Source of the DNA: Alphaproteobacteria bacterium
Lineage (GTDB): Bacteria; Pseudomonadota; Alphaproteobacteria; JBKEAR01
DNA length: 64,000 nt
Assembly: GCA_047972425.1 (NCBI GenBank)
Contig: JBKEAR010000003.1
Location: forward strand, 166,422 to 230,421
Direction of reading: 5' to 3'
Part shown: piece after piece, positions 1-64,000 of the stretch
How positions within the stretch are numbered: position 1 is the first letter of the stretch
Layout of the letters: every line of letters starts with the position of its first letter
Notes under the pieces: generated by a model
Told to the model about the DNA's origin: nothing
Database searches by the model: none
Seen by the model: the letters and a program-made list of their open reading frames with translations, nothing else
Position numbers and translations under genes: made by a program

Positions 1-254
1 TCTCCGGCAAAAGGAACATTATCTTTCGGAACAGATAAAAAAACCATACCTATAAATTCATTACTTTTCTTTGTTGTTATAGCAAATGCATACGGTTTTT
101 TTCGAAAATTATTCCAATAAATAGTGTCTTCTTCTAAATTGCATATGTTCGGGAAATAACGCATTACATCTTTATCCATGTTCATTTCATGAAAGAAGCT
201 TTCATCGGCATCGATTAATGGTCGCAAAGTTAAACGGTTTGTATGAATAATCAT
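1..254 (-). CDS. GNAT-family N-acetyltransferase (RimJ/RimL-like), 5' part only; runs off window start
   Basis: Minus-strand translation from ATG at 252-254: MIIHTNRLTLRPLIDADESFFHEMNMDKDVMRYFPN..., typical GNAT/RimL N-terminus. GGAGGG SD lies upstream. Not in ORF track because it is truncated by the window edge. Confidence 0.5.
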   Translation of the reverse strand, partial: MIIHTNRLTLRPLIDADESFFHEMNMDKDVMRYFPNICNLEEDTIYWNNFRKKPYAFAITTKKSNEFIGMVFLSVPKDNVPFAG

Positions 255-267
255 CTTTCCCTCCAAA

Positions 268-300
268 TAAAAAGCTCCCCAAAAGGGGAGCCTTTAGCAA
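268..300 (-). terminator. Rho-independent terminator downstream of rpsU
   Basis: Hairpin AGCTCCCC-aaaa-GGGGAGC flanked by an A run on + (a T run on the - strand), immediately 3' of rpsU. Confidence 0.5.
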
Positions 301-320
301 ACTAGTGTAAACGTTAATGC

Positions 321-524
321 TTAGAAACCTTCACGTTCTACGCGTTTACGTTCAAGCTTACGGGCACGACGAACAGCTTCTGATTTCTCACGAGCTTTCT
401 TTTCCGAAGGCTTTTCAAAATGACGACGAAGCTTCATTTCTCTAAAAATGCCCTCACGTTGCATTTTCTTTTTAAGAACTTTTAAAGCTTGGTCTACATT
501 ATTATCACGTACGCTAACTTCCAC
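321..524 (-). CDS. rpsU: 30S ribosomal protein S21
   Basis: 67 aa [47 protein letters not shown]... is a near-canonical S21 sequence. Confidence 0.92.
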
Positions 525-734
525 GAGTTATCGCCACCTTTCAAATTTAAGATTTGTATATGAAAATCATATACATAAATATTCAGCATTATTGCTAAGG
601 TGCTTAATATAACATGAATATTTAATATTGCAAGATGGAATCATCAAACAAGGTTATTCTCTTTTAAAAACTTATCGACAAAAGTTATAAAGCCATATAT
701 CTTGTTATATATAAAATATATTTGGAGGATAGCA

Positions 735-1130
735 ATGATTGACCATATAAGCAGCTATACAACCGATTATGAAAATGCCAAAAATTTTTACGAAAAAACC
801 TTTGCCCAATTGGGTTATATGTTGCAAGTAGAGCTTGTTGCCGAATGGAATACGGATTTCCCAACCCAAAGAATGTGTGCATTTGGTATAGATAAACCAA
901 CATTTTGGCTGATTGAAACAAATGAAGCTGCAACACCAAGGCATATTGCTTTTATTGCAAAAACCCGTGCAGATGTTGATGCTTATTATAAAGAGGCCAT
1001 GGCAATAGGTGCAAAAGATAATGGTGCGCCGGGTTTGCGCCCCCATTATCACGAAAATTATTATGGGGCATTTGTATTTGACCCCGATGGAAATAATGTA
1101 GAGGCTGTCTGCCATTGTCCGAATGGTTAA
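735..1130 (+). CDS. VOC/glyoxalase-bleomycin resistance family protein
   Basis: 131 aa from the internal ATG at 735, preceded by GGAGGAT SD at 724-730. The ORF is open from 702. Small VOC-fold-like protein. Confidence 0.6.
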   Translation: MIDHISSYTTDYENAKNFYEKTFAQLGYMLQVELVAEWNTDFPTQRMCAFGIDKPTFWLIETNEAATPRHIAFIAKTRADVDAYYKEAMAIGAKDNGAPGLRPHYHENYYGAFVFDPDGNNVEAVCHCPNG

Positions 1131-1363
1131 ATATTGCTTAATTTTTATGCAACAAAGAGGGAGTATATAATAAATAGCGATAGATATACGCAAAAATTAT
1201 GGTTCGATTGAAATATATACGGCTTTAATAAAAATTAATAAATAATCGAGTACAAAAAACTCGACAATCGCTATAATTCTCGGTATGTTTTTACCGAATT
1301 TAACAATAACGAGTATGCATCTTTATAACAAGATGTTTTTACGTTTAATAATCAGATTATGGG

Positions 1364-2473
1364 ATGACACATATGTCAACAAAAATTAAAAAAATTGGTG
1401 TTTTAACTTCGGGCGGTGATTGTGCAGGCCTTAATGCGGCTATTCGTGCCGTTGCTTACAGAGGTATTGTTGGTTATGGCTGGGATGTTTATGGTATTTA
1501 CGAAGGTACAATGGGCTTAATGGATCGCCCACCCCATGTAGAAAAATTTACACATAAAGAACTCGTATTGCAAAACCCCGATCTCTTACGTATGGGCGGA
1601 ACATTTTTGGGGACAGTTAACAAAGGTGATCCATTTGCTTATCCAATGGCGGATGGTACAAAAAAAGACCGCTCGGGTGAAATTGTTGATGGTTTTCGTG
1701 AGCTTGGTTTAGATGCCCTTGTGGTTATCGGTGGCGATGGTTCTATGCGTATTGTTAATCGCCTTTGCCAACAAGGTGGTATTAGCATGGTGGGTATACC
1801 GAAAACAATCGATAATGACGTTGCCGGTACTGAATTTGCGATTGGTTATATGACGGCTTTACGTAAAGCGGTAGAAGCTATTGATGACCTTCAGCCCACA
1901 GCGCGTTCTCACCGCCGGGTGATGGTATTAGAGGTTATGGGGCGCGATGCAGGGCATATTGCTCTGAATGCGGGTATTGCTGGTGGTGCCGATGCTATTC
2001 TTATCCCAGAAATTAAATATGATATGGATAAGGTGGCTCAAAAAATTAATAATGTGATTAAAATGGGGCGTAACCACTCAATTGTTGTGGTGTCCGAGGC
2101 CGTACAACCCAAAAAAGGTGGCTCTAAAATCATGCAAGAAATGGCCGATGGTGAAAAACGCTATGGTGGTGTAGGTAACCTGATTGGTGCACAAATTGCA
2201 GAGATGACGGGTGCCGAAGTTCGGGTAACCAACTTAGGCCATATTCAGCGTGGTGGTACACCGGGTGCGATGGATCGCCAAATGGCAACAGCTTTTGGTG
2301 TGCATGCGGTTGATGCTATTGCCGCAGGCCGTACAGGTGTTATGATGGCATGGCAACACAGAGATATTGCTGAGGTTAGTTTAGATTATGTAACATCTAA
2401 TTATAGCTCGGTCGATTTAAATGGTGCCATGGTTCGGACAGCCCGCGGTATGGGAATTGCCCTTGGTGATTAA
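1364..2473 (+). CDS. pfk: 6-phosphofructokinase (has Lys in PKTIDND, so possibly PPi-dependent type)
   Basis: GVLTSGGDCAGLNAAIRAV, VVIGGDGSM, IPKTIDNDV and MGRDAGHIAL motifs of the PFK-A family. Alternative start at 1373 (MSTKIKK). Confidence 0.85.
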   Translation: MTHMSTKIKKIGVLTSGGDCAGLNAAIRAVAYRGIVGYGWDVYGIYEGTMGLMDRPPHVEKFTHKELVLQNPDLLRMGGTFLGTVNKGDPFAYPMADGTKKDRSGEIVDGFRELGLDALVVIGGDGSMRIVNRLCQQGGISMVGIPKTIDNDVAGTEFAIGYMTALRKAVEAIDDLQPTARSHRRVMVLEVMGRDAGHIALNAGIAGGADAILIPEIKYDMDKVAQKINNVIKMGRNHSIVVVSEAVQPKKGGSKIMQEMADGEKRYGGVGNLIGAQIAEMTGAEVRVTNLGHIQRGGTPGAMDRQMATAFGVHAVDAIAAGRTGVMMAWQHRDIAEVSLDYVTSNYSSVDLNGAMVRTARGMGIALGD

Positions 2474-2504
2474 AGCATCAAAATAAATTGATATAAAAAA
2501 TAAT

Positions 2505-2537
2505 AAGCCCTATACTTTTAGTTAGGGCTTTTATTTT
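2505..2537 (+). terminator. Rho-independent terminator after pfk
   Basis: AAGCCCTA-N10-TAGGGCTT hairpin followed by TTTTATTTT. Confidence 0.5.
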
Positions 2538-2603
2538 AACGAATATAGCGCAACATTTACTAAAAATAATCACTATAAAGTACGGTGGTTACATGAGGGC
2601 AAT

Positions 2604-3473
2604 ATGGAAAAAAAATATTTAAGATATAAGGTTGATGGCTCAAAAAAAATAAGCTTAAAAGGTTTTGAGACACGCGATAAAGGGTCTTATGACAATAAAG
2701 AAGAAGGGCTTAAAAAACTTGAGGAAAATAAACTTGAAATCATAGAGTTGCAAAATAAACTATATGCACAAAATGAATATGCTTTGCTTATTATCTTTCA
2801 GGCTTTAGATGCCGCCGGAAAAGATAGCGCCATTAAGCATGTTATGAGTGGTGTTAACCCGCAGGGTTTCCAAGTATATAGTTTTAAAGCACCATCGAAT
2901 GAAGAGCTAGAGCATGGTTATTTATGGCGAACCTCTAAGGCGCTACCAGAGCGTGGGCGCATTGGTATTTTTAATCGTTCATATTACGAAGATGTTTTGG
3001 TGGTAAAGGTTAATAATTTAATTAAAAATCAAAATCTCCCCAAAGATAGACATTATGATGATATATGGCTTAAAAGATATCGGCAGATTAGTGAGCATGA
3101 AAGATATTTATTCGAAAATGCAACGATACCGATAAAGTTTTTTTTAAATGTTTCTAAAGATGAGCAAAAAGAAAGATTTATTGCCAGAATAGATAATCCT
3201 TCAAAAAATTGGAAGTTTGCAAAAGCTGATATTGATACAAGGGCATATTGGAATGATTATCAGGATGCTTATGAGACTGCTATTAATCATACAGCAACAA
3301 AAGATGCCCCTTGGTATGTTATCCCCGCTGATAGAAAATGGTACGCAAGGTTATTAATATCAGAGATTATTTTAGATGAGATGAAGAAACTTAATTTACA
3401 ATATCCGCGGCTGAACCAAAAAGAGATAGAGGCTCTTCAAGGCTATAAAATACAACTATTAGATGAAAAGTAA
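2604..3473 (+). CDS. Polyphosphate kinase 2 (PPK2) family polyphosphate:nucleotide phosphotransferase
   Basis: Walker A-like FQALDAAGKDSAI and NRSYYEDVLVVKV motifs characteristic of PPK2. Confidence 0.8.
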   Translation: MEKKYLRYKVDGSKKISLKGFETRDKGSYDNKEEGLKKLEENKLEIIELQNKLYAQNEYALLIIFQALDAAGKDSAIKHVMSGVNPQGFQVYSFKAPSNEELEHGYLWRTSKALPERGRIGIFNRSYYEDVLVVKVNNLIKNQNLPKDRHYDDIWLKRYRQISEHERYLFENATIPIKFFLNVSKDEQKERFIARIDNPSKNWKFAKADIDTRAYWNDYQDAYETAINHTATKDAPWYVIPADRKWYARLLISEIILDEMKKLNLQYPRLNQKEIEALQGYKIQLLDEK

Positions 3474-3688
3474 ATTAGTTAATAGGCAGGCTTTAAGCCT
3501 TTTGCAGTATTGTAAGGTAAATGAGATATGGGCTATTGCCGTGAACTCACAAATTTGCCATTAAAAAATTTTTATAAAATGAGTTAACAAAAAAATAATA
3601 TTGCTATCAAATTTTTACGATAATTCTGGAATACAAGATAGGTTTTTGTTATACTAGAATTGTAATAATTAGAAAAGGAGACCTATCA

Positions 3689-3856
3689 ATGAGTCAGTTA
3701 GATCGTATTGCAGAGTTAAAAGCCCTTCATCAAGCATTAGATGCACAAATACAAAATGCTTTTGACGAAGGAGCAGACGACGTAACCATGGCTAGACTTA
3801 AAAAAGAGAAACTCCGTATAAAAGACGAAATTGCTGATTTAGAAGCTTCGGTCTAA
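3689..3856 (+). CDS. DUF465 (YdcH-like) small coiled-coil protein
   Basis: 55-aa ORF MSQLDRIAELKALHQALDAQIQNAFDEGADDVTMARLKKEKLRIKDEIADLEASV with AAAAGGAG SD 8 nt upstream. Below the 60-aa cutoff of the ORF track. Confidence 0.6.
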   Translation: MSQLDRIAELKALHQALDAQIQNAFDEGADDVTMARLKKEKLRIKDEIADLEASV

Positions 3857-3861
3857 AAATT

Positions 3862-3893
3862 AAAAGCCTGCATCGCTGATGCAGGCTTTATTC
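3862..3893. terminator. Bidirectional rho-independent terminator between convergent DUF465 and DUF1013 genes
   Basis: AGCCTGCATC-gctg-GATGCAGGCT perfect 10-bp stem with A run before and T run after. Confidence 0.6.
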
Positions 3894-3922
3894 ATATGCG
3901 TGTTTAGAAACCCAATGTTTAA

Positions 3923-4468
3923 TTAGGCTTGGCTTTTGCCGTCATGTTGTCTTTTTTGGGCAACAACCACTGCTTTTTCCAATTCGCTTTCTTTGCATAA
4001 ATCAAGCAAAACCGGGTTTTTAGGAGTAATATTTTCGCTATTCCAATGGGTTTTATCGCGCACAGCATTAATTGTTGGGCGTGTTGTACCAATAAGGCGT
4101 GAAATTTGCGAGTCCGAGAGCTCCGGATAAACTTTAATGAGCCAAGCAATGGCATTGGGTTTATCGGCACGGCGGGCAACAGGTGTATATTTTGTTTTTT
4201 GCTTTGTGATCTTCTCAAAATCTTCGCTATGAGGTGCAGCCTCTAACACATGGCTATGGTCGGCTTCGCCCTTAGTAATTTCTTCTTTGGTTAATTCACC
4301 TTGCAATACAGGGTTTAAACCTTGCATAGAGCTTGCCACTTCGTCATCAGCAATGGCTTTAATTTCTAAGGCATGTAAGCCGGTAAAATCGGCAATCTGT
4401 TTAAAAGATAACCCAGTATTTTCAACAAGCCAAACAGCCGTGGCTTTCGGCATAAGCGGTTTACGCAT
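3923..4468 (-). CDS. DUF1013 domain protein conserved in Alphaproteobacteria
   Basis: 181 aa with N-terminus MRKPLMPKATAVWLVENTGLSFKQIADFTGLH typical of DUF1013. Confidence 0.55.
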   Translation of the reverse strand: MRKPLMPKATAVWLVENTGLSFKQIADFTGLHALEIKAIADDEVASSMQGLNPVLQGELTKEEITKGEADHSHVLEAAPHSEDFEKITKQKTKYTPVARRADKPNAIAWLIKVYPELSDSQISRLIGTTRPTINAVRDKTHWNSENITPKNPVLLDLCKESELEKAVVVAQKRQHDGKSQA

Positions 4469-4526
4469 TTTATTTTCCCTTTAAATTATTTTATGAGAAT
4501 TTATTAATGGCATTAGTTATACTGGT

Positions 4527-5495
4527 TTATTCAACCTTCGTCAAATATTCCGGCCAAATAGCAACAATTTTTCCTTTATGTTGGTTACTTTCCATATATT
4601 GATGCGCATTTTCAATATCAGATGCCTTAAAATATTTATCAATAATAGGTATAATCTCTCGGGCTTCAATAGCTTGCATTAAATATTTTTGGATTGATTG
4701 AGCAATCTCGGCTTTTTCTTCGGTACTTCGAGAACGTAAGGTTGAACCTGTAATGATAAGGCGTTTGAGCATAATAGGCATAAAGTTAAGCTCAATATTG
4801 GCACCCAGCATATAGTTTATATTAATTAATCGCCCCTTAGGTTTTAGGGTGGCAATATTGCGCTCCATATAACCGCCACCAAGCATATCTAAAATATAAT
4901 CTGCACCACCAAAGGCTTTTTTTGTTATTGCCACAAAATCTTGTGTTTCTCTATTGATAACAAGGTCAGCACCGAGCTGCTGGCAAAAATCTATCTTATT
5001 TCCTGCACATGTTGTAATCACTTTACATTGCCAATATTTTGCAATTTGTATGGCGATGCTCCCAATACCGGAGCTACCAGCATGTATAAGTACTATAGCA
5101 CCTTTGGGTAAATGATTGTCCACATATAAATTGGCCCAAACCGTAAATAATGTTTCGGGTAAGGCAGCGGCCTCGGCAAAAGATAGCGATTGTGGCTTAG
5201 GCAAACAATGGCGGGTATCTACACATACATATTCGGCATAACCACCACCATGGGTGAGTGCCATAACAGCATCACCTTTTTTAAATGAGGATGAGGAGGG
5301 GGCATGTTCAACAATACCGGCAACTTCTAAACCTAAAATCGGGCTAGCATCTTTTGGTGCCGGATATTGACCTTTACGTTGATAAATATCTGGCCGATTA
5401 ATCCCAAATGCACATATACGAATGAGAAACTCATTATCCTTAGGAATAGGTTTTTGCGTTTCTTTTAATTGTAGTTCATGGTCAATATAATACAT
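4527..5495 (-). CDS. qor: NAD(P)H:quinone oxidoreductase, zinc-type alcohol dehydrogenase (MDR) superfamily
   Basis: 322 aa with a GSSGIGSIAIQIAK Rossmann motif. MDR-family architecture. Confidence 0.75.
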   Translation of the reverse strand: MYYIDHELQLKETQKPIPKDNEFLIRICAFGINRPDIYQRKGQYPAPKDASPILGLEVAGIVEHAPSSSSFKKGDAVMALTHGGGYAEYVCVDTRHCLPKPQSLSFAEAAALPETLFTVWANLYVDNHLPKGAIVLIHAGSSGIGSIAIQIAKYWQCKVITTCAGNKIDFCQQLGADLVINRETQDFVAITKKAFGGADYILDMLGGGYMERNIATLKPKGRLININYMLGANIELNFMPIMLKRLIITGSTLRSRSTEEKAEIAQSIQKYLMQAIEAREIIPIIDKYFKASDIENAHQYMESNQHKGKIVAIWPEYLTKVE

Positions 5496-5596
5496 GTTAA
5501 CTTCTCAATTTATCTATGGCGCTCTCTTTGTATTTTAAAATAAAAAAAGAGTAACCACAATGATTACTCTTTTATCAAAATTATTAGAATATCAGG

Positions 5597-6061
5597 CTAA
5601 GCAACAGCGTGATCTTCAATCAGCTTTTCTTCGGTTTGTTGGTCAGAAATTTGGATTTGTTTGGGTTTTAAAATCTCTGGCACTTCACGCTCTAACTCAA
5701 TATTCAAAAGACCATTTTCAAGCGATGCTTTTTTCACTTTTATATGACTAGCGAGGTTAAAACGGCGCTCAAAGGAGCGGCTCGCAATACCACGATGCAC
5801 CCAACGGCGCTCAGTATCGTCGGCACTTATATTATTGGTTGCTTTAATGCGTAATAAGCCTTGTTCTTCGGTAATTTCAATATCGTCTTTAGTAAAACCG
5901 GCAACGGCTAAGGTAATTGCCCAACTATTTTCATCGGTTTCTTCAATATTATATGGCGGATAGCCAGCATTGCGCTCACCGGTGGCTGTGGCATCTAATA
6001 ATCTGAATAAACGGTCGAAACCAACAGAATAGCGCGAGAATGGAAAATCTAAATTATTCAT
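5597..6061 (-). CDS. Hsp20/alpha-crystallin family small heat-shock protein
   Basis: MNNLDFPFSRYSVGFDRLF... with the alpha-crystallin domain GLLRIKATNN...VKKASLENGLLNIEL. AAGGAG SD precedes the internal ATG at 6061. The ORF is open to 6085. Confidence 0.8.
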   Translation of the reverse strand: MNNLDFPFSRYSVGFDRLFRLLDATATGERNAGYPPYNIEETDENSWAITLAVAGFTKDDIEITEEQGLLRIKATNNISADDTERRWVHRGIASRSFERRFNLASHIKVKKASLENGLLNIELEREVPEILKPKQIQISDQQTEEKLIEDHAVA

Positions 6062-6210
6062 AATTTTATGCTCCTTTTTAAGCAAACATTATGTTACCCC
6101 TAATGGGCGTAACGGATTAATATATGTGTAAACTCGAATATTTCGACATTTACAGCTTTCTCTATCCATATAGTCTGCAAAAAAAGCTTTCGCAATAAGT
6201 GAGTTATAAA

Positions 6211-6240
6211 AATAAAAAACCCTGCTAAAAAGCAGGGCTT
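6211..6240 (-). terminator. Rho-independent terminator downstream of rpmE
   Basis: CCCTGCT-aaaaa-AGCAGGG hairpin with a T run on the minus strand. Confidence 0.5.
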
Positions 6241-6264
6241 AATAATAATATCTGATTATTTGGC

Positions 6265-6489
6265 TTATTTAATATCAAAGCCTTTAAAACGCTTACGGAA
6301 GCGGGCCAACTGACCACTATTTTCCATTAAACGTTGAACACCAGTCCAAGCCGGATGAGATTTAGAATCGATGTCTAACTTCATAACATCGCCTTCTTTA
6401 CCCCAAGTTGAACGGGTTGTGTATGTAGAACCATCTGTCATTTGAACAGTGATTTCATGATAATCAGGATGGATATCTTTTTTCATCAT
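6265..6489 (-). CDS. rpmE: 50S ribosomal protein L31
   Basis: [30 protein letters not shown]... matches L31. The true start is probably the second Met at 6486. Confidence 0.88.
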
Positions 6490-6636
6490 CGCACTCCAAT
6501 AAATTCTTGAAACAGCTTTATATGCCAGCTTTAAGGAAAATGCAAGAAAAAAGATACTATTGAGCTAATCTAAACTTGCAATATTGGTTATTCGGCTTAA
6601 TATTTAAGAAAAGTAACGTAAAGGAAAAGAAAAGAA

Positions 6637-6924
6637 ATGTCTTTTAATATTGAGTCTGAAAAACTACTTATTGATTTGTTTAATCAGCTTGATGCGCTTT
6701 ATGGCGATGATGCTGATATTGATGAGGATGGAGAAAGTTTAACGATTGAATTTGATAATGGCCAAATATGGTTAATCAATATACAATCGCACCATCAAGA
6801 GGTTTGGCTAAGCTCTCCACTCACTGGGGCACATCATTATAAGCTTATGCAAGATAAATGGCTGAATACAAGAGATGATAGTGAATTACACACGGTTCTA
6901 TTAGCAGAACTTTCCTTGGCCTAA
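6637..6924 (+). CDS. cyaY: Frataxin-like iron-sulfur cluster assembly protein CyaY
   Basis: 95 aa with acidic N-terminal helix DDADIDEDGESLTIEFDNGQIWLIN and WLSSPLTGAHHY, the hallmark CyaY/frataxin motif. Confidence 0.8.
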   Translation: MSFNIESEKLLIDLFNQLDALYGDDADIDEDGESLTIEFDNGQIWLINIQSHHQEVWLSSPLTGAHHYKLMQDKWLNTRDDSELHTVLLAELSLA

Positions 6925-6936
6925 CAGGAGATAATC

Positions 6937-7338
6937 ATGGTAAATAAAGCACGCAATTATGTGAATAAAGATGGATATTCTATTCGCTTTGAATCTGCGC
7001 GGTGTATCCATGCGGCTGAATGTGTAAAAATGCCAGAAGTTTTTAATTTAGAGAATAAACCATGGGCGAATCCCGATAGCGCTGATTTTGATAAAATTGT
7101 TGCGCATATATCCCATTGCCCATCGGGCGCACTTTCGGCATGGGATAAAGATGGTAACCGTTTAGAAGTTGCACAAAAGGGTGTAACCATAACAATGGCC
7201 GAAAATGGTCCGCTACTTGTTAATGGGGAAGTCGAAATAATATCCAATGATGAAAAAGTAATTGAAACTCGGGCAAGTCTTTGCCGTTGCGGAAAATCAG
7301 CCAATAAGCCATATTGCGATGGTAGCCATGCAAAATAA
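6937..7338 (+). CDS. CDGSH iron-sulfur domain protein with N-terminal divergent 4Fe-4S mono-cluster domain
   Basis: C-terminal CRCGKSANKPYCDGSHAK (CDGSH zinc-finger). N-terminal Cys/His pattern (RCIHAAECV ... HCPSGAL). Confidence 0.65.
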   Translation: MVNKARNYVNKDGYSIRFESARCIHAAECVKMPEVFNLENKPWANPDSADFDKIVAHISHCPSGALSAWDKDGNRLEVAQKGVTITMAENGPLLVNGEVEIISNDEKVIETRASLCRCGKSANKPYCDGSHAK

Positions 7339-7339
7339 T

Positions 7340-8014
7340 TTATTGTTCTTGTTGTTTTTGTTTGATTGTGACTAAAATTGTATTTTCTTGCAACATTGCC
7401 GCATTTTCGTTAGAGGTAATAGATACCGATATCTGATTATCGGTAATACCTGCAGCTTTAATATACTGTAAAAATTCATTGGTTTTTGCCGCCATTGCCC
7501 CGGTACTCTCTTGGGGTATTGTAACAAAAACCATATTCTGCCCCCGTTTAGCCGATGCAATAATTTGCTCAGCAATATTTTTATTGTCTTGGCTTAACTC
7601 TTGGGTAGAGTAATCCCATGTGAGTGAAAAGAAAATATCCGTTTGCGTAAACACATTATCTTGTGTGGTATCTTCCGCTATGCCTGCCTGATCACGCTCA
7701 ATAGCAGCACGCAAGGTTGGCTCTAAAGCAGGGCCTGAGCTTAAAATATCATCAGGATTAAGCCCCGTATTGTTATTTTCTCTTTCTTCAACTGGTATAA
7801 ATACGGTTTCATTAATAATGAGTTCACTATTGTCGGGGATATCCGGATATTGTGCCGCTTCTTCAAAAGGGGTCTCATATTTTTTTGTTGGTAAAGAAGA
7901 CTTAGGGCCTTGCAGCCATACTTCCTCTTTAAGGCTGGGCACCAAAAGGGAGGAAGCATAGCTGTGAGCTGCTATGCAGAGTAAGAGGGGGGCGATGATT
8001 ATTTTCAGTTTCAT
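7340..8014 (-). CDS. Exported protein of unknown function (signal peptide)
   Basis: MKLKIIIAPLLLCIAAHSYASS signal peptide. AGGGA SD 5 nt upstream of the ATG at 8014. The ORF is open to 8032. No family recognised. Confidence 0.45.
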   Translation of the reverse strand: MKLKIIIAPLLLCIAAHSYASSLLVPSLKEEVWLQGPKSSLPTKKYETPFEEAAQYPDIPDNSELIINETVFIPVEERENNNTGLNPDDILSSGPALEPTLRAAIERDQAGIAEDTTQDNVFTQTDIFFSLTWDYSTQELSQDNKNIAEQIIASAKRGQNMVFVTIPQESTGAMAAKTNEFLQYIKAAGITDNQISVSITSNENAAMLQENTILVTIKQKQQEQ

Positions 8015-8031
8015 TGTTTCCCTTATTGCCA

Positions 8032-8847
8032 TTACTCATAATGCGGCAAATTAAGCCCAAACTTTTCTAATATTGTACGCAGCTCGTCATCCATAACACC
8101 ATTTGTGGCAATGACCTGACCTTTATCGAGCATATTTTGCTCTCCATTAAAATCACGAACAAATCCACCAGCCTCTTTGGCTAAAATTAAACCAGCTGCA
8201 ATATCCCATGCTTTAACATTTTCTAAAAATACGCTATCAAATTGTCCCGATGCAAAATAGGCTAATGCTAAAGCCGATGACCCTAAATCGCGCACTTGGC
8301 CACCTAAGCGGGCAAGGATTGTTGCGCGTTTTAATGCACGCTCGCGGTTTTCATGGAACATGCGGGGCATTTCGGTATAATTAAGTGTTTCGCCCAAATT
8401 CTTTTTGCGGCTAACACGCAAACGCCGATTAAGCATCCACGCACCTTGGCCTTTTTCAGCCATCCACATTTGATTTGTAACCGGGTTAAATACCACACCT
8501 GCATAAGGTTGGCCATCACGAACCAAAGCAATAGAAATAGCAAATAAAGGCAAGCCATGCATAAAATTATGGGTACCGTCTATAGGGTCAATTACCCAGT
8601 TATTCGATGTATCATTACCACCAACAATACCACCTTCTTCGAGGATAAAACCATAGTTGGGGCGTGCTTTTTCGAGATGAGAAACAATAATTTCTTCCGA
8701 CATTTTATCGGATTTTGTAACAAAATCTCCCGGCGCTTTAGCCGATATCTGTAGATGCTCTAACTCACCAAAATCGCGTACTAGCTTACGCCCTGCGGCT
8801 TCGGCAGCTTGCACCATAATAGAAATTGTTGTCGATTGAATAGTCAT
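8032..8847 (-). CDS. suhB: Inositol monophosphatase family protein (SuhB)
   Basis: IMPase motifs EEGG, WVIDPIDGTHNF, and AAGLILAKEAGG. Confidence 0.85.
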   Translation of the reverse strand: MTIQSTTISIMVQAAEAAGRKLVRDFGELEHLQISAKAPGDFVTKSDKMSEEIIVSHLEKARPNYGFILEEGGIVGGNDTSNNWVIDPIDGTHNFMHGLPLFAISIALVRDGQPYAGVVFNPVTNQMWMAEKGQGAWMLNRRLRVSRKKNLGETLNYTEMPRMFHENRERALKRATILARLGGQVRDLGSSALALAYFASGQFDSVFLENVKAWDIAAGLILAKEAGGFVRDFNGEQNMLDKGQVIATNGVMDDELRTILEKFGLNLPHYE

Positions 8848-8849
8848 TA

Positions 8850-9419
8850 TTAGTCCTTTGCACGTTCCACATAAGTTTTATCGTCAGTATGCACAACAAT
8901 GCGTGTGCCAGCCTCAATATGGGGTGGAACCATTATCCGAACACCATTTTCTAAAATAGCCGGCTTATAAGAAGATGATGCCGTTTGACCTTTAACAACA
9001 GCATCGGCCTCGACAATTTCAAATGTCATATGGGGGGGTAAAGCCACACCTAAGGGTTCATCTTCAAAAAATTCAATCTGAACTTCGGTGTTTTCCTGTA
9101 AAAACGGAACATTATCTTCGCCAATCATTTCGGCAGTTAAGCCTATTTGGTCGTAAGTTTCGTTATCCATAAAGGTATACATTTCGCCATCATTATAAAG
9201 ATATTGATAGGTTTTCTGATCCAATCTTACACGCTCAACGGTTTCCGAAGAACGAAAACGTTCATTAAGTTTGGTGCCATCGCGAATATCTTTGAGTTCA
9301 ACTTGTAAATAAGCACCACCTTTACCGGGCTGGGTATGGGCAATTTTTATGGCTTTCCATAAACGATCATTATGTTGAATAACATTACCGGGGCGGATTG
9401 CATTTCCGTTAATTTTCAT
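8850..9419 (-). CDS. efp: Elongation factor P
   Basis: 189 aa. The KPGKGGAY-like loop (TQPGKGGAYLQVELKD) and overall EF-P sequence. Confidence 0.93.
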   Translation of the reverse strand: MKINGNAIRPGNVIQHNDRLWKAIKIAHTQPGKGGAYLQVELKDIRDGTKLNERFRSSETVERVRLDQKTYQYLYNDGEMYTFMDNETYDQIGLTAEMIGEDNVPFLQENTEVQIEFFEDEPLGVALPPHMTFEIVEADAVVKGQTASSSYKPAILENGVRIMVPPHIEAGTRIVVHTDDKTYVERAKD

Positions 9420-9600
9420 AGTTAAATAGGCTCCTAAATATATACAATATTAGCATCAGTATTAGCATGAATTCTAAAAAAAATAAACTGCTATTTATCC
9501 AAAACATACGCTTTTTCTAAGGTATAACCTTATACTAATTTTTATAACACAGTAAGGTGATATTTTTAATATATATATAATAAATAGCAAATGAGTATCA

Positions 9601-9634
9601 AAAATAAAAAAGGGAGATATTTAAAATATCTCCC
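9601..9634 (-). terminator. Rho-independent terminator downstream of gap
   Basis: GGGAGATAT-ttaaa-ATATCTCCC perfect hairpin with a T run on the minus strand. Confidence 0.55.
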
Positions 9635-9667
9635 TAATTGTTTTACTAACTAACCTTTAATTAATGC

Positions 9668-10678
9668 TTATTTTGCATTCATCATAGCAATAGCTGTATC
9701 AGCCATACGGTTAGAGAAGCCCCATTCGTTATCATACCAAGCAACAACATGCACTGTTGTGCCTTCCATAACTTTTGTTTGTGTGGCATCAAAAGTAGAA
9801 GATGCTGGGCAATGGTTGAAGTCGATAGAAACAAGTGGTTCTGTGTTATAATCTAAAACTTGACCCATTTTACCGTCTTCAGAAGCTTTTTTAACAATTT
9901 CGTTAACTTCTTCTACAGTTGTTGGGCGTTTTGCTGTAAATGTAAGGTCAACCATTGATACATTGGGTGTTGGTACACGAACAGCAGCACCATCTAATTT
10001 ACCAGCAAGCTCAGGTAATACTAAACCAACAGCGCGGGCAGCACCAGTTGATGTTGGAATCATGCTTAAGGCAGCAGCGCGCGCACGGCGAAGATCAGAA
10101 TGGTAAGTATCTAATGTTGGTTGGTCACCAGTATAAGCGTGAATAGTTGTCATATAACCATGGTCAATACCAATTGTATCGTTAAGTGCTTTTGCAACAG
10201 GCGATAAGCAGTTTGTTGTACAAGAAGCGTTAGAAACAATACGGTGATTAGCTTCTAATTTGTCATCATTCACGCCGTAAACAACAGTTAAATCAGCACC
10301 AGAAGCAGGGGCAGAAACAAGAACTTTTTTCGCACCGGCATCAAGGTGAAGAGAAGCTTTTTCTTTAGATGTAAAAATACCTGTACATTCAAATACAACA
10401 TCAACATCAAGCTCACCCCAAGGAAGGTCTGCAGGGTTACGTTCGGCATATACTTTAATAACATCATCATTTACAACAATATTATTGTCTTCAACACGAA
10501 CATCAGCCGGGAATTTTCCATGAACACTGTCATGGCGTAATAAATGTGCATTTGTTTCGGCATTACCGAGGTCATTGATTGCAACAACCTGAACATCTTC
10601 ACGACCATTTTCAATAATAGCGCGATAAGTCATACGACCAATACGGCCAAAACCATTAATAGCAACACGAACTGCCAT
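9668..10678 (-). CDS. gap: Glyceraldehyde-3-phosphate dehydrogenase
   Basis: [25 protein letters not shown] active-site motif. 336 aa. Confidence 0.95.
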
Positions 10679-10854
10679 AATTTAATCTCCTAAGTAAATG
10701 AAGTTAACTTTTCTGCGAGGCTAAAGTAAACTCGCCCCAATAAAATACAAATATAAAGTAAACCTAAACTTTGATTGACGCAACAGCCACAAGCAATTAT
10801 TCTAAAAAAATGTTAAATGCCGTATAATTACGCTCTACTTTAAAAGGATTTTGT

Positions 10855-11124
10855 ATGCATAACCCAGATACGATACAAAAAAATTCTGCGAATCAAGATA
10901 ATCTGCATTCGCCAGAAGAAATTGCCAATCGTTTAGAAAGTGCCGTTGATAAATTAATTAATGCACAAAAAGAATATAAACAGGAAATTAATCTTTTGAA
11001 TGGTAAAATAGAAACATTCGAGCAAGAGTTAATCAAAGCCAAAATTTTGCAAGAGAAACTCGAAAAACGCGTTTTTGCTTTAATAGAAAGACTAAGGGGT
11101 CTTGTTGAGAAGGAAGATATATAA
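10855..11124 (+). CDS. DUF4164-type coiled-coil protein (ZapA-associated)
   Basis: 89-aa coiled-coil protein immediately upstream of zapA. The stop codon TAA (11122-11124) abuts the zapA start at 11125, as in alphaproteobacterial zauP-zapA pairs. Confidence 0.5.
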   Translation: MHNPDTIQKNSANQDNLHSPEEIANRLESAVDKLINAQKEYKQEINLLNGKIETFEQELIKAKILQEKLEKRVFALIERLRGLVEKEDI

Positions 11125-11826
11125 ATGGCAACAACAAAGATTCGTATACATGGAACATCTTATCCGATACGCACTGCCGATGGGCAAGAGGAGCATGTGC
11201 AAAAATTAGGGCATCGTTTAAATGAGAATGTATTTAATTTAAGCGAGCGGCTGGCTGGTGCGGATAAAGAATATTTGCTTGTTTTAGCATCTATCATGGT
11301 TCTGGATGAAATGAGTGAGCTAGAGAATACCCCAAAACAAATAGAGCAAGAACTGGATGAATATAAAGATAAGCTTCTTGATACACAGAATCATGTGGAG
11401 GCTTTAAAACTCCAACTCGAAAAATATGATGATGCAGTTATAGAAGAAGAAAAAAAAGCAGCAATTGAAGAAGCACGGCAATTTTTTGCCGATGAACAGG
11501 ATTTAAAATTTAGAGAACAACGGGAATTATACGAAAAACAAATAGACGATCTGAAAAACCAAATTATTGAGAATCAAAAGGGCGAGTCTCGCCCCGGCGA
11601 TCTCGAAGATTTGATTGAAAGCAGTCTGAAAAGGCAAGAACAGCAGTTGGTGGCTCAGTTTGATAGCATATTAAAACAGCAGCAACAAAAATATGAGCAA
11701 GAAATTGAAATATTGAAAAAAAGATTAAAAAACAAAGATAACCAGCAAGAAGAACATTTTAGCCTAGAAGTTGATCCCCTATTTGACCGATTAGAAAATA
11801 TTGCCAAACGGGCAGAAAAAGCATAG
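11125..11826 (+). CDS. zapA: Cell division protein ZapA with long coiled-coil C-terminal extension
   Basis: N-terminal IRIHGTSYPIRTADGQEEHVQKLGHRLNENV fits the ZapA fold. Synteny with downstream ssrS and the 5-FCL gene, as in E. coli zapA-ssrS-ygfA. Confidence 0.75.
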   Translation: MATTKIRIHGTSYPIRTADGQEEHVQKLGHRLNENVFNLSERLAGADKEYLLVLASIMVLDEMSELENTPKQIEQELDEYKDKLLDTQNHVEALKLQLEKYDDAVIEEEKKAAIEEARQFFADEQDLKFREQRELYEKQIDDLKNQIIENQKGESRPGDLEDLIESSLKRQEQQLVAQFDSILKQQQQKYEQEIEILKKRLKNKDNQQEEHFSLEVDPLFDRLENIAKRAEKA

Positions 11827-11834
11827 TATGAGTT

Positions 11835-11995
11835 TAAAGCTGCTACGGGGTACGTTAGCTATTTCTTCCCCGGGCCCTATTATCCACACGGGAGCTGTCA
11901 CTGTGAGAATCGTGGTTCTTTTATACGGCACCCACCTGCACATAATGCAGGCCAGGTGGTAAAGGAAATCGACGGCTTCCGTGGCAGCGAAAGTT
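11835..11995 (+). ncRNA. ssrS: 6S RNA (SsrS)
   Basis: About 160-nt non-coding gap between zapA and 5-formyltetrahydrofolate cyclo-ligase, the conserved ssrS locus. The terminal segments GCTGCTACGG and CCGTGGCAGC are complementary and form the closing stem. The interior is GC-rich compared with its surroundings. Confidence 0.65.
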
Positions 11996-12002
11996 TATAA
12001 AT

Positions 12003-12563
12003 ATGGATATTCAACTTCAAAAAAATCAAATTCGCCAAAAACTCCGCCAAAAGCGCCGTCAATTTGAGCCTAAAGATGTAGCTAATCAAAAAATCACCGA
12101 AAATTTAGCTTATTTTATCGCACAGCAAATGAAGCCGATAAAGCATATTGGTTTATATTACCCAATGGCAAGCGAGGTTTCGTTATTAGATTTTTCTAAA
12201 AAATACGCCACCCAATATTCATTTTATCTGCCTAAAGTGGTGGCCGGTGATATTATCTTTAGCCATTGGGATCAGCAATCCACATTAACCCCCGATGAAC
12301 TTGGTATTTTAGCACCATCTTCACAAACATCTTTTGTGCCAACGCTTATTTGTGTTCCTTTATTGGGCTTTACTGCGCAAAGACAACGTATTGGCCAAGG
12401 CGCGGGTTATTACGATCGTTATATTGCCCATGTAAAATCTCAAAGCAATATTCAACCCATTTATTTAGGTGTTGCATTTGAGTGCCAAAAGTTGAATGAT
12501 TTACCCATTGAAAACCATGATCAAAAACTCGATTATATATTAACCGAAAGCAACATATATTAA
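12003..12563 (+). CDS. ygfA: 5-formyltetrahydrofolate cyclo-ligase
   Basis: GQGAGYYDRYIA motif and size (186 aa) typical of 5-FCL. Confidence 0.8.
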   Translation: MDIQLQKNQIRQKLRQKRRQFEPKDVANQKITENLAYFIAQQMKPIKHIGLYYPMASEVSLLDFSKKYATQYSFYLPKVVAGDIIFSHWDQQSTLTPDELGILAPSSQTSFVPTLICVPLLGFTAQRQRIGQGAGYYDRYIAHVKSQSNIQPIYLGVAFECQKLNDLPIENHDQKLDYILTESNIY

Positions 12564-12577
12564 CGAAAGAACAAACA

Positions 12578-13408
12578 TTGCGTATTTTATTTATTGGCGA
12601 TATTTTCGCTAAACCCGGCCGGAATATTGTTACAGAAAATCTGCCAAAGCTCATTGATGATTATCATATTCATTTTGTTGTTGCCAATGCCGAAAATTCG
12701 GCACATGGCTTTGGTATGACTCATAAAATTGTTAAAAATCTATTTCGGGTTGGGGTAGATATCATCACATCGGGTAATCATGCTTTTGATAATGTAGATA
12801 TCAATAATTGGCTCGATGATGAACCCCGTGTATTGCGCCCTTATAACTGGACAATGCCGCATTTAATGGGGCGCGGCGTTACGGTTATAAAAAAAGATAA
12901 TATAAGCCTTATGGTGGCGAATATCGCTTGCCGTGTATTTATGAAGGAAGAAGCATCGGATCCATTTTCAGCTGTAGATGAAATTATCGAAAAACATCCA
13001 CTAGATAGTGTAACAGCAAGTTTTTTTGATGTTCATGGCGAAACAACATCGGAAAAACAAGCTTTGGGGCATTATGTCGATGGTAGGGCATCTATGTTGG
13101 TGGGTACCCATGTGCATATCCCAACGGCGGATACCCGTGTTTTAGCCCGTGGTACGGCTTATCAGACCGATGCCGGCATGTGCGGCATTTACAATTCTGT
13201 AATTGGCGTAAATAAAGCGGCCTCGATTAATCGCATGCGTGCCACAGAACCCCGAATACGCTTTACCCCCGAAGAAGATGGTGAGGCAACATTTTGTGGT
13301 GTATTGGCCGATATTAATGAAAATACAGGTTTAGCACAGCAGGTTGCCCCCATTCGGATTGGTGGGGATTTACCTTCGTTTATCCCCAATTGGGCAAAAA
13401 TAACTTGA
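12578..13408 (+). CDS. YmdB-like metallophosphoesterase (TIGR00282 family)
   Basis: MRILFIGDIFAKPGR...GNHAFD...DVHGETTSEKQA...GTHVHIPTAD calcineurin-like motifs. TTG start at 12578. Confidence 0.7.
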   Translation: MRILFIGDIFAKPGRNIVTENLPKLIDDYHIHFVVANAENSAHGFGMTHKIVKNLFRVGVDIITSGNHAFDNVDINNWLDDEPRVLRPYNWTMPHLMGRGVTVIKKDNISLMVANIACRVFMKEEASDPFSAVDEIIEKHPLDSVTASFFDVHGETTSEKQALGHYVDGRASMLVGTHVHIPTADTRVLARGTAYQTDAGMCGIYNSVIGVNKAASINRMRATEPRIRFTPEEDGEATFCGVLADINENTGLAQQVAPIRIGGDLPSFIPNWAKIT

Positions 13409-13462
13409 GAAATAACCAAAAATATAGATAATTAGCCCAAAGAAAAATATACGGAGTTTATA

Positions 13463-14209
13463 ATGGCAGGCCATTCCAAGTTTAAAAATATTATGCATCG
13501 TAAGGGTGCGCAAGATGCAAAACGTGCAAAAATTTTTACAAAACATCAGCGGGAAATCACCGTTTCGGTTAAAGAAAGCGGGGCTGACCCCGATATGAAC
13601 CCAAGGCTCAGAAGTGCAATTATTGCGGCTAAAGCCGATAATATGCCTAAAGATAATATTGAACGTGCTATTGCCAAAGCTGCCGGTGGTGGCGATGGTG
13701 AAACCTATAGCGAGATTCGTTACGAGGGTTATGCACCGGGTGGCATTGCTGTTATTGTGGATGTTTTAACCGATAATAAAAACCGCTCCGCTTCAGAGGT
13801 TCGGAGTGCATTTTCTAAAGCGGGTGGTAATTTGGGCGAAACAGGCTCGGTTAATTTTATGTTCGAGCGTGTAGGCGTAATTACATATCCGGCTGAGGCT
13901 GGCGATCATGATGCAATGTTCGAGGCTGGCATAGAAGCGGGTGCCAACGATGTTGTTACCGATGAAGAACATGAATTTTTATCTGACCCTAATGACTTTG
14001 CGGCGGTTCGTGATGCTTTAATTGAGCAACTGGGTGATCCCAAAGCGGCTAATTTAGAATGGCGTGCGGTAACAACAACCGATGTTGATGCTGAGCTTGC
14101 CCCTAAAGTATTACGCTTAATTGATGCATTAGAAGATAATGATGATGTTCAGCATGTTTGGACGAATATGGAAATATCCGATGAAGTCCTTGCTGCGTTA
14201 GATATGTAA
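13463..14209 (+). CDS. yebC: YebC/PmpR family DNA-binding transcriptional regulator
   Basis: [27 protein letters not shown] is the canonical YebC N-terminus. Confidence 0.9.
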
Positions 14210-14219
14210 GCAGAGGCCA

Positions 14220-14705
14220 ATGTATATTCTTGGTTTAGACCCCGGCCTTCGCAAAACAGGCTGGGGTATTATTTCTTATGGGCAAGGTGGCGTGTTAAAA
14301 CATATCGCCAATGGCACTATTCGCCCACCTTCAGAGGGGAGCTTGGGTGCACGCTTAGCACAGCTCCATGATGATATTGAAGAAGTTATCAAACAATATG
14401 CCCCCGCAACAGGTGCGGTAGAAGAAACCTTTGTAAACCAAAACCCCAAAACCACATTACTTCTTGGTCAAGCGCGTGGTGTGGTGCTAATGACCATTGC
14501 AGTCAATAATATTCCGCTTAGCGAATATTCACCCAATAAAATAAAAAAAACCGTTGTTGGCTCTGGCCATGCGGGTAAAGCACAGATGATGGCCATGGTA
14601 AAAATGCTTCTGCCGGGGGTGGAGTTTGATAGCGAAGATGCTGCCGATGCCTTGGCTATTGCTATCTGCCATGCACAGCATTACACTTTATGGAACCAAT
14701 CATAG
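14220..14705 (+). CDS. ruvC: Holliday junction resolvase RuvC
   Basis: ILGLDPGLRKTGWGII start and EETFVNQNPKTTLLLGQARGV. Confidence 0.9.
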   Translation: MYILGLDPGLRKTGWGIISYGQGGVLKHIANGTIRPPSEGSLGARLAQLHDDIEEVIKQYAPATGAVEETFVNQNPKTTLLLGQARGVVLMTIAVNNIPLSEYSPNKIKKTVVGSGHAGKAQMMAMVKMLLPGVEFDSEDAADALAIAICHAQHYTLWNQS

Positions 14706-14808
14706 GCATAAATAATCAAATATAGTTCGCATTCGAAGTCTATTTTTTATTTACATATTTAAGCAGATTGAATAGAATGTTCTTGTTTTGTTTTATAGGG
14801 ATTATTAA

Positions 14809-15441
14809 ATGATTGGATTACTCAGAGGCACAGTTGCGCATCTTGGCGATGATAATGTAATTATCGATTGTAACGGAGTAGGCTATCTGGTTTATGTAAC
14901 CAACCATTTGCTCCAAAATTTATATTTGGATGAAGCGACAGAACTATGGATAGAAACCCGTGTACGCGAAAGTGATATTACCCTTTATGGCTTTGCAAAT
15001 GAAACAGAAAAATTATGGTTTAACCTTGTAACATCGGTACAAGGTGTGGGTGCAAAAGGGGGTTTATCTATTCTTTCGGTACTAAACCATGAAGAATTGC
15101 TGTTTGCAATATCAGGCGGTGATAAAGCAGCGATTACCCGTGCCAATGGTATTGGCCCTAAAATTGCAGCACGTATCATTGCCGAGCTTAAAGACAAGGC
15201 GGGCTCTATTGTAATGAATAGCGGAAATATTGCCATCACTCCTAAAAAAGCAGGGGGTGTTATGCCTACGCAATCGGGGGGGAATATGGGCTTGGTACAA
15301 GAGGTCGCATCGGCCTTAACCAATTTGGGGTATAGCCCATCTGATGCTGCAAGGGTATCGGCTAAGCTCATGCAATCGGCCGATGAAAACGCAACGGTAG
15401 AAAGCTTAATTCCGCTAGCCTTAAAAGAGTTGAGTAGTTAA
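14809..15441 (+). CDS. ruvA: Holliday junction branch migration protein RuvA
   Basis: MIGLLRGTV...CNGVGYLV and the HhH motifs [13 protein letters not shown] and [11 protein letters not shown]. Confidence 0.9.
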
Positions 15442-15443
15442 TA

Positions 15444-16514
15444 TTGAGTATGGAAAATAAAAATCCGGTATTAAATGCCGCCCAACAAATTGGCGAAAAT
15501 GTTGATGATAATGCTTTACGCCCCAAAAGCTTAGACGACTTTATTGGGCAAAAAAAACTACGGGAAAATTTAAAGATATTTGTGCAAGCCGCCCGAACCC
15601 GAGCGGATGCAATGGATCATGTATTATTTTATGGCCCGCCCGGTTTGGGTAAAACCACATTATCGCAAATTGTGGCTTTAGAGCTTGGTGTGGGTTTTCG
15701 TTCGACATCGGGACCAATTATTAGTAAAGCTGGTGATTTAGCAGCAATTTTAACCAATTTACAACCGCGCGATGTTTTGTTTATCGATGAAATTCATCGG
15801 CTGAACCCAGCTGTTGAGGAAGTTTTATATCCGGCAATGGAGGATTTTCAGCTTGATATCATGATTGGCGAAGGCCCTGCGGCGCGCTCGGTCAAAATAG
15901 ATTTACCACCTTTTACTTTGGTTGGCGCAACAACACGCTCTGGGCTGATTACAACGCCATTACGTGCCAGATTCGGTATTCCGTTTCAGTTACAATTTTA
16001 TGAACCCGAAGAGCTGATGCAGATTATTTTACGCAATGCTGCAAAATTAGGGTTAGATTTAACGGGCGATGGAGCCGAAGAAATTGCGCGCCGCTCCCGT
16101 GGTACGCCCCGAATAGCCGGGCGCTTATTGCGCCGTGTACGCGATATTGCCCTAGTTGCGGGTAAAAATAAGGTGGATCGCATTGCTGCCGATGCCGCAT
16201 TACAACGTTTAGATGTTGATCATTTGGGCTTAGATATGATGGATCGCAAATATTTAACTGTAATTGCCAAACATTATAATGGGGGGCCTGCGGGTATAGA
16301 AACAATAGCCGCTGCACTTTCGGAGCAACGCGATACATTAGATGAAGTTGTTGAGCCATATTTGATACAGCAAGGGTTGCTTATGCGCACACCGCGTGGG
16401 CGGGTATTAACTCAAGCTGCATGGAAACATTTGGGGTTGGCCATGCCAAAATCTGTAATGCAACCCATATTTGACCAATTTGATTTATTGGGAGAAGATG
16501 CGGATGAAACTTGA
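15444..16514 (+). CDS. ruvB: Holliday junction DNA helicase RuvB
   Basis: Walker [33 protein letters not shown]. Confidence 0.95.
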
Positions 16515-16938
16515 TGGATATTTTAAAGATAAAACCCATTATTATGATGCCCGTGTGCATTATGCTGATAGTGATGCCGGCGGGGTGGTTTATCATAGCC
16601 GTTACCTCGACTTCTGTGAGCGTGCAAGGGCGGGGGTACTCTATTTAATTGATGTGCCCGAAATTATTGTTACCGATGTTGAAACATATTTTTGGGTGGT
16701 GCGTAAAGCAACAATTGATTATAAAGCACCGGCCAAAGTGGGCGATACAATTACTATTGAAACAAAATTTGTAAAATTGGGTGGCGCAAGCTTAGATGTA
16801 AGCCATCAGATAAAAAAAGCTAAACAAATTTTGGTGAATATTCAATTAACTTTGGCTTTGGTGAGTGAAAAAGGGCGGCCACAAAAAATAATGCCCGAAA
16901 TCCGCCATAAAATGATGCCATATATACAAAACCAATAA
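16504..16938 (+). CDS. ybgC: Tol-Pal-associated acyl-CoA thioesterase YbgC
   Basis: Hotdog-fold 4HBT-like thioesterase ([25 protein letters not shown]) directly upstream of tolQ. GGAGAAG SD precedes the ATG at 16504. The ORF is open from 16471. Confidence 0.8.
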
Positions 16939-16970
16939 ATTAGAGCCAATGAATTAAGGAAAGCATAAAT

Positions 16971-17693
16971 ATGGAAAATATTATTCCTTGGCAATCGGTT
17001 AAAGACCCGGTTGTAATTATTATTATATTAGGTTTATTAAGTGCCAGTATTTGGTGTTGGGCGATTATTTTCGAAAAAACCATCACTTTGCGCCGCTTAA
17101 ATCGCCGTGCCAAAAAATTTGATGAAGCATTTTGGTCCGGCCAACCATTAGATAAATTATATGAGCAAATTGAAGGTCAGCCGAAGGATCCGATGTCGAG
17201 TGTATTTTATTCGGCCATGCGCGAATGGCGCCGTGCCGAGGGGATTGGTTCGGCCGAAACCGAAACAGGCGAGCAAAGCTTGCGCATGCGCATAGAGCGG
17301 GTGATGAATATTACCATTGATCGCGAAATGGAACGCCTTAATAAATTTATGACTGTTTTGGCAACAACAGCCTCCACAGCACCATTTGTGGGCTTATTTG
17401 GTACGGTTTGGGGTATTATGAATAGCTTTCATGAAATCAGCTCGGCAAGCTCTGCGAGTTTGCAAACAGTTGCGGGCCCAATTTCGGAAGCTTTATTTGC
17501 TACAGCTATCGGTTTATTTGCCGCGATTCCAGCTGTGATTGGTTATAATAAAATTAGTCGTGATATTGATCGTTATGCTTTACGTTTAGATACATTTGCG
17601 GGTGAATTTTCAGCAATTATCTCTCGCCGTTTATCAGAGCGTAAAACTAAAAAAGTTACGCAACAACCGCAACAACAAAATCAGGGATATTAA
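16971..17693 (+). CDS. tolQ: Tol-Pal system protein TolQ
   Basis: MotA/TolQ/ExbB proton-channel family with three TM segments and a [13 protein letters not shown] motif. Confidence 0.9.
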
Positions 17694-17695
17694 TT

Positions 17696-18160
17696 ATGGC
17701 AGCATCGTTAGGTTCAGAGCCCGGCCGTGCCCGCGGTGGCCGTAACCGCCGCCGCCCAATGAGCGAAATTAATGTTACGCCCTTTGTGGATGTAATGTTG
17801 GTTTTGCTGATTATTTTCATGGTGGCTGCTCCTTTGATGAATTCGGGGGTAGAGGTCAATTTACCCAAAACAGTTGCGGGCGAAATTACGCCATCGGATG
17901 ATCAGCCGGTAAATATTACAATTCAACAAGATGGTAAAATATTTTTATCAGAAGAAGAAACGACTCTGGCGGAATTAACAGCAAAAATTGAAGCTGTTAA
18001 AGGAGCAAATAAAGATGTGCGCATTTTGATTCGTGGTGATGAAAATGTCGATTATGGCTCGGTGATGGAAGTTATTTCCATATTAAATAAAGCGGGCTAT
18101 TCTAAAATTGGCATGCTTACACGCCCGGCATCAATCGAAGTTACCGAAGCTACTCAATAA
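17696..18160 (+). CDS. tolR: Tol-Pal system protein TolR
   Basis: [22 protein letters not shown] (ExbD/TolR) preceded by a Gly/Arg-rich N-terminal extension, as is common in Rhizobiales TolR. Confidence 0.85.
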
Positions 18161-18174
18161 TTTAAGGTTTGTCG

Positions 18175-19170
18175 ATGTCTCCCATCTTAAAAAAATCGCT
18201 TATTGCATCTGCGCTTTTACATGTTTTTGTCATTTTTGGCAGTTCATTAGGTATTGGTGTGTTATTTGCTTGGCTACTCAATTTGTTTGGAATTGATATT
18301 CAAAAGCATGAGGATAAAATAGATGTGCCTGTGGTGAATATATCGGTTGTTGAGATTAGCGATGTAACCAATATTCCGGTTGTGGGAGATAACGGTACAA
18401 ATGCAGATACCCCCCAAGAAGAACCCCAACCACTAGAACAACAGCCCGAAGAAGTTGTAGCGAAGCCTGCAGAAAATATTGCTGAGGATGTTGTGGAAGA
18501 AAATGTGGGCGATGAAACCGCCCCTACAGAAGCTGTTGACGATGCTGGTTCTAACTTTACACAAAATGAGACTGCCGATGCTTTATCGGAAGAAGTAATG
18601 ACGATTGTTGAAGAGGTTAAAGATAAACCAGCCCCTGAAGAGCAACCTAAAGAAGAAACAAAACCTACCGAGCAATATAAATGGGATGTTCCGATTAGCG
18701 AAGTTGTTGTCCAAAATCGGCCGGCTGAGTTTAAAAACTTAGCTAATAGAGAGGAAGCTGCACCCCAAGCGCAAACAACCCAAACCGAAACAACACCACC
18801 TGCAGAAGCCCAAGGTGAAGTTGGTCCTAATTTAGATGATTTACTTAATAATGAGGTTGCAAATTCTACTAGCGGTGCGGCCACGGCTACATTAATATCG
18901 GTTATTAAAGGGCAGTTAGGTGCCTGTTATTCGCCACCGGTAAGTTACCCAACAGGGCGTGATTATACAATTTTAATTCGGGTAGTATTTTCGGCAGATG
19001 GTCGCATTGTAAATTCTCAATATGCACCGGGTTATGTACCGCAAGATGATATTGAGCGCGCCCGTGCCGATGCAGCATTAAGGGCAACAAGAAATAGTAA
19101 TTGTAACCAAATCAATTTACCAAACGGAAGTATAGAAGATGGTTATAGTATCGATTTACCTTTTAAATAA
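18175..19170 (+). CDS. tolA: Tol-Pal system protein TolA (Pro/Glu-rich)
   Basis: N-terminal TM anchor. Long acidic, Pro/Glu/Ala-rich low-complexity linker. Position between tolR and tolB. Possible TTG start at 18169. Confidence 0.7.
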   Translation: MSPILKKSLIASALLHVFVIFGSSLGIGVLFAWLLNLFGIDIQKHEDKIDVPVVNISVVEISDVTNIPVVGDNGTNADTPQEEPQPLEQQPEEVVAKPAENIAEDVVEENVGDETAPTEAVDDAGSNFTQNETADALSEEVMTIVEEVKDKPAPEEQPKEETKPTEQYKWDVPISEVVVQNRPAEFKNLANREEAAPQAQTTQTETTPPAEAQGEVGPNLDDLLNNEVANSTSGAATATLISVIKGQLGACYSPPVSYPTGRDYTILIRVVFSADGRIVNSQYAPGYVPQDDIERARADAALRATRNSNCNQINLPNGSIEDGYSIDLPFK

Positions 19171-19273
19171 TAAAGGGTATATATAAATTATTTGGCATAT
19201 ACACTATTTTATCCGAAATTATGCCATATTTATAGCTTATCTATTATTAAAATTTTAAATAAAGGTATATTTT

Positions 19274-20581
19274 ATGGTTTTTATGATTAAAAGATTTATA
19301 GCTATTTTTACCATATTTTTATCTGTATCGGCATGGGCTGAAACAAGCGTAGATGGCGCAATTTCAAGTACAACAGGGCCGCAATCGCAACCAATTGCTA
19401 TCCCTACACTTGAGGATAATACGGGTAAATATGGCGAGCAAATCACACAGGTTTTGGCCGATGACTTAACACGATTCGGTTTGTTTAAGCTTGTGGATAA
19501 AAATGCCTATATTGATAATAGCCAGTTTTCGGAGCGTCCAAATTTTGGTGATTGGCGTGCGATTAACGCCCCATTTTTGGTTAAAGGCCAAGTGATTGAA
19601 AATGGAAACCAAATAACGGTGCAATATCGCCTATGGGATGTTTTTCAGGAAAAACAAAAAATTGGTTTAGAACATACGGCAACAGCCTCGGCTTGGCGTA
19701 AAATTGCCCATACCATGGCCGATGCTATTTATAAAGAGGTTATTGGTGAAGATGGCTATTTTAACTCGCGCATTGTTTATATTGCTGAGAGCGGGCCTGA
19801 AGAAAATTTACAACGCCGGCTTTCTATTATGGATCAGGACGGTGCCAACCATGCTTATTTAACCGATGGTAGCTCTTTGGTGTTAACTCCCCGGTTTTCC
19901 CCAGCTTTACAAGAGATTACTTATATCTCTTATGAATCGGGCGTGCCCAAAGTGTATTTGCTTGATATTGCAACAGGTCGGCGGGAAGTGTTGGGTTCTT
20001 TTGAGGGCATGACTTTTGCCCCACGTTTTTCACCCGATGGTAATGAGGTTGTGATGAGCCAATCGGTTGAAGGCGAAACCAATATTTTTAAAATCAATTT
20101 ACGTTCTGGCCAAAAAACACAACTTACTCAAGGTAATGCTATTGATACGGCACCAAGCTATTCGCCCGATGGTTCACAAATTGTTTTTGAATCTGACCGC
20201 GATGGTTCTCAGCAGCTTTATATTATGGATGCCAATGGAGAGAATATCCGCCGTCTTTCGCAAGGTAAGGGGCGCTATGCCACACCCGTATGGTCTCCGA
20301 GGGGGGATCTGATAGCCTATACGCGTATTTACGGCGGAAAATTTTATATTGGGGTTATCCAGCCCGATGGCGAGAATGACCGGCTTTTAACCAAAGATTA
20401 TTTGGTCGAGGGCCCAACATGGTCGCCCAATGGTCGGATTATTGCCTTTACCCGCCAAAGTGCAAACCAAGCCCCACGAAAATTATATGCAATCGATATT
20501 ACAGGCTTTTTCGAAAGAGAAATTGCAACGCCAGTGAATGCATCTGATCCGGCTTGGTCTTCCAATTCGGTCGCTTACTAA
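19274..20581 (+). CDS. tolB: Tol-Pal system beta-propeller protein TolB
   Basis: Signal peptide plus repeated PxFSPDG/SxDG beta-propeller blades (PRFSPDGNEVV, PSYSPDGSQIVF, PTWSPNGRIIAF). Confidence 0.9.
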   Translation: MVFMIKRFIAIFTIFLSVSAWAETSVDGAISSTTGPQSQPIAIPTLEDNTGKYGEQITQVLADDLTRFGLFKLVDKNAYIDNSQFSERPNFGDWRAINAPFLVKGQVIENGNQITVQYRLWDVFQEKQKIGLEHTATASAWRKIAHTMADAIYKEVIGEDGYFNSRIVYIAESGPEENLQRRLSIMDQDGANHAYLTDGSSLVLTPRFSPALQEITYISYESGVPKVYLLDIATGRREVLGSFEGMTFAPRFSPDGNEVVMSQSVEGETNIFKINLRSGQKTQLTQGNAIDTAPSYSPDGSQIVFESDRDGSQQLYIMDANGENIRRLSQGKGRYATPVWSPRGDLIAYTRIYGGKFYIGVIQPDGENDRLLTKDYLVEGPTWSPNGRIIAFTRQSANQAPRKLYAIDITGFFEREIATPVNASDPAWSSNSVAY

Positions 20582-20638
20582 TACAATTTTAACATTAATG
20601 ATTTAATATAAGAGAAAATTCAAACGGAGATTTTTGAG

Positions 20639-21109
20639 ATGATCAAAAAAATAGCAGTTGCTGCCATTGCTTTAACAGCCCTTGCAGCATGTAGTAAAAA
20701 TGATACCATAAACGGAACAGGTGGTGTGGGTGCTTATGGCAATGCAACACCCGGCTCAGCCCAAGATTTTGTTCAAAATGTTGGCGACCGTGTATTCTTT
20801 GCCCTTAATAGCTCAAGCGTTAATGCACAAGGCCGCGAAACTTTACAAAAACAAGCCCAATGGCTTAAATTATACCCAAAAGTTTCTGTAACGGTAGAAG
20901 GCCATTCGGACGAGCGCGGAACACGCGAATATAATATTGCCTTAGGTGCGCGCCGTGCCCAAGCAGCAAAAGATGTACTTATTCAAAATGGTGTTGCATC
21001 TAGCCGCATTAAAACAGTTTCTTATGGTAAAGAGCGCCCAATTAAATTAGGTGAAACTGAAAATGCATGGTCACTTAACCGTCGGGCAGTAACCGTACCA
21101 AGTTTATAA
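20639..21109 (+). CDS. pal: Peptidoglycan-associated lipoprotein Pal
   Basis: Lipobox LAACS. OmpA-like C-terminal domain (VEGHSDERGTREYNIALGARRAQAAKDVL). Confidence 0.9.
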   Translation: MIKKIAVAAIALTALAACSKNDTINGTGGVGAYGNATPGSAQDFVQNVGDRVFFALNSSSVNAQGRETLQKQAQWLKLYPKVSVTVEGHSDERGTREYNIALGARRAQAAKDVLIQNGVASSRIKTVSYGKERPIKLGETENAWSLNRRAVTVPSL

Positions 21110-21133
21110 GTTAAAAAAGGGGGCTGAGATTTT

Positions 21134-22096
21134 ATGCTCAAGAATAAACTGCTTATTGCAACGTCTATTTTATTGTTAAACATTCATAATGTATCTTCGG
21201 CTGCAACGGTGGAGGAATTAGAACGCCAATTGCAGCAAATGCAACAGCAAACAGAGCTTTTGCAAAAACAATTGTTAGAATTAAAATCTACTGAGCAAAC
21301 CAATCAACAGCCCCAACAACAAGAACAAACAGCTAATGCGCCCTCGGCGGCAGTAACAACACAACCTGTTGTGAGCCCGCCTTTAGAACAAACACCGCAA
21401 GTTCAACCACCCGCCGAACAACCTGTTTCGACAACATCATCGCAACAAATGGCCGATGGTATTAAGGTGGATGCTAATGGAAATTTATATGGTGAGGGCA
21501 AGGAATCTGCAGCAGTTAGCAGCTTAAATATTGTTATTAAAAATAACCCTAATATTCAAGCAGCACCAGTTACAACCTCTGCACAAAATAATACAGCCGC
21601 AAATACAACTGCTCAATCCACAGAAACTACAAACACACAGCAAGAAGCTCCAACAACGACTATTGAACAAGCGATTACACAAGAGCCTGCAACACAGCAA
21701 GCTCCAACGCAAGAAACCCCAACCAATAGTGAGTTGCAAAATGCAATTGCCAAAGTGCAAACAGGTGATTTTGCGACAGCACAATCGGAGTTAACTGCTT
21801 ATGTTGCCGATGAAACCAAGCCGGATTTAAATGTTGCTTATTATTGGTTAGGTGAATCTTTGTTTCGCCAAAGCCAATACGAACCTGCTGCTATGGCATT
21901 TACCAAAAGTTATAAACAAGATAATAAAAGCGAAATCGCACCCGATGCCCTTATTCGCCTTTCACTCGCTTTAGGATTATTAAACCGCACCGAGGAAGCT
22001 TGTAAGTTGCTACAACATGCCGAAAACAGCTTTCCGAATGAAAAAGAAAAGGTTGCAATAGCTGCCGATGAGCGCCGGCGCCTAAATTGCCAATAG
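21134..22096 (+). CDS. cpoB: Tol-Pal system protein CpoB/YbgF (coiled-coil plus TPR, Q/T-rich linker)
   Basis: Signal peptide, N-terminal coiled coil (LERQLQQMQQQTELLQKQLLELK), long Gln/Thr-rich linker, and C-terminal TPR-like region. Last gene of the tol-pal cluster. Confidence 0.75.
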   Translation: MLKNKLLIATSILLLNIHNVSSAATVEELERQLQQMQQQTELLQKQLLELKSTEQTNQQPQQQEQTANAPSAAVTTQPVVSPPLEQTPQVQPPAEQPVSTTSSQQMADGIKVDANGNLYGEGKESAAVSSLNIVIKNNPNIQAAPVTTSAQNNTAANTTAQSTETTNTQQEAPTTTIEQAITQEPATQQAPTQETPTNSELQNAIAKVQTGDFATAQSELTAYVADETKPDLNVAYYWLGESLFRQSQYEPAAMAFTKSYKQDNKSEIAPDALIRLSLALGLLNRTEEACKLLQHAENSFPNEKEKVAIAADERRRLNCQ

Positions 22097-22100
22097 TCGG

Positions 22101-23363
22101 ATGAATGTTTATCGGTATCTTTTAAACAACACAACCTATCAACAAGGTGAAAAAATAGCTATTGCCGTATCGGGTGGTGCGGATAGTATGGCTTTATTAA
22201 CAATGGCATGTGATAGTATTGGTGCTGATTATATTATTGCTTTAACTTTTGATCATCAATTACGAAAAGAGTCGGCACAAGAAGCGCAATTTGTTGGTGA
22301 ATATTGCAAAAAAATTGGTTGCGAACATATCACTCTTAAAGCGAATGATTATGTTATTAAAGCCAATCAAAATGATGCCCGCAATATGCGCTATCAGTAT
22401 CTACTTGCCTATTGCACATATAACCAAATTACTTATTTGCTTACGGCGCATCATAAAGATGACCAAAATGAAACATATTATATACGGTTGCTACAAAATA
22501 GCCATCTATGGGGATTAGCAGGTATTGCAAATTGCTCATATACCCAAAATATTCAAATCATTCGCCCTTTGTTAGATCTCAATGCGCTGTCTCTCAAAGA
22601 TTATTTAAGAGCAAAAAATATTTTATGGGTCGAAGATCCAAGTAATCAAAACTCCAAATATTTGCGTACAAAAATACGCAATTTACTAAAGAGCAATCAA
22701 TTATCCCAGCCAAATTTAAAGCCGTTGCAAAAATATCGTAACGGCATAACCGATTTTATCAATATATGGTCGCAGCAATATATAAAACCAATTGGTGTAG
22801 GCTGTATTGATATCAAAAAACAGGCTTTTGAATATCTCCCTTTAGAGCTTCGTTTATATATTTTACGCCGATATTTACAACAGGTAAGTAATAACACATA
22901 TAGTTTATCATTATCGGTTATTGAGAGCAATTATGCGCAAATTATATCGGGTGAATTATTTTCTTTAGGGGGCTGTTTAATTTATAGTGACCATGACTAT
23001 ATTCGGCTACAGCATGAATATCGTAAAAAACAACATCGGGCTTTATTTATTTATAATAATCAGCTAACTGTATTTGATAACCGATTCCATATTTTTCACC
23101 CAATGACAAAGAAATTTCAAATTTTTTATCTGGGTGATTTTCAAAATAAATTGAGTGAAGAATTAAATGTATTTATCCGAATGTCAAAAAAGAAAAAACT
23201 TCGATATATTAAATCTTTACCTGTTGTTATATATGATGAAAATAAAATTTTAATACCCAATATAGTTGAGCCAAATTGGGGAAATTCAGCTTGGAAAATA
23301 TCACTAATAGATAAATCCGTGGGTAGCTATTGCCAAAAATACTTTATAGACCCATCTTTTTAA
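22101..23363 (+). CDS. tilS: tRNA(Ile)-lysidine synthetase TilS
   Basis: PP-loop IAIAVSGGADSMALL. Conserved position between cpoB and ftsH. Confidence 0.8.
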   Translation: MNVYRYLLNNTTYQQGEKIAIAVSGGADSMALLTMACDSIGADYIIALTFDHQLRKESAQEAQFVGEYCKKIGCEHITLKANDYVIKANQNDARNMRYQYLLAYCTYNQITYLLTAHHKDDQNETYYIRLLQNSHLWGLAGIANCSYTQNIQIIRPLLDLNALSLKDYLRAKNILWVEDPSNQNSKYLRTKIRNLLKSNQLSQPNLKPLQKYRNGITDFINIWSQQYIKPIGVGCIDIKKQAFEYLPLELRLYILRRYLQQVSNNTYSLSLSVIESNYAQIISGELFSLGGCLIYSDHDYIRLQHEYRKKQHRALFIYNNQLTVFDNRFHIFHPMTKKFQIFYLGDFQNKLSEELNVFIRMSKKKKLRYIKSLPVVIYDENKILIPNIVEPNWGNSAWKISLIDKSVGSYCQKYFIDPSF

Positions 23364-23427
23364 TATAGTTTAGTTAATTATTATAGTTTTTGGGCGTGCC
23401 CCATTACAGAAACGAAAGAGTAAAACC

Positions 23428-25386
23428 TTGAATAAAAACAGAAACAACCTAAACCTTTGGATTATAATTGCCGTTGGTCTTATTGCGATGTTTTTTATTA
23501 CGCAATTCACCGAAACCACAGCACAAAAGGGCAAAGAAATTACCTATTCGGAATTTTGGACTTCTGTGCAAGCCGATAATGTTTCAAAAGTGACTTTAAC
23601 TGGTAATGAAATTACGGCGATTATTGATGGGCAAGAAAAAATTACCTATTTGCCCCAAGGTGAACGTGATTTTTATACGAAGGTAGAGGAATCGGGCAAA
23701 GATATTGAATTTGTGAGCCAACCGCCGAGAGAGCGTGGCTTTTTAAGTACAATGTTTACCTTATGGATGCCGGCAATTTTACTTTTTGGTTTCTTTTGGT
23801 GGTTTATTTCGCGCCAAATGGGTGGTGGCCGTGGTGGTGTTATGGGTTTTGGAAAATCGAAAGCCAAAATGCTTGACCAAAGCCATACTAAAGTAACATT
23901 TGATGATGTTGCGGGTATTGATGAAGCCGAAGAAGAATTATACGAAATTGTAGACTTTTTAAAAGACCCACAAAAATTTCAGCAGCTTGGTGGGCGTATC
24001 CCTAAAGGTTGTTTACTTGTTGGCCCTCCGGGTACGGGTAAAACATTATTAGCACGTGCCGTAGCAGGCGAGGCCGATGTTCCGTTTTTCTCTATTTCGG
24101 GTTCGGACTTTGTAGAAATGTTTGTGGGTGTAGGCGCAAGCCGTGTACGCGATATGTTTGAGCAAGCCAAAAAACATGCCCCTTGTATTATTTTTATAGA
24201 TGAGATTGATGCCGTTGGTCGCCACCGTGGTGCTGGCCTTGGCGGTGGTAATGATGAGCGCGAGCAAACATTAAACCAAATTTTGGTAGAGATGGATGGT
24301 TTTGATGCCAATGAGGGTGTCATTTTAATTGCTGCAACAAATCGCCCCGATGTATTAGACCCTGCATTACTGCGCCCCGGCCGTTTTGACCGCCAAATTA
24401 TGGTGCCTAAACCCGATATTTTAGGCCGCGAAAAAATCTTACAAATGCATATGCGTAAGTTACCTTTGGCTCAAAATGTAAGTGCGCGAACTTTGGCCAG
24501 AGGAACACCCGGGTTTTCAGGTGCAGAGCTTGCCAATTTGGTGAACGAGGCTGCTTTATTGGCTGCTCGTTCCGATAAAAAGAATGTATCCATGGCAGAA
24601 TTTGAAAAAGCACGGGATAAAGCCTTAATGGGGCCAGAGCGTAAATCTTTGGCCATGATTGAAGAAGAGCGTGTTCTAACTGCTTGGCACGAGGCTGGCC
24701 ATGCGATTGTTCAGCTTAATACCAAAGATATGGATCCGCTCCATAAAGTAACAATTATTCCCCGTGGTCGAGCATTAGGTGTAACCATGTCGTTACCCGA
24801 AAAAGAATATCTTTCAATGAACCGTGCACGTTGCAAAGGTCATATGGCAATGTTATTTGGTGGCCGTGTTGCCGAGGAACTTGCCCTTGGATATGATAAA
24901 GTAACGAATGGGGCTATGGGCGATATTCAGCAAGCGACTAATTTAGCCCGTGCGATGGTGACTGAGTGGGGATTTTCGGAAAAATTAGGCCCTATTCGTT
25001 ATTCAAGTAATGAAGAGGAAGTCTTTTTAGGTCATTCGGTTGCGCAGCAAAAGAATATTTCTGAAACAACAGCCAATGTGATTGATGAGGAAGTCTTTAC
25101 AATTGTAAATGAAGGCTTAGAGACAGCACGGCGGATTTTAAATGATAAGTTTGAGGGGTTGCGTGTGCTTACTGAAGGTTTGTTAGAATATGAAACTTTA
25201 TCGGGCTCTCAGGTTGATGCTTTATTGAGTGGTGAAATTGTTGAAGAAGAAGCTTTGGGGGCTTCCTTCAAAAAAGGTGATATCAAAGAAACCTCTGTGC
25301 CAGAAACAATTTCATTTGTGACAACCGAGCAAACCTATACGGATAAAGTAGAAACTGAGGTTCCTGAAAATGGTACAACCCATTGA
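23428..25386 (+). CDS. ftsH: ATP-dependent zinc metalloprotease FtsH
   Basis: Walker [12 protein letters not shown], the SRH segment [19 protein letters not shown], and HEAGHAIV zinc-binding motif. TTG start with GAAAGAG SD. Confidence 0.95.
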
Positions 25387-26440
25387 TCAACTACCCTCTA
25401 TTACATTAAGCCCAAATAATGCGGATGAATTAGAAACTGAGTTTTTACTTCATCCGCGGGGTTTAATATCTTGGGAGGTAATTTTTAGAAATCCTACACA
25501 AATGCGCAACTTTCTGTTATCGGAAAGAGAACTGGACTGGTGGGGTGAAAAGCAACCGGAATTCGTTCGGGAATATATCCAAAAAAATAAGGATATTTTT
25601 GCCGGACGTCAATTCCGGTTTTGTGGTTTAACCAAAGATCAACCCTTTTTAATGGGTATTGTCAATGTAACGCCCGATAGCTTTTCCGATGGTGGTGAAT
25701 TTTTATCGCCCGATGATGCAATTACCAAAGGTTTGTCGCTTATGGGTGAGGGCGCGGATATTATTGATGTTGGCGGTGAGTCTACAAGGCCGGGTGCACA
25801 AGAGATTTCGGCAGAAGAAGAGAAAGCACGGGTTATTCCTGTTGTTGAAGGTTTAGCTGCAGCAGGTGCAACAGTCTCGGTCGATACCCGCCATAGCGAA
25901 ACGATGGAAGCGGCCATTCAAGCGGGGGCAAAAATTATTAACGATATATCGGCTCTTACCGATGATGAAAAAGCATTGGCGGTTATAAAAAAATATCCAC
26001 ATGTTTCTTTAATACTCATGCACAAACAAGGCCAGCCGAATAATATGCAAAATAATTTTCAGTATAATCATGTAATTACCGATGTTTATGATTATTTGCT
26101 CAAACGTGTGCGAGCATGCGAAAAAGCAGGTATTGAACGGGCGCGTATTAGTGTTGACCCCGGAATAGGCTTTGGTAAATCAGTACAACATAATTTGGAT
26201 TTAATGGGGCGCTTAAGTTTGTTAAGGGGTATTGGTTGTATTGTAACCTTAGGAGCTAGCCGTAAAAGTTTTATTGCTGCTGTCAGCCGAGATGTCCCAC
26301 CGAATGAGCGTGTATATGGTAGTTTGTCTGCTGCAATGTGGTCGGTGCGCCAAGGGGCAGGGATATTGCGTGTGCATGATGTTAATGAGACAAAACAGGC
26401 CTTAGATGTTTGGCAGGCCGTACAAAATGCAGGATATTAG
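25370..26440 (+). CDS. folP: Dihydropteroate synthase (start uncertain: the ORF is open from 25370 overlapping ftsH, and the conserved DHPS core begins about 25652)
   Basis: MGIVNVTPDSFSDGG, DVGGESTRPG, and ISVDPGIGFGK pterin-binding motifs. Confidence 0.8.
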   Translation: MVQPIDQLPSITLSPNNADELETEFLLHPRGLISWEVIFRNPTQMRNFLLSERELDWWGEKQPEFVREYIQKNKDIFAGRQFRFCGLTKDQPFLMGIVNVTPDSFSDGGEFLSPDDAITKGLSLMGEGADIIDVGGESTRPGAQEISAEEEKARVIPVVEGLAAAGATVSVDTRHSETMEAAIQAGAKIINDISALTDDEKALAVIKKYPHVSLILMHKQGQPNNMQNNFQYNHVITDVYDYLLKRVRACEKAGIERARISVDPGIGFGKSVQHNLDLMGRLSLLRGIGCIVTLGASRKSFIAAVSRDVPPNERVYGSLSAAMWSVRQGAGILRVHDVNETKQALDVWQAVQNAGY

Positions 26441-26455
26441 ATTAAGGGAATTATA

Positions 26456-27796
26456 ATGGAACGGAAATATTTTGGAACCGATGGAATAAGAGGCAAGGCC
26501 AATCAATATCCGATGACAGCCGAAGTTGCTTTAAAAACTGGTATGGCTGCGGCTAAGTTTTTTGTTCGCGGGGATCATCGTCACCAAGTTGTTATCGGCA
26601 AAGACCCTAGATTATCGGGCTATATGTTAGAGCAAGCCTTAACCGCCGGTTTTTTATCTATGGGTATGAATGTTATTTTGGTTGGGCCAATCCCTACACC
26701 GGGTATTGCAATGCTTACACGAGCATTAAGGTGCGATTTGGGGGTAATGATTTCGGCATCGCATAACCATTATACCGATAACGGTATTAAGCTTTTTGGT
26801 CCCGATGGTCATAAGCTAAGCGATGAAGCCGAGATGAAGATTGAATCACTCATTGAAACTATTTGTGATTCCGATTTGGTATCGGGTGATAAATTAGGCC
26901 GAGCAACCCGTTTAGATGATGTACTTGGCCGTTATATCGAATTTGCCAAACAAACATTCCCTAAAGATTTGCGCCTTGATGGCTTACGAGTTGTTATAGA
27001 TTGCTCCAATGGTGCCGCCTATAAGGCAGCGCCAAGTATTTTATTTGAGCTTGGTGCCGAGGTTATTGCCATTGGTGTATCGCCAAATGGGCAAAATATT
27101 AATGATGGTGTGGGCTCAACCGCGCCTAAAAAAATGCAAGATGCGGTTGTGGAATATCGTGCAGATATTGGTATTGCCCTTGATGGTGATGCGGATCGGG
27201 TGATTATATCCGATGAAAAAGGGCAGATTATTGATGGTGATCAGCTTATGGCAACAATTGCGCTAAATATGAAAGAGCAAGGCCTATTAAAAAATAATGC
27301 TCTTGTGGCAACAGTAATGTCTAATTTGGGCTTAGAGCGCTTATTAGAGGCCAATGGTTTAAAATTGGTTCGTACGGCTGTTGGCGATCGTTATGTAATG
27401 GAAGCCATGAAAGAAGGTGGATATAATATTGGTGGTGAGCAATCGGGGCATATTGTGCTGAGTGATTACTCTACGACTGGCGATGGTACTTTGGCGGCGT
27501 TGCAAATATTATCCATTATGGCTCGAACCCAAAAGAAAGCTAGCTCTGTATGTAATCAATTTACGCCTGTACCCCAAATTTTAAAAAATATACGTTATAA
27601 TAAAGGGGATTCTCCTCTTGATAAAGCCGATATTCAGGCAGAGATTAAAAAATACGAAAAAGAGCTAGAAGGTGAAGGGCGTTTGCTTATCCGAAAATCC
27701 GGAACCGAACCTTTGATTCGTATTATGGTCGAAGGTGATAATGCCAAAAAAATAAAAAAGATTGCCGATGCACTTGCTGCAAAAATTATAGGGTAA
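26456..27796 (+). CDS. glmM: Phosphoglucosamine mutase GlmM
   Basis: [16 protein letters not shown], active-site [20 protein letters not shown]. Confidence 0.95.
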
Positions 27797-27802
27797 TCTT
27801 AA

Positions 27803-28126
27803 TTGGCATGGATATATTTAATTTTGGCTGGCTGTTTCGAGATAGGCTGGCCACTAGGTTTTAAACTTTCTCAGCTCTATGATAACTTTAAGATTGCCGG
27901 TATCTTAATGGCCATTATCTGTATGGCGATTAGTGGATTATTTTTATGGCTGGCTCAATAAACAATCCCAATTGGAACCGCCTATGCAATATGGACAGGA
28001 ATTGGCGCAGCAGGAACATTTTTAATCGGTGTTTGGTATTTTGGTGATACTTCTTCGTTATTAAGATATTTTGGAGTTTTCTTAATTATCTCGGGTGTTA
28101 TTGTTTTAAAACTTGCCCCCCATTAA
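27803..28126 (+). pseudogene. sugE: SugE/Gdx-type small multidrug resistance (SMR) transporter gene interrupted by a single in-frame TAA at 27959-27961
   Basis: TTG start at 27803. The 5' half encodes MAWIYLILAGCFEIGWPLGFKLSQ...LFLWLAQ, including the conserved membrane Glu. The in-frame stop sits where SMR homologs have Lys/Gln. The 3' half in the same frame continues [24 protein letters not shown]...[12 protein letters not shown], ending at 28126. Neither half is in the ORF track because each is under 60 aa. Confidence 0.6.
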
Positions 28127-28154
28127 TTATATTGGGCAAAAAGTAACAAATAAA

Positions 28155-28730
28155 TTACTCTATTACAGCTAAAGTTGCAGGGTCTGGTAATCCAATAGGT
28201 TTTGGCGGTGGCGATATAATATCGGTTGCTTCTACTGTAACAACCTCTTGCACAATAGCTTCGCCATCAGCACGGCAATCTACTGCATATAAATCGTAAA
28301 GTTGGTGCTCAAATGGAGAAAGGGAGGGAGCCGATGCAAACATCCAGCCCGAAAAAACATTATTTTGCGAACTGCGTTCTTTAACCTTTAAAAATATACC
28401 GCTTTCCGGGATATACTCTGGGGGTCTTTCTTGGCAAGAAAATACCGATATTTCTAAATCCTCAAATGATTGTGTTTCATTAACTTTAATTGTTAATTGG
28501 CTCGATCTCCCCGAAACCTTATTAAGCGCCTTAAGTATGGCAACATCTTTTTTAATAACAGGTGGAGAATCAGAACCTTGCTCAGCAATAATTTCACCCA
28601 AATTATCATTGGCTTGAACTTGGGGTTCAGTTTGCCCGGCGATGATATCATCTAAATCATCGGCAAACCCATTATACGCAAAACCACCCATTACAGCGAT
28701 TGTTAATAACTGATAAAATTTTTGATGCAT
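28155..28730 (-). CDS. DUF2155 domain protein (signal peptide)
   Basis: Conserved alphaproteobacterial partner of NDUFA12-like proteins. Start taken at the Met at 28730, 4 nt after the upstream gene stop. The ORF is open to 28760. Confidence 0.55.
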   Translation of the reverse strand: MHQKFYQLLTIAVMGGFAYNGFADDLDDIIAGQTEPQVQANDNLGEIIAEQGSDSPPVIKKDVAILKALNKVSGRSSQLTIKVNETQSFEDLEISVFSCQERPPEYIPESGIFLKVKERSSQNNVFSGWMFASAPSLSPFEHQLYDLYAVDCRADGEAIVQEVVTVEATDIISPPPKPIGLPDPATLAVIE

Positions 28731-28734
28731 AATT

Positions 28735-29136
28735 TTAAGAATTAGGAACCCAAGCCTCAAAATCTTGTGCGGCTTTTTGTCTTTTTTCGCCCTTGCTTAA
28801 ACCTTTAGGATAAATTGCATCTTTTGTGCCAGTAGGGTTGGCAATAGGTTCTTTTTGCCATTGATGCCTTTCGCCTGCATTTAATGGTTCGGTTTCTACA
28901 TGGTGTAACCAAATGTTCCATTCGGGCGGAACAGCTGAGGGCTCAGTACCAAGTTTTTTGAATTCTTTACTATACATTACCCAACGGCGATCACGCCCCC
29001 ATTTATTGGGTGAGCATCTATTAATTTGCCACCAATGCCGACGAGGCTTGGCATAATAATATTTATTACCATGTTCATCTTCGCCCATTTTTTTACCATA
29101 AAAAAATGTATATATTTTTGTTACTAATAGGCTCAT
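28735..29136 (-). CDS. NADH:ubiquinone oxidoreductase 17.2-kDa subunit (NDUFA12) family protein
   Basis: HWWQI...RRWVMY...PPEWNIWLHH resembles the NDUFA12/B17.2 family. Confidence 0.75.
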   Translation of the reverse strand: MSLLVTKIYTFFYGKKMGEDEHGNKYYYAKPRRHWWQINRCSPNKWGRDRRWVMYSKEFKKLGTEPSAVPPEWNIWLHHVETEPLNAGERHQWQKEPIANPTGTKDAIYPKGLSKGEKRQKAAQDFEAWVPNS

Positions 29137-29645
29137 CCTAGTAAATCCTTGCCAACTTTTGTTTAATGTTATTAAATTACGAAATTCTGATTACAATGTC
29201 TACACCAAAATCATTAATTCATCGAAATTTAGAGTCGCATTGCGCGTTGCCTTATGCTTAACAAAGATGTGATTAATGAAATTTAAACAAAAAACTGTGA
29301 CTGCATATTTCAGTATTATATATTTATGAAAAATAAAAGTTTTTATTAAAAAAATTCGTTATAATTAAAACAAGGGCATGAAAAGTATCTGTCAAGAGCT
29401 TTTTAATGTTGATTCAATGCCTCTAAAAAGATACATTTATACTTCCTGATTTGATATAGAGCAAATTTCAACCAGGTTGATATTATATTATTTAATATAG
29501 TATATTTTTTGAAAATTTAAAAAACTGACTTGTCTTTTCGTAAGATAGCGGCTTTCTTGGATGTATGATTTTTATTGTGTATCCGTAGCCTTTTTAGCTT
29601 TAATATCTTGTGTAAAAGAACAATGATCAAAGGAGAGCCTAAACT

Positions 29646-32600
29646 ATGCGTATTGAGCGGAGCTTTACAAAGAGAGATCAAAATCCGTATGATTTAATTG
29701 AATTCATTAAAACGAATAGTGAGATTCGAAATCCGGATGGTTCAGTTGTGTTTCAGGCCAAAAATTTTGAAGTACCGAAACAATGGTCACAAGTTGCTGC
29801 AGATATCATTGCGCAAAAATACTTTCGGCGGGCTGGGATTCCGGCTTATTTAAAAAAAGTAGAAGAAGATGGGATTCCTACTTGGCTCCAACGCTCAGAG
29901 CCTGATAATGCACGCTTAAAAGAATTACCCAAAGCAGAACGCTTGATTGGTGAGACATCAGCACAGCAAGTATTTGACCGCTTGGCAGGTACTTGGACTT
30001 ATTGGGGTTATAAAAACAATTATTTTAATACCGAAGAAGATGCCCATGCTTTTTTTGATGAAATGCGCTATATGCTTGCAATGCAAATGGGTGCACCGAA
30101 CTCTCCGCAATGGTTTAATACCGGTTTACATTGGGCTTATGGTATTGATGGGCATTCGCAAGGACATTATTATGTTGATCCCCAAACCCAAAAATTAGTA
30201 AAATCTAAATCAGCCTATGAGCATCCACAGCCCCATGCATGTTTTATCCAAAGCGTGAATGATGATTTAGTCAATGAGGGCGGTATTATGGATTTATGGG
30301 TACGTGAGGCCCGTTTATTCAAATATGGCTCGGGTACAGGCTCTAACTTCTCTAATATCCGTGGTGAGGGCGAAAGTCTATCGGGTGGTGGAAAATCATC
30401 GGGTTTAATGAGCTTTTTAAGTGTGGGCGATCGGGCAGCGGGTGCTATTAAATCGGGCGGGACAACACGCCGTGCCGCCAAAATGGTGATTGTAAATGTG
30501 GATCACCCCGATATTGAACAATTTATCAATTGGAAAGTACGCGAAGAACAAAAAGTAGCTGCTTTAGTGGCTGGTTCTAAAGCAACCCATGCAGCATTAA
30601 ATAAAATTGTTGCGGCTTGCCGTGATTCGGATACCGAAGATTTATTTTCACAAAATGCCTATGACCCTAAAGTGAACCGCAAATTACGCCGCGCAATTTT
30701 AGATGCACGCTCTGCTATGGTTCCCGAAAATTATATTCAACGGGTTATCAAAATGGCTGAGATGGGTGTTGAAAAAATCGACTTTCCAACCTTTAATACC
30801 GATTTTACATCCGAAGCTTATATAACGGTTGCCGGGCAAAATTCTAATAACTCTATTCGGGTAACCGATGATTTTATGCATGCGGTTAATCAAGATAAAG
30901 CTTGGTATTTAACCTCGCGGATAGACGGTAGTGTCGTTAAAGAAATTTCGGCTAAAAGCTTATGGGAAGATGTCGGCTATGCTGCTTGGGCTTGTGCTGA
31001 CCCGGGTATTCAGTTTGATACAACCATTAACGATTGGCACACATGCCCGCAATCGGGGCCGATTAATGGCTCTAACCCTTGTTCGGAATATATGTTTTTA
31101 GACGATACAGCATGTAATTTAGCATCGTTAAATCTTGTGGCTTTTCAAAAAGAAGATGGCTCGTTAGATATTGAAGCTTATACCCATGCCGTACGTTTAT
31201 GGACCATTGTATTAGAGCTTTCTGTTGTTATGGCGCAATTTCCTTCTAAAGAGATTGCAAAGCTTTCTTATAAATTCCGTACAACCGGTTTAGGTTATGC
31301 CAATTTAGGCGGTTTTTTAATGTCGGCTGCCATTGCTTATGATTCTGATGAAGCCCGTGCCTTTACGGGAGCTGTAACGGCTTTATTAACTGGTATTGCC
31401 TATAAAACTTCGGCCGAAATGGCAGGGGAACAAGGGGCTTTTGAGGGGTATGCGGAAAATAAAAATGATATGCTCCGTGTCATGCGTAATCATCGCCGTG
31501 CTGCCTATGGCGAAAAAGATGGTTACGAAAACTTACACATCAAACCATTAGCGATTAACCAAGCCGAAGTTAAAGATAAGAGCTTACTTAAAGCTGCCCA
31601 AGCATCGTGGGATGCCGTGATTGAGCTTGGAGAGCAACATGGCTATAGGAATGCCCAAGTTTCGGTTATTGCGCCTACAGGTACTATCGGCCTAGTGATG
31701 GATTGCGATACAACGGGTGTTGAACCGGATTATGCTTTAGTTAAATTTAAAAAACTTGTGGGCGGTGGATATTTTCGTATTATTAACCAACGGGTACCTG
31801 TAGCCTTAAAACGCTTAGGTTATAGTAAAGAAGCAATCAATGATATTATTAAATATGCCGTTGGTTATGGCAGCTTAAAATCATCACCAACCATCAACTA
31901 TAATAATCTTGAAGAAAAAGGATTTGGCCATAAGCAAATTGAAGCTTTAGAGGTTACCTTAAAAGATGCTTTTGATATCCGTTTTGTATTTAATAAATGG
32001 ACATTAGGTGAAGGCTTTATTACCGAAACTTTGGGTGTGGACAAAAACTTATTGGATGACCCAAGTTTTGATTTACTTAAGCATTTAGGTTTCTCTAAAT
32101 CAGAAATCGATATAGCCAATAACCATGTTTGCGGTACAATGACAGTTGAAGGAGCACCCCATTTAAGAGATGAGCATTTGCCTGTTTTTGATTGTGCAAC
32201 CCCATGCGGGCGTATCGGCAAGCGTTTCCTTTCGGCTGAGGCACATATTTTACTAATGGCATCAGCACAGCCATTTATCTCTGGTGCGATTTCTAAAACA
32301 GTGAATATGCCGGCAAATAGTACGATTGATGAATGTTTAAAAGCTTACGAACTTTCTTGGGAAACCGGAATTAAAGCCAACGCACTTTATCGGGATGGTT
32401 CTAAATTATCGCAACCATTATCGGCGGTAGCTTTAGATGATGAAACAGATGACGAAGAATTAAAAGCTGCTGAAGTTGCCGAGTTACCCCAGCCGGATCA
32501 GGCTGTATATATTGCACAAAAACAAGTGAGCCAAATTTGGAAGCCAAAACGTATTCAACCACCATCGCGCCGTAAAGGTTATACCCAAAAAGCCCGGGTG

Positions 32601-33302
32601 GGTGGTCATAAGGTTTATTTGCGTACGGGTGAATATGAAAATGGTAAGCTTGCTGAAATTTTTGTGGATATGCATAAAGAGGGGGCAACCTTTCGCTCGC
32701 TCATGAATAACTTTGCGATAGCGGTTTCTATTGGTTTGCAATATGGCGTGCCACTAGATGAATATGTGGATGCATTTACATTCACACGTTTTGAGCCATC
32801 GGGTATGGTTGAGGGCAATGATTCGATTAAAATGTCGACCTCTATCATTGATTATTTGTTCCGTGAATTGGCTATTTCTTATTTGGGTCGCGATGAATTT
32901 GCCCATGTAACACCCAAAGAAATTAATACCGAAATGCTTGCAAAGCCATCGGCCGGATATATTCGCCAAACCAATATGGAAACATTTGAATATATGAGCA
33001 ATATGGTTGATGCCGATATGGATGAGGTTGTCAAACCCGTATCTGATGAACCTGCCGCAACATCGGTTGGTGGATTTACTATCAAATTTAAGGATAGTAA
33101 TGATGATAAAACAATGGCAAAAACATCGGGTGCAGCTGCGGCGATTGCTGTTTCGGAACGCTCTAATGAAGATAAAGCGGCTGAGGCAAAGCTTAAAGGT
33201 TACGAAGGTGATTCTTGCCCCGAATGTGGTAACTTTACTTTAGTCCGCAATGGTACTTGCTTAAAATGTATGACATGCGGTGGTACCACCGGTTGCTCAT
33301 AA
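29646..33302 (+). CDS. nrdJ: Adenosylcobalamin-dependent class II ribonucleotide reductase NrdJ (long alphaproteobacterial form)
   Basis: 1218 aa. Active-site SNPCSEY region ([14 protein letters not shown]). C-terminal CPECGN...CLKCMTCGG zinc ribbon. Size typical of Rhizobiales NrdJ. Confidence 0.9.
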
Positions 33303-33321
33303 AATAATTAAAATAATAGAC

Positions 33322-33360
33322 ATAAAAAAGGAATCTTAATTTTAAGATTCCTTTTTCTTT
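33322..33360. terminator. Bidirectional terminator between nrdJ and accC
   Basis: AAGGAATCTTA-atttt-TAAGATTCCTT 11-bp perfect stem, A run upstream, T run downstream. Confidence 0.6.
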
Positions 33361-33375
33361 AAGTTAAAGCAAATA

Positions 33376-34737
33376 TTATTTTTTATCTTCTTTTTTTAAT
33401 TGCTCATCAAGCCAATTTTCAAGCCAATGGATATAATAATTTCCATTAATAAAATCAGCTTCATTCATAATTTTCTGATGCAACGGTATAGTTGTTTTTA
33501 TGCCGCTAATAACGGCTTCGTCCAGTGTACGACGAAGACGCATTAAACATTCATTACGGTTTGCACCATGAACAATAATTTTAGCCACCATGCTATCGTA
33601 CCAAGGGGGAATGGAATATCCGGAGTAAATGGCTGAATCTACCCGCACACCTAATCCGCCTGGTGCATGATAATCTTCTATACGCCCCGGTGATGGCATA
33701 AATGTTTCGGGGTCTTCGGCATTAATACGGCACTCAATAGCATGGCCATTAAATTTCACATCGCTTTGTTTGTAAGATAATGGTGCACCTGCTGCAATAC
33801 GGATCATTTGCCGAACTAAGTCAAAACCTGTAACCATTTCCGTTACCGGATGCTCAACTTGTAACCTTGTGTTCATTTCCATAAAATAAAACCGACCGTT
33901 TTCGAACAAATATTCAACTGTTCCGGCAGAGCGATAACCTACTTTTTTTACAGCATTTGCCGTAATTTCACCGATTTCTTTGCGTAATTCTTCCGATAAG
34001 GCAGGGGATGGTGCTTCCTCGATTAGTTTTTGATTGCGGCGTTGGATTGAGCAATCACGCTCGCCCAAATAGACCACATTACCATAGCTATCGGCCATAA
34101 TCTGAAGTTCAATATGGCGTGGATGCTCAAGATATTTTTCAATATAAACAGCTGCATTACCAAAGTTCGATTCGGCTTCGCGACGGGCTAGGTTAAAAGC
34201 TTGCTCTAACTGATCTTCGGAACGAACAATTTGCATGCCCTTTCCGCCACCACCCGATGCCGCTTTGATAATGACCGGATAACCAATCTCTAAACAAGTT
34301 TCTTTGGCAATAGATAAAGATTTTACTTCGCCATCAGATCCGGGAACCACAGGGATACCCGCATCTTTCATACTTTGTTTGGCAACAATTTTATCACCCA
34401 TCATCCGGATATGCTCGGGCTTAGGGCCAATAAAAGCCAGACCATGGGCTTCAACCATTTCGGCAAAATCGGCATTTTCCGATAAAAAACCATAACCGGG
34501 GTGAACAGCCTCGGCACCGGTAATAACTGCCGCTGATATAATGGCTTGCATATTTAAATAGCTACCCGTTGCCGGGGGAGGGCCAATACAAATAGCTTCA
34601 TCTGCTAAACGAACATGCATCGCATCACTATCAGCAGTAGAATGAATGGCTACGGTCTTAATACCCATTTCTTTACAGGCTCTATGAATCCGTAAAGCAA
34701 TCTCTCCGCGGTTAGCAATAAGAATTTTTTCAAACAT
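33376..34737 (-). CDS. accC: Acetyl-CoA carboxylase biotin carboxylase subunit AccC
   Basis: [18 protein letters not shown]-terminus. AAGGAG SD before the ATG at 34737. ATP-grasp motifs. Confidence 0.95.
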
Positions 34738-34747
34738 ATTCTTCTCC

Positions 34748-35239
34748 TTATTCGATGATAAGAAGAGGAGAGCCAAACTCTACCGGTTCACCAGCTTCTA
34801 CAAAAATTTGTTTTACAGTTCCTGAGCGGGGTGCTTTTATAGGGTTAAATACCTTCATGGCTTCAATCAGTAACAATGTATCTCCCTCATTGACCCTTGT
34901 ACCAACACTAACAAAGTCATCGGTATCGGGGTCTGGCTTTGTATAGACAATTCCGACCATAGGCGCAGATATAACACCCGGATGATTTTCAGGCGATGGA
35001 ACAACCTCGGCAGGGGTTGCAGCCGCAGATGCTTCATTCGTTGCAGCAGCTGCAGGTGTAAAAGCAGAAGATGGTGCAGGCATTTGCACAGGGGCAGCGG
35101 CAACTTGTGTAATTTGGATTTCTTTTGCTAGACGGATTTGGATATCATCTCTTTCGATTTCGATTTCAGTTAAGCCACTTTCTTCAATAATTTTGGCTAA
35201 TTCACGGATGAATTCTGATGTTGTTAAATCTTTTTCCAT
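34748..35239 (-). CDS. accB: Acetyl-CoA carboxylase biotin carboxyl carrier protein AccB
   Basis: C-terminal biotinyl domain [17 protein letters not shown] and Ala/Pro-rich linker. Confidence 0.9.
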
Positions 35240-35252
35240 ATAAATGAAACTC

Positions 35253-35717
35253 CTAGTTATTTTTTATATTTTTTGAAATTGCATCAATTGCAGCTATATA
35301 TCCTTGTGCCCCTAAGCCACATATCACAGCTGTTGCAATATCTGAGATATAGGAAAAATGACGGAAGGATTCTCTGGTATGAATATTGCTAAGGTGAACC
35401 TCATAAAGTAGGGGGATATTAACACTAAGCAGAGCATCGCGTATGGCAACCGATGTATGTGTCCATGCCGCCGGATTAATAATCACAGCACAAACTTCAT
35501 CGCTATTAATCTGATGAATAAAGTCAATCATCTTTCCTTCGTGATTTGTTTGAAAGCAAGATGCATGTAAGTTTAAATTTTGCGCATACCGAATACAATC
35601 GGCTTCTATCTCTTTTAATGTTTTATGCCCATAAACTTCAGGTTCTCTTAAACCCAATCGGTTTATATTGGGGCCGTTTAATATTAGGATTGTTTTTCCC
35701 AAAATCAATAACTCCAA
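35253..35717 (-). CDS. aroQ: Type II 3-dehydroquinate dehydratase
   Basis: ILILNGPNINRLGLREPEVYG and HLSNIHTRE motifs. Classic aroQ-accB-accC operon. Confidence 0.85.
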   Translation of the reverse strand: MELLILGKTILILNGPNINRLGLREPEVYGHKTLKEIEADCIRYAQNLNLHASCFQTNHEGKMIDFIHQINSDEVCAVIINPAAWTHTSVAIRDALLSVNIPLLYEVHLSNIHTRESFRHFSYISDIATAVICGLGAQGYIAAIDAISKNIKNN

Positions 35718-35762
35718 ATTTAGTTAATCCACTATTTATACCATGTATAATAAATTTTCCTA

Positions 35763-35800
35763 TAAAAAAAACCACTTTTCTAAGCGAAAAGTGGTTTTCT
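35763..35800 (-). terminator. Terminator downstream of the NSS transporter gene
   Basis: AACCACTTTT-ctaagcg-AAAAGTGGTT hairpin with an A run on + (a T run on the - strand). Confidence 0.5.
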
Positions 35801-35821
35801 ATATCTATTATAGGGTTTGTT

Positions 35822-37246
35822 TTAGAAGCTTGAATAGACAATGAAGGCAATCAGAGCCGGAATAACAATACCAAGCAAATAACGCCAGCTATTTAAAAAT
35901 GCGGTTGAAATTGAACTTCCTGTTTGGATTTCTTCTTTCAATTTGTCCCAAATTCCCCATGCAGAGCAAGCACAGACACCAAATCCGCCAAGTGGAATAA
36001 GTAGTTTTGTAGAGAATTCATCATCAATTGCTGTTAATAAATCTGCAGGCTGTGCCATCCATGGCCAAGCGAATGTAATGGGCTCCATACCTAAAAGTTC
36101 GTATCCACCCAAACTTAATGATATGGGAATACCAACTAAAAAAGCTGCAACATAAACAATAGAAACTGCAATTCCTTTATTAAGGTTAAAGGTTTCTGCA
36201 AACCAAGCGGCTACAGCTTCAGCAATCGAGATATTTGAAGTTAAAGCAGCAATTGTTAAAAGTGCAAAGAAAATAAAGCCAAAAATATAAGGTAGGCTTG
36301 CAAAGACCTTAGGTAATGTCACAAATACCAAGCCTGCACCCGCATTTACGGTTTCGGCACCGGTTGCAGGATCAATAGTTTGCATGCCGAAAGCAAAAAC
36401 GATTGGTAATGTCATAAAGCCCGCTAAAATAGCAATAAATGTATCGGCAATCGCGATTGTAACGGCAGATTTTGGTAAATTTTCTGTTTTATCTAAATAA
36501 GAGCCATATGTCATCATAAGCAAAAAGCCAATGGAAAGAGAGAAGAATGCGTGAGATAAAGCAATTTGGGTTACCTTAAAAAAGCGACCTTCAATTTTAC
36601 TAAAATCGGGCTGTAAATAATAAGCAACACCATCCCAAGGGCTACCAATACCTGTATTTAAGGTAAGGGCTTTAAAAATAATAATGGCAATAAAAATTAA
36701 TAAAAGTGGCATTAAAATTTTATTTGATTTTTCAAGACCTTCATTAACACCAAGAGCAACAATAACAATTGTTACCAAAGCAAAAATTGCGCCCCAAAAT
36801 AAAGGGGTAAACCAGCTAAGGAATGTACCACTGCCAGAGATTGTTGCACCAAAATCGGGGGCATATCCGGATTGTGCAGTAAACATGGCTAATAAATAAT
36901 CCCATGTAAAGCTTAATGACCAACCCGCAACAATAAAATAAAACGATAAGATTAAAAAAGCGGCCAATAACCCAAAGATGGGAAAGATTGCCCATAATTT
37001 ACCAATGCTTTTAAAATGCATGCTAAAAGCTTTAACGCCATTCGCTTGCGCCAATCGACCCATAGCGATTTCGGCTGTCATTAACGAAAAACCAATAACA
37101 GCAATGATTACCAAATAGATGGCTAAAAAGGCACCGCCGCCATTTTCGGCAACAACATTAGGGAAACGCCATATGTTCCCTAGACCGATAGCTGAACCCG
37201 CAGCCGCTAAAATAAATCCCGTATGGGACTTCCAATGTTGACGCAT
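35822..37246 (-). CDS. Sodium-dependent transporter, neurotransmitter:sodium symporter (NSS/SNF) family
   Basis: AAAGSAIGLGNIWRFP signature. About 12 TM segments. Confidence 0.8.
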   Translation of the reverse strand: MRQHWKSHTGFILAAAGSAIGLGNIWRFPNVVAENGGGAFLAIYLVIIAVIGFSLMTAEIAMGRLAQANGVKAFSMHFKSIGKLWAIFPIFGLLAAFLILSFYFIVAGWSLSFTWDYLLAMFTAQSGYAPDFGATISGSGTFLSWFTPLFWGAIFALVTIVIVALGVNEGLEKSNKILMPLLLIFIAIIIFKALTLNTGIGSPWDGVAYYLQPDFSKIEGRFFKVTQIALSHAFFSLSIGFLLMMTYGSYLDKTENLPKSAVTIAIADTFIAILAGFMTLPIVFAFGMQTIDPATGAETVNAGAGLVFVTLPKVFASLPYIFGFIFFALLTIAALTSNISIAEAVAAWFAETFNLNKGIAVSIVYVAAFLVGIPISLSLGGYELLGMEPITFAWPWMAQPADLLTAIDDEFSTKLLIPLGGFGVCACSAWGIWDKLKEEIQTGSSISTAFLNSWRYLLGIVIPALIAFIVYSSF

Positions 37247-37377
37247 AATATTTTCCCTTCAAATATTCATTACACGATATATATAATTTGCTTAAATTAA
37301 GCAGTATTTGCTAAAATAATAAAAATTTCTTATAAAGACAAGAAAGTATCAATAAAAAATAAAGGATTATCACAAAT

Positions 37378-38043
37378 ATGGTATCAAATAAACAAAATAA
37401 ACGCATTGGTTTTATCTTAATTACAATAGCGTTCATATGCGGTGGTATCCTCCTTTATCGGCAACTGGGTGGATATATGATTACCCCTGAGATTGTTTAT
37501 CCGCTTGTTCTTTTAGTGTGGTTTAGTGGCGGGGTGTGGGCGGCTTTTCGCTCAAATTCAGGTCAATTTATGCGTATAGCTTTGGGCTGGGTAATGGTTT
37601 TTACAGCCATATTTTTTGCCTATAATTTTTATCAGGATTATAAAAATCATCGTATTGCTCAACAAACAGAGGGGCAAATGCCTGATTTTGTAATGCAAAA
37701 AAAAGGTAGTCACTTTTATACCGATGCTTATGTGAATAATGTTCGTGTATCTTTTATGCTAGATTCGGGGGCATCAATGGTGGTATTAACAAAACAAGCC
37801 GCCCAAAGAGTTGGGATTGATGTTGATAAAATTAATGATCGTGTTTTATTATCAACTGCAAATGGTGAAAAGTTAGAAAAAGTAACTTATGTGGATGAAA
37901 TACGTTTGGGTGATATTATTGCAACCAATATACGTGTTGCAATTTCCGAAGAAGGGTTAGATGAAAATTTGCTTGGTCAAAATTTTATGAGTGAAGTTTC
38001 TAAAAAAGTTGAAGTCGGCAATGAGCTTCGCTTATGGAAATAA
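37378..38043 (+). CDS. Membrane-anchored retropepsin-like (clan AA, TIGR02281-type) aspartic protease
   Basis: Two N-terminal TM helices. C-terminal domain with FMLDSGASMVVLTKQAAQRVGI, an aspartyl protease DSGA motif. Confidence 0.6.
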   Translation: MVSNKQNKRIGFILITIAFICGGILLYRQLGGYMITPEIVYPLVLLVWFSGGVWAAFRSNSGQFMRIALGWVMVFTAIFFAYNFYQDYKNHRIAQQTEGQMPDFVMQKKGSHFYTDAYVNNVRVSFMLDSGASMVVLTKQAAQRVGIDVDKINDRVLLSTANGEKLEKVTYVDEIRLGDIIATNIRVAISEEGLDENLLGQNFMSEVSKKVEVGNELRLWK

Positions 38044-38654
38044 TATCATCAGAGCTTTTTAGAGGCTTAACCTTAGGTGGGTCTTTGATTATAGCAATTG
38101 GTGCACAAAATGCTCATATTTTACGCCAAGGCATCATAAGGCAATCGCCATGGCTAACCGCCTTTATATGTAGTATATGCGATACCATACTGATAGCTTG
38201 TGCTATTTGGGTTTTTGGTCAAATTTTTCAACAAAATGTTTGGTTAACAAATATTGCTATCATTGGCGGATGTTTGTATTTGCTCTATTTCTCCTTTGAG
38301 AGTTTTAAGGCTGTATTTTCTAATCAAAGTTTAGATATTACGGTTGGCCAAAATACTAAAAATTTACGTAATATTATCATGCGCACATTAATGGTTAGCC
38401 TGTTAAATCCCCATGCATTGCTCGATACTTTTGTTATTATGGGTAGCGCCACAGTTACACTTAACCCTGCAGAAAAAATGTCATTCATGATTGGTGCAAT
38501 TATTGCCTCTTGGGTATGGTTTTGGGGATTAGCCGGGCTTGCTCATCAATTATCGCCTATATTATCGCGCCCCAATATTTGGCGGATAATTAATACGATT
38601 ATTGGTTTAATCTTACTCTATTTTGCCATTCATCTTTTTAGGGCATTATTTTAA
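38034..38654 (+). CDS. LysE/ArgO family amino acid exporter
   Basis: 206 aa, 6 TM. GAQNAHILRQG near the N-terminus is typical of LysE/ArgO. Confidence 0.75.
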   Translation: MEIISSELFRGLTLGGSLIIAIGAQNAHILRQGIIRQSPWLTAFICSICDTILIACAIWVFGQIFQQNVWLTNIAIIGGCLYLLYFSFESFKAVFSNQSLDITVGQNTKNLRNIIMRTLMVSLLNPHALLDTFVIMGSATVTLNPAEKMSFMIGAIIASWVWFWGLAGLAHQLSPILSRPNIWRIINTIIGLILLYFAIHLFRALF

Positions 38655-38656
38655 TA

Positions 38657-38683
38657 AAAAGCTCCCCAAATTGGGGAGCTTTT
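38657..38683. terminator. Bidirectional terminator between the LysE and helicase-domain genes
   Basis: AGCTCCCC-aaatt-GGGGAGCT hairpin flanked by A and T runs. Confidence 0.55.
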
Positions 38684-39787
38684 TTATTCATCTTCGGTCT
38701 CTAAAGTGGAATTTTTAAATAGTATTTCCTTAAGCATAAAGGCAGGGGTATGTTCCCCCATACCAATTATACGCCCTTGTGGATTACGACGAACCTTGGG
38801 TTTGGCCATTTGTTTGACTTCGATATCAAGCTTAATTTCATTATCGGCCGGTTCTTCAATAGCAGGTTGTTCAGGGGCAGTTACCTCTGTAATTTTATCA
38901 CTTTGGCGCCGCCGTGTCCGTTTTTTGGGTAAACGTTGCTCGGTTGTATCTGGCTTTGTTTTCCGTGGGCGTGTACGGGTTTTAGAAACAGCCTCAATAT
39001 CTGTTGCTACATCTGTTATTACATTGTCTTCAGCAGCTTCTTCAACTACAGCTGCAGCTTTGGCCGCTTTTGGTTGTTTCTTTTGCTTACTTGAAGGTTT
39101 AGCAGATTTTTTTCTTCTCGATTTTTTATCTGGTTCAGCTTCATCAACTGTTTTTACACCAGTATCATCAGCTTTTTCTTCAGCTTGGTTTCCTGATTTT
39201 TTTGGCTTTGCTTGTGTTGGTAATTTATCACTATGAAAATCAATACCAATATTGACATTATGATGGCCTTTTAATCGGCCCAACTGAAGATTAACATTTT
39301 TATCTAAAATATTTTGAATATATTTTGTATCTTCTGGGGAAACAAAAGACCAGATTTCTGCAGGTTTTTTCATTGATATTGCAAAAGATAAATTATCCAA
39401 ATAGTCTTTAACTTTGGTTGGTAAATCAAATTGAAGAATATGAGAGATATTGGTTTTGTTATCAACATCTTTTAGTTGTGCATGTGTTCCAACAAAAAAT
39501 AGTGATTTATTTTTCGCCGATTGAATTTTGTTTTCAATATCTTCTTTACTTAAGCCTTCTAAAGCATAAACCTGATCGGTAAAATCTTTGTCTAAAGATT
39601 TAATAATTGCGGTTACACTTCGTTTTTGATTACAGATGATAAGGCTTGTTTTTGTTTTTCTGTTCAAAATAAATTGGCGTAAAAGTATACGTTTTTTCGC
39701 CGATACGGATTCTGTACGTTTTTCCCCAGCTTTTAGGGTTAATATATATTGTTTTACAGAATTTTCCACTTTTGTGGGCGCATTCAC
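38684..39787 (-). CDS. Stand-alone degenerate DEAD-box helicase C-terminal (RecA domain 2)-like protein with a Lys/Arg-rich tail
   Basis: GTG start with GGAG SD. Residues ~30-170 align to DEAD-box domain 2 (KKRILLRQFIL...TSLIICNQKRSVTAIIKSL...LSKEDIENKIQSAKNKSLFFVGTHAQLKDVD...ILQFDLPTKVKDYLDNLS), but motif VI (HRIGRTGR) is lost. No domain 1, Walker A or DEAD motif. The C-terminal ~200 aa are polybasic low complexity (KKSRRKKSAKPSSKQKKQPKAAKAA...). Confidence 0.5.
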   Translation of the reverse strand: MNAPTKVENSVKQYILTLKAGEKRTESVSAKKRILLRQFILNRKTKTSLIICNQKRSVTAIIKSLDKDFTDQVYALEGLSKEDIENKIQSAKNKSLFFVGTHAQLKDVDNKTNISHILQFDLPTKVKDYLDNLSFAISMKKPAEIWSFVSPEDTKYIQNILDKNVNLQLGRLKGHHNVNIGIDFHSDKLPTQAKPKKSGNQAEEKADDTGVKTVDEAEPDKKSRRKKSAKPSSKQKKQPKAAKAAAVVEEAAEDNVITDVATDIEAVSKTRTRPRKTKPDTTEQRLPKKRTRRRQSDKITEVTAPEQPAIEEPADNEIKLDIEVKQMAKPKVRRNPQGRIIGMGEHTPAFMLKEILFKNSTLETEDE

Positions 39788-39938
39788 CGGATTTTCTCCT
39801 TTAATTGGTATTATAAATAAAAAATAAAATATGAATGAGGCTTAATAGTATAAAGCCCATAATTAATATTGCCTTTGGTTGTTGTTTTATCATATTGTTA
39901 TGCATCTTACAAAATATTAATTAATAAAGACATGGATA

Positions 39939-40634
39939 ATGAAGCAAAATCTTATTTTAATTCCGGGATTACTCAATGATGAACGCTTGTGGCGGCATCA
40001 AATTCAGTTTTTCGAAAATGATTACAACATTATTGTTCCTAAAATAAAAGGGCACACACATATCTCGGCCATGGCGAGGGAGATTATTGAAAATGCGCCG
40101 GAAAGCTTTGCTTTAGCCGGGCTTTCCATGGGGGGCTATATTGCTATGGAGATGTTGCGCCAAGCATCATCGCGTATCAATAAAGTTGCTTTTTTAGACA
40201 CAAGTTGGCTAGCAGATGATGAAAACCGCCAAAAAGATCGCCATAGATTAATGGATTTATCGGAAATGGGACGCTTTGAAGGGGTTACCGACTTACTTTT
40301 AAAGCAAATTGTTGCTAAAGAAAATCTTGATAATCCCGCAATTACAAATGTTATTAAAACGATGGCTAAAGAAACCGGGCAAAAAGAGTTTATTAATCAA
40401 CAAAAGCTTATTCTTTCTCGCCCCGATAGTGTGCGCGATTTTTCATCTATCCGGGTGCCGGCATTATGTTTGGTCGGGCGCGAAGATAAGCTTACACCAC
40501 CCCATATTTTAAAGGAGATGTCTGCAGCTTTAAAAGAAGGCATATATTGCGAAATTGAAGGTGCAGGGCATTTGCCCCCCTTAGAGCAACCCATTGCCGT
40601 AACGGCTGCTATGCAGGTTTGGCTAGGATTATAG
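39939..40634 (+). CDS. Alpha/beta-fold hydrolase
   Basis: GLSMGG nucleophile elbow. 231 aa. Confidence 0.7.
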   Translation: MKQNLILIPGLLNDERLWRHQIQFFENDYNIIVPKIKGHTHISAMAREIIENAPESFALAGLSMGGYIAMEMLRQASSRINKVAFLDTSWLADDENRQKDRHRLMDLSEMGRFEGVTDLLLKQIVAKENLDNPAITNVIKTMAKETGQKEFINQQKLILSRPDSVRDFSSIRVPALCLVGREDKLTPPHILKEMSAALKEGIYCEIEGAGHLPPLEQPIAVTAAMQVWLGL

Positions 40635-40708
40635 GCAAAAAGGCTTGATAGTTTTGTGATAGTTGCTTAAAATAGCAACCGAATTGAAAATATATTTTTA
40701 GGTATTTG

Positions 40709-41107
40709 ATGAAAAAAATTATTTTACCCTTAATTTTCTTGGCTGCTTGCACCCAAGAAACACCAGATTTTATGCAATCGGCTGGTGCAAATGCAAAGAA
40801 AGAATGCCCCATTATCTCAAGCGGGCAAACAGTGGCTGTTGCAAAAATTACCTTTGATAAACAAAGTTTAGAGCTCACATCCAAAGATCAAGAAATTTTG
40901 GGTGAGGTTGCTGATATGTATCAGAGATGCGGTGGTAAAATAGTCATTAATGGTTCAAATTCATCATCAGAACCTGCCGATTACGGTTTTTTACGGGCTG
41001 GAGTCGTATCTAAAGAGCTCGAAAAAAATCGCGTAAATCCAAATATCATGGATTTTCAACAAAAAAACAATGCAACCCGAGATGTTATTGTCTCATTTAA
41101 GAAATAG
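40709..41107 (+). CDS. Small lipoprotein with degenerate OmpA-like C-terminal domain
   Basis: Lipobox LAACT. Region ITFDKQSLELTSKDQEILGEVADMY...NGSNSSSEPADYGFLRAGVVSKEL resembles the OmpA_C pattern. Confidence 0.45.
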   Translation: MKKIILPLIFLAACTQETPDFMQSAGANAKKECPIISSGQTVAVAKITFDKQSLELTSKDQEILGEVADMYQRCGGKIVINGSNSSSEPADYGFLRAGVVSKELEKNRVNPNIMDFQQKNNATRDVIVSFKK

Positions 41108-41116
41108 GAAAGTAAA

Positions 41117-42334
41117 ATGAATAACGAATTTCACGCTTTACGTCGTTTGCCCCCTTATGTTTTTGCCGAAGTTAATCGGTTAAAGGCGGCGGCGCGAGCG
41201 GCAGGGGAAGACGTTATTGATTTTGGCATGGGTAACCCGGATTCGCCATCGCCCAAGCATGTGGTGGAGAAATTACGTGAAACCGTGCTAAACCCTAAAA
41301 CACATGGATATTCAACATCTAAGGGTATTAAGGGTTTACGCAATGCATTTAGTGCCTATTATGATCGCCGATTTAATGTAAAAATTAATCCGGAAACCGA
41401 AGCCGTTGTGACTTTGGGTTCTAAAGAAGGTTTGGCCAATTTAGCCTATGCTATCTCTAGCCCGGGCGATGTTTTTTTAGTGCCATCACCTAGCTACCCA
41501 ATCCATCAGTTCGGGTTTGTTATCAGTGGGGGTGTTGTACGCACTTTGCCAGTTACACCCGATGAAAAGTTAATCCATGCCATTGAGCGTGCCGTTAAAT
41601 ATTCGGTGCCTGCACCAACGGCGATTGTACTTAACTATCCCAATAATCCCACAGGGCAAGTTGCCGATATCGAATTTTACAAAGATGTTGTTAAATTGGC
41701 TAAAAAACATGGTTTATGGGTACTTTCGGATTTAGCTTATGCCGAGCTCTATTTCGATGGCAATCCACCGCCAAGTATTTTACAGGTAGAAGGCGCAAAG
41801 GATATAGCCGTAGAATTTACATCGATGTCTAAAACCTATTCTATGGCGGGCTGGCGTATTGGTTTTGCCGCAGGTAATGAGCGCTTAATTAATGCATTGG
41901 CGCGGGTAAAATCTTATTTGGATTATGGTGCATTTACCCCCATACAAGTTGCTGCAGCAACCGCGTTAAATGGCGACCAAAGCTATGTTGACGAAATGCG
42001 CGAACTTTATAAAAAACGCCGTAATACATTATTAGATGGTGTTAATCCTTCAGGGTGGATATTACCGGAGTCGAAAGCCACAATGTTTGTATGGGCAAAA
42101 GTGCCCGATGAATTTGAGCATTTAGGCTCGTTGGGTTTTTCGAAAATATTACTTCAAGGGGCAAATGTTGCTGTTGCACCGGGTGTTGGCTTTGGTGAAG
42201 AGGGCGAGGGCTATGTGCGTTTTGGCACAGTTGAAAATGAACAAAGAATAAGGCAAGCGGCAAAAAATATTCGTCAATTCATGGCCAATAAAGACCATTG
42301 GCTTAGTGTAGCGGAACAAGAAAAGGAAAAATAG
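41117..42334 (+). CDS. Class I/II PLP-dependent aminotransferase (AlaA/AspC-like)
   Basis: SMSKTYSMAGWRIGF PLP-lysine motif. 405 aa. Confidence 0.8.
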   Translation: MNNEFHALRRLPPYVFAEVNRLKAAARAAGEDVIDFGMGNPDSPSPKHVVEKLRETVLNPKTHGYSTSKGIKGLRNAFSAYYDRRFNVKINPETEAVVTLGSKEGLANLAYAISSPGDVFLVPSPSYPIHQFGFVISGGVVRTLPVTPDEKLIHAIERAVKYSVPAPTAIVLNYPNNPTGQVADIEFYKDVVKLAKKHGLWVLSDLAYAELYFDGNPPPSILQVEGAKDIAVEFTSMSKTYSMAGWRIGFAAGNERLINALARVKSYLDYGAFTPIQVAAATALNGDQSYVDEMRELYKKRRNTLLDGVNPSGWILPESKATMFVWAKVPDEFEHLGSLGFSKILLQGANVAVAPGVGFGEEGEGYVRFGTVENEQRIRQAAKNIRQFMANKDHWLSVAEQEKEK

Positions 42335-42338
42335 ATAA

Positions 42339-43610
42339 ATGATAAAAATAGGCATCGCAGGTATTGGTGTTGTCGGTTTTGGCAGCTTAGAACTTTTAGT
42401 AAAAAATAAAGAATTAATTAAACAACGTACGGGTGAAGACGTTGTTGTAACTGCAGTTGCAAACCGAATGCCTAAAGATATTACCAATATGAGCGATGCT
42501 CGTTTTTATGATGATGCTCTAGAAATGTTGGATACTGAAGATTTTGATGTGGTTTTAGAACTTATGGGGGGCTCTGGCGGTGTTGCGTTAGAGTTTGTAA
42601 AAAAAGCTATTCAAAAAAACATTCATGTGGTTACAGCCAATAAAGCCTTATTGGCGCATTATGGTAATACATTATTTGCCTTAGCGAAACAACATGGCGT
42701 TCACATTGGCTTTGAGGCCTCTGTTGGTGGGGGTATCCCTTGTTTAAAGGGCTTGCGTGAAGGTTTAGCCGCTAATGAAATTAAGGCGGTTTATGGTCTT
42801 TTAAACGGAACATCAAATTATATTTTAACCGAAATGACCGAAACAGGTGGATCATTCGAGGATATTTTGGCTAAAGCCCAAGAATTAGGTTATGCCGAAG
42901 CCGACCCGACTTTTGATGTCGGCGGTATTGATGCAGCCCATAAACTATCGTTACTGGCCGCAATGGCATTTGGTAACGAGATTGATTTTGCATCGGTTCG
43001 CACCGATGGCATTAACGAAATTACACCTGTTGATATCGCCTATGCCAAAGAGTTGGGTTATAAAATTAAATTGTTAGCTCTTGCCCGTAAAACCGCCCAT
43101 GGTATCGAGCAACGGGTTCAACCTGTTATGTTGCCTAAAAATAATCCGGTCGCACAGGTTGATGGTGTGTTTAATACCGTTGTGGTCGAGGGTGACTTTA
43201 TTGGCCGCACACAGTTTAATGGCCCCGGTGCTGGGGATCATGCAACGGCATCGGCTGTTATTGCCGATGTCATTGATATTGCACGTAACGTCAATGTGCC
43301 GCCGCTTTCATATATAGAATTAAAATCACCAAACCCATTAAAGTTAGAAGAGGCCGAAAATAGTTATTATTTGCGTATTCAATGCATGGATAATCCGGGC
43401 TCTTTGGCGAAGATAACAAAAATATTGGGCGAAGCCGGTTTATCGATTGTTTCGGTTTTACAACATGAGGCCGATCATAATCAGATTGTTCCTGTTGTAT
43501 TTACACTTGCGCCGGCAAAAAGACCGATTGTCTTAGATGCTATTCAAAAAATTGAAGAGCTTAATATTGTTATTGCTCCGGTAACGCATTTGCGTATAGA
43601 GAAATTTTAA
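42339..43610 (+). CDS. hom: Homoserine dehydrogenase with C-terminal ACT domain
   Basis: GIAGIGVVG NAD-binding N-terminus, EADPTFDVGGIDAAHKL, and C-terminal ACT domain. Confidence 0.9.
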   Translation: MIKIGIAGIGVVGFGSLELLVKNKELIKQRTGEDVVVTAVANRMPKDITNMSDARFYDDALEMLDTEDFDVVLELMGGSGGVALEFVKKAIQKNIHVVTANKALLAHYGNTLFALAKQHGVHIGFEASVGGGIPCLKGLREGLAANEIKAVYGLLNGTSNYILTEMTETGGSFEDILAKAQELGYAEADPTFDVGGIDAAHKLSLLAAMAFGNEIDFASVRTDGINEITPVDIAYAKELGYKIKLLALARKTAHGIEQRVQPVMLPKNNPVAQVDGVFNTVVVEGDFIGRTQFNGPGAGDHATASAVIADVIDIARNVNVPPLSYIELKSPNPLKLEEAENSYYLRIQCMDNPGSLAKITKILGEAGLSIVSVLQHEADHNQIVPVVFTLAPAKRPIVLDAIQKIEELNIVIAPVTHLRIEKF

Positions 43611-43624
43611 TAGAAAGCGAAATA

Positions 43625-45409
43625 ATGGTAAAAGAAGAGCAGATTGTTGATAGTTCAAAGACCGCATCGAAAAAACGGTGGATATTGCGCCGTGGAGATA
43701 ATGGCCTTGCGCAAGATTTAGAGCGTGGGTTTGCATTAAATCCGGTAACGGCCAATATCCTATCGGCGCGTGGTTTTTCTATTGATGATATGCCTACATT
43801 TTTAGACCCTAAATTGGCATCTTCATTGCCCGATCCATTTGTTATGGCGGATATGAAAAAATTCTCGGTAGCGATTACAAAGCTTATTTTAAATGGGGAA
43901 CCCATTGGCATTATTGGAGATTATGATGTTGATGGTGCAACCAGTACAGCCTTATTATTGCGCTTTCTTAAGGCAATTAAAATTCGCCATACCCATTATA
44001 TTCCGGATCGGATAGATGAGGGTTACGGCCCAAGCCCTGCTGCTTTTGAACATTTTAAACAACATAATATTAAACATATTATCGCTGTGGATTGCGGTAC
44101 AACCGCTTTTGAAATTTTAGAAGAAGCTGCAAATGATGGTTTTTTTATTCATATTTTAGACCATCATGAGCCGGCACTTTCTTTGCCTGTTTGTGAGTCC
44201 ATTGTTAATCCAAGACGTTTTGATGATCAGTCAGGCTTAGGGCATTTAGCTGCTGTGGGTGTTGTGTTTATGGGGTTGGTTGCCATTAACCGTAATTTAC
44301 GTGAGGTTGGTTATTACAAAAGCAATAAAATTACCGAGCCGCAACTCATGGAACAATTAGATTTAGTTGCTTTAGGCACAGTATGCGATGTTGTACCGCT
44401 TACAGGGCTTAATCGGGCTTTTGTCTCGCAAGGATTAAAGGTGATGAAACGCCGGGGCAATATCGGGCTTAAACATTTGTGCGATATATCTGGCCTTAAT
44501 GAAGCCCCACAAGCTTGGCATTTAGGTTTTATGCTTGGGCCACGGATTAATGCGGGGGGGCGTGTTGGAAAATCAGACCATGGTGCGCGATTATTATCAA
44601 CCTTAAATGAAAATGAAGCCAAAAAGCTAACACAAGAACTAGATAGTTTTAACAAGCAGCGACAATCGATTGAGCAAGATATTTTAGAAGAAGCAAAAAT
44701 TCAGCTTAACCAGATTAAAACACCGCAATCGGCTATTATTATTGGTGATTCCCAATGGCATTCGGGGGTGGTGGGGATTATTGCCTCGCGGATTAAAGAG
44801 CAATATTATAAGCCTTGTTTGGTTTGGTGTTCGGATAACGAGGGTAATTATGTTGGCTCCGGTCGCTCCATACCGGGGGTCGATTTAGGCTCTATTATTT
44901 TATCGGCCGTAGAATCCGGTGTGTTAATCCGAGGTGGCGGGCACTCGCAAGCTGCAGGGTTTACCGTTTTACCTTCAAAGCTCGATGAATTTAAAGAGTT
45001 TATCAATAAACGTGTATCGCAATATATTAAAAATAACGATATTATCCCTGAGCTTCATCTTGATGCTTTAATCAGCCCCGAGGCTGCGCGGGTATCGCTT
45101 ATGGAAGATTTAGAAAAGTTAGCCCCATTTGGCATGGCTAATCCGCAACCTAAATTTGTTATTAAAGTCGATAAACTCAATATTGTTACACCTGTGGGCG
45201 TAGACAAACAGCATTTACGCTGTATTATTGATGTTAAAGGTTCTCCGAATATTACGGCCATGGCTTTTAGAGTAGCCGGAACAGAGCTTGAGCAAACATT
45301 ATTACAAGCAAAAGGAAAGGCTGTATCGTTGGTTGGAGTTTTAAAAATTAACCAATGGAATGGTATTACAGCCCCCCAAATCATCATTGAAGATGCAGCG
45401 ATTTTATAG
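43625..45409 (+). CDS. recJ: Single-stranded-DNA-specific exonuclease RecJ
   Basis: DHH motifs IGDYDVDGATS, DHH (ILDHHE). DHHA1 GGGHSQAAG. Confidence 0.9.
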   Translation: MVKEEQIVDSSKTASKKRWILRRGDNGLAQDLERGFALNPVTANILSARGFSIDDMPTFLDPKLASSLPDPFVMADMKKFSVAITKLILNGEPIGIIGDYDVDGATSTALLLRFLKAIKIRHTHYIPDRIDEGYGPSPAAFEHFKQHNIKHIIAVDCGTTAFEILEEAANDGFFIHILDHHEPALSLPVCESIVNPRRFDDQSGLGHLAAVGVVFMGLVAINRNLREVGYYKSNKITEPQLMEQLDLVALGTVCDVVPLTGLNRAFVSQGLKVMKRRGNIGLKHLCDISGLNEAPQAWHLGFMLGPRINAGGRVGKSDHGARLLSTLNENEAKKLTQELDSFNKQRQSIEQDILEEAKIQLNQIKTPQSAIIIGDSQWHSGVVGIIASRIKEQYYKPCLVWCSDNEGNYVGSGRSIPGVDLGSIILSAVESGVLIRGGGHSQAAGFTVLPSKLDEFKEFINKRVSQYIKNNDIIPELHLDALISPEAARVSLMEDLEKLAPFGMANPQPKFVIKVDKLNIVTPVGVDKQHLRCIIDVKGSPNITAMAFRVAGTELEQTLLQAKGKAVSLVGVLKINQWNGITAPQIIIEDAAIL

Positions 45410-45411
45410 CC

Positions 45412-46107
45412 ATGGTCAATATAGATATTAAATCAACGCCAAATATGCCAAAAAATGGTGGATTTTTAGAAGATTATACATGGATGCGCCTTCTTAAAAA
45501 GGAGCAAACGGTTAGCTCAAAACCAAAACCTGCTTTATTTTTAGATAGAGATGGCGTAATTAATATAGAAAAAAGCTATATTACTCAGCCGGATATGTTG
45601 GAGTTAGAAGATGGTATTATTGAATTAATACGCTATTATAATCAGCAAAATTGGCCGGTTATTGTGGTAACTAATCAATCGGGTATAGCCAAAGAAAAAA
45701 TAAATTGGGCAACTTATTGGCTTATTGAAGATCGCCTTATTCAAGATTTATCGGCCAAAGGGGCATTTTTAGACCTTATTTTGGCTTGTCCTTGTCATCC
45801 GGAGGGGATAGAACCATATGATGACCCAAAGGCTCCGTCACGTAAACCTGCACCGGGTATGATTAATACGGCCAATGCATTATTTGCAATTAACAAAGAG
45901 CAATCGGTTATTATTGGGGATCGGCTAAGGGATATAGAGGCTGGTTATAATGCTGGCCTTGCTTACGGAATATTAAGGGATTCTAACCATGCCGAAGGAA
46001 GAATAGAGTGGAATAATGCAACCGTGGATATGTTTGCACCATTTCAGTTAAAAAAAATAAAAAATGTGGGTGAGGCTTTGCCTATAATTAAAGAGATGAT
46101 TAAATAG
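45412..46107 (+). CDS. HAD-IIIA family hydrolase, GmhB-like (D,D-heptose 1,7-bisphosphate phosphatase family)
   Basis: LFLDRDGVIN motif I. VTNQSG motif II. About 35-aa N-terminal extension. Confidence 0.6.
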   Translation: MVNIDIKSTPNMPKNGGFLEDYTWMRLLKKEQTVSSKPKPALFLDRDGVINIEKSYITQPDMLELEDGIIELIRYYNQQNWPVIVVTNQSGIAKEKINWATYWLIEDRLIQDLSAKGAFLDLILACPCHPEGIEPYDDPKAPSRKPAPGMINTANALFAINKEQSVIIGDRLRDIEAGYNAGLAYGILRDSNHAEGRIEWNNATVDMFAPFQLKKIKNVGEALPIIKEMIK

Positions 46108-46115
46108 AGAAAAAG

Positions 46116-47474
46116 ATGACAAATATTACAGCTGAATTATTAGAAAAATTCGAATTTAAGGTGCCCCGTTATACAAGTTACCCAACAGCACCACATTTTT
46201 CGGCCGAGGTCGGCAGCGATACCTATGCCGATTGGCTTGAGCATCAAGATGCAAATGACCCTATATCTCTTTATATACACGTCCCTTATTGCGATACTTT
46301 ATGTTGGTTTTGTGCGTGTAATACGCAAATAACTAATAATTATCGCCGGATAGAAAGCTATATGAAGTGGCTTGAGGTAGAGGCCGAGCGTCTCCATCAT
46401 CATCTTGGCTTCAAGCCCAAAATTGCACGCCTTCATTGGGGTGGGGGATCACCCACTTTACTCCAAAAAGACGATTGGAAAAAAATGGGTGATATCATTC
46501 ATAAATATTTCGATTTCACCGATGATAAAGAGCTTTCGGTAGAGCTTGACCCTAGGGATATCAAACGAGACTATACCGAAACCTTATATGATGTTGGTAT
46601 TAATCGCGCAAGCATTGGCGTGCAAGATTTTGAGGCCGATGTTCAAAAGGCTATCAATCGTATCCAACCTTATGAAGTGGTAGAAGAGGTTGTTTTAGGC
46701 TTACGAGATGTGGGAATAGATAATATCAATTTAGATATTATGTATGGCTTACCCAACCAAACTTATGAACGTACAATTGCTATGAGTGAAAAATGCTTAA
46801 AACTCAATCCGAAACGGGTGGCACTTTTTGGTTATGCCCATGTTCCATGGATGAAGCCGCATCAAAAACATATCCCCGAAGATAGTTTACCCGGTGGTTG
46901 GGATAGATATTTGCAATTTAAAGTGATAGAAGAAATTTTTATAAAAAATGGATTAGAACCTATTGGTTTAGACCATTTTGCAGTTAAGGAAGATAGTCTT
47001 TACATTGCACAAAAGCAAGGGCGTATGCGCCGGAATTTTCAGGGATATACAACCGATACAGCAGCAACACTCATTGGCTTAGGCCCAAGCTCTATTGGTA
47101 GCATGCCCCAAGGTTATGTGCAAAATCAGGCTTCTATTAGTATGTGGAAAAGTGAGCTCAAACATGGGTTTTTACCAATTCATAAGGGTTTAAAACTTAC
47201 CAATGATGACCGTTTACGCCGTGGCGTAATTGAGAAACTTATGTGCGACCTCACTGTTGATTTAGATGAGCAATTACACAAATATGGATATACAGAATTT
47301 ATATTCGATGATGAACTTAAAGCCTTAAAGCCATTAGAGGAAGAGGGGCTGGTACAAATTAATGGTCATATGATATCAGTAAAAATGGAGCATCGGTTAT
47401 TTTTGCGGGCAGCTGCAGCCGCATTCGATACTTACCTAAATACAGGCAAAGCACAACATAGCCGAGCCATATAA
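46116..47474 (+). CDS. hemN: Oxygen-independent coproporphyrinogen III oxidase (radical SAM) HemN
   Basis: PYCDTLCWFCACN CxxxCxxC radical-SAM motif. 452 aa HemN architecture. Confidence 0.9.
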   Translation: MTNITAELLEKFEFKVPRYTSYPTAPHFSAEVGSDTYADWLEHQDANDPISLYIHVPYCDTLCWFCACNTQITNNYRRIESYMKWLEVEAERLHHHLGFKPKIARLHWGGGSPTLLQKDDWKKMGDIIHKYFDFTDDKELSVELDPRDIKRDYTETLYDVGINRASIGVQDFEADVQKAINRIQPYEVVEEVVLGLRDVGIDNINLDIMYGLPNQTYERTIAMSEKCLKLNPKRVALFGYAHVPWMKPHQKHIPEDSLPGGWDRYLQFKVIEEIFIKNGLEPIGLDHFAVKEDSLYIAQKQGRMRRNFQGYTTDTAATLIGLGPSSIGSMPQGYVQNQASISMWKSELKHGFLPIHKGLKLTNDDRLRRGVIEKLMCDLTVDLDEQLHKYGYTEFIFDDELKALKPLEEEGLVQINGHMISVKMEHRLFLRAAAAAFDTYLNTGKAQHSRAI

Positions 47475-47578
47475 TCGCCAATTTAATCCAATTTCATTCT
47501 AAAATAATTAGGATAATTTAAAATTTTAGGCAGTTGAAATTGGATTATGCCCATAACTAATATGTAAAAAATTGGGTT

Positions 47579-48730
47579 TTATTGGCTTTTTTGTATCTTT
47601 TTTTGGCTCTCAATTTCACTTAAATCAAATAAAGCTTGCTGATAACCATTTTGAGCAGCTATTTTAAGCCAATAAATGGCTTGTTTTTCGTCTTTTTCAG
47701 TTCCTAGGCCATAATATAAAGCATTGCCAAATAGATATTGCCCTTTAGCACTACCATTTTCGGCAGCTATACGGTACCAATAGGTGGATTGCTCACTGTT
47801 GGGTGTGATATCCTTATTTCCAGAAAAATACATCGCTCCCAAATCAAGCATTGCTTGATTATCGCCTAATAAGGCGGCTTTAGTTAACCATTTTTCGGCT
47901 TCAATACCATTGATTTGCGTACCGCGACCGGTTAAATATAAGGCCGCCACTAAACGCATTGCATCGGTATTATGTTCGTTCGCTTTAGCAAGCATAGCCT
48001 CTAATAACTGCTTAGCGGGGTCGGTTTTTTCGCTTATTGTTGCCATATCTAAACTCGCAAGCCACTCTTTGGCACGTGGATCGCCGCTTTCTGCCCCTGT
48101 TCGGCATAACCTTAAGGCTTCATCTAAATTAAAAAGAAGGGTATCATCTTTATTGGCAAACATGAGCGCCAAATCATAAAAAGCACGATTTTCTCCGCCA
48201 TTAGTGGCACGCAAAAAATCAGTAATCGCAGCTTCTGTATCCTTATGAATACCTAATCCGTCACGATACGCAATACCTCTTAACCAATAAGCAGTTGCAT
48301 CGTTATTCATAAGTGCTTGTTCCAAATAAGGAATTGCAAGTTGAGGATCAACTTTAATTTCTGGGTTAAGAAACAAAAGCTTAGCTACATTTGTTAAACC
48401 TAAATTAAGCGGATTAAAATTTGGGTCTTTAGAAAGATATTCATTATCGTAAATATCCGATAAATCCTGTACACGTATATATCCAATATCGCCTGTTTTG
48501 AGCTGAAGCTCCCACCATGCCTCACTATTATCAATAATGAAATTCTGCACATTTAAAATATCTTCAAATTTTATATTTTCTAGTATCTCAGCTGTATCTT
48601 TTGGCTGAGAAAAAATATAAGTATCAGTTACACTCATTTGTTGCATGGGTATTGTTAAGTGAAAGCGTTGCTCGATTGCGGATGCCGATAACGACAAAAA
48701 AGCAACTAAAGACAAAACCTTATAATTCAT
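47579..48730 (-). CDS. Sel1/TPR-repeat exported protein
   Basis: Signal peptide. Multiple Sel1-like repeats (A..G...A.Y.LG..Y..G.G...D...A..W..KAA). Confidence 0.7.
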   Translation of the reverse strand: MNYKVLSLVAFLSLSASAIEQRFHLTIPMQQMSVTDTYIFSQPKDTAEILENIKFEDILNVQNFIIDNSEAWWELQLKTGDIGYIRVQDLSDIYDNEYLSKDPNFNPLNLGLTNVAKLLFLNPEIKVDPQLAIPYLEQALMNNDATAYWLRGIAYRDGLGIHKDTEAAITDFLRATNGGENRAFYDLALMFANKDDTLLFNLDEALRLCRTGAESGDPRAKEWLASLDMATISEKTDPAKQLLEAMLAKANEHNTDAMRLVAALYLTGRGTQINGIEAEKWLTKAALLGDNQAMLDLGAMYFSGNKDITPNSEQSTYWYRIAAENGSAKGQYLFGNALYYGLGTEKDEKQAIYWLKIAAQNGYQQALFDLSEIESQKKIQKSQ

Positions 48731-49113
48731 TATTTGTAAAGCTCCTTAGGGTTTTGTATGGGCTCGCTTGTAATAACAATGCCGTTATTGGTTATTTTAT
48801 TATAAAAGCAGCTCCGGCGACCTGTATGGCAAGCGGCACCTTTTTGTTTCACTTTTAACAATAGGGTATCCATATCGCAATCTGTTAAAATTTCAATAAG
48901 TTGCTGCTGATTGCCCGAGGTTTCACCTTTACGCCAAAAATTATTACGAGAACGCGACCAATAGCAAACTTGTTTGGTGGTTAATGTTTCAATCAGAGAA
49001 TCCTTATTCATCCATGCCATCATTAAAACCTCATTCGTATCAAAATCGATAGCTATAGCAGGGATGAGGCCTTGTGTATTAAACTGCAATTGTTCTAAAA
49101 AATCCGTATTCAT
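48730..49113 (-). CDS. hisI: Phosphoribosyl-AMP cyclohydrolase HisI
   Basis: GLIPAIAIDFDTNEVLMMAWMNKDSL...CDMDTLLLKV...GAACHTGRRSCF motifs. Likely start at the Met at 49113. The ORF is open to 49212. Confidence 0.8.
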   Translation of the reverse strand: MNTDFLEQLQFNTQGLIPAIAIDFDTNEVLMMAWMNKDSLIETLTTKQVCYWSRSRNNFWRKGETSGNQQQLIEILTDCDMDTLLLKVKQKGAACHTGRRSCFYNKITNNGIVITSEPIQNPKELYK

Positions 49114-49186
49114 TATGCGTTTCTCTTGCTTTTCGTCTGGATAAAACCTATTTTGATTAAGTATAATATAATGATGAGATGAAAAT

Positions 49187-49936
49187 ATGGCAATGAAAGA
49201 TGAAAAAATCATTCAGCTTGAGAATATTTCTTGGGAAGTTGATGATCGCTTAATTTTAGATAATATCAATTTATCAATTTTTAAAAGGGAGTATATTTCA
49301 CTCATCGGGCCTAATGGAGCAGGTAAGAGTAGCTTATGCAAACTTATATTGGGGCTTATAAAACCAACCCAAGGTAAAATAGAAAAAAAATTAAATTTAC
49401 AAGTGGCTTATGTTCCACAAATATTTTCTGCCAACAATGCTATTCCTATTAAAATAGAAGAGTTTATAGAGTTAAGCTTAAAAAATACTTCAGCTAATGA
49501 GATAAAAAAACTTTTAACTGAGGTTGAGCTTTGGCATAAGCGTTCTTTGCCAATACAACGTTTATCTGGCGGTGAAAGGCAGCGCCTGCTTATTGCTAAG
49601 GCGCTTATAGGAAAGCCCGATTTATTGGTATTAGATGAAGCTTTTAGTCATATTAATTTTTCTGGCCAAGAAAAGTTAATCCAATTAGTTAATAATCATA
49701 AAAAAGAGGTTGGTTTTTCTGTTTTAATGGTTTCGCATGATATGTTTTGGGTTATTGCACAAACGGATCGGGTTGTTTGTGTTAACCACTCTATAACATG
49801 CTCGGGCAAGCCAATTGATATTTCAAAAAACCCAATTATTTCTAGTCTTTTAGGAGATGAGTTTACAAAAAACCTTTCATATTATGATCATCAAACACAT
49901 CATCACTATAAAGCAAATCAAGAAAAGGGAATATAA
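49187..49936 (+). CDS. znuC: Zinc/manganese ABC transporter ATP-binding protein (ZnuC-like), His-rich C-terminus
   Basis: Walker A GPNGAGKSSL, signature LSGGERQRL, C-terminal HQTHHHY. Confidence 0.8.
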   Translation: MAMKDEKIIQLENISWEVDDRLILDNINLSIFKREYISLIGPNGAGKSSLCKLILGLIKPTQGKIEKKLNLQVAYVPQIFSANNAIPIKIEEFIELSLKNTSANEIKKLLTEVELWHKRSLPIQRLSGGERQRLLIAKALIGKPDLLVLDEAFSHINFSGQEKLIQLVNNHKKEVGFSVLMVSHDMFWVIAQTDRVVCVNHSITCSGKPIDISKNPIISSLLGDEFTKNLSYYDHQTHHHYKANQEKGI

Positions 49937-50716
49937 ATGGAAGTATTTATTGTTCCGGTAATAACATCAATTTTATTAGCATTTTCAATACCCCCTTTAT
50001 CGATACTAACAAATTGGTTTAAGTTATCATGGTTTGGCGAAACCCTAGCGCATGCGAGTTTATTAGGGGTAGGATTAGGGTTAGTTTTTTCAGTTAATCC
50101 ATTTATATCTATATTATTAATTAGTATCTTATTGGCATGGGTAACTTATTTACTCATTTTTCAGCAAAATGCTGGTGATGTTAGCCATTATTTAGCTATA
50201 TTTTCCCATGGTTTTTTAGCCATTGGTTCTTTATTTGCGCTAACCAATGCACAAGCAATTAATATAGAGGCTTGGTTGTTTGGGCAAATTATCAATGCAC
50301 AAATTAATGATATTTATATTCTTATTGCTATATCAGCTGCATCATGGGCATTTTTGTTGGTAAAAAGAAAGTCCATTATATTATCTGCTTTACATACGGA
50401 TTTAGCAGCAGTTGAGGGGGTGGATGTAAAGCGAATACAGCTTATAATTTTGCTTTTATTAGCTGTATCCATTGCTTTTACAATACAATTTGTTGGCATT
50501 TTACTGATTGCAGCCTTATTGGTTATTCCATCGGCCATTGCGCAAATATTTGCCAAAAATCCCACAAGCTTTATTTTGATTACATTATTTGTAACTTTGC
50601 TTTCATCTATTATGGGCGATGTCGCTGCTATAAGCTTTAATTGGCCATTTGGTCCTACAATAGTTGCATTAACCTTTTTGATATGGGTTGTTTCGCAATT
50701 ATCTAAGCGTAATTAA
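49937..50716 (+). CDS. znuB: ABC-3 family metal transporter permease (ZnuB-like)
   Basis: 259 aa, 8 TM, ABC-3 family. Translationally coupled to znuC. Confidence 0.8.
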   Translation: MEVFIVPVITSILLAFSIPPLSILTNWFKLSWFGETLAHASLLGVGLGLVFSVNPFISILLISILLAWVTYLLIFQQNAGDVSHYLAIFSHGFLAIGSLFALTNAQAINIEAWLFGQIINAQINDIYILIAISAASWAFLLVKRKSIILSALHTDLAAVEGVDVKRIQLIILLLLAVSIAFTIQFVGILLIAALLVIPSAIAQIFAKNPTSFILITLFVTLLSSIMGDVAAISFNWPFGPTIVALTFLIWVVSQLSKRN

Positions 50717-51870
50717 CTAAGCTCTTTAAAAGCATGAGAGAGGTCGGTAATTAAATCATCGGCATCTTCCAAACCGCAATGAAGGCGTAGGCAAGGATGT
50801 TGATGTTTCTCATTTTTTATTTGTCGGAACATATCTTTGTCGAAACGCGTGATTAAACTATCAAATCCCCCCCAAGAGACCCCCATACGAAAGAGCTGAA
50901 GCTTGTTGAGAAAAGCCTCAATTTTTTGGTCGCTATAGTCATTTAAGATAACACTAAATAACCCTGGTGCCCCTGTGAAATCTCTTTGCCAAAGTGTATA
51001 ATATGGAGAATTTGGTAATGCTGGGTATAAAACTTCTTTAACCTCTGGGCGATTTTCTAACCATGTTGCAACTTTAATTCCGGTTTCTTGATGCTGTTTA
51101 AGCCGTACAGTTAAAGTGCGTAACCCACGCAGAGCCAACCAACAATCTTCAGCCGATACACCATAACCAAACATAACAGCTGTTAATTTTAGTTTTTTCC
51201 ATAATTGTTCATCTTTGGTTGAAACCATCCCCATAAGAATATCAGAATGCCCGCCGACAAATTTAGTGCCTGCATGCAAGGTAACATCAACCCCTAAATT
51301 GAATGCATTACAAAATAAACCAGCAGACCATGTATTATCGTAAATTGTAATTATATCATTAGCTTTTGCAACTTTACAAATGGCTCGAATATCAGCCATT
51401 TCCATTGTTTGAGAGCCGGGGCTTTCAACATAAATAACTTTTGTATTTTCTTTGATAAAAGGCGTAATATCGGTACAATCCGATGGATACCAATCAACCT
51501 CAATATTCATGCGTTGTAAAAAACGTTTAGAAATACGCGATGTAGGGCCATAAGCAGCATTGCTAATTAACACGTGATCGCCAGTTTGGACAAAGCTTGT
51601 AATACCAACAGCAATAGCAGCAAGCCCCGATGGTACTGCAATACAATAATTAGCACCTTCAAGCTTGCAAATGGCTTCTTCAAATGCGCGTTGAGTTGGG
51701 TTAGAGATTAAACCATAAAAATCACCATTCCACTCATTTTTCTCACCTTCATGAAAGTCAGCAACTGTATCAAAAGTTACCGTGGAACCCCGATAAATTG
51801 GTGGGTTAACATAGCCTTTATTATTATCTTCGGTATGGCCAGATTTTAACAATTGTGTTTGTTTTTTCAT
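50713..51870 (-). CDS. metC: Cystathionine beta-lyase / Cys-Met metabolism PLP enzyme
   Basis: GTKFVGGHSDILMG PLP-lysine region. 385 aa. Confidence 0.8.
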   Translation of the reverse strand: MKKQTQLLKSGHTEDNNKGYVNPPIYRGSTVTFDTVADFHEGEKNEWNGDFYGLISNPTQRAFEEAICKLEGANYCIAVPSGLAAIAVGITSFVQTGDHVLISNAAYGPTSRISKRFLQRMNIEVDWYPSDCTDITPFIKENTKVIYVESPGSQTMEMADIRAICKVAKANDIITIYDNTWSAGLFCNAFNLGVDVTLHAGTKFVGGHSDILMGMVSTKDEQLWKKLKLTAVMFGYGVSAEDCWLALRGLRTLTVRLKQHQETGIKVATWLENRPEVKEVLYPALPNSPYYTLWQRDFTGAPGLFSVILNDYSDQKIEAFLNKLQLFRMGVSWGGFDSLITRFDKDMFRQIKNEKHQHPCLRLHCGLEDADDLITDLSHAFKELS

Positions 51871-51881
51871 GAATATTCTCT

Positions 51882-52517
51882 TTATTTGGGGTTACATTGG
51901 GTTTCGCCCGATAGTGTAGCCGAAAAATTATGGATTTCAATTAAATTTCCCTTAGTCGATAAAATCCATCTTTTATCAGGGTATTGCGCATCGGATAAAA
52001 TAAGTAATGCGCCCGTAGGAATATGGGATTGAAAGATAATTGGATATAGCATATTTGAGTAGGTGCTTAGCGTGGCGGGTTTAAAATGACCATCATTTTT
52101 AAAAAAAATACATTTATGCCCAGCTTGGGTCTGAATAATCATATAGCTTGAAAGAAAAGCCAATATCATAAATACAATACAAAAACATGTACTTAAAATA
52201 GCAATGAGCTGAGATTTATAAAAAAGAGCAATAATGACAATAATCATTGGAAGAGCAAGAGTGATGATGAGATAGGTTGTATCGTATAAATAGAAACTGA
52301 GGCCAATAACCCCAAAATAAATAATCAAAATTGGTAAATATAATCTCGGATGAAAATAGCCCAGACCCGATAATATAATTCCGCCGAAAAAAGCTGTTAA
52401 AAATATGGCTTGTGGAGAAAATTTATAAATAAGCGTAAGGTTAGCCAATATCAGGGCGATAACCCAACATGACCAAAAGCCCCCCAATAACATTGCATAT
52501 ATTATTTTTTTAACCAT
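51882..52517 (-). CDS. Hypothetical polytopic membrane protein
   Basis: 5 predicted TM helices plus a ~70-aa C-terminal soluble region. Overlaps the nudF stop by 16 nt (operonic). Confidence 0.45.
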   Translation of the reverse strand: MVKKIIYAMLLGGFWSCWVIALILANLTLIYKFSPQAIFLTAFFGGIILSGLGYFHPRLYLPILIIYFGVIGLSFYLYDTTYLIITLALPMIIVIIALFYKSQLIAILSTCFCIVFMILAFLSSYMIIQTQAGHKCIFFKNDGHFKPATLSTYSNMLYPIIFQSHIPTGALLILSDAQYPDKRWILSTKGNLIEIHNFSATLSGETQCNPK

Positions 52518-53131
52518 TGTTCTTTAATTTTTTGTTGGTTAATTCTCAGCCATTGTAAAGCAATAATCGCTGTTGCATTAGTAATTTCACCATTATCAAG
52601 CATTTCCCACGCCTGTGCGCATGATAATATATGGGTTTTAATATCCTCGGCTTCATAGTCTAACCCAAAAACACCACCGGCTTTTTGGCTATCGATATGG
52701 GCAATAAATAAGTGAATAAACTCACTTACCGCGCCCGGGCTAACAAAGAAAGGTTGAATATAAGATAGATGATTAATCTCTAAATTTGCTTCTTCTTTGG
52801 CTTCTCTTCGGGCAACATCTTCAATCGTTTCACCATTATCAATAATACCAGCAATAATTTCATACATCCAAGCGTTCGATTTTTTATCGTGCCAATTTTC
52901 ATCTTGCATGCCGATATATGTGCCGGGTCGGAATTGCTCGATTAATATAATTTTATCTTCAATTGGGTCATAAGGTAAAACGGCAACAGCATGGCCACGC
53001 TCAAATATTTCCCTTTCAACCTCTTTACCCATTTCACCACTAAATTGACGATAAGAGAAAATGTATTTATTAATCTCAAAATAACCTTTAAATTCTTCAA
53101 TTTTTTTGATTTGTTCGACTTTATAATCCAT
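52502..53131 (-). CDS. nudF: ADP-ribose pyrophosphatase (Nudix)
   Basis: Nudix box GIIDNGETIEDVARREAKEEANL. Confidence 0.75.
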   Translation of the reverse strand: MDYKVEQIKKIEEFKGYFEINKYIFSYRQFSGEMGKEVEREIFERGHAVAVLPYDPIEDKIILIEQFRPGTYIGMQDENWHDKKSNAWMYEIIAGIIDNGETIEDVARREAKEEANLEINHLSYIQPFFVSPGAVSEFIHLFIAHIDSQKAGGVFGLDYEAEDIKTHILSCAQAWEMLDNGEITNATAIIALQWLRINQQKIKEQWLKK

Positions 53132-53233
53132 TATATTTTGTTTCTCTTGTTATCATCACAATAAAATTCAAAATACCAGTTTATAATATCTTGAGCTTAA
53201 CTGGTAGATAAATATTTAGATTATAGGTGTTTT

Positions 53234-53554
53234 TTAACGGCGACCGCCATGATGACCTGCTGGATGCCCACCATGATGTCCACCTAAACCACCGCCGGGC
53301 ATAGGTTGGTGAAAATGGGAGTGTGAATGGGTAATATTTCCATGAGAATGGCTATGTGTATGGTGAATATATCCATGGTTGTGATTATGATTATCCATAT
53401 GACGATGGATATGCCGATAGTAATCGCCGCCTGTATAATAATCAGGATGCTCCCAGTGAACACCCGTTAGGTCATAATCCGTATTATAACTTACCGCACC
53501 GCTTACACAAGCTGATAAAAATATTAATCCCATAATCGCGAATATTTTTCTCAT
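53234..53554 (-). CDS. Histidine/glycine-rich lipoprotein (putative periplasmic metal-binding protein)
   Basis: GGAGGA SD 6 nt upstream of the ATG at 53554. Lipobox LSAC. C-terminal HNHNHGYIHHTHSHSHGNITHSHSHFHQPMPGGGLGGHHGGHPAGHHGGRR. The ORF is open to 53602. Confidence 0.55.
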   Translation of the reverse strand: MRKIFAIMGLIFLSACVSGAVSYNTDYDLTGVHWEHPDYYTGGDYYRHIHRHMDNHNHNHGYIHHTHSHSHGNITHSHSHFHQPMPGGGLGGHHGGHPAGHHGGRR

Positions 53555-53777
53555 TCTTATCCTCCTTTTTGTGGATAAAAGCTTAAGTAACCTAAAAGTC
53601 AAATTAACATGTTTATGAGTGTTTGTTAAATCGAATCTTTTTATATTAGTATGAAATTAAACCATATATTATATTAGCATTTTGCTACTATATTCAATTT
53701 TCATGATATTTTGTAGCCATATCCGTTATTTTTCGTTATCATGTTTAAATAATAATTTTATGTTTGAGGATATTTTT

Positions 53778-54602
53778 ATGGTGAATCTAATAAACAACAG
53801 CCCCGATTTATGGAAAAAAGCTTTACCTTTACCGAATAAAGATAGTCATAAGCACAATAGAGGTCATTTGCTGATAACGGGTAGCCGGCATATGACTGGT
53901 GCATCTAGATTAACGGCTGCAGGTGCAAGAAGAATGGGGTGTGGTTTGGTTTATTTAGCCGTACCCAATGAGGTGGTTCATGTTTATATGGCCGATAGCC
54001 CGGGGAATATTATTATTCGGGCAGAAGACTCAGGTGCTTTTCGCTCGGCAATTCGTTCATCAAATGCCGATGCGATTATTGTTGGCCCCGGCATGCGCGA
54101 AACAGATATTACACGCGATATTATACAACGTGCGCTTATCTCGACTATTCCGACAATTGTTGATGCTGGCGGGCTAGGCGTATTTGCAAATAAAGTAAAT
54201 CGGCTGCAAAAAGTTATTGCAGGGCCAGTTGTTGTTACACCCCATTTGGGCGAATATGAACGTTTATTTGGCAAAGATGATAAATCGGCACCTGAAAAAG
54301 CCATTTCTGCAGCTAATTTTTTAAATGCAACAGTTGTGCTTAAAGGCTCAAAAACATATATCGCATCTCCCGATGGGCGTGTGGCAGAAACCGCCGAAGC
54401 TAACCCTTGGTTAGCAACAGGTGGAACAGGAGATGTTTTAACCGGCATTATTGGTGCTTTGGTTGCACAGAAAATGGAACCGTTTTTGGCTGCTTGTGCG
54501 GCGGTTTGGTTTCATCGGAGAGCTGCAGATATTATAGGTGTTGGCTTGATTGCCGAAGATATTCCGAATATAATCCCAACAGTGTGGAGAGAGATTTTGT
54601 AA
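53778..54602 (+). CDS. nnrD: ADP-dependent NAD(P)H-hydrate dehydratase (YjeF C-terminal domain)
   Basis: HKHNRGHLLITGS...GSKTYIASPDG...ATGGTGDVLTG motifs. GAGGA SD precedes the ATG at 53778. The ORF is open from 53682. Confidence 0.75.
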   Translation: MVNLINNSPDLWKKALPLPNKDSHKHNRGHLLITGSRHMTGASRLTAAGARRMGCGLVYLAVPNEVVHVYMADSPGNIIIRAEDSGAFRSAIRSSNADAIIVGPGMRETDITRDIIQRALISTIPTIVDAGGLGVFANKVNRLQKVIAGPVVVTPHLGEYERLFGKDDKSAPEKAISAANFLNATVVLKGSKTYIASPDGRVAETAEANPWLATGGTGDVLTGIIGALVAQKMEPFLAACAAVWFHRRAADIIGVGLIAEDIPNIIPTVWREIL

Positions 54603-54715
54603 ATAGACATTTATCAAAGATAATAATGAAATGGTAAAATTGAATAATTTTATTGACTTTAGTTTTTATTTTTGTAAAGTGGAGCGTCATGTAAGGCATA
54701 TAAGCCAACATATAA

Positions 54716-54800
54716 GCGGGTGTGGCGGAACTGGTAGACGCGCTGGATTTAGGTTCCAGTGACTTCGGTCGTGGGGGTTCGATTCCCTTCACCCGTACCA
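54716..54800 (+). tRNA. tRNA-Leu (anticodon TAG), class II with long variable arm
   Basis: GCGGGTGTGGCGGAACTGGTAGACGCGCTGGATTTAGGTTCCAG... with anticodon loop TTTAGGT, long variable arm, GGTTCGATTCC T-loop, and CCA end. Confidence 0.85.
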
Positions 54801-54883
54801 AAATGATTAAGAATTCTTTCAGTTATGTGCTTCTTTAATCAAATTAGGGAAGTATTTTTTTTAAAGCAAATTGGATAAGATAA

Positions 54884-56413
54884 ATGAAAATCAAAGAACT
54901 TAAAAGCGAAGGTTTAAGCCGTGAATATGAGATTGCCGTGCCGGCTAAAGATGTTGATGCACGTGTTTCTAATCGGTTAAGCCAGATTGGTCAACAGGTG
55001 AAAATTGCGGGTTTTCGCCCCGGTAAAGTGCCTGTGCGCGTTTTAGAGCAACGTTATGGCCAAGCAGCAATGGGCGAAGTTCTTGAGCAACTCGTCAACG
55101 AAAATGTAACATCATTATGGGAAAAGCAAGCAATTCGGCCTGCATTACAGCCTCAAATTGAAGTTAAAGAATATGATCGTAAAAAAGGGCTTAAATTTGA
55201 TGTGAAAACAGAAATTTTACCTGATATTTCACATATTGATTATTCTAAAATTTCTTTAACTAAAAAAGTTGCTAAAGTTGATGATAAAGAAATTAAAGAT
55301 TCTTTAGATAATATTGCTGCTTCAAATTCAGCATCAGAAGGATTAAAAACAAAACGTGCTGCCAAAGAAGGTGATATTACATTAATCGACTTTGTTGGCC
55401 GTGTAGATGGTGTAGAATTTGCAGGTGGCAAAGGGGAGTCTTATCCGTTAGAACTGGGTAGCAATATGTTTATCCCCGGTTTTGAGGATCAAATAGTTGG
55501 CCATAAACCAGGTGAAACATTTGATGTTAATGTAAAATTCCCTGCTGAATATGGTGCTAAAGAATTAGCGGATAAAGATGCAGTATTTGAAGTAACAATT
55601 AAAGAGCTTCAAAAGAAAGTACCGGCTAAAGTTGATGACGAGCTTGCTAAAAAATTGGGTCTAGCCGATCTGAAGGCTTTAGAAAATGCAGTTAAAGAGC
55701 AGCATGAAAAACAGTATGACAGTTATTCTAAAAACCATATTAAACGTGATCTCTTAGATGCTTTAGATGGCAAATATCAGTTTGATTTACCTGAAACTCT
55801 TGTAAAACAAGAGCTAGAAAGCATTATTAACCAGTGGAAACACCAAAAAGATCATCATCCTGATGCATTAGGCGATGAAGCTGATAAAACAGAAGATGAA
55901 ATTCGTGCCGAATATTTACCGATTGCAGAACGCCGTGTGCGTTTAGGTTTGGTTTTAACCGATTTAGGGCGTAATGAAAATATTCAAGTAACGCGTGAGG
56001 ATCGCCAACAAGCTTTATTTCGTGAGGCGCAGCGTTTTCCGGGGCAAGAGCAACAAGTTTTCGAATATTTCCAAAAAAACCCACAAGCTTTAGCTGCTTT
56101 AGAAGCACCAATTTTAGAAGAACGTGTGATTGATTTTATTTTGGATAAAGCAAAAGTTAAAGAAGAAGTTGTTTCTTTAGAGGAGCTTATGAAAGATCCG
56201 GATGAAGAAGCACCAAAAGCAAAGACAAAAAAAGCACCGGCGAAAAAAGCGGCTGCCAAAAAACCTGCTGCTAAAAAGGCGACAGCTAAAAAAGAAACCG
56301 AAAAGAAACCTGTAGCAAAAAAAGCAGCTACGAAAAAAACGGCTGAGAAAAAAGAACCTGCTAAGAAAGTCGTAGCTAAAAAACCTGCAGCTAAAAAGAC
56401 AACAGCTAAATAA
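54884..56413 (+). CDS. tig: Trigger factor with C-terminal lysine/alanine-rich (AKK-repeat) tail
   Basis: MKIKELKSEGLSREYEI N-terminus, PPIase domain GFRPGKVP. The final ~75 aa are KKAPAKKAAAKKPAAKKATAKK-type repeats. Confidence 0.9.
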   Translation: MKIKELKSEGLSREYEIAVPAKDVDARVSNRLSQIGQQVKIAGFRPGKVPVRVLEQRYGQAAMGEVLEQLVNENVTSLWEKQAIRPALQPQIEVKEYDRKKGLKFDVKTEILPDISHIDYSKISLTKKVAKVDDKEIKDSLDNIAASNSASEGLKTKRAAKEGDITLIDFVGRVDGVEFAGGKGESYPLELGSNMFIPGFEDQIVGHKPGETFDVNVKFPAEYGAKELADKDAVFEVTIKELQKKVPAKVDDELAKKLGLADLKALENAVKEQHEKQYDSYSKNHIKRDLLDALDGKYQFDLPETLVKQELESIINQWKHQKDHHPDALGDEADKTEDEIRAEYLPIAERRVRLGLVLTDLGRNENIQVTREDRQQALFREAQRFPGQEQQVFEYFQKNPQALAALEAPILEERVIDFILDKAKVKEEVVSLEELMKDPDEEAPKAKTKKAPAKKAAAKKPAAKKATAKKETEKKPVAKKAATKKTAEKKEPAKKVVAKKPAAKKTTAK

Positions 56414-56545
56414 GCAGAAAAGAAATAATATTTAAAATTTTATAATTTTTATTATTCAATTTGTAATTCATAGCCAGACCGCTTATAATATAGGGTCTGG
56501 CTATGAGCATTTAAAAAATAGTTATATTTGTAAGGATAATAATTC

Positions 56546-57157
56546 ATGGATCATTCTGATATCATATCAACACTCATCCCAACAGTTATTGAAAGTACGG
56601 GTCGAGGGGAGCGCGCTTTTGATATTTTTTCTAGATTATTGCGGGAACGTGTTGTTTTTATCACCGGACCAATCGAAGACCATATGGCATCGTTAATTTG
56701 TGCCCAACTGTTGTTTTTAGAGGCCGAAAATCCCAATAGAGATATTTCTATCTATATTAACTCCCCTGGTGGAGTTGTTACTGCTGGTTTATCAATTTAT
56801 GATACAATGCAATATATCAAGCCGGAAATTGAAACAGTATGCTTAGGGCAAGCATGCTCTATGGGCTCACTGTTATTAGCTGCAGGTGCCGAGGGGCGTA
56901 GGGTTTCTTTACCAAATGCGCGCATTATGGTTCATCAGCCGTCTGGTGGTGCACAGGGGCAAGCAACTGATATTGAAATTCAAGCAAAAGAAATTTTATC
57001 ATTGCGTAAAAGGCTTAATCAGATATATGTAAAACATACGGGTCAAAAAATTGCAGTCATAGAAAAAGCTTTGGAGCGCGATAATTTTATGTCTGCAGAA
57101 GAAGCACAAAAATTTGGGTTGATAGATAAAATTGTTGAAAAACGGATTAGCGAATAG
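56546..57157 (+). CDS. clpP: ATP-dependent Clp protease proteolytic subunit
   Basis: Catalytic Ser region [14 protein letters not shown] and His in MVHQPSGG. Confidence 0.95.
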
Positions 57158-57173
57158 GGCTTAGGAGTAGATA

Positions 57174-58451
57174 ATGCCGGAGCAAGAAAAAAAGGAACTT
57201 CACTGTTCATTTTGCGGAAAGAAAGAAAAAGACGTTAAACGGCTTATTGCAGGTTCGGATGATGTATATATTTGCGATGAATGTATCGGCCTAGGCTGGG
57301 AAATCATTAATGAACAAGCGCGTATTGATGCTCAGGATAAAAATTCCGATAATAAAACTGGCGATTTACCTAAGCCAAAAGAAATATTTGAGGCACTTAA
57401 TGAGTTTGTTATTGGTCAGGAAGATGCCAAAAAGGTTCTGTCTGTCGCAGTATATAACCATTATAAACGCTTAGATCAAAAAATAGATGACGATAATATT
57501 AAAATTGCAAAATCAAATATTTTAATGGTTGGTCCTACAGGGAGTGGTAAAACATTTTTAGCGCAAACTTTAGCTAATATTTTAGATGTTCCGTTTACTA
57601 TTGCTGACGCAACAACCTTGACTGAAGCCGGATATGTGGGCGAGGATGTAGAAAATATTATTTTAAAGCTTTTGCAGGCAGCAGATTATAACGTTGAGCA
57701 AACCGAGCGTGGTATCATTTATATTGATGAGATTGATAAAATTACACGCAAGTCTGAAAATCCGTCGATTACGCGTGATGTTTCAGGAGAAGGTGTACAG
57801 CAAGCTTTGTTAAAAATTATTGAAGGTACTGTTGCATCGGTACCCCCGCAAGGTGGTAGGAAACACCCCCAGCAAGAATATATTCAGGTTGATACCTCTA
57901 ATATATTATTTATTTGTGGGGGGGCATTTTCGGGCTTAGATCGTGTGATCAAACAACGTACGAGTAAGTCGGGTGTTGGTTTTGGGGCAATTGTTGCTGC
58001 ACCGGATGAGCGGGGCGATGGTGAAATTTTTAAACTGACGGAATCAGAAGATTTAATGAAATATGGGCTGATTGCCGAGTTTGTTGGCCGTTTACCTATT
58101 TTGGTAACCCTAGAAGAATTGCATAAGCAAGACCTTATTCGTATTCTGAAAGAACCCAAAAATGCTTTATTAAAGCAATATTCTAAACTTATAGAGATGG
58201 ATGGCGCAAAGCTTACCTTTACGGATGAAGCTTTAGAAGCCGTAGCCGAAAAAGCCTTAGAACGTAATACGGGGGCAAGGGGTTTGCGTTCTATTATCGA
58301 AAATATTTTATTGGGTACAATGTATGATTTACCTTCAACTCAAAATGTTGCGGAGGTTATTGTAACTAAAGAATCTGTTGATAAAAAAGAAGCACCAACA
58401 CTTGTTTACGATGAACTGTCGAAAATAGAGAAAGAAAAAAAGAAAGCGTAG
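57174..58451 (+). CDS. clpX: ATP-dependent Clp protease ATP-binding subunit ClpX
   Basis: Zinc-binding CSFCGK...CDEC N-domain. Walker A GPTGSGKT. Confidence 0.95.
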
Positions 58452-58520
58452 CGCTTTTTCTTTTAATTATTATATTAAACTTTTCGATAAGCCCCTTGCT
58501 TTTTTAAGGGGCTTATTCCA
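58444..58520 (+). terminator. clpX terminator region (two hairpins: AAGCG-tag-CGCTT plus T run, and AAGCCCCTT-N8-AAGGGGCTT)
   Basis: Short stem-loop around the clpX stop followed by TTTTTCTTTT, then a 9-bp stem hairpin at 58489-58514. A possible lon heat-shock promoter overlaps (CTTG...CCATAT). Confidence 0.4.
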
Positions 58521-58605
58521 TATCTATAAAGTATACAGACAAAATCTTAGATGCTTATGCAAAAAAGGTTTAAGATTTTTGGTCTATAATGATAAGGAAA
58601 ATTAT

Positions 58606-61008
58606 ATGTCAGAAGAAAATAAAGTTACTTCAGAAAATACTATTCACACAATACCGTTGTTACCATTGCGTGATATTGTGGTTTTCCCCCATATGGCTGT
58701 TCCGCTTTTTGTTGGGCGCGATAAGTCGATTAAAGCGCTAGAAGAAGTTATAGAAAAAGACCGCGAAGTTTTTTTAGTTGCGCAAAAAGACCCAACCACA
58801 GATGACCCTGATATAGATGATGTTTTTCATGTCGGTACAGTTGCACGTATTATGCAGTTACTCCGCTTGCCCGATGGAACGGTTAAAGTTCTTGTAGAGG
58901 GTAAAGCAAGAGGTAAAATCGTTAAGGTTTCTGATGATACAGATTATATGACTGTTGATATTGAATATTTAGCGGATATTGATGATAAAAATGATATTAC
59001 GGATTTAGTTGAAGAATTAAAAAATAAATTTGAGCAATATGTGCGCTTGGGTAAAAAAGTTGCCCCCGAAATTTTATCAAATATTAAGTCAATTACCGAT
59101 TATAGCATATTAGCCGATACAATTGCATCGCACTTAGCTCAAGATGTGAATCACAAGCAACAAATTTTAGAAACAATCAATGTTGAAGATCGTATCAATG
59201 TAACAATCGAAAAAATTGATGAAGATATTGATGTTTTTCAAGTTGAGAAAAAAATTCGCGGGCGCGTAAAACGCTCTATGGAAAAAACACAACGAGAATA
59301 TTATTTAAACGAGCAAATGAAAGCTATTCAACAAGAATTGAATGACGGAGAAGAAGATAATGAAATTGCTGAAATTGAAAAGAAAATAGAAGCAACTGAG
59401 TTATCGACAGAAGCCAAAGAAAAAGCTTATTCTGAATTAAAAAAAATGAAAACAATGAGCCCGATGTCGGCCGAGACAACGGTGGTTCGTAATTATTTAG
59501 ATTGGCTATTGGATATTCCTTGGAAAAAACGTAGTAAAGTAGAAAAAACTTTGCAACAAGCCGAAGAAATTTTAGATCGTGATCATTATGGGCTTAATAA
59601 AGTAAAAGAGCGTATTTTGGAATATTTAGCGGTTCAACAGCGTTCTGAAAAAGTACGTGGACCGATTCTGTGTCTTGTAGGCCCTCCAGGTGTGGGAAAA
59701 ACTTCGCTAGGGCAGTCTATTGCCGAGGCAGCAGGGCGTAAATTTGTACGCATGAGCCTTGGTGGTGTGCGCGATGAAGCCGAAATTCGTGGACATCGCA
59801 GAACGTATATTGGCTCGCAACCGGGTAAAATTGTTCAGAGCATTAAAAAAGTAAAAGTTTCGAATCCGATGTTTTTATTCGATGAGATCGATAAAATGGG
59901 ACAAGATTTTCGTGGCGATCCAGCATCGGCGCTTTTAGAAGTTTTAGATCCGGAACAAAATTCAACATTTATGGACCATTATCTGGAAGTTGAATATGAT
60001 TTGTCGGATGTAATGTTTATCGCAACGGCAAACTCGCTCAACTTACCTGCACCTTTGTTAGATCGTATGGAGATCATCCATCTTTCTGGCTATACCGAAC
60101 AAGAAAAATTAGAAATAGCTAAAAGACATATTGTTAAAAAACAAATGGATATGAATGGTATCAAAGAAGAAGAGTGGTCGATAGATGATAGTGCAATTGT
60201 TGATTTGATTCGCTATTATACTAGAGAAAGTGGTGTTCGTGGATTAGAACGCGATATTGCTAAAATTATCCGTAAGTCATTAAAAGAGATTCTTTTGGGT
60301 AATACAAACCATGTTCATATAACATCAGATAATTTAAGTGGTTATGCTGGGGTTCGTAAATTCCGCTTTGGTATAGCCGAAGAAAAAGATCAAGTAGGCG
60401 TAACTACCGGTTTAGCTTGGACATCTGTTGGTGGTGAGCTTCTCTCTATCGAAGCTGTAGAGCTTAAAGGTAAAGGGAATATGAAGCTTACAGGTAAGTT
60501 GGGCGAAGTAATGCAAGAATCTATCCAAACGGCTCGGTCTTATGTTCATTCGCGAGCAAATCAATATGGTATTCCTTTTAGTAAGTTTGAAGAAAAAGAT
60601 ATTCATTTGCATGTGCCTGAGGGTGCAACACCGAAAGATGGACCTTCGGCAGGGGTTGCTATGGTTACAAGCATCGTTTCTGTTTTAACCAATAATCCGG
60701 TACGTAAAGATATAGCCATGACTGGAGAAGTTACTTTAAGAGGGAATGTCTTACCCATCGGTGGATTAAAAGAAAAACTTTTGGCTGCATTAAGAGGGGG
60801 GATTAAAACGGTATTTATACCTAAAGAGAATGAGAAAGACATGGCCGAAATTCCTGATAACGTAAAAGAAGGATTAGAAATTATATTTGCTGATCATGTC
60901 GATACTGTTTTGGAAGGTGCTTTAGTTAATGAGCTTATTCCCATTAACGAGCTTGATGTCGCATCAAATAAAGATATTGATACAAATAACCCGACAGCAC
61001 ATCATTAG
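58606..61008 (+). CDS. lon: ATP-dependent protease Lon
   Basis: Walker A GPPGVGKTS. Catalytic PKDGPSAGVAM Ser. AAGGA SD precedes the ATG at 58606. The ORF is open from 58579. Confidence 0.95.
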   Translation: MSEENKVTSENTIHTIPLLPLRDIVVFPHMAVPLFVGRDKSIKALEEVIEKDREVFLVAQKDPTTDDPDIDDVFHVGTVARIMQLLRLPDGTVKVLVEGKARGKIVKVSDDTDYMTVDIEYLADIDDKNDITDLVEELKNKFEQYVRLGKKVAPEILSNIKSITDYSILADTIASHLAQDVNHKQQILETINVEDRINVTIEKIDEDIDVFQVEKKIRGRVKRSMEKTQREYYLNEQMKAIQQELNDGEEDNEIAEIEKKIEATELSTEAKEKAYSELKKMKTMSPMSAETTVVRNYLDWLLDIPWKKRSKVEKTLQQAEEILDRDHYGLNKVKERILEYLAVQQRSEKVRGPILCLVGPPGVGKTSLGQSIAEAAGRKFVRMSLGGVRDEAEIRGHRRTYIGSQPGKIVQSIKKVKVSNPMFLFDEIDKMGQDFRGDPASALLEVLDPEQNSTFMDHYLEVEYDLSDVMFIATANSLNLPAPLLDRMEIIHLSGYTEQEKLEIAKRHIVKKQMDMNGIKEEEWSIDDSAIVDLIRYYTRESGVRGLERDIAKIIRKSLKEILLGNTNHVHITSDNLSGYAGVRKFRFGIAEEKDQVGVTTGLAWTSVGGELLSIEAVELKGKGNMKLTGKLGEVMQESIQTARSYVHSRANQYGIPFSKFEEKDIHLHVPEGATPKDGPSAGVAMVTSIVSVLTNNPVRKDIAMTGEVTLRGNVLPIGGLKEKLLAALRGGIKTVFIPKENEKDMAEIPDNVKEGLEIIFADHVDTVLEGALVNELIPINELDVASNKDIDTNNPTAHH

Positions 61009-61297
61009 TCGAGTGTTTCGAATCGTATACTTGCAAAAGTTAACTTCTATAAATTCACCATCAATTTTATCCAAAAAGCCATATTTTTGACAAATTTGGT
61101 GGTAAATCCCTTAAGAAACAATAGTTTTTTGCAAAATTCACCATTTCTTACTTGACCCAAGGGAATAATTGGTTCAATTAATAATGGTCTAGAGTTTTAA
61201 GCATTGTGCTTAAAATTAATTTTAACAGTATAGCCTGAGAGATTGCTAAAAAATAAATAAATGGCAATCTGAATGAGAGATATAGGGGACTATAAAA

Positions 61298-61585
61298 ATG
61301 AATAAAAATGAACTCGTAGCCGAAGTAGCAAAAGCTTCTGGCTTATCAAAAGCTGATGCCGGTCGTGCAGTAGAAGCTGTAATTGATTCTGTTTCTGGCG
61401 CTTTAGCCAAAGGTGATGAAGTGCGTTTAGTAGGATTTGGTACATTTAGTACTCAAAAACGTGCAGCAACAACTGGTCGTAACCCACGTACACAAGAACC
61501 AATGAAAATTCCTGCTTCTGTACAACCACGTTTTAAAGCTGGTAAAGTTCTAAAAGAATCAGTGCAAGTTCTTCTTAAAAAATAG
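61298..61585 (+). CDS. hupB: DNA-binding protein HU
   Basis: MNKNELVAEVAKASGLSKADAGRAVEAV...GFGTF...RNPRTQEP HU/IHF fold signature. Confidence 0.9.
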   Translation: MNKNELVAEVAKASGLSKADAGRAVEAVIDSVSGALAKGDEVRLVGFGTFSTQKRAATTGRNPRTQEPMKIPASVQPRFKAGKVLKESVQVLLKK

Positions 61586-61612
61586 CTTTTTTTACTAAGA
61601 CAGAATTTTTTT

Positions 61613-61654
61613 AATACCCTCATCTTTTTTGTTTGACAAGATGAGGGTATTTTA
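61613..61654 (+). terminator. Rho-independent terminator after hupB
   Basis: AATACCCTCATCT-N13-AGATGAGGGTATT 13-bp stem followed by TTTT. Confidence 0.6.
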
Positions 61655-61683
61655 CTATAAAACCTTCACATATCTTTGATTAA

Positions 61684-61759
61684 GGGTGGTTAGCTCAGCT
61701 GGGAGAGCGACTGGTTTACACCCAGTAGGTCAGCGGTTCGATCCCGTTACCACCCACCA
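61684..61759 (+). tRNA. tRNA-Val (anticodon TAC)
   Basis: GGGTGGTTAGCTCAGCTGGGAGAGC D-arm. Anticodon loop TTTACAC. GGTTCGATCC T-loop. ACCACCCACCA end. Confidence 0.85.
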
Positions 61760-61854
61760 GATTTTTTAAAAATCTAAAATTTGGTTTTTCTAAATAAAAA
61801 GCTTTGACAAGTCTTTTTTATTTTTGTAAAACCACCAAGCTAATAAAACAACAA

Positions 61855-61931
<77 letters not shown>

Positions 61932-61953
61932 CTTGTTGTTATTATAAATATTA

Positions 61954-62030
<77 letters not shown>

Positions 62031-62311
62031 TTTATTTCCAAATATATTTCATGAAAACCCTCCATATTTTACGCAGATATTTATATACCAATAAAGCAAT
62101 TACTTTACATGCTGATATGTTGAAAATTGAATTTGCACTATTATCTCAATTGCCTGAGTGAGTATCGGCTGCGAATTGATTAATTAATGATACACAAAAA
62201 AATAAATCGAATATTCACTAACGCTCTATCAATAGCTGAATATACCTGCCTTGTGTTAAGTATATAGTCGGCAACTGAATCTATCCGTTTCTTAAATTTC
62301 ACAAACCTTAT

Positions 62312-62352
62312 TGACAAGCGTTTTATTCAATGATAATAATTAATTATTATCA
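62312..62352 (+). promoter_or_regulatory. Candidate sigma-70 promoter (TTGACA at 62312-62317) with overlapping perfect 22-bp palindromic operator TGATAATAATTAATTATTATCA (62331-62352)
   Basis: TTGACA, 17-nt spacer, then TAATAA -10-like hexamer inside the palindrome. The palindrome is a 7-8-7 arrangement of Fur-box-like half-sites TGATAAT/ATTATCA. Located 32 nt upstream of the yheO-like start. Confidence 0.35.
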
Positions 62353-62383
62353 ATAATAAAAATTTATTATTAATGGGTGTGTT

Positions 62384-63004
62384 ATGAAAGTTACTGTAGA
62401 TTTAGAAATTTTAGCCAATTTTTTATCTAAGGCCTTAGGTCAATCAATGGAAGTAGCTGTTCATGACTTAAATGATATTAACAACAGCTTACTTATCCTC
62501 AAAAATGGTCATGTTACAGGGCGCAAAGAGGGGATGGGCATTACCGATTTAGCATTAGAGATGATTAAAGATCAATCAAGTAATCCAGATACTCCATATA
62601 AGGTTAATTATGAAAGTCGTACCTTAGATGGCAGATTACTCCGGTCATCTACATTGATCCTTCAAGATGACGATGATAAACCAAAAGCCATTTTATGTCT
62701 TAACCATGATGATTCTGAATTTCATAGCCTTATAGAGCATCTGCAGCAAATAACAAAAATTGAAGACCATTATAGTCGTGAGAATTTTTCTACTGGTGTT
62801 TCTCATTTAGGAGAAAAAATCATTGCCGATGTTATGGCAAGTAATCATAAACCTGTGAGTAAATTAAATGTGCAGGAGAAAAAGCAGCTTGCAGCAATGA
62901 TGGTTAAAGCGGGAGCCTTTGAAATTAAAGGTTCTGTTGAAATTGCAGCTAAAATGCTAAATGTTTCCGAACCAACTCTTTATCGATACCTTAAGCAGGC
63001 ATAG
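62384..63004 (+). CDS. YheO/DauR-family transcriptional regulator (PAS-like sensor N-domain plus C-terminal HTH)
   Basis: NGHVTGRKEGMGITDLALEMIKDQ matches the E. coli YheO core (NGEHTGRKIGSPITDLALRML). C-terminal HTH GSVEIAAKMLNVSEPTLYRYLK. Confidence 0.65.
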   Translation: MKVTVDLEILANFLSKALGQSMEVAVHDLNDINNSLLILKNGHVTGRKEGMGITDLALEMIKDQSSNPDTPYKVNYESRTLDGRLLRSSTLILQDDDDKPKAILCLNHDDSEFHSLIEHLQQITKIEDHYSRENFSTGVSHLGEKIIADVMASNHKPVSKLNVQEKKQLAAMMVKAGAFEIKGSVEIAAKMLNVSEPTLYRYLKQA

Positions 63005-63026
63005 CTAAAGGATAGGGAGGTAAGAA

Positions 63027-63086
63027 ATGGAAAAAGAAAATTTTTTGAAATGGATTATCTGTCTTATTAAATGCCCCGATTCCTAA
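63027..63086 (+). CDS. Candidate 19-codon leader peptide MEKENFLKWIICLIKCPDS upstream of the tryptophanase-family gene
   Basis: Strong SD GGGAGG 6 nt upstream of the ATG. Contains a single Trp codon, and Pro two codons from the stop. Followed by an AT-rich inverted repeat (TCAATATTAT...ATAATATTGA) ending next to the lyase SD. Speculative. Confidence 0.3.
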   Translation: MEKENFLKWIICLIKCPDS

Positions 63087-63139
63087 ATATATTCAATATT
63101 ATATCATCTATATAAATTAATAATAATATTGAAATATAA

Positions 63140-64000
63140 GGAAAAAACAATGAAACGTATTCCGGAACCTTTCCGTATAAAAATGGTTGAACCCATTCGG
63201 ATGACCAATTATAACGACCGTAAAAAAGCCATTGTAGAGGCTGGCTATAACCCATTTTCATTAAAAAGCAAAGATGTATATATTGATCTCTTAACTGATT
63301 CTGGCACAGGAGCCATGAGTGATAATCAGTGGGCTGGGTTGATGCTTGGTGATGAAGCTTATGCAGGAAGCCGAAACTTTTATAATCTCTACAATGCAGT
63401 ACAACATTTTTTTGGTTATGAATTTGTTATTCCGACCCATCAGGGGCGTGGTGCCGAACAAATTCTATTCCCTTGTTTGATCGAGAAAATGAAGCGGGAA
63501 AGAGGCGGTGATAAACCTGTATTTATTTCTAATTACCATTTCGATACAACCGCTGCACATATAGAACTTAATGGAGCTAAAGCGCTCAATATCGTAACTG
63601 AAAAAGCTTTTGATACAAAAACCTACTATGATTGGAAAGGGAATTTCGATTTAGAAAAGCTTGAAACGACTATTGCAGAGCATGGCAGCAAAAATATTGC
63701 AGCAATTGTCACAACAGTTACATGTAACAGCTCAGGCGGCCAGCCCATCTCTATGGCAAATATGCGTTCTGTACACGAGATTGCTAAAAAGCATAATATT
63801 CCCGTTGTTATTGATTCTGCGCGTTATTGCGAAAATGCCTATTTCATCAAACAACGTGAAAAAGGTTATGAAAATAAATCGATTTTAGAAATTATTAGAG
63901 AAATGTATTGTTATGGCGATATGCTGACAATGTCGGCTAAAAAAGACCCTATGGTTAATATCGGCGGATTATGCTGTATAAAAGGTGATAAAGAACTTTT
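63140..64000 (+). CDS. Tryptophanase / tyrosine phenol-lyase family beta-eliminating lyase (PLP-dependent), 3' end beyond window
   Basis: [15 protein letters not shown]...[30 protein letters not shown]...[10 protein letters not shown]...NFDLEKLE...[23 protein letters not shown]...[13 protein letters not shown]. Strong collinear similarity to E. coli TnaA and Citrobacter TPL, including the PLP-lysine region SAKKD. In frame from the ATG at 63140 to the window end. Confidence 0.8.

Follow-up and report, generated by a model that had tools for sequence, protein, structure and literature searches.

A probable recent nonsense pseudogene of a Gdx/SugE-type SMR transporter directly after glmM in uncultured Alphaproteobacteria

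Gdx proteins are antiporters that exchange two protons for one guanidinium ion, and control of their genes by a guanidine riboswitch is frequent but not obligatory. The closest described system to the locus reported here is Gdx-Clo from Clostridiales oral taxon 876, for which several structures are available (6WK5, 6WK8 and 6WK9). The essential features of Gdx-Clo are the central Glu13, a hydrogen-bond stack formed by W16, S42 and W62, the Tyr59 switch and a Gly-Ile-Gly fulcrum in TM3; SMR transport needs the tyrosine switch of TM3, Trp62 and the GXG fulcrum, while dimerisation proceeds mainly through TM4 (PMC9574504).

We examined a reading frame of this type in a 64-kb stretch of alphaproteobacterial DNA, which we refer to as a whole as the window. 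Like Gdx-Clo, which has 105 aa, the conceptual product of 107 aa has a layout of four TM segments, and W16/S42/W62 and Tyr59 of Gdx-Clo correspond to its W16/S44/W64 and Y61. In contrast, the column that holds Lys in Gdx-Clo holds a TAA at codon 53 of the window copy, from which only TM1 and TM2 can be made. The window copy also differs from both Gdx-Clo and E. coli Gdx/SugE in that it lacks a guanidine riboswitch and starts 6 nt past glmM: no such riboswitch reached the Rfam gathering score in the 64-kb window, and the short gap is all that separates the glmM stop codon from the TTG start. The EmrE and Qac exporters share the Pfam family, the fold and the central glutamate with the window frame, but the match to EmrE is much weaker, with an alignment that begins only at residue 16–18.

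We interpret the locus, with a probability of roughly 0.9, as a recent nonsense pseudogene of a Gdx/SugE-type SMR transporter. It is a pseudogene of the ordinary kind, and the gdx gene in question is clade-specific and appears to be dispensable. The frame ends a plus-strand series ftsH-folP-glmM-SMR and is followed by the convergent DUF2155 and NDUFA12 genes (Table 1). Translation confirmed a TTG-started SMR frame right after glmM, as the original prediction had stated, and the sequence motifs quoted there were all present in the conceptual product. The proposal that the lesion is a nonsense mutation and not a frameshift was also correct, in that a single frame of 107 codons is interrupted only by the TAA at codon 53.

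The list of open reading frames contains only the 52-aa N-terminal piece of this frame. The C-terminal half is predicted to be untranslated, because reading of the sequence found no ATG, GTG or TTG in frame within it; its separate translation was considered and rejected on this ground and because no Shine-Dalgarno-like sequence lies past the stop. A purine-rich AGGG is found inside the 3’ end of glmM, about 9 nt upstream of the SMR TTG, so that expression of the SMR gene probably depends on glmM transcription and on translational coupling. Exact protein matches gave the depositor's accessions MFV0320996 for GlmM and MFV0320999 for the B12-dependent ribonucleotide reductase (nrd). The two numbers between them correspond to two genes, DUF2155 and NDUFA12, and none is left for an SMR protein; the locus was thus presumably annotated as a pseudogene, or left without annotation, by the depositor.

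Table 1. Features of the SMR locus and its immediate neighbours, in window coordinates.
Feature	Coordinates	Strand	Description	Basis
Whole gdx/sugE-type SMR pseudogene (probable)	27803..28126	+	107 codons plus terminal TAA; codon 53 interrupted	Translation, PF00893, Gdx-Clo match, in-place intact orthologues
TTG start codon	27803..27805	+	6 nt past the glmM stop (27794–27796)	Sequence
Residual 52-codon ORF, TM1–TM2 only	27803..27961	+	Glu13, Trp16 and Ser44 retained	ORF list, Pfam profile positions 1–49, Gdx-Clo alignment
Premature TAA, codon 53, TM2–TM3 loop	27959..27961	+	Present in all four Logan run assemblies	
C-terminal 54 codons (TM3–TM4)	27962..28123	+	Tyr61 switch, Trp64, G66-I67-G68 fulcrum, TM4 dimerisation helix	Pfam profile positions 52–93
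Trp16 polymorphic site	27850	+	G in the window; A in SRR30067232, changing TGG to TGA, a second nonsense codon	
Three linked polymorphic sites	28045, 28049, 28057	+	Gly81 synonymous, Thr83/Ala missense, Ser85 synonymous	
glmM (phosphoglucosamine mutase), upstream gene	26456..27796	+	446 aa, TAA stop	Pfam, source name
Convergent DUF2155 gene	28155..28730	-	Downstream bound of the locus	Gene calls, Pfam PF09923

The bridged 107-aa product matched PF00893 (Multi_Drug_Res) with 74.5 bits against a cut-off of 23.7 (E = 9.7e-21, covering profile positions 1–93 of 93). Taken separately, the two halves also scored above the gathering threshold, with 25.4 bits for the N-terminal and 41.7 bits for the C-terminal one. 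Judged by these scores, the match is far beyond chance. An uninterrupted ORF of about 105–110 aa with four TM segments is not present, since TAA occupies codon 53, and we read the frame as a member of the SMR family by descent, not as an intact gene. A database of 5.8 billion clusters yielded 5491 homologues, nearly all of them 104–109 aa long and the best of them 81% identical. For many of these, the top ones included, the source records use the name SugE or guanidinium exporter; NCBI labels the intact relatives described below simply as ‘DMT family transporter’ or ‘multidrug efflux SMR transporter’.

The highest-scoring solved structure was Gdx-Clo (6WK5/6WK8), with 67.9 bits over residues 1–104, compared with about 30 bits for EmrE. 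The conceptual product contains all of the key residues of Gdx-Clo (E13, W16, S44, Y61, W64 and G66-I67-G68), of which Y61, W64 and the GIG motif lie downstream of the premature stop. The similarity of the 107-aa product to SMR proteins is thus significant, and the sugE/gdx assignment made in the original prediction is borne out both by PF00893 and by the difference between the Gdx-Clo and EmrE scores. The NCBIfam models were less generous: the SugE equivalog NF008512 gave 76.7 bits against a cut-off of 126 and the best model, NF000280, gave 139.4 bits against 200, neither cut-off being reached, while the Qac and EmrE models gave 25–44 bits against cut-offs of 160–226. Because the SugE and NF000280 cut-offs were missed, we keep to ‘SMR family, Gdx/SugE-like’ as the safe label and treat guanidinium as the presumed substrate.

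Intact copies of the gene were found in place in three relatives, one of them a sister lineage (L086) and two more distant (L001 and L085). L086 (SRR30067259), which is 86.7% identical to the window at the nucleotide level over 7.3 kb, has an uninterrupted SMR frame of 107 codons, which opens with TTG and reads CAG (Gln) at position 53. L001 (MAG VLC_070, protein P0003), with a GlmM that is 88% identical and a nucleotide identity of about 74–75%, encodes an intact 107-aa protein, also from a TTG start, and has AAG (Lys) at codon 53. L085 (protein P0001; about 75% nucleotide identity) likewise has AAG, and its ATG start lies two codons further upstream. The amino-acid identities of the three SMR proteins to the window product are 92% for L086, 75% for L001 and 81% for L085. 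As in the window, all three orthologues lie between glmM, which they directly follow, and the convergent DUF2155 gene, and the TTG start is at the same spot in the window, L086 and L001. They differ from the window copy in their sense codon at position 53 and in their uninterrupted frame of 107–109 aa, so that the alignment to orthologues suggested with the original prediction did find CAG or AAG in the intact in-place copies.

The more specific claim about codon 53 held only in part. Homologues do have K, R or Q at this position, but the single-base difference from TAA that had been described does not apply to the nearest relatives, since both CAG and AAG are two bases away from it; a one-base route to TAA would have passed through CAA or AAA. 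The frame of L086 (L086:4348-4671) was itself called as 72 aa only, the gene caller having passed over the conserved TTG in favour of an ATG within the frame, at codon 36, and databases may therefore hold N-terminally truncated SMR entries for this clade.

In another sister lineage, represented by L087 and L090 (SRR32022552 and SRR32022541; about 86–87% nucleotide identity), the SMR gene is absent. Here 104 bp stand in place of window positions 27778–28169, and the junction is identical in both contigs. In this replacement segment (L087:3649-3752, the same in L090), a T-run comes after a perfect hairpin, AACTTCTCTAA-TGA-TTAGAGAAGTT, an arrangement that resembles an intrinsic terminator directly after glmM; no comparable terminator-like site was found in the window between the SMR frame and DUF2155. 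The lineages of the window, L086 and L087 are nearly equidistant, with identities of 85.5–86.9% and with 46, 36 and 31 informative sites for the three possible pairings. We considered a common origin of the TAA and the L087 deletion and rejected it, given this near equidistance and a dN/dS of the SMR frame (see below) that is incompatible with a stop of such age. As the stop is much younger than the split of the three lineages, stop and deletion would be independent events.

Outside this group, none of 79 other glmM loci (0/79; GlmM at most about 67% identical) had an SMR gene within 4 kb, and among 92 loci SMR similarity was detected only in the window species, L086, L085 and L001. The adjacency of glmM and the SMR gene is therefore, on this sampling of loci, specific to the clade of the window, and the gene was probably gained at the glmM position by the ancestor of that clade. 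In the same comparison we observed that L008 (CAVCSV010000009.1), which is titled Limosilactobacillus gorillae, has a GlmM with 60% identity to that of the window and ranks among MAGs of Alphaproteobacteria; mis-binning or contamination may have brought this contig into that assembly.

The SMR frames of the window and L086 differ at 45 synonymous and 8 nonsynonymous positions. The resulting dN/dS is 0.026 (0.016 upstream of the stop and 0.039 downstream of it), and that of glmM is also 0.026. All 41 of the 41 columns that are invariant among 14 homologues are kept in the window copy, which beyond the stop has no frameshift and no further decay. The frame was thus under purifying selection in the past and, because its dN/dS equals that of glmM and every invariant residue is kept, the stop is on this evidence recent. 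When the eight amino-acid differences were polarised with L001 and L085, about half fell on the L086 branch, and the window branch has at most three changes: A32, which is ambiguous, Y79 and the haplotype-specific T83. The neutral expectation over the whole branch is about 150 nonsynonymous changes. On a rough estimate from these counts, the frame could have been evolving neutrally for at most a few percent of the interval since the window and L086 lineages diverged.

Within the species, the 324-bp SMR frame contains four SNPs, of which two are synonymous, one is missense and one is nonsense, compared with 19 synonymous and 4 nonsynonymous changes among the 23 coding SNPs of the flanking genes. 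The direction of this contrast appears to fit relaxed constraint, although it is not statistically significant and comes from four sites only, three of them tightly linked within 13 bp. The linked sites, at 28045–28057, separate the haplotypes of the window and SRR30067233 from the other three and may represent a single event; at the missense site the window has Thr83, and Ala83 is ancestral. The nonsense SNP, TGA at the essential Trp16 in SRR30067232, is a notable sign in the same direction, though it comes from one Logan assembly. Clusters of synonymous SNPs were also seen elsewhere, with six in a 28-bp stretch of glmM (26569–26596) in SRR30067235 and, in both SRR30067232 and SRR30067234, five in a 22-bp stretch of the ribonucleotide reductase gene (30143–30164). 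Such clustering suggests short tracts of recombination or gene conversion, not independent mutations, and the trio at 28045–28057 may have arisen in the same way. Because of the second stop at Trp16 in one haplotype and the outright deletion in a sister lineage, the SMR gene appears to be dispensable in the clade. Recent pseudogenisation, one of the options left by the original prediction, thus draws support from the intact orthologues, the dN/dS of 0.026, the second nonsense codon and the sister-lineage deletion.

Another of those options was an error of sequencing or assembly, with a sense codon (CAA or AAA) in the true genome and an intact gene. A gene that is otherwise perfectly preserved and whose frame is restored by one base change could be expected on such a reading, and consensus sequences of MAGs can hold errors. 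However, the exact GlmM protein was found on contigs of four separately assembled Logan runs (SRR30067232-SRR30067235; L081-L084), all of which have TAA at codon 53 and none of which has a gene call at the SMR spot. Over about 7.3 kb these contigs differ from the window at 8–16 sites (0.1–0.2%) and also differ from one another; with the window included, TAA is present on five distinct haplotypes. A one-off consensus error cannot explain a stop that is shared by at least five haplotypes, and the stop must be older than the present strain diversity. The run accessions are consecutive and so probably derive from one study or site, possibly the source of the MAG itself, and the sampled population may be narrow. 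Within it, the TAA allele has reached fixation, being present in all strains of the species that were sampled. Furthermore, long homopolymers, which are prone to systematic errors, are absent from the sequence around the stop, CAATAAACAATCC, and the 5.8 billion clusters contained no intact SMR protein from the species of the window. A scan of JGI metagenomes for either allele (GGCTCAANAAACAATCCCAATTGG) gave no matches, and a search for extra haplotypes through the DUF2155 protein and members of the FolP and GlmM clusters returned only the same four runs and contigs that end short of the locus (L088 and L089). We consider the sequencing-error option to be effectively refuted and give it next to no probability. 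An equally low probability goes to the idea that the 52-aa TM1–TM2 fragment is itself functional, for example as a half-size subunit or as a modulator of another SMR protein. Its start codon, Glu13, Trp16 and Ser44 are kept and the N-terminal ORF could still be translated after glmM, but the tyrosine switch, Trp64, the GXG fulcrum and the TM4 dimerisation helix are all encoded past the stop (PMC9574504). In addition, the haplotype of SRR30067232 cuts even this fragment at codon 16, its exact 52-aa sequence is absent from the protein collection, and the 64-kb window contains no second SMR gene that could pair with it or compensate for the loss. A working half-protein is accordingly hardly credible.

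More thought is due to the case in which the gene still functions because the TAA is read through or suppressed, whether by leakiness or by a suppressor tRNA encoded outside the window, to give low but sufficient amounts of full-length Gdx. Both halves are in frame and undamaged with all invariant residues in place, constraint against L086 extends past the stop (dN/dS of 0.039, as above), small amounts suffice for transporters, and the stop has persisted through the observed diversification of strains. A low dN/dS is, however, equally expected of a very recent stop, and the stop is not conserved, L086, L001 and L085 having sense codons. UAA is the least leaky of the bacterial stop codons. In the window, TAA terminates 42 of the 60 larger genes, glmM included, and in 14 of them it is followed by an A at +4, as it is at codon 53; on the same count we rejected a genome-wide reassignment of TAA. 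The 64-kb window encodes no suppressor tRNA, its only tRNAs being Leu(tag), Val(tac) and two Asp(gtc). No stable RNA structure was found past the stop: the 111 nt around and after it folded less stably than shuffled sequences (z = +1.68), with 196 of 200 shuffles at least as stable, and no riboswitch or other regulatory RNA was found near the SMR frame. Finally, given the Trp16 stop and the sister-lineage deletion, selection to keep Gdx function looks absent. Neither the tRNAs of the window, nor its TAA usage, nor the RNA fold lent any positive support to the readthrough that the original prediction had allowed for, and we regard it as very unlikely. There is a correspondingly slim chance that the TAA allele is kept as a non-null allele, through readthrough in the TAA-A context or a tRNA gene outside the window, and yields a small and perhaps condition-dependent amount of full-length Gdx. 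If true, this would explain the undamaged frame on several haplotypes and would make the locus a rare example from nature in which a bacterial transporter is produced despite a UAA stop in its gene.

We therefore return to the recent nonsense pseudogene as the best explanation and propose the following course of events. The ancestral product would have been a proton-coupled guanidinium exporter, an antiparallel homodimer of subunits with four TM segments. The gene directly follows glmM in this small clade of uncultured Alphaproteobacteria, and its expression was probably due to read-on from ftsH-folP-glmM. In the species of the window a sense codon at position 53 would then have become TAA. 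Before that change the codon most likely encoded Gln (CAA or CAG), as it does in the nearest relative, and the likely mutation is accordingly C>T at the first codon position. Translation would now stop after TM2, so that TM3, with the tyrosine switch, Trp64 and the Gly-Ile-Gly motif, and the dimerisation helix TM4 are missing. Because of this the truncated product should be unable to form a transporter, and we predict a loss of function.

The remainder of the window was surveyed as well. A pseudogene-rich, decaying genome was considered and rejected, as about 87% of the window lies under ORFs of at least 120 aa and the larger gaps are taken up by tRNAs or by small genes that are intact. Judged by eye from their translations, those at 6622–6924 (+), 6086–6936 (-) and 1–760 (-) comprise a CyaY/frataxin-like ORF and the ribosomal proteins L31 and S21, all below the 100-aa ORF cut-off, and a GNAT-like ORF at the left edge is cut by the end of the window. 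We also observed a 6S/SsrS RNA at 11837–11991 (+) (Rfam RF00013, 54.5 bits against a gathering score of 46.4), directly after a 233-aa ORF at 11125–11826, and a tandem pair of tRNA-Asp(GTC) genes with identical Rfam scores at 61855–61931 and 61954–62030 (+), which follows tRNA-Val(TAC) at 61684–61759.

An annotation should record here a pseudogene of the SMR/Gdx family with an internal stop; entering two small ORFs, or nothing but intergenic DNA, would be wrong. The import of the finding beyond correct annotation is small, and it opens no long-standing question. It does provide a clean small case of gene loss in progress, with intact, point-stopped and deleted lineages within about 13% nucleotide divergence, and it suggests that guanidinium export is dispensable in these uncultured Alphaproteobacteria.

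What the first reader, a model, noticed from the sequence alone, without database searches (positions are those of the whole stretch)
38684..39787. Stand-alone degenerate DEAD-box helicase domain 2 fused to a long polybasic tail
The 367-aa product starts, with a good SD and GTG start, exactly at the beginning of a RecA-like domain 2. The beta-alpha pattern aligns with RhlE-type DEAD-box domain 2 (TSLIICNQKRS / LSKEDIENKIQSAK..SLFFVGTHAQLKDVD / ILQFDLPTKVKDY). However, motifs IV-VI, including HRIGRTGR, are degenerate. There is no domain 1 anywhere upstream; only 150 nt of AT-rich spacer separate it from a divergent gene. The C-terminal ~200 aa are a Lys/Arg/Ala-rich low-complexity tail like those that tether RhlE-family proteins to RNA or the ribosome. 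A catalytically dead, domain-2-only helicase relic with an RNA-binding tail could act as an RNA chaperone or as a decoy for the partners of full-length DEAD-box proteins. I am not aware of this architecture being described.
Basis: partly seen in the sequence, partly recalled or inferred. Interest (0 to 1): 0.55.

Follow-up and report, generated by a model that had tools for sequence, protein, structure and literature searches.

The report
Helicase back half kept as gene
This is a real, conserved gene for only the second half of a DEAD-box RNA helicase plus its C-terminal tail; it has lost every ATPase motif, so it probably works without ATP, through the tail.

Summary

It is not a strain-specific pseudogene. 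At least six lineages of an unnamed, low-GC alphaproteobacterial group carry the same domain-1-less gene. All have the same synteny and the same GTG start, with dN/dS about 0.2 at saturated dS.

The closest relatives are four full-length, motif-intact DEAD-box helicases of 545-583 aa that carry the same unusual tail. In these genes the truncated gene's start corresponds to Val207 (GTG). It is preceded by Lys-Glu codons AAG-GAG, which form an internal Shine-Dalgarno sequence. These rare codons are conserved against codon bias, so the short form may already be made from the full-length genes.

The tail is not plain polybasic filler. It has three conserved islands, two of them predicted to be ordered, and it evolves as slowly as in the full-length enzymes. 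The RecA2 relic evolves about three times faster.

Best reading: an ATP-independent RNA- or partner-binding protein acting through the tail module. The biochemical function is inferred, not shown. It is a new variant of a known kind.

The parts
38684..39787 (-). CDS of 367 aa: RecA2-only DEAD-box derivative plus C-terminal module. NCBI protein MFV0321006.1, annotated 'hypothetical protein ACK5LE_01320'.
39785..39787 (-). GTG start codon. All six orthologues with DNA in hand use GTG here. It aligns with the Val207 GTG codon of the full-length sister genes.
39796..39801 (-). Shine-Dalgarno AAGGAG, 8 nt before the GTG. It is homologous to the Lys-Glu codons AAG-GAG of 'NPKEIIV' in the full-length sisters.
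39788..39938 (.). 151-nt AT-rich divergent intergenic region shared with the alpha/beta-hydrolase gene. It must hold the promoter. The consensus scan found no sigma-70 match on the gene's strand. A TATAAT about 22 nt upstream of the GTG is seen by eye only.
39293..39754 (-). Residues 12-165: RecA-like domain 2 relic. The fold is intact, motifs IVa, V and VI are destroyed, and motif IV (CNQKR) is kept. The family-specific basic loop TLKAGEKRTE..KKR is also kept.
39236..39292 (-). Residues 166-184: conserved island i, LGRLKGHHNVNIGIDF. Predicted ordered (pLDDT 91-96 with the deep alignment).
38831..39235 (-). Residues 185-319: disordered linker with alternating basic and acidic blocks (+12, -7, +11, -5). 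Fast-evolving and variable in length.
38903..38989 (-). Residues 267-295: conserved Arg/Lys-rich island ii (SKTRTRPRK...ERLPKKRTRRR) inside the linker. Candidate RNA-binding arginine-rich motif.
38702..38830 (-). Residues 320-362: conserved island iii, predicted as a small beta mini-domain (strands 322-326 and 353-357, pLDDT 83-89).
38732..38770 (-). Residues 340-352: IGMGEHTPAFML. This is the terminal motif shared with most alphaproteobacterial RhlE-like helicases (G342 95%, P348 100% and F350 100% conserved in 85 homologues).
38656..38684 (.). Bidirectional intrinsic terminator (13-bp stem flanked by A- and T-runs), shared with the convergent LysE gene. It makes the gene a monocistronic unit.

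Best explanation
The gene is a functional, non-enzymatic descendant of an alphaproteobacterial RhlE-like DEAD-box helicase.

Origin. In the common ancestor of a small uncultured low-GC alphaproteobacterial lineage, the 5' half of the gene (RecA1, which carries all the ATP-binding motifs) was lost. The breakpoint lay immediately upstream of the Lys-Glu codons of the inter-domain linker 'NPKEIIV'. Those codons (AAG GAG) and the following Val codon (GTG) already formed a Shine-Dalgarno plus start signal inside the ancestral ORF. That signal now drives translation of the RecA2-plus-tail protein from a promoter in the divergent intergenic region.

What the protein can and cannot do. It cannot bind or hydrolyse ATP, and it has lost the canonical RecA2 RNA contacts. 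Selection now acts mainly on the C-terminal module, which has three parts:
- a post-RecA2 segment (LGRLKGHxN..) and a terminal beta mini-domain carrying the alphaproteobacterial GMGEHTPxFML motif;
- a long charge-blocked disordered linker that joins them;
- an arginine-rich island within that linker.

Most likely mechanism (inferred). The protein is an ATP-independent RNA/RNP-binding or adaptor protein. It keeps the tethering or partner-docking function of the parental helicase's tail, towards RNA, the ribosome or the degradosome. The RecA2 relic serves as a folded scaffold.

Status of the steps. Shown: the architecture, motif loss, conservation, purifying selection, and the origin of the start site. 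Inferred: expression, RNA or partner binding, and the identity of the partner.
For: Architecture. RecA2 fold. Motif loss. No RecA1 nearby.

Age and orthology.
- Domain-1-less orthologues: P0002, P0005, P0006 and P0007 are syntenic. In every such locus the gene is divergent from abhydrolase, a 132-aa ORF, aminotransferase and homoserine dehydrogenase, followed by RecJ and a HAD hydrolase where the contig extends that far. P0008 has no locus data.
- The truncated clade is monophyletic (100% bootstrap) inside a 100%-supported family that also holds the full-length members P0004, P0009, P0154, P0155 and P0011.
- Only 8 representatives reach E<1e-30 among 1.84 billion proteins.

Selection.
- Whole-gene dN/dS is 0.21-0.26 at dS 1.3-2.1.
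- In the tail motifs, dN is 0.14-0.24 in the truncated genes against 0.13-0.18 in the full-length genes.
- In RecA2, dN is 0.26-0.45 against 0.09-0.17.

Origin of the start site.
- All six truncated genes start with GTG.
- Clade B keeps an in-frame K-E-N-N/R-V relic upstream of the start.
- Three of the four full-length sisters have AAGGAG-N6-GTG at codon 207; the fourth, P0155, has AAGGAA.
- These three are the only in-frame internal AAGGAG-N5-9-(A/G)TG sites in 34.5 kb of coding sequence.
- The rare codons AAG, GAG and GTG (usage 25%, 27% and 23%) are conserved there. In comparison, only 2 of 41 invariant-K columns, 1 of 26 invariant-E columns and 1 of 29 invariant-V columns are conserved in the same way.

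Tail. Islands i and iii are predicted ordered. The terminal motif is near-universal in 85 homologues.

Precedent for tail function. C-terminal disordered regions of RhlE proteins mediate RNA binding and condensate formation. The RhlE2 region alone is sufficient for interaction with RNase E (PMC11260450). Caulobacter RhlE and CCNA_01546 co-purify with the degradosome (PMC5472812).
Against: - There are no expression, binding or interaction data for any family member.
- The partner of the terminal motif is unknown. The motif string returned no paper in the literature library, and the tail matches no Pfam or PDB family.
- dS is saturated, so the dN/dS values are approximate.
- That islands i and iii pack together or onto RecA2 is inferred only from pLDDT and secondary structure.
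- One clade-B member (P0010) has a scrambled C-terminus. This could be an assembly frameshift or decay.
- All members come from metagenome assemblies.
Confidence: 0.6

Rival explanations
1. Regulator or decoy of a full-length paralogue. The short protein shares the tail, and possibly a dimerisation surface, with a full-length helicase in the same cell. It would compete for the tail's partner or form heterodimers, and so tune helicase activity.
Confidence: 0.2
2. Non-functional pseudogene remnant, or an assembly or annotation artefact of a broken helicase gene.
For: Catalytic motifs are destroyed. The window protein falls below the Pfam Helicase_C threshold. PGAP calls it 'hypothetical protein'.
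Against: The intact ORF, the same GTG start and the same SD are present in at least six independent assemblies that differ at saturated synonymous distance. dN/dS is about 0.2. The tail evolves as slowly as in the active enzymes. Synteny is conserved and the gene has its own terminator.
Confidence: 0.03
3. One half of a split helicase. RecA1 is encoded elsewhere in the genome, and the two polypeptides reassemble into an active ATPase.
For: The genome outside the 64-kb window could not be searched. RecA2 keeps the parts of motif IV (CNQK) and the D121-x-P123 element.
Against: The RecA2 residues that a reconstituted enzyme would need are all replaced. These are the motif V and VI arginines and the histidine, and the QxxR motif. 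No RecA1 lies in the window or near any orthologue.
Confidence: 0.04

Closest known systems
Full-length sister DEAD-box helicases of the same uncultured alphaproteobacterial group (P0004, P0009, P0154, P0155, 545-583 aa; more distantly P0011)
   Same: They have the same RecA2 subfamily features (KAG-loop insert, CNQKRS). They share the same three tail islands, including ERLPKKRxRRR and QGRxIGMGEHxPxFML. They are 32-38% identical over the whole 367 aa. The family has 100% bootstrap support.
   Different: They retain RecA1 and all catalytic motifs, and they sit at another locus (ftsZ-lrgAB-helicase-opuAC). Their RecA2 evolves about three times more slowly.
RhlE-type DEAD-box helicases with C-terminal disordered extensions (E. 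coli RhlE; P. aeruginosa RhlE1 and RhlE2; Caulobacter RhlE and CCNA_01546)
   Same: RhlE2, CshA and RhlE are the best NCBIfam matches of the full-length sisters, though all fall below the equivalog cut-offs. They have a basic disordered tail after RecA2. In RhlE proteins the tail binds RNA and drives condensates, and for RhlE2 it binds RNase E (PMC11260450). Degradosome association is reported in Caulobacter (PMC5472812).
   Different: Those proteins are active two-domain ATPases. No member lacking RecA1 is described in the papers read. The ordered mini-domain and the GMGEHxPAFL terminal motif are not described for them.
Eukaryotic pseudohelicases such as Utp25 (PMC9539457)
   Same: They have an SF2/DEAD-box-derived fold with degenerate catalytic motifs, retained for a non-enzymatic scaffold role.
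   Different: From my own knowledge, not checked here: Utp25 keeps both RecA-like domains and is a eukaryotic nucleolar protein. Here an entire domain is gone, and the organism is a bacterium.
Bacterial in-frame internal-start isoforms (for example ClpB-80, IF2-beta and CheA-S; genome-wide in bioRxiv 10.1101/520783)
   Same: An internal SD plus a GTG or ATG within an ORF yields an N-terminally truncated protein that lacks a domain. The full-length sisters carry exactly such a conserved signal at codon 207.
   Different: Internal initiation in the sisters is inferred from synonymous-site conservation only. In the window the short form is a gene of its own. ClpB, IF2 and CheA are cited from general knowledge.
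Isolated RecA2 domains used as protein-docking platforms (SrmB-RraA 2yjt, DDX6-EDC3/CNOT1, Vasa-Oskar LOTUS 5nt7, eIF4A-PDCD4)
   Same: These are structural neighbours of the model. They show that RecA2 alone can be a binding surface.
   Different: Those are fragments of full enzymes made for crystallography, not natural stand-alone proteins.

Membership tests
DEAD-box RNA helicase (SF2, functional enzyme) | RecA1 domain with Q motif, motif I (AxTGxGKT), Ia, Ib, II (DEAD) and III (SAT) | tested here: not met
   The protein starts at the inter-domain linker. There is no RecA1 in the 64-kb window or near any orthologue.
DEAD-box RNA helicase (SF2, functional enzyme) | RecA2 alpha/beta fold | tested here: met
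DEAD-box RNA helicase (SF2, functional enzyme) | Motifs IVa (QxxR), V (T/SDVAARGxD) and VI (HRIGRTGR) | tested here: not met
   The corresponding sequences are LEG..K..I, THAQLKDxD and DNLSFAIS. Only 17-27 of 72 conserved columns are kept.
DEAD-box RNA helicase (SF2, functional enzyme) | RNA-stimulated ATPase and unwinding activity | not testable with these tools
   Absence is predicted from the missing domain and motifs.
Pfam Helicase_C (PF00271) | Score at or above the gathering threshold (23.5 bits) | tested here: not met
   The window protein scores 16.2 bits, E=0.012. The orthologues P0002, P0005 and P0007 have precomputed PF00271 hits. Those of P0002 and P0005 are marked weak; that of P0007 is unmarked.
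Alphaproteobacterial RhlE-like helicases with the terminal GxG(D/E)HxPAF(L/M) motif | Terminal motif preceded by a basic disordered tail | tested here: met
   IGMGEHTPAFML lies at residues 340-352. G342, P348 and F350 are 95-100% conserved in 85 homologues.
Alphaproteobacterial RhlE-like helicases with the terminal GxG(D/E)HxPAF(L/M) motif | Phylogenetic nesting within the group | tested here: met
   In the NJ tree the extended-tail family has 100% bootstrap support and branches among Rhodospirillales-type helicases.
NCBIfam RhlE / RhlE1 / RhlE2 / CshA / DbpA / RhlB equivalogs | Score above the curated cut-off | tested here: not met
   The window protein scores at most 25 bits. Even the full-length sisters (about 365 bits) are below the cut-offs of 524-925.
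Pseudogene | Relaxed selection (dN/dS about 1), disrupted frame, lineage-specific occurrence | tested here: not met
   dN/dS is 0.21-0.26. The ORF is intact in at least six assemblies. The GTG start, the SD and the synteny are conserved.

The most novel reading that the evidence does not exclude
The RecA2-plus-tail protein is older than the truncation. In this reading, the full-length sister genes already encode two proteins from one ORF: the helicase, and a short ATPase-less isoform started at the conserved internal AAGGAG-N6-GTG at codon 207. The window's lineage simply fixed the short isoform as a stand-alone gene. That would reveal a helicase-independent function of the RecA2-plus-tail module, for example partner docking or RNA tethering via the GxGxHxPAFL motif. 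It would be relevant to the many alphaproteobacterial RhlE-like helicases that carry that motif.
Probability: 0.3. Interest if true: 0.7.

Novelty: new variant of a known kind. Interest (0 to 1): 0.55.

Why it matters
DEAD-box proteins are defined by two RecA domains that clamp RNA and ATP between them. A bacterial protein that keeps only the second domain, has lost all catalytic residues, and is still under purifying selection is a natural 'separation-of-function' allele. It isolates whatever the C-terminal module of RhlE-like helicases does on its own.

It also points to a short terminal motif, GxG(D/E)HxPAF(L/M). This motif is near-universal in the alphaproteobacterial helicases sampled here. 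Searches for three versions of the motif string found no paper in the library.

The gene also documents, at nucleotide resolution, how a new gene can arise from the back half of an old one by re-using an internal Shine-Dalgarno plus GTG. It suggests that some full-length helicase genes make a short isoform.

The limits are real. The carriers are uncultured, the family is tiny (8 representatives at E<1e-30 among 1.84 billion proteins), and the function is inferred.

Tried and rejected
1. Looking for RecA1 in the window, and in 6-8 kb around every orthologue, by tblastn: nothing found.
2. Deciding whether the full-length sisters and the clade-B truncated genes share a genome. GC and tetranucleotide correlation and flanking-gene dS were uninformative. 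Protein accession numbers of ten candidate helicases did not fall in the window MAG's accession range.
3. Naming the organism. Lon homologues show only unnamed MAGs at 76-100% identity, then Kordiimonas and Rhodospirillales at 64-68%. No order-level name could be assigned.
4. Finding the tail in known families. Pfam and PDB searches of the tail, and of a linker-deleted mini-domain construct, gave nothing.
5. Literature search for the terminal motif string and for RecA2-only helicases: nothing found.
6. The AFDB Foldseek library was unavailable, so I could not test whether other stand-alone RecA2 proteins exist in UniProt.
7. The JGI metagenome scan found only one ordinary full-length helicase.
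8. The sigma-70 consensus scan found no promoter in the intergenic region on the gene's strand.
9. The antisense 176-aa ORF at 38706-39236 (+) was ignored. I took it to be a by-product of the biased composition of the tail-coding strand.

Full report
**1. Observation**

The ORF 38684-39787 on the minus strand encodes 367 aa from a GTG start. AAGGAG lies 8 nt upstream, at 39796-39801. The stop codon overlaps a strong bidirectional terminator at 38656-38684, which is shared with the convergent LysE gene. Only 151 nt separate the start from a divergent alpha/beta-hydrolase gene at 39939-40634. tblastn with the RecA1 half of the nearest full-length relatives finds nothing in the 64-kb window or around any orthologue.

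Sequence similarity to helicase domain 2 is weak:
- Pfam Helicase_C: 16.2 bits, below the 23.5 threshold.
- NCBIfam RecQ and DbpA: at most 25 bits.
- PDB phmmer: RecQ 1e-4, Vasa RecA2 1e-3.

The fold evidence is unambiguous:
- AlphaFold2 with a 94-sequence alignment gives pLDDT 93-97 for residues 11-170.
- Foldseek matches eIF4A-CTD and YxiN domain 2 at E about 6e-9, TM 0.76.

**2. Degeneracy**

I compared the protein with 85 full-length alphaproteobacterial homologues. Over the covered region, 72 columns are at least 90% conserved. The truncated proteins keep 17-27 of them, while the four full-length sisters keep 57-59.

| Motif | Consensus | Window protein |
|---|---|---|
| V | SDVAARGxD | THAQLKDxD |
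| VI | HRIGRTGR | DNLSFAIS |
| IVa region | HGD..Q..R | LEG..K..I |

The following survive: K32-R33, motif IV C-N-Q-K-R, D121-x-P123, Y129, and the family-specific loop KAGxKRxE. With no RecA1 and no arginine fingers, ATP binding or hydrolysis is not credible.

**3. Relatives**

A search of 5.8 billion proteins gave seven hits. An exhaustive HMM search of 1.84 billion representatives gave only eight at E<1e-30, and the next score drops from 175 to 79 bits.

Domain-1-less members fall into two groups:
- Clade A: the window protein (identical to NCBI MFV0321006.1), P0001, P0002 and the fragment P0003.
- Clade B: P0005, P0006, P0007, P0008 and the damaged P0010.

Wherever a locus could be fetched, the gene lies divergent from the same neighbours: abhydrolase, a 132-aa ORF, aminotransferase and homoserine dehydrogenase. 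RecJ and a HAD hydrolase follow on the contigs long enough to show them. The truncated proteins are therefore orthologues.

An NJ tree gives 100% bootstrap support for the truncated clade, for clades A and B separately, and for the wider family that also contains full-length proteins. A single ancient truncation is the parsimonious reading.

**4. Full-length sisters**

P0004, P0009, P0154 and P0155 (545-583 aa) have intact RecA1 and RecA2 motifs. They carry the same tail as the window protein. They sit at ftsZ-lrgA-lrgB-helicase-opuAC. P0011 is a more distant full-length member at a third locus.

Beyond these, the next relatives are ordinary Rhodospirillales-type DEAD-box helicases. They share only the extreme C-terminal motif (V/I)xG(M/F/L)G(D/E)H(V/T)PAF(L/M). 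NCBIfam places the sisters nearest RhlE2, CshA and RhlE, but below every equivalog cut-off.

**5. Selection**

| Comparison | dN/dS | dS |
|---|---|---|
| Truncated orthologues, whole gene | 0.21-0.26 | 1.3-2.1 (saturated) |
| Full-length sisters, whole gene | 0.10-0.14 | about 1.1-1.2 |

By region:

| Region | dN, truncated | dN, full-length |
|---|---|---|
| RecA2 | 0.26-0.45 | 0.09-0.17 |
| Conserved tail | 0.14-0.24 | 0.13-0.18 |

RecA2 is thus about three times relaxed, but its dN/dS is still about 0.25. The conserved tail is unchanged between the two gene types. Constraint has therefore shifted to the tail, and the RecA2 relic remains a constrained fold.

**6. How the gene arose**

All six truncated genes for which I have DNA start with GTG. 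In protein alignments this position is Val207 of the sisters' linker 'NPKEIIV'.

At the DNA level, three of the four sisters read AAT CCA AAG GAG ATT ATA/ATC GTG (P0155 has GAA ATC ATT in place of GAG ATT ATA). This is an internal AAGGAG-N6-GTG. The truncated genes read AAGGAG-N6-GTG in clade B, with an in-frame K-E-N-N/R-V relic, and AAGGAG-N8-GTG in clade A. The Shine-Dalgarno sequence and start codon of the new gene are therefore former coding sequence.

In the sisters this signal looks selected:
- It is the only in-frame internal AAGGAG-N5-9-(A/G)TG in 34.5 kb of coding sequence at those loci. It is present in three of four sisters; the fourth has AAGGAA.
- AAG, GAG and GTG are minority codons there (25%, 27% and 23%).
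- Only 2 of 41 invariant-Lys columns are AAG in all four sisters. Only 1 of 26 invariant-Glu columns has at least three GAG. Only 1 of 29 invariant-Val columns is GTG in all four.
- The six codons before the Glu codon (198-203, ending with the AAG Lys codon) form the second-longest run of fully identical codons in the gene. The longest run follows the annotated start. Taken alone this run is only suggestive, since about 0.4 such runs are expected by chance.

More distant homologues lack the signal. I infer that the short form may already be translated from the full-length genes. Internal in-frame starts are an established bacterial phenomenon (bioRxiv 10.1101/520783).

**7. The tail**

It is 202 aa long, with 43 K/R and 34 D/E arranged in blocks of +12, -7, +11 and -5. 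It carries three conserved islands:
- Island i: LGRLKGHxNxxIxIDF (166-184).
- Island ii: an Arg/Lys-rich stretch ending in ERLPxKRxRxR (267-295).
- Island iii: a 43-aa segment ending in KPKVRRNPQGRxIGMGEHTPxFMLKEIxFKNSxL (320-362).

With the deep alignment, island i reaches pLDDT 91-96 and island iii reaches 83-89, with beta strands. Residues 185-319 stay near pLDDT 50. I infer a small ordered module split by a long disordered insertion. I could not inspect the coordinates. Neither Pfam nor PDB recognises the tail, and the motif string returns no paper in the literature library.

**8. Mechanism**

Shown: the protein is a conserved RecA2-only derivative that cannot be an ATPase, and its tail is as constrained as in active helicases.

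Inferred: the tail carries the retained function. That function would be ATP-independent RNA or RNP binding (via the arginine-rich island and charge blocks) and/or docking to a conserved partner (via the terminal motif). RecA2 would act as a scaffold.

The precedent comes from RhlE proteins. Their C-terminal disordered regions drive RNA binding and condensate formation, and for RhlE2 the region is sufficient for RNase E interaction (PMC11260450). Caulobacter RhlE and CCNA_01546 associate with the degradosome (PMC5472812). A 2011 survey reported that bacterial DEAD-box C-termini generally lack conserved motifs (PMC3093544). The motif seen here therefore seems to have gone unnoticed.

**9. Rivals**

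- Pseudogene or artefact: rejected on the evidence in sections 3, 5 and 6.
- Split helicase: unlikely, because the RecA2 catalytic residues are gone.
- Decoy or regulator of a full-length paralogue: this remains open for clade B. Full-length and truncated genes were assembled from the same runs (SRR26065833, SRR13488699). Composition tests could not tell one genome from two.
- For the window's clade A, no full-length sister appeared in the one binned representative genome or in the protein universe.

**10. Context**

The window is chromosomal DNA of an unnamed low-GC (38.7%) alphaproteobacterial MAG. By Lon, its nearest named relatives are only 64-68% identical.

**11. Verdict**

Its description of the tail is too simple, and its functional proposals remain untested. 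I rate this a new variant of a known kind, with interest 0.55.

Noticed in passing
L003:3391-3411, L017:8601-8621, L019:4849-4869, L018:2558-2578 (codons 201-207 of the full-length sister helicase genes): There is a conserved internal AAGGAG-N6-GTG inside the full-length sister genes (AAGGAA in L018), maintained against codon bias. It suggests that these genes also produce an N-terminally truncated RecA2-plus-tail isoform.
   Followed up: partly
window 54884-56413 (+): The trigger factor gene carries an extra Lys/Ala/Pro-rich C-terminal extension of about 65 aa (…KAKTKKAPAKKAAAKKPAAKK…). It hits the histone-H1-like HC2 Pfam model below threshold. Basic low-complexity tails may be a wider habit of this genome.
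   Followed up: partly
window 11837-11991 (+): 6S (SsrS) RNA gene, 54.5 bits against a 46.4 gathering score, lying between two protein-coding genes.
   Followed up: no
window 61684-62030 (+): A tRNA-Val(TAC) gene is followed by two tandem tRNA-Asp(GTC) genes with identical Rfam scores, downstream of lon. A tRNA-Leu(TAG) gene lies at 54716-54800, just upstream of tig.
   Followed up: no
window 40706-41107 (+): A 133-aa ORF with a lipoprotein-like N-terminus and no Pfam hit. It is conserved in position, between the abhydrolase and the aminotransferase, in every orthologous locus (132-149 aa).
   Followed up: no
window 29646-33302 (+): A 1218-aa class II (B12-dependent) ribonucleotide reductase with a C-terminal TSCPD domain.
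   Followed up: no
window 37378-38043 (+); L001 8183-9533: Retropepsin-like aspartic protease genes (Asp_protease_2 / gag-asp_proteas) with N-terminal membrane segments recur next to the SNF transporter in these loci. The gene is duplicated in MAG VLC_070.
   Followed up: no
window 38706-39236 (+): A 176-aa antisense ORF lies entirely inside the tail-coding region. I took it to be a by-product of compositional bias and not a gene.
   Followed up: no
P0010 (275 aa, clade B; no DNA available): This orthologue has a normal RecA2 relic and island i, then runs into unrelated sequence after about residue 225. This is either an assembly frameshift in the A-rich linker or a decaying copy.
   Followed up: no
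L021 2297-4144 (+): A TARA full-length helicase carries the RVIGMGEHVPHFL motif internally, followed by a further Ala/Pro/Lys-rich extension of about 130 aa. The motif therefore need not be at the extreme C-terminus.
   Followed up: no

Follow-up and report, generated by a model that had tools for sequence, protein, structure and literature searches.

At the 3' end of the 64,000-nt stretch of alphaproteobacterial DNA that was analysed (hereafter, the window), a gene for a YheO/DauR-type regulator, a short leader ORF and a tryptophanase gene follow one another on the plus strand. On balance, we favor the combined reading that this region represents the 5' half of an indole-forming operon, conserved within its lineage, for the uptake and degradation of tryptophan in an uncultured, low-GC alphaproteobacterium, and that the operon is controlled at two levels. 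As judged from the sequence, it is likely that repression by the regulator is released by a ligand and that the ribosome-binding site of tnaA is unmasked in a leader-dependent manner; folding predictions for five of eight homologues lend weak support to the latter step.

The left border of the region is a tRNA cluster, which starts with tRNA-Val (TAC; 61684-61759, plus strand; Rfam tRNA score 65.7 bits) and continues with two identical tRNA-Asp genes (GTC) in tandem (61855-61931 and 61954-62030, plus strand), all detected with ARAGORN and Rfam. This cluster is also found upstream of the regulator gene in L084 (related contigs and loci are designated here by L numbers); in L013, the cassette lies ~1 kb from tRNA-Val/Asp, and in the related contigs L004-L006, the contig breaks fall within the tandem tRNA-Asp repeat. 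The tRNAs, the PAS-HTH regulator, the 19-codon ORF and the lyase listed in the initial annotation of this DNA are all present at or near the positions it had given them, except that the lyase gene does not start at 63140, which is part of the Shine-Dalgarno (SD) sequence, but at an ATG at 63150. A search of positions 61000-64000 against Rfam at a permissive threshold yielded no known riboswitch or leader, but only the tRNAs and sub-threshold matches to HPnc0260, YrlA, CRISPR-DR57 and snoU61; the latter were dismissed as noise, with those to HPnc0260 and YrlA overlapping the tRNAs.

The complete unit is present on a near-identical contig, where the order is regulator, leader, tnaA, a gene for an Mtr-type tryptophan permease, ridA, a probable terminator and then nuoA. 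This gene order was read from L004 together with L007, L013, L016 and L084. An exact look-up of the sequence of the window regulator gave no match, and L004 was reached by look-up of a variant with one residue changed (G137D). The two genes beyond the window were assigned in L004 with scores above the respective cutoffs, i.e., the permease at 2539-3813 (NF007789, 587 bits, cutoff 515; TIGR00837, 489 bits, cutoff 350) and RidA at 3845-4222 (TIGR00004, 166.6 bits, cutoff 106.25). The probable terminator after ridA in L004 consists of a GC-rich hairpin and a T-run, as judged by eye. The nuoA gene lies downstream of the cassette in all five relatives in which that flank is visible.

The first 283 codons of tnaA are located in the window (63150-64000, plus strand), and the gene runs off its end; in L004, the protein comprises 466 residues and is 99.6% identical to the window fragment. 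The lyase had initially been assigned to the family comprising tryptophanase and tyrosine phenol-lyase (TPL), and its match to Beta_elim_lyase (E 1e-66) bears this out. The window fragment scores 489 bits with the tryptophanase profile TIGR02617 vs. 339 with that of TPL. Full-length TnaA of L004 reaches 814 bits with TIGR02617, narrowly under the equivalog cutoff of 825.8, and 748 bits with PRK13238 (cutoff 285), whereas its score with the TPL model TIGR02618, 568 bits, is below the cutoff of 720.7. By these profile scores, the lyase is a tryptophanase and not a tyrosine phenol-lyase.

The regulator (62384-63004, plus strand) is a protein of 206 residues with an N-terminal PAS_6 sensor domain (E 1.2e-31) and a C-terminal HTH_22 domain (E 5.6e-18). 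This combination of a YheO-like PAS domain (PF08348) and a DauR-like HTH domain (PF13309) agrees with its earlier designation as YheO/DauR-type. The regulators of eight distinct relatives that bear the leader are 61-87% identical. A metagenome scan with a regulator profile revealed no further alphaproteobacterial members of the clade, but did uncover YheO loci that are more distant and another three Clostridia-type loci with adjacent tnaA and yheO genes. Such adjacency recurs independently in five Clostridia-type loci. A ridA gene is adjacent in ~22 of 47 genome loci containing a YheO homologue. A sequence search of the PDB with the regulator gave no solved relative, and a fold search returned only generic matches to PAS, GAF and IclR ligand domains, with no hint of a ligand.

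A sigma-70-type promoter candidate precedes the regulator gene (62311-62340, plus strand); it consists of TTGACA, an 18-nt spacer and AATAAT (11 of 12 matches), and a TTGACA box is present at a similar distance upstream of the regulator gene in seven out of seven relatives examined. On the plus strand between the regulator gene and tnaA, no promoter-like site was seen. The -10 box is overlapped by a predicted operator, i.e., two tandem 18-bp palindromes, ATAATAA-N4-TTATTAT, at 62333-62350 and 62353-62370. These are the only perfect matches to the motif in the window, and four copies with at most one mismatch were found there vs. 0.23 expected. The motif is AT-rich, as is the genome, and its spacing and sequence differ among relatives. 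No palindrome with at most one mismatch, and hence no second operator, was found in the spacer between the leader and tnaA. In five of the six diverged alphaproteobacterial relatives that were scanned (L087, L013, L015, L084 and L086), a palindrome with at most one mismatch is found just upstream of the regulator gene. The exception is L007, where the related palindromes GATAATAATTTATCA and TGATAATAAATTATTAT occupy the operator position and none is found at this stringency. Related palindromes are also located before tnaA in three of the Clostridia tnaA-yheO operons (L061, L062 and L078). Thus, in the sequences compared, this subfamily of regulators is accompanied by operator-like palindromes, and the position of the latter suggests that the regulator is a repressor rather than an activator. 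In the near-identical assemblies L004 and L006, a 41-bp deletion takes out both palindromes, leaving the operators and the -10 box absent altogether; this deletion, if real, would mean that transcription can start elsewhere or that the operon is dispensable.

The leader ORF (63027-63086, plus strand) consists of 19 codons and a TAA stop codon, encodes the peptide MEKENFLKWIICLIKCPDS, and is preceded, 6 nt upstream, by the SD sequence GGGAGG (63015-63020, plus strand). It is a genuine feature, as initially supposed, and is found at the position expected of a tna leader: an ORF of 15-19 codons recurs at the same position in eight distinct relatives, and G-rich SD-like sequences are found upstream of it in all eight variants. 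Conservation is focused on the C-terminal 8-11 residues, which conform to the motif [IV][IFY]x[LV][IV]K[CS]P[DE]x-stop with an invariant Pro three codons ahead of the stop codon, and the N-terminus is variable. The leaders of the window and of L087 differ by four synonymous and no non-synonymous changes, and the last 11 codons of those of L016 and L015 by six and none, respectively. At codon positions 1, 2 and 3, the differences between leaders number 106, 71 and 171, respectively, with an excess at the third position. Nucleotide identity is 0.63 in the leader vs. 0.38 in the spacer. In a six-frame translation of 1.03 Mb, 15 instances of the sequence K[CS]P[DE]x-stop fall at the leader position and only one lies elsewhere. 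Together, these patterns of substitution show that purifying selection acts on the peptide encoded by the leader ORF. The description of the ORF as Trp-containing holds for the window clade, to which the Trp codon is confined, but not in general, as a Trp is present in only two of the eight variants. We also considered attenuation by codon starvation, acting via leader codons for Trp or Cys, and rejected it, since the Trp codons are not conserved and since a catabolic operon should not be induced by starvation.

The 3' end of the leader may also act at the RNA level. In the window, a stem is predicted (63080-63143, plus strand) in which UUCCU (63080-63084), corresponding to the Asp-Ser-stop codons of the leader, pairs with the SD sequence AAGGAA of tnaA (63138-63143). 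This predicted stem encloses a perfect 11-bp hairpin (63092-63102/63123-63133). The calculated probability that the SD sequence of tnaA is unpaired amounts to 0.08 in the free RNA vs. 0.46 when the 3' end of the leader is masked. In five of eight homologues, this probability is 0.01-0.11, 85-99% of the pairing of the SD sequence is with the 3' end of the leader, and masking by a ribosome footprint is predicted to lift accessibility to 0.26-0.67. In the other three (L015, L013 and L086), the stem is weak or absent, and z-scores for folding of the whole region are weak (-1.65 to +0.38). Codons for Pro, Asp and Ser resemble anti-SD sequences by nature, so the pairing might have arisen as a side effect of the amino-acid sequence of the leader.

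We propose the following model for the regulation of the operon. The regulator would bind the two palindromes on the -10 box and keep the operon that includes its own gene repressed as long as the PAS_6 domain is not occupied by a small ligand. By analogy with DauR-type control of operons for amino-acid deamination, tryptophan or one of its breakdown products is the obvious candidate ligand. On the resulting transcript, the leader peptide may act in cis on the ribosome that translates it: if this ribosome paused around the conserved K-C-P-D/E-x-stop end, it would continue to cover the 3' end of the leader ORF and, thereby, free the SD sequence of tnaA from the stem. Such a mechanism would amount to translational attenuation as in erm and cat genes, replacing the antitermination by TnaC and Rho that operates on the closest TnaA homologues. 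RidA would clear the reactive aminoacrylate/imine that the PLP enzyme sets free.

The leader ORF might instead have no sensing role, either encoding a small protein that has a function of its own or serving, between the regulator gene and tnaA, as a device for translational coupling and stabilization of the mRNA, with all regulation exerted via the YheO-type factor. That such a factor alone can suffice is suggested by the Clostridia tnaA-yheO operons, which have the same type of operator and no leader ORF, and the SD-masking structure is indeed not universal. However, a coupling device does not need the strong purifying selection seen on the C-terminal residues of the leader next to its variable N-terminus, 15-19 residues are few for a stand-alone protein, and the ORF was found only before tnaA. 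Conservation of the C-terminus together with a variable N-terminus is the pattern typically seen in peptides acting from within the ribosomal tunnel. We therefore consider the explanation without sensing unlikely, though it is the alternative to be taken most seriously.

Alternatively, the ORF could be a shortened and diverged TnaC, which, as its counterparts in Escherichia coli and Proteus do, still responds to free L-Trp within the exit tunnel and governs Rho-dependent termination in the spacer. As in the tnaCAB operons of E. coli and Proteus vulgaris, the genes for tryptophanase and tryptophan permease follow each other here, and a short leader ORF with a conserved Pro near its C-terminus lies directly upstream of tnaA. 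This Pro is preceded by hydrophobic residues (at -4 and -3) and followed by one to few codons, reminiscent of the endings DFPRA*, DFPV* and DFPNACV* of classical TnaC peptides. Moreover, TnaA homologues with 65-83% identity in Polycladidibacter, Photobacterium, Microbulbifer and Tistrella are encoded downstream of leaders with a W-x3-D-x7-P pattern, in loci that lack a yheO gene, and, by this comparison, the ancestor of tnaA in the window clade most likely had TnaC. However, the residues that define TnaC, i.e., W12, D16 and I19 (PMC10941005), are absent from the leader variants. In TnaC, W12 and D16 are invariant and form the sensor domain, and I19 precedes by five residues the Pro24 at or near the C-terminus. 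A Trp, where present in the two variants, is found at -8 rather than -12 from the Pro, no Asp is found four positions after it, and position -5 from the Pro is occupied by one of C, R, S and L instead of Ile. The leaders are also shorter than those of tnaCAB operons (15-19 vs. 24-36 residues). Their stop codons include TAA, TAG and TGA, so that there is no specificity for RF2. The spacer between the leader and tnaA is only 61-112 nt long with 6-13% C, compared with 131-334 nt and 15-41% C in the classical loci of the four genera; thus, there is little room for a rut site, whereas tnaCAB operons contain a long untranslated region with a rut site and boxA. In addition, the operon opens here with the gene for a dedicated transcription factor and includes ridA. 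Hence, a descent of the leader from TnaC with retention of its mode of action appears improbable, and the residues and spacers compared indicate that this peptide is of a kind other than TnaC. A bolder extension of our model is that the leader motif defines a novel family of ribosome-arrest peptides that sense a metabolite; these would have evolved independently of TnaC, would gate the synthesis of tryptophanase at translation and not via Rho, and would act in series with a repressor of the YheO type that senses tryptophan or indole through its PAS_6 domain. We put this forward as a tentative possibility, which may well turn out to be incorrect.

The regulator, mini-ORF and lyase had further been proposed to constitute an accessory island, which was acquired horizontally at tRNA-Asp and inserted into a conserved, Rhizobiales- or Bartonellaceae-like core. 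The cassette indeed begins 354 nt after tRNA-Asp, and its left flank differs among relatives. Furthermore, TnaA is 77-83% identical to annotated tryptophanases of Vibrionaceae and Dickeya, far above the 65-68% identity of the Lon protease of the host to that of the best-matching named taxa (Kordiimonas, Sneathiella and Rhodospirillales), which suggests that tnaA was once transferred. However, between tRNA-Asp and nuoA, only four protein-coding genes and the leader ORF were found and no integrase or mobility gene, and a repeat of the 3' end of tRNA-Asp (12-25 nt with 0-2 mismatches) was absent from the 6 kb downstream in L004. The GC content of the cassette (0.35-0.37) is indistinguishable from that of the neighboring core (0.33-0.41). 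Rather than being accessory, the cassette was encountered in each of the relatives recovered, with Lon identities from ~96% down to ~76%, and nuoA comes next in every case in which this flank is visible; a pair retained at this junction in close relatives is what the initial annotation itself had named as an argument for core status. Within the clade, the divergence of TnaA (85-92%) tracks that of the host. An island acquired as a recent event is thus largely refuted, and we give the proposal as a whole very little credence; judging from the identities of the enzyme, tnaA probably does have a history of horizontal transfer, which, if so, is old relative to the clade. A Rhizobiales-like host is not borne out by the Lon comparison either.

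Finally, that the regulator is a mere neighbor of tnaA and controls itself or distant genes is the least credible of the alternatives, even though related palindromes precede a 43%-identical regulator beside symporter and oxidoreductase genes in L082, so that the motif might mark the regulator and not tnaA, and no pathway has been assigned to YheO of E. coli (10.1101/2024.11.20.624476), because no promoter-like site separates the two genes, the gaps are short, their adjacency is kept in all members of the clade, and the pairing arose independently in Clostridia with the opposite gene order and the operator directly before tnaA.

The favored organization, with the regulator controlling tryptophanase, shares features with several other systems. 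DauR of Pseudomonas aeruginosa (PA3864), which regulates the dauBAR operon for D-arginine dehydrogenase, has the same two Pfam domains (PMC7789669), and its gene also lies in or beside an operon for an amino-acid deaminating enzyme. The likeness is by domain architecture; the cargo is tryptophanase here instead of D-arginine dehydrogenase, and the regulator gene is the first of the operon and not the last. With erm and cat attenuation, the operon shares a short leader ORF with its own SD sequence and, as predicted in five of eight homologues, pairing of the leader's 3' end with the SD sequence of the next gene, which is freed when a ribosome covers the leader. In contrast, there is no antibiotic context here, and the structure is not found in all homologues; the motif of the leader peptide is not known to match the leaders of erm or cat genes. 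The Clostridia operons (L061, L062 and L078-L080), of which no description was found, similarly pair tryptophanase with a YheO-family regulator and have tandem TGATA...TATCA/ATAATAA...TTATTAT palindromes overlapping the -10 box. However, tnaA comes first there, the unit has no leader ORF, permease gene or ridA, and the regulator is only ~26% identical. In literature searches of incomplete coverage, which included YheO with RidA, PAS/HTH regulators upstream of tnaA and the Pfam accessions, no paper linking YheO-type regulators to tryptophanase was found, which is in line with the initial suggestion that the regulator-lyase architecture is undescribed; nor did we find a description of double control of a tryptophanase operon by a YheO/DauR-type regulator and a non-TnaC leader.

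The control of tryptophanase is the textbook example of a nascent peptide serving as a sensor of a small molecule, and all characterized examples that we know of use TnaC. Here, a TnaA whose close relatives are under TnaC control appears to have lost TnaC and gained another conserved leader together with a PAS-HTH regulator. With its 15-19 residues, this leader is a compact candidate arrest peptide that is easy to synthesize and, if the arrest-peptide reading is true, it would represent a second, unrelated solution to the sensing of tryptophan on the ribosome. The uncultured alphaproteobacterial lineage itself is, by its gene content, a likely producer of indole. For the largely uncharacterized YheO/DauR family, the operon provides a target promoter, a predicted operator and candidate ligands. 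The association of YheO homologues with RidA and deaminating enzymes suggests a general role of the family in amino-acid deamination pathways, which would aid the annotation of thousands of genes now listed as "helix-turn-helix domain-containing." If the proposed control is true, it would be the first assignment of a YheO-family regulator to a pathway beyond D-arginine catabolism.

Downstream of lon and hupB (61298-61585), both ARAGORN and Rfam locate a tRNA-Val gene (61684-61759) followed by tRNA-Asp in two identical copies (61855-61931 and 61954-62030). Sub-threshold Rfam matches to YrlA (35.9 bits; gathering threshold 69) and HPnc0260 (41.7 bits; gathering threshold 59) at 61882-62149 overlap the tandem tRNA-Asp genes and look like tRNA-derived false positives. 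The 354 nt that separate the tRNA genes from the next ORF contain no credible gene. This ORF (62384-63004) encodes a regulator of 206 aa with a YheO-like PAS domain (PAS_6; E 1.2e-31) and a DauR-like HTH domain (HTH_22; E 5.6e-18). Its stop codon is followed after 22 nt by a leader ORF of 19 codons (MEKENFLKWIICLIKCPDS; 63027-63086) with a GGGAGG Shine-Dalgarno (SD) sequence 6 nt ahead, and, 63 nt beyond the leader ORF, by a gene for a beta-eliminating lyase, which starts with an ATG at 63150, is preceded by an AAGGAA SD sequence and extends past the end of the window. The regulator, mini-ORF and lyase reported in the initial annotation are thus present at the positions indicated there, except that 63140, given as the lyase start, is the ribosome-binding site.

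A database look-up revealed no record of the exact regulator protein, but did reveal a one-residue variant on L004, a 31-kb contig whose regulator, leader region and TnaA (99.6% identical at the amino-acid level) are near-identical to those of the window. There, regulator and leader precede, in this order, the genes for a 466-aa lyase, for a 425-aa Trp_Tyr_perm transporter and for a 126-aa Ribonuc_L-PSP protein, and nuoA-nuoG follow directly. Against NCBIfam profiles, the lyase scored 814 bits for the tryptophanase equivalog TIGR02617 (cutoff 825.8), 748 bits for tryptophanase PRK13238 (cutoff 285) and 568 bits for tyrosine phenol-lyase TIGR02618 (cutoff 720.7). Since it shares 77-83% identity with annotated tryptophanases of Photobacterium, Vibrio, Dickeya, Pseudovibrio and Polycladidibacter, the gene is, as judged by sequence, tnaA and not tpl, which settles a choice that the initial annotation had left to such a comparison. 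The transporter matches tryptophan permease (NF007789; 587 bits, cutoff 515) and the last cassette gene, ridA, the Rid-family deaminases (TIGR00004; 167 bits, cutoff 106). A promoter scan found one strong sigma-70-like site (TTGACA - 18 nt - AATAAT; 62311-62340; 11/12) and no promoter-like site on the + strand from the regulator to tnaA. Together with the gene order and a GC-rich hairpin followed by a T-run 3' of ridA in L004 (judged by eye), this single site suggests that the five ORFs form one operon.

Most relatives contain a second Trp/Tyr-family permease gene, 59-67% identical, between ridA and nuoA (L007 14263-15534; L013 7609-8877; L084 4600-5886; L016 3798-5072), which is missing from the window clade (L004). 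In the relative L015, the first permease gene is fragmented and probably a pseudogene. The tna operons of Polycladidibacter (L088 8777-9631) and Microbulbifer (L090 7130-7984) contain pdxY, encoding pyridoxal kinase, between permease and ridA, which couples cofactor salvage to the PLP enzyme; the window clade has no pdxY.

The cassette was initially proposed to be an accessory island in a Rhizobiales/Bartonellaceae-like host. The Lon protein of the window is 100% identical to a protein from an NCBI alphaproteobacterial MAG, and its nearest named relatives, with 65-68% identity, are from Kordiimonas, Sneathiella and Rhodospirillales, so the host label is unsupported. The mechanically called lon ORF (58579-61008) has a TTG start and 809 codons, whereas the identical database protein counts 800 aa from an ATG at 58606. 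At 0.35-0.37, the GC content of the cassette matches that of the neighboring core, which counts against a recent island; no integrase is encoded within the cassette, and the tRNA-Asp 3' end does not recur within 6 kb downstream. Moreover, the same cassette is present in all relatives recovered, with regulators 61-87% and TnaA 85-92% identical, and it is followed by nuoA and nuoB in all five loci with a visible right flank. By the standard set in the initial annotation, the cassette is thus lineage-conserved rather than a strain-level accessory island. On its left, the tRNA-Val/Asp/Asp cluster adjoins the cassette in L084 as well, tRNA-Val/Asp genes lie 1 kb upstream of it in L013, and the left flanks differ in L007, L015 and L086. 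In L007, a tRNA-Met gene (9716-9792, -) lies upstream of the regulator gene and a tRNA-Val gene (14025-14100, +) between ridA and the second permease gene, showing that the surroundings of the cassette were rearranged and that tRNA genes were involved. That TnaA is so highly identical to gammaproteobacterial enzymes suggests that tnaA itself was acquired horizontally long ago.

A perfect palindrome of 22 bp, TGATAATAATTAATTATTATCA, overlaps the -10 box and is followed by a second one. The motif ATAATAA-N4-TTATTAT has exactly two perfect matches in the window (62333-62350 and 62353-62370) and, when at most one mismatch is allowed, four matches against 0.23 expected from shuffles. With the same tolerance, it is found just upstream of the regulator gene and downstream of a TTGACA box in L087, L013, L015, L084 and L086; L007 has no such match upstream of the regulator gene and carries the palindromes GATAATAATTTATCA and TGATAATAAATTATTAT at the same position. 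In three Clostridia-type loci (L061, L062 and L078), related palindromes embedding a TATAAT box lie directly upstream of tnaA, and a 26%-identical YheO homolog is encoded downstream of tnaA. A perfect match also precedes a 43%-identical regulator gene with a symporter and an oxidoreductase gene as neighbors (L082). Recurring across these loci, the motif travels with the regulator subfamily, as expected of an autoregulatory operator, and its location on the -10 box suggests repression. A 41-bp deletion relative to window positions 62332-62372, flanked by a short TTTATT direct repeat, removes both palindromes and the -10 box in L004 (290-330) and L006 (290-330), two assemblies that are near-identical and stem from independent SRA runs (SRR30067235 and SRR30067232); the region is intact in L005 (SRR30067233) and the window. 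The deletion may be either a regulatory polymorphism that occurs naturally or an artifact of assembly in which the AT-rich palindromes collapsed.

The pairing of YheO and TnaA arose at least twice, with opposite gene orders. Among YheO homolog loci (L017-L059 and L065-L076), a RidA-family gene lies within a few kb of the regulator gene in ~22 of 47 genome loci and 8 of 19 metagenome loci, spanning Chromobacteriaceae, Clostridia, Spirochaetes and Desulfovibrio. Two regulator paralogs are found near RidA genes in L020, L043 and L045, and flank them in the latter two, while Chromobacterium homologs adjoin a gene for a serine-dehydratase alpha-subunit. The frequency of RidA genes suggests that regulators of this family are generally linked to imine-generating amino-acid catabolism. 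DauR (PA3864; PF08348+PF13309), the one member documented here with an assigned pathway, regulates a D-arginine dehydrogenase operon (PMC7789669), and E. coli YheO has been validated as DNA-binding but has no assigned function (10.1101/2024.11.20.624476).

Eight distinct leader versions occupy the same position, each behind a G-rich SD-like sequence. The peptide of the window is shared by L087; the others are MSKENLFERIFCLVKCPDS (L016), MNKGTLLQRIFCLVKCPDS (L015), MQRQDIYRLIKCPED (L007), MQKKYIYSLVKCPED (L084), MQKKYIYSVVKSPEN (L013) and MEKIYVYLLVKCPEG (L086). All four nucleotide changes between the window and L087 leaders are synonymous, with regulators only 87% identical, and the last 11 residues are identical between L016 and L015 despite six synonymous codon changes. 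When all pairs are compared, codon positions 1, 2 and 3 differ 106, 71 and 171 times, and mean nucleotide identity is 63% in the last 33 coding nt vs. 38% in the first 33 nt of the spacer. A six-frame translation of 1.03 Mb contains 15 instances of K[CS]P[DE]x-stop at the leader position and one elsewhere. On these sequence patterns, i.e., synonymous-only close pairs, third-position excess and restriction of the motif, the leader ORF is translated, and selection acts on its peptide. The last 8-11 residues, which would occupy the ribosomal exit tunnel, account for most of the conservation, and the peptide is rather probably a cis-acting regulatory leader.

The mini-ORF of the initial annotation is real and conserved, but only two variants contain the Trp noted there. 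The residues that define TnaC are W12, D16, I19 and P24 (PMC10941005). In contrast, the Trp in those two variants is at -8 rather than -12 from Pro, Asp at W+4 and Ile at -5 are absent, and all three stop codons are used. By its missing W12/D16/I19 pattern and mixed stop codons, the leader does not qualify as TnaC. Upstream of the closest TnaA homologs outside the clade, all four loci have textbook W-x3-D-x7-P leaders, ending in KWYNRDVMLAYDFPRA (Polycladidibacter), AWFNQDFRLSNDFPV (Photobacterium), AWFTQDVRLAYDFPNACV (Microbulbifer) and AWYNQDIVLAYDFPRA (Tistrella), with spacers of 131-334 nt and no YheO gene. Hence, the regulator and a different leader appear to have taken the place of a TnaC-type control region in this clade. 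The Vibrio campbellii leader (L091, about 4807-4905; MRIKDILDSRLVLSFWYNLDYCLSLLSKISAR) keeps W-x3-D and, unlike the classical TnaC of those four genera, lacks Pro at the expected position.

As to how the leader may act, the tnaA SD sequence is predicted to pair with the last leader codons, i.e., AAGGA with UUCCU of Asp-Ser-stop in the window, L087 and L016, and AGGACA with UGUCCU of Cys-Pro in L007 and L084. Within this stem lies an inner hairpin, which has 11 perfect pairs in the window (63092-63102/63123-63133). In folding of these five sequences, the SD sequence is unpaired with a probability of 0.01-0.11, with 85-99% of its pairing to the leader end, and its accessibility rises to 0.26-0.67 when a ribosome footprint is masked at the leader stop. 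A ribosome held at the leader end would thus free the tnaA SD sequence. Such erm/cat-style translational attenuation is the best available mechanism, and a tentative one, since the masking effect is absent in L015, L013 and L086 and overall folding z-scores are weak. The clade spacers are unlikely to be a Rho substrate, since they are short (61-112 nt) and C-poor (6-13% C).

The suggestion that the combination of regulator and lyase constitutes an undescribed regulatory architecture still stands and gains strength from the predicted operator, the independent recurrence in Clostridia and the conserved non-TnaC leader. The system is a variant of the known tna operon, and its leader peptide may represent a new family of arrest peptides.

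Follow-up and report, generated by a model that had tools for sequence, protein, structure and literature searches.

Does the tryptophanase gene of a poorly known alphaproteobacterium lie behind a leader peptide of the TnaC kind, behind another kind of leader, or behind no functional leader at all? The 64,000-nt stretch of DNA analysed here (the window; 38.7% G+C) carries a 19-codon ORF between a transcription regulator gene and tnaA. On the strength of its single Trp codon and a Pro close to the stop, this mini-ORF had been proposed to encode a compact TnaC-like regulatory leader. TnaC, known as the leader in front of the tryptophanase operon in E. coli and Proteus, is the textbook case of a metabolite-sensing nascent peptide. 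Very few nascent peptides, SpeFL being another, are known to us to let the ribosome detect a small metabolite.

The mini-ORF is present where it had been placed, with its ATG at 63027 and its TAA at 63084-63086, and it encodes the peptide MEKENFLKWIICLIKCPDS (Table 1). The regulator gene ends with a TAG at 63002-63004, as described. The peptide reads as claimed, with one Trp (W9) and with Pro17 followed by two sense codons and the stop; a single Trp in the leader is not beyond chance. The Shine-Dalgarno (SD) sequence GGGAGG, which had been counted among the best in the window, also holds up. GGGAGG occurs five times on the + strand of the 64-kb window, and the copy before the mini-ORF is the sole one that lies outside a longer ORF and has a well-spaced start codon. 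The other GGGAGG-6-ATG mini-ORF, at 28322, falls within a 201-aa minus-strand ORF and was dismissed as chance. Some coordinates of the original prediction had to be corrected. The lyase start had been set at 63140, and 63140-41 is the GG of the tnaA SD; the ATG is at 63150, so that the spacer from the leader stop to the tnaA ATG measures 63 nt rather than 53 nt, and the regulator-to-tnaA gap is 146 nt. The inverted repeat is there, with 11-nt arms that are 100% complementary, and the gap between the arms is 20 nt rather than 19. Apart from these minor coordinate errors, everything in the earlier description is present in the sequence. Rfam covariance models gave no meaningful match at 63005-63150, the best being a eukaryotic element at E = 5.

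Table 1. Features from the promoter region of the regulator gene to tnaA in the window
Feature	Coordinates	Strand	Remarks
Sigma-70-like promoter, TTGACA-18-AATAAT, 11/12	62311..62340	+	Best in region; 5' of regulator
Perfect 22-bp palindrome TGATAATAATT/AATTATTATCA	62331..62352	.	Overlaps -10 region
YheO-like transcription regulator, PAS_6 + HTH_22, 206 aa	62384..63004	+	PF08348 1.2e-31, PF13309 5.6e-18
Leader Shine-Dalgarno GGGAGG	63015..63020	+	6 nt before ATG
Leader ORF MEKENFLKWIICLIKCPDS	63027..63086	+	19 codons + TAA; core L13-I14-K15-C16-P17-D18-x19-stop
Candidate anti-SD UUCCU	63080..63084	+	Asp codon end + Ser codon + first stop base
Inverted repeat/hairpin 5' arm TTCAATATTAT	63092..63102	+	
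Inverted repeat/hairpin 3' arm ATAATATTGAA	63123..63133	+	
tnaA SD core AGGAA	63139..63143	+	6 nt before ATG; predicted partner of 63080-63084
tnaA (tryptophanase)	63150..64000	+	N-terminal 283 codons; ends at window edge

Judged by profile scores, the gene downstream of the mini-ORF is tnaA, encoding tryptophanase. The 283-aa fragment in the window scores 489 bits on TIGR02617 versus 339 bits on the tyrosine phenol-lyase (TPL) model. It is 100% identical to P0001, a 466-aa protein named 'tryptophanase [Alphaproteobacteria bacterium]' by NCBI, which scores 815 bits on TIGR02617 (cutoff 825.8), 749 bits on NF009709 (cutoff 285) and only 570 bits on the TPL model (cutoff 720.7).

Scans of genomes and metagenomes and a protein search with contig look-ups brought together about 60 tnaA loci. 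Leaders resembling that of the window, here called KCP leaders, were compared over six distinct loci: the window, L001 (MSKENLFERIFCLVKCPDS; an Alphaproteobacteria MAG whose TnaA is 90% identical), L059 (MNKGTLLQRIFCLVKCPDS), L057/L058 (MQRQDIYRLIKCPED), L061/L062 (MQKKYIYSLVKCPED) and L056 (MIFKYDYQNKEDVLQKSYVYLIVKCPDG). The P0002 contig, which ends 50 nt before tnaA, stands outside this comparison. A metagenome scan with the TnaA fragment yielded no further KCP locus, its closest relative being 77% identical. The TnaAs of the six loci are 82-90% identical and fall into two neighbouring subclades. The lineage that carries these loci is an AT-rich, poorly studied group of Alphaproteobacteria.

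The gene neighborhood is largely shared. A YheO-like regulator gene also stands directly 5' of the leader in L001, L057/58, L059 and L061/62, with 20-37 nt from the regulator end to the leader ATG in five of the six loci, or 24-37 nt when the first base past the stop codon is taken, and the regulators of KCP loci are 60-78% identical to each other. In the relatives, tnaA is followed by a Trp/Tyr permease gene and then by RidA. The regulator family is rare, with only 11 clusters at at least 60% identity among 5.8 billion proteins, and tblastn of a plasmid collection with the regulator returned only PAS-domain proteins of about 30% identity. Further orthologues of the regulator are P0122 (87% identical) and P0123, P0124, P0126, P0128 and P0130 (62-66%). 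Since such a regulator binds a ligand, the locus could do without a second sensor, a point against a sensing leader.

The promoter search of the window gave no site from the end of the regulator gene to tnaA, and the TTGACA promoter upstream is probably that of the whole regulator-leader-tnaA unit. Its equivalents, each the best promoter-like site of its locus, are found at 432 in L061, at 2161 in L059 and at 2738-2767 in L056. The palindrome that overlaps its -10 region is a probable operator candidate, and sequence-conserved palindromes of the TGATAAT..ATTATCA type occupy the equivalent place in L057, L059, L061 and L056. The last of these loci has lost the regulator and kept the promoter, the leader and tnaA: a strong terminator (2536-2565) is followed by the promoter, a short remnant of the regulator 3' end (including a 16/16 nt match to the L061 regulator) and the leader. 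The leader is the first ORF of the L056 transcript and persists without the regulator.

In each of the six loci, a 15-28-codon ORF is located 63-93 nt 5' of tnaA and has a purine-rich SD 4-9 nt before its ATG, and the leader SD is much stronger than the tnaA SD. All six peptides terminate in [LI]-[IV]-K-C-P-[DE]-x-stop, as part of a conserved stretch of about ten residues that runs to the stop, [IV]-[IFY]-x-[LI]-[IV]-K-C-P-[DE]-x. The N-terminus varies in both sequence and length (15, 19 or 28 residues). Conservation at the amino-acid level across homologous loci, on which the original prediction had made itself depend, is thus found for the C-terminus in 6/6 loci. It had pointed to the Trp and Pro codons and the stop position in particular; the Pro and its distance to the stop are invariant, with exactly two sense codons between them in all six leaders, and the Trp occurs only in the window. 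The stop codon itself differs (TAA in three leaders, TAG in two, TGA in one). The 19-mers have two Cys, and one Cys position is invariant across the family.

The pattern of substitutions follows the reading frame. In alignment A1, the leader columns that show no variation coincide exactly with the first and second bases of the K, C, P and D/E codons, and all four wobble positions of the AAR TGY CCY GAW core vary. Over codons -7 to -2, the variable sites comprise six of six third positions, two first positions and no second position, a codon-position bias with p ~3e-4 by hypergeometric estimate (eight variable sites among 18). A six-frame search of the 534 kb of fetched DNA found KCP[DE]x-stop nowhere else. 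The spacers have a mean pairwise identity of 54% over the six loci, equal to that of the shuffled control (54%), versus 68% for the last 30 nt of the leader (shuffled, 48%) and 77-80% for tnaA (shuffled, 50-51%). By this comparison, neutral sequence between KCP loci is saturated, and the alignment indicates that the C-terminal ~10 residues of the leader are under purifying selection as peptide. The ORF is very probably a translated, selected leader. KCP leaders look like a small, previously undescribed family whose hallmark is the conserved C-terminal stretch with its stop, and in the literature covered (open-access papers and bioRxiv) we found neither such a tnaA leader nor a YheO-tnaA pairing described.

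What such a leader does is a separate matter. We give an even chance to the reading that the mini-ORF is a translated, cis-acting leader peptide that gates tnaA translation, a candidate ribosome-arrest peptide non-homologous to TnaC. The best placed of the alternatives is that the ORF acts through passive coupling or anti-polarity, its translation opening the structure or keeping Rho off the 146-nt gap, with the peptide sequence irrelevant. A strong SD, a short distance to tnaA and a predicted structure with its 5' strand in the last part of the ORF would suit any peptide, yet amino-acid selection on K-C-P-D/E with free wobble, and a Pro-to-stop distance that stays fixed despite randomised spacers, are left unexplained, and we consider this alternative unlikely.

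The selected peptide could instead be the end product, as a micro-protein (15-28 aa) acting in trans, for example with TnaA, the regulator or the permease for its binding partner, or with a thiol or metal bound through its conserved Cys. Its conserved sequence, the invariant Cys (and the second one in the 19-mers) and its co-inheritance with tnaA even in the regulator-less L056 would fit such a role. However, the longest peptides have nearly twice the length of the shortest, only the ~10 C-terminal residues next to the stop are conserved, and no Pfam or NCBIfam model matches. An ORF that always lies 63-93 nt before tnaA behind an SD much stronger than that of tnaA has the anatomy of a leader, which makes the micro-protein quite unlikely.

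Between the leader stop and tnaA, RNA structure is predicted to differing degrees among the loci. The segment that begins with the last four codons of the leader and runs up to the tnaA ATG folds at -12.3 kcal/mol in the window (z = -2.95; matched by 1.3% of dinucleotide shuffles) and at -9.9 kcal/mol in L001 (matched by 4% of shuffles); in the other four loci, the hairpin energy is no better than that of shuffles (L059, 38%; L057, 11%; L061, 22%; L056, 61%). From the window to L001, both arms are changed, TTCAAT/ATTGAA becoming TTCAGT/ACTGAA. Short-segment folds predict a three-tier structure common to the window, L001 and L059. Its outer helix joins the leader end, UUCCU/UUCUU (the Asp-Ser-stop codons), with the tnaA SD, AGGAA/GGGAA; its middle tier is a short A/U helix; and its inner hairpin differs by locus (TTCAATATTAT, TTCAGT and CTTAGA). 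When the three CPDS-type spacers were aligned with MAFFT and folded with RNAalifold, the outer UUCCU:AGGAA helix was recovered and the inner hairpin was misaligned, the spacers being too diverged for alignment-based covariation.

The inverted repeat might have nothing to do with RNA and serve only as a DNA operator, for the YheO-like regulator or for another repressor. It is a perfect 11-bp repeat beside the regulator gene, the centres of its arms being 31 bp or some three helical turns apart, and no comparable repeat exists in L056, where the regulator is missing. Against this, the helix-turn-helix is near-identical among the regulators (SEPTLYRYLKQ[AV]) while the arms differ between loci (TTCAAT.., TTCAGT, CTTAGA and AGATTGAAA), and variation of the repeat in the face of near-identical recognition helices argues against its being the regulator's operator. 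The conserved TGATAAT..ATTATCA palindrome at the promoter is a better candidate for that function. We therefore regard the operator explanation of the repeat as improbable.

Pairing of the leader 3' end with the tnaA SD also appears in the full-leader MFE of L001, L057 and L061. In the window, it is part of the short-segment MFE, and the full-leader MFE pairs those bases elsewhere; within the full tnaA SD motif (AAGGAA, 63138-63143), the bases GGAA stay unpaired with a probability of 0.02-0.15 when the full leader is folded. L057 and L061 have AGGAC as SD flank and, in their Cys-Pro codons, the complement GUCCU, a pair that corresponds to UUCCU:AGGAA in the window. The Pro codon CCU is intrinsically anti-SD-like. 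The UUCCU:AGGAA duplex of the window is predicted at -5.4 kcal/mol, a value reached by 2.6% of background windows. Ranked against all 18-nt windows of the same locus, the duplex of leader 3' end and SD stands at 0.026 in the window, 0.144 in L001, 0.001 in L057 and <0.001 in L061, and at 0.445 in L059 and 0.41 in L056, the two loci in which anti-SD complementarity is absent. A harsher test of SD accessibility, against shuffles, is not significant overall; it gave 0.16 (window), 0.34 (L001), 0.83 (L059), 0.000 (L057), 0.067 (L061) and 0.86 (L056). Occlusion of the SD beyond that of shuffles is significant only in L057 and marginal in L061, these being sister loci whose agreement counts once, and is not significantly better than shuffles in four of the six loci. 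On these mixed statistics, the folding models show the SD/anti-SD complementarity and the hairpin in part, and occlusion of the SD by the leader end as a feature recurrent across loci is plausible.

In E. coli, the tna operon is controlled by Rho-dependent attenuation over a longer spacer. Here, no terminator-like site was found in the spacers of the window, L001, L057, L059 and L056, and that of L061 has a weak 5-bp terminator-like site. The spacers of the six loci contain 6-13% C (4 C and 3 G in the 63 nt of the window), which makes a Rho utilisation site unlikely. The initial suggestion of translation-level control is favored by a spacer that is short, C-poor and, in 5/6 loci, terminator-free; such control appears more plausible than E. 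coli-style Rho-dependent or intrinsic attenuation.

Could the leader nevertheless be a divergent member of the TnaC family, in which free L-Trp binds in the tunnel beside W9 and blocks termination or elongation at the Pro? In favor of this comparison are the position directly upstream of tryptophanase, the Trp/Tyr permease gene after tnaA in relatives, and the presence of a Trp and, near the C-terminus, a Pro in so short an ORF. The function of TnaC needs W12, D16, I19 and P24 (PMC10941005), a set that is unmatched here. W9, from which the analogy had started, is Arg in the closest relatives, L001 and L059, and has no counterpart in the 15-mers, so the analogy fails at this point and W9 is, by the alignment, incidental. 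In the window, W and P are 8 residues apart where TnaC has 12, and W+4 is not an Asp. A scan of the ORFs upstream of tnaA found W-x3-D-x7-P in none of the six KCP loci and in 18 other tnaA loci, whose spacers measure 105-332 nt. The motif-positive loci come from Shewanella, Photorhabdus, Morganella, several Xenorhabdus, Providencia, Burkholderiaceae, the alphaproteobacterium Polycladidibacter and several metagenomic relatives, and the loci of P0006, P0008, P0010 and P0012 are of the canonical TnaC type. The TnaC models TIGR02616 and PF08053 gave no match to five KCP peptides even at E<=10; the positive controls, TnaC peptides of neighbouring tnaA clades that the models did detect, were Morganella (41.6 bits; cutoff 23.55), Burkholderiaceae (16.9) and Shewanella (16.4). 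The failed motif and HMM tests refute TnaC family membership, and we hold a divergent TnaC to be very improbable.

The two leader types still share a setting. As in TnaC loci, a short ORF with its own SD immediately precedes tnaA (here 63 nt before the ATG), a Pro is conserved near the stop, and the conserved residues are mostly those expected to occupy the exit tunnel. The differences are that W-x3-D-x2-[IL]-x4-P is absent, with no HMM match and an unconserved Trp; that the Pro is at -3 from the stop, whereas in TnaC it is the last sense codon; that the spacers are 63-93 nt, A+T-rich and C-poor versus 105-332 nt; and that a YheO-like regulator accompanies the KCP loci but not the TnaC loci. 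KCP and TnaC leaders exclude each other among TnaAs of 78-85% identity, and this exclusivity in close tnaA homologues suggests that one leader was functionally replaced by the other. Other arrangements exist. The tnaA genes of P0022 and P0023 have no regulator upstream; the P0023 locus (L065) has neither the KCP nor the TnaC motif, and the P0022 locus (L068) is outside the motif scan. A third type of tnaA leader, ending in ..[IL][LF]-x-P-x-P-[IAV]-stop, occurs in Xenorhabdus. That the ORF arose by chance in AT-rich DNA between genes is a further reading, helped by the abundance of short ORFs and by a region of just 146 nt; it is refuted by the conservation data, as the ORF recurs at six loci together with its SD, the invariant motif and codon-periodic substitutions.

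To return to the cis-acting leader, the probably shared transcript, the stronger leader SD, the selected C-terminus and the predicted pairing of the leader 3' end with the SD together lead us to propose an arrest peptide that unmasks the tnaA SD. Regulator, leader and tnaA would be cotranscribed from the operator-bearing TTGACA promoter 5' of the regulator. In the naked mRNA, the tnaA SD would be held in a helix with the last leader codons, which in the window would be stacked on the AT-rich hairpin. A ribosome dwelling on the last leader codons or on the stop would cover one strand and melt the structure, so that the tnaA SD is exposed and tnaA translated. With the leader stop in its A site, a ribosome would cover the mRNA to ~63097, and this footprint would span the anti-SD as well as the A/U helix and reach halfway into the inner arm. 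It is the nascent chain with its invariant KCP[D/E]x-stop that would prolong the dwell through ribosome arrest or slow termination, perhaps in dependence on a small molecule such as L-tryptophan. We infer the arrest, its ligand and the direction of regulation from sequence. As the stop codons differ among UAA, UGA and UAG, an arrest at termination would need to be independent of the release factor. A further step, that KCP[D/E]x-stop represents a new family of metabolite-sensing arrest peptides that replaced TnaC in one AT-rich lineage of Alphaproteobacteria and works as a translational switch that turns tryptophanase on by unmasking the SD and not through Rho-dependent attenuation of transcription, is put forward tentatively, as a possibility to which we give somewhat less than an even chance.

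If these proposals are true, the KCP leaders would offer a second, unrelated solution to small-molecule sensing in the exit tunnel, and, together with TnaC and the Xenorhabdus leader type, would mean that tryptophanase recruited nascent-peptide sensors independently several times. A non-homologous leader at the genetic position of TnaC would amount to a natural experiment in which different peptides meet the same sensing problem, and would show a shift of the read-out from Rho-dependent transcription to translation initiation. The 15-19-residue peptides with their sharply defined six-residue core are amenable to the PURE system and attractive for cryo-EM. Even if the leader is no arrest peptide, a conserved unannotated micro-ORF and a regulator-leader-tnaA-permease-RidA operon are documented.

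Several known systems offer points of comparison. A trpL-type attenuator was rejected, as the leader of the window has a single Trp codon and the five others have none, and there is no conserved terminator. A starvation-sensing attenuator based on Trp or Cys codons was rejected as well, since the leader has no codon run and the logic would be wrong for a catabolic enzyme. SpeFL is reportedly an ornithine-sensing termination-arrest peptide. Leaders of this type resemble the KCP leaders in being short, in having a conserved C-terminus at a fixed distance from the stop and in preceding a catabolic or biosynthetic enzyme of amino acids; they differ in that there is no sequence similarity and in that the identity of the stop (UAA, UGA, UAG) varies here.

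Arrest peptides have been described as combining a conserved C-terminal core with a variable N-terminal region (PMC12992588), and a variable N-terminus with only the C-terminal ~10 residues kept is the pattern seen in the KCP leaders. No known arrest motif matches them, and the nearest is RAPP/RAGP (ApdA, ApdP, ApcA and SecM). The likeness lies in a basic-small-Pro sequence close to the C-terminal end of a small upstream ORF whose N-terminal part varies, and the difference in Lys-Cys-Pro-Asp/Glu followed by one codon and the stop. In the RAPP/RAGP cores, the Arg is reported to tolerate no substitution, and Pro or Gly occupies the A site (PMC12992588). A RAPP-like arrest core was rejected for the KCP leaders, as all six peptides have K-C-P-[D/E].

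The proposed mode of control follows the logic of other systems. The peptide motif is unrelated to those of ErmCL, SecM and MifM, the signal here would be metabolic and not an antibiotic or secretion, and occlusion of the SD is predicted in only four of the six loci. In ErmCL-ermC, SecM-secA and MifM-yidC2, a stalled ribosome frees the downstream SD. In the KCP loci, likewise, the leader 3' end is predicted to pair with, or to stack on, the region that holds the SD of the regulated gene, and this structure would come open while a ribosome waits on the last codons of the leader.

The YheO-like PAS_6/HTH_22 regulator is also found upstream of tnaA in five of the compared loci from Clostridia (L022, L025, L032, L033 and L035), where it shares 27–31% identity with the regulator of the window. 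It adjoins tnaA directly in L025, L032, L033 and L035, and an ORF of ~420 nt lies between the two genes in L022. A search of these five loci for a leader ORF found none; the regulator–tnaA pairing is therefore wider and older than the leader. The leader has also been retained without the regulator. In L056, nearly the whole regulator gene is deleted, and the segment 2500–3003 reads, in order, terminator, TTGACA promoter with its putative operator, regulator remnant, leader and tnaA. The remnant comprises ~66 nt from the 3' end of the regulator gene (MFHA...FYRYLKRV), with 16/16 nt identical to L061, and the leader that follows it is longer, at 28 codons. L056 is a natural experiment showing that the leader is kept when the regulator is lost.

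On the upstream side of the regulator, a sequence-conserved palindrome of the type TGATAAT-(N)-ATTATCA overlaps the TTGACA promoter at its -10 region in all loci for which that region is available. The palindrome is similar to the 7-1-7 Fur-box consensus, and it could be either the operator of the YheO-like regulator or an iron-regulation site. Further upstream in the window, lon and an HU-like gene precede a tRNA cluster, and in L061 a tRNA-like 3' end is likewise found just upstream of the regulator promoter, so the locus may occupy a conserved tRNA-flanked site.

Features mapped in the window and the compared loci
Feature	Locus	Position	Remark
Palindrome	window	62331-62352	overlaps promoter -10
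Palindrome	L057	about 2168-2205	overlaps promoter -10
Palindrome	L059	about 2172-2215	overlaps promoter -10
Palindrome	L061	about 463-500	overlaps promoter -10
Palindrome	L056	about 2750-2767	overlaps promoter -10
Terminator	L056	2536-2565	before TTGACA promoter and putative operator
tRNA-Val(TAC), then two tRNA-Asp(GTC)	window	61684-62030	just upstream of tna locus
Tandem tRNA-Asp(GTC) pair	window	61855-61931 and 61954-62030	identical copies
Third-family leaders	L010/L011, L012, L013, L014, L015, L018		111-161 nt upstream of tnaA-like gene

At the window leader, an 8-nt direct repeat, GAAATGGA, occurs at 63024-63031, where it includes the leader ATG, and at 63047-63054, where it spans the Lys8-Trp9 codons and gives an out-of-frame ATG. 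The repeat is probably due to chance.

Leaders of other types precede tnaA elsewhere. In Xenorhabdus, a third, non-canonical leader family with the C-terminal pattern ..[IL][LF]-x-P-x-P-[IAV]-stop is found at several tnaA paralogues; MSLELMLYKCFFQVHSNLINRILKPAPI is one such leader, and the family lacks the W-x3-D motif. Canonical TnaC is present at other Xenorhabdus loci (L019, L021 and L023). In L004 (Parendozoicomonas) and L007 (Sansalvadorimonas), TnaC-like leaders, MRNKNPLNINASVKWFVIDESRAAFRLHF and MRFNNIITSNMSARWYVIDESRSAFLLHF, lie about 100-200 nt upstream of tnaA; they retain W-x3-D, end in ..LHF-stop without Pro at W+12 and are a variant of TnaC lacking this proline.
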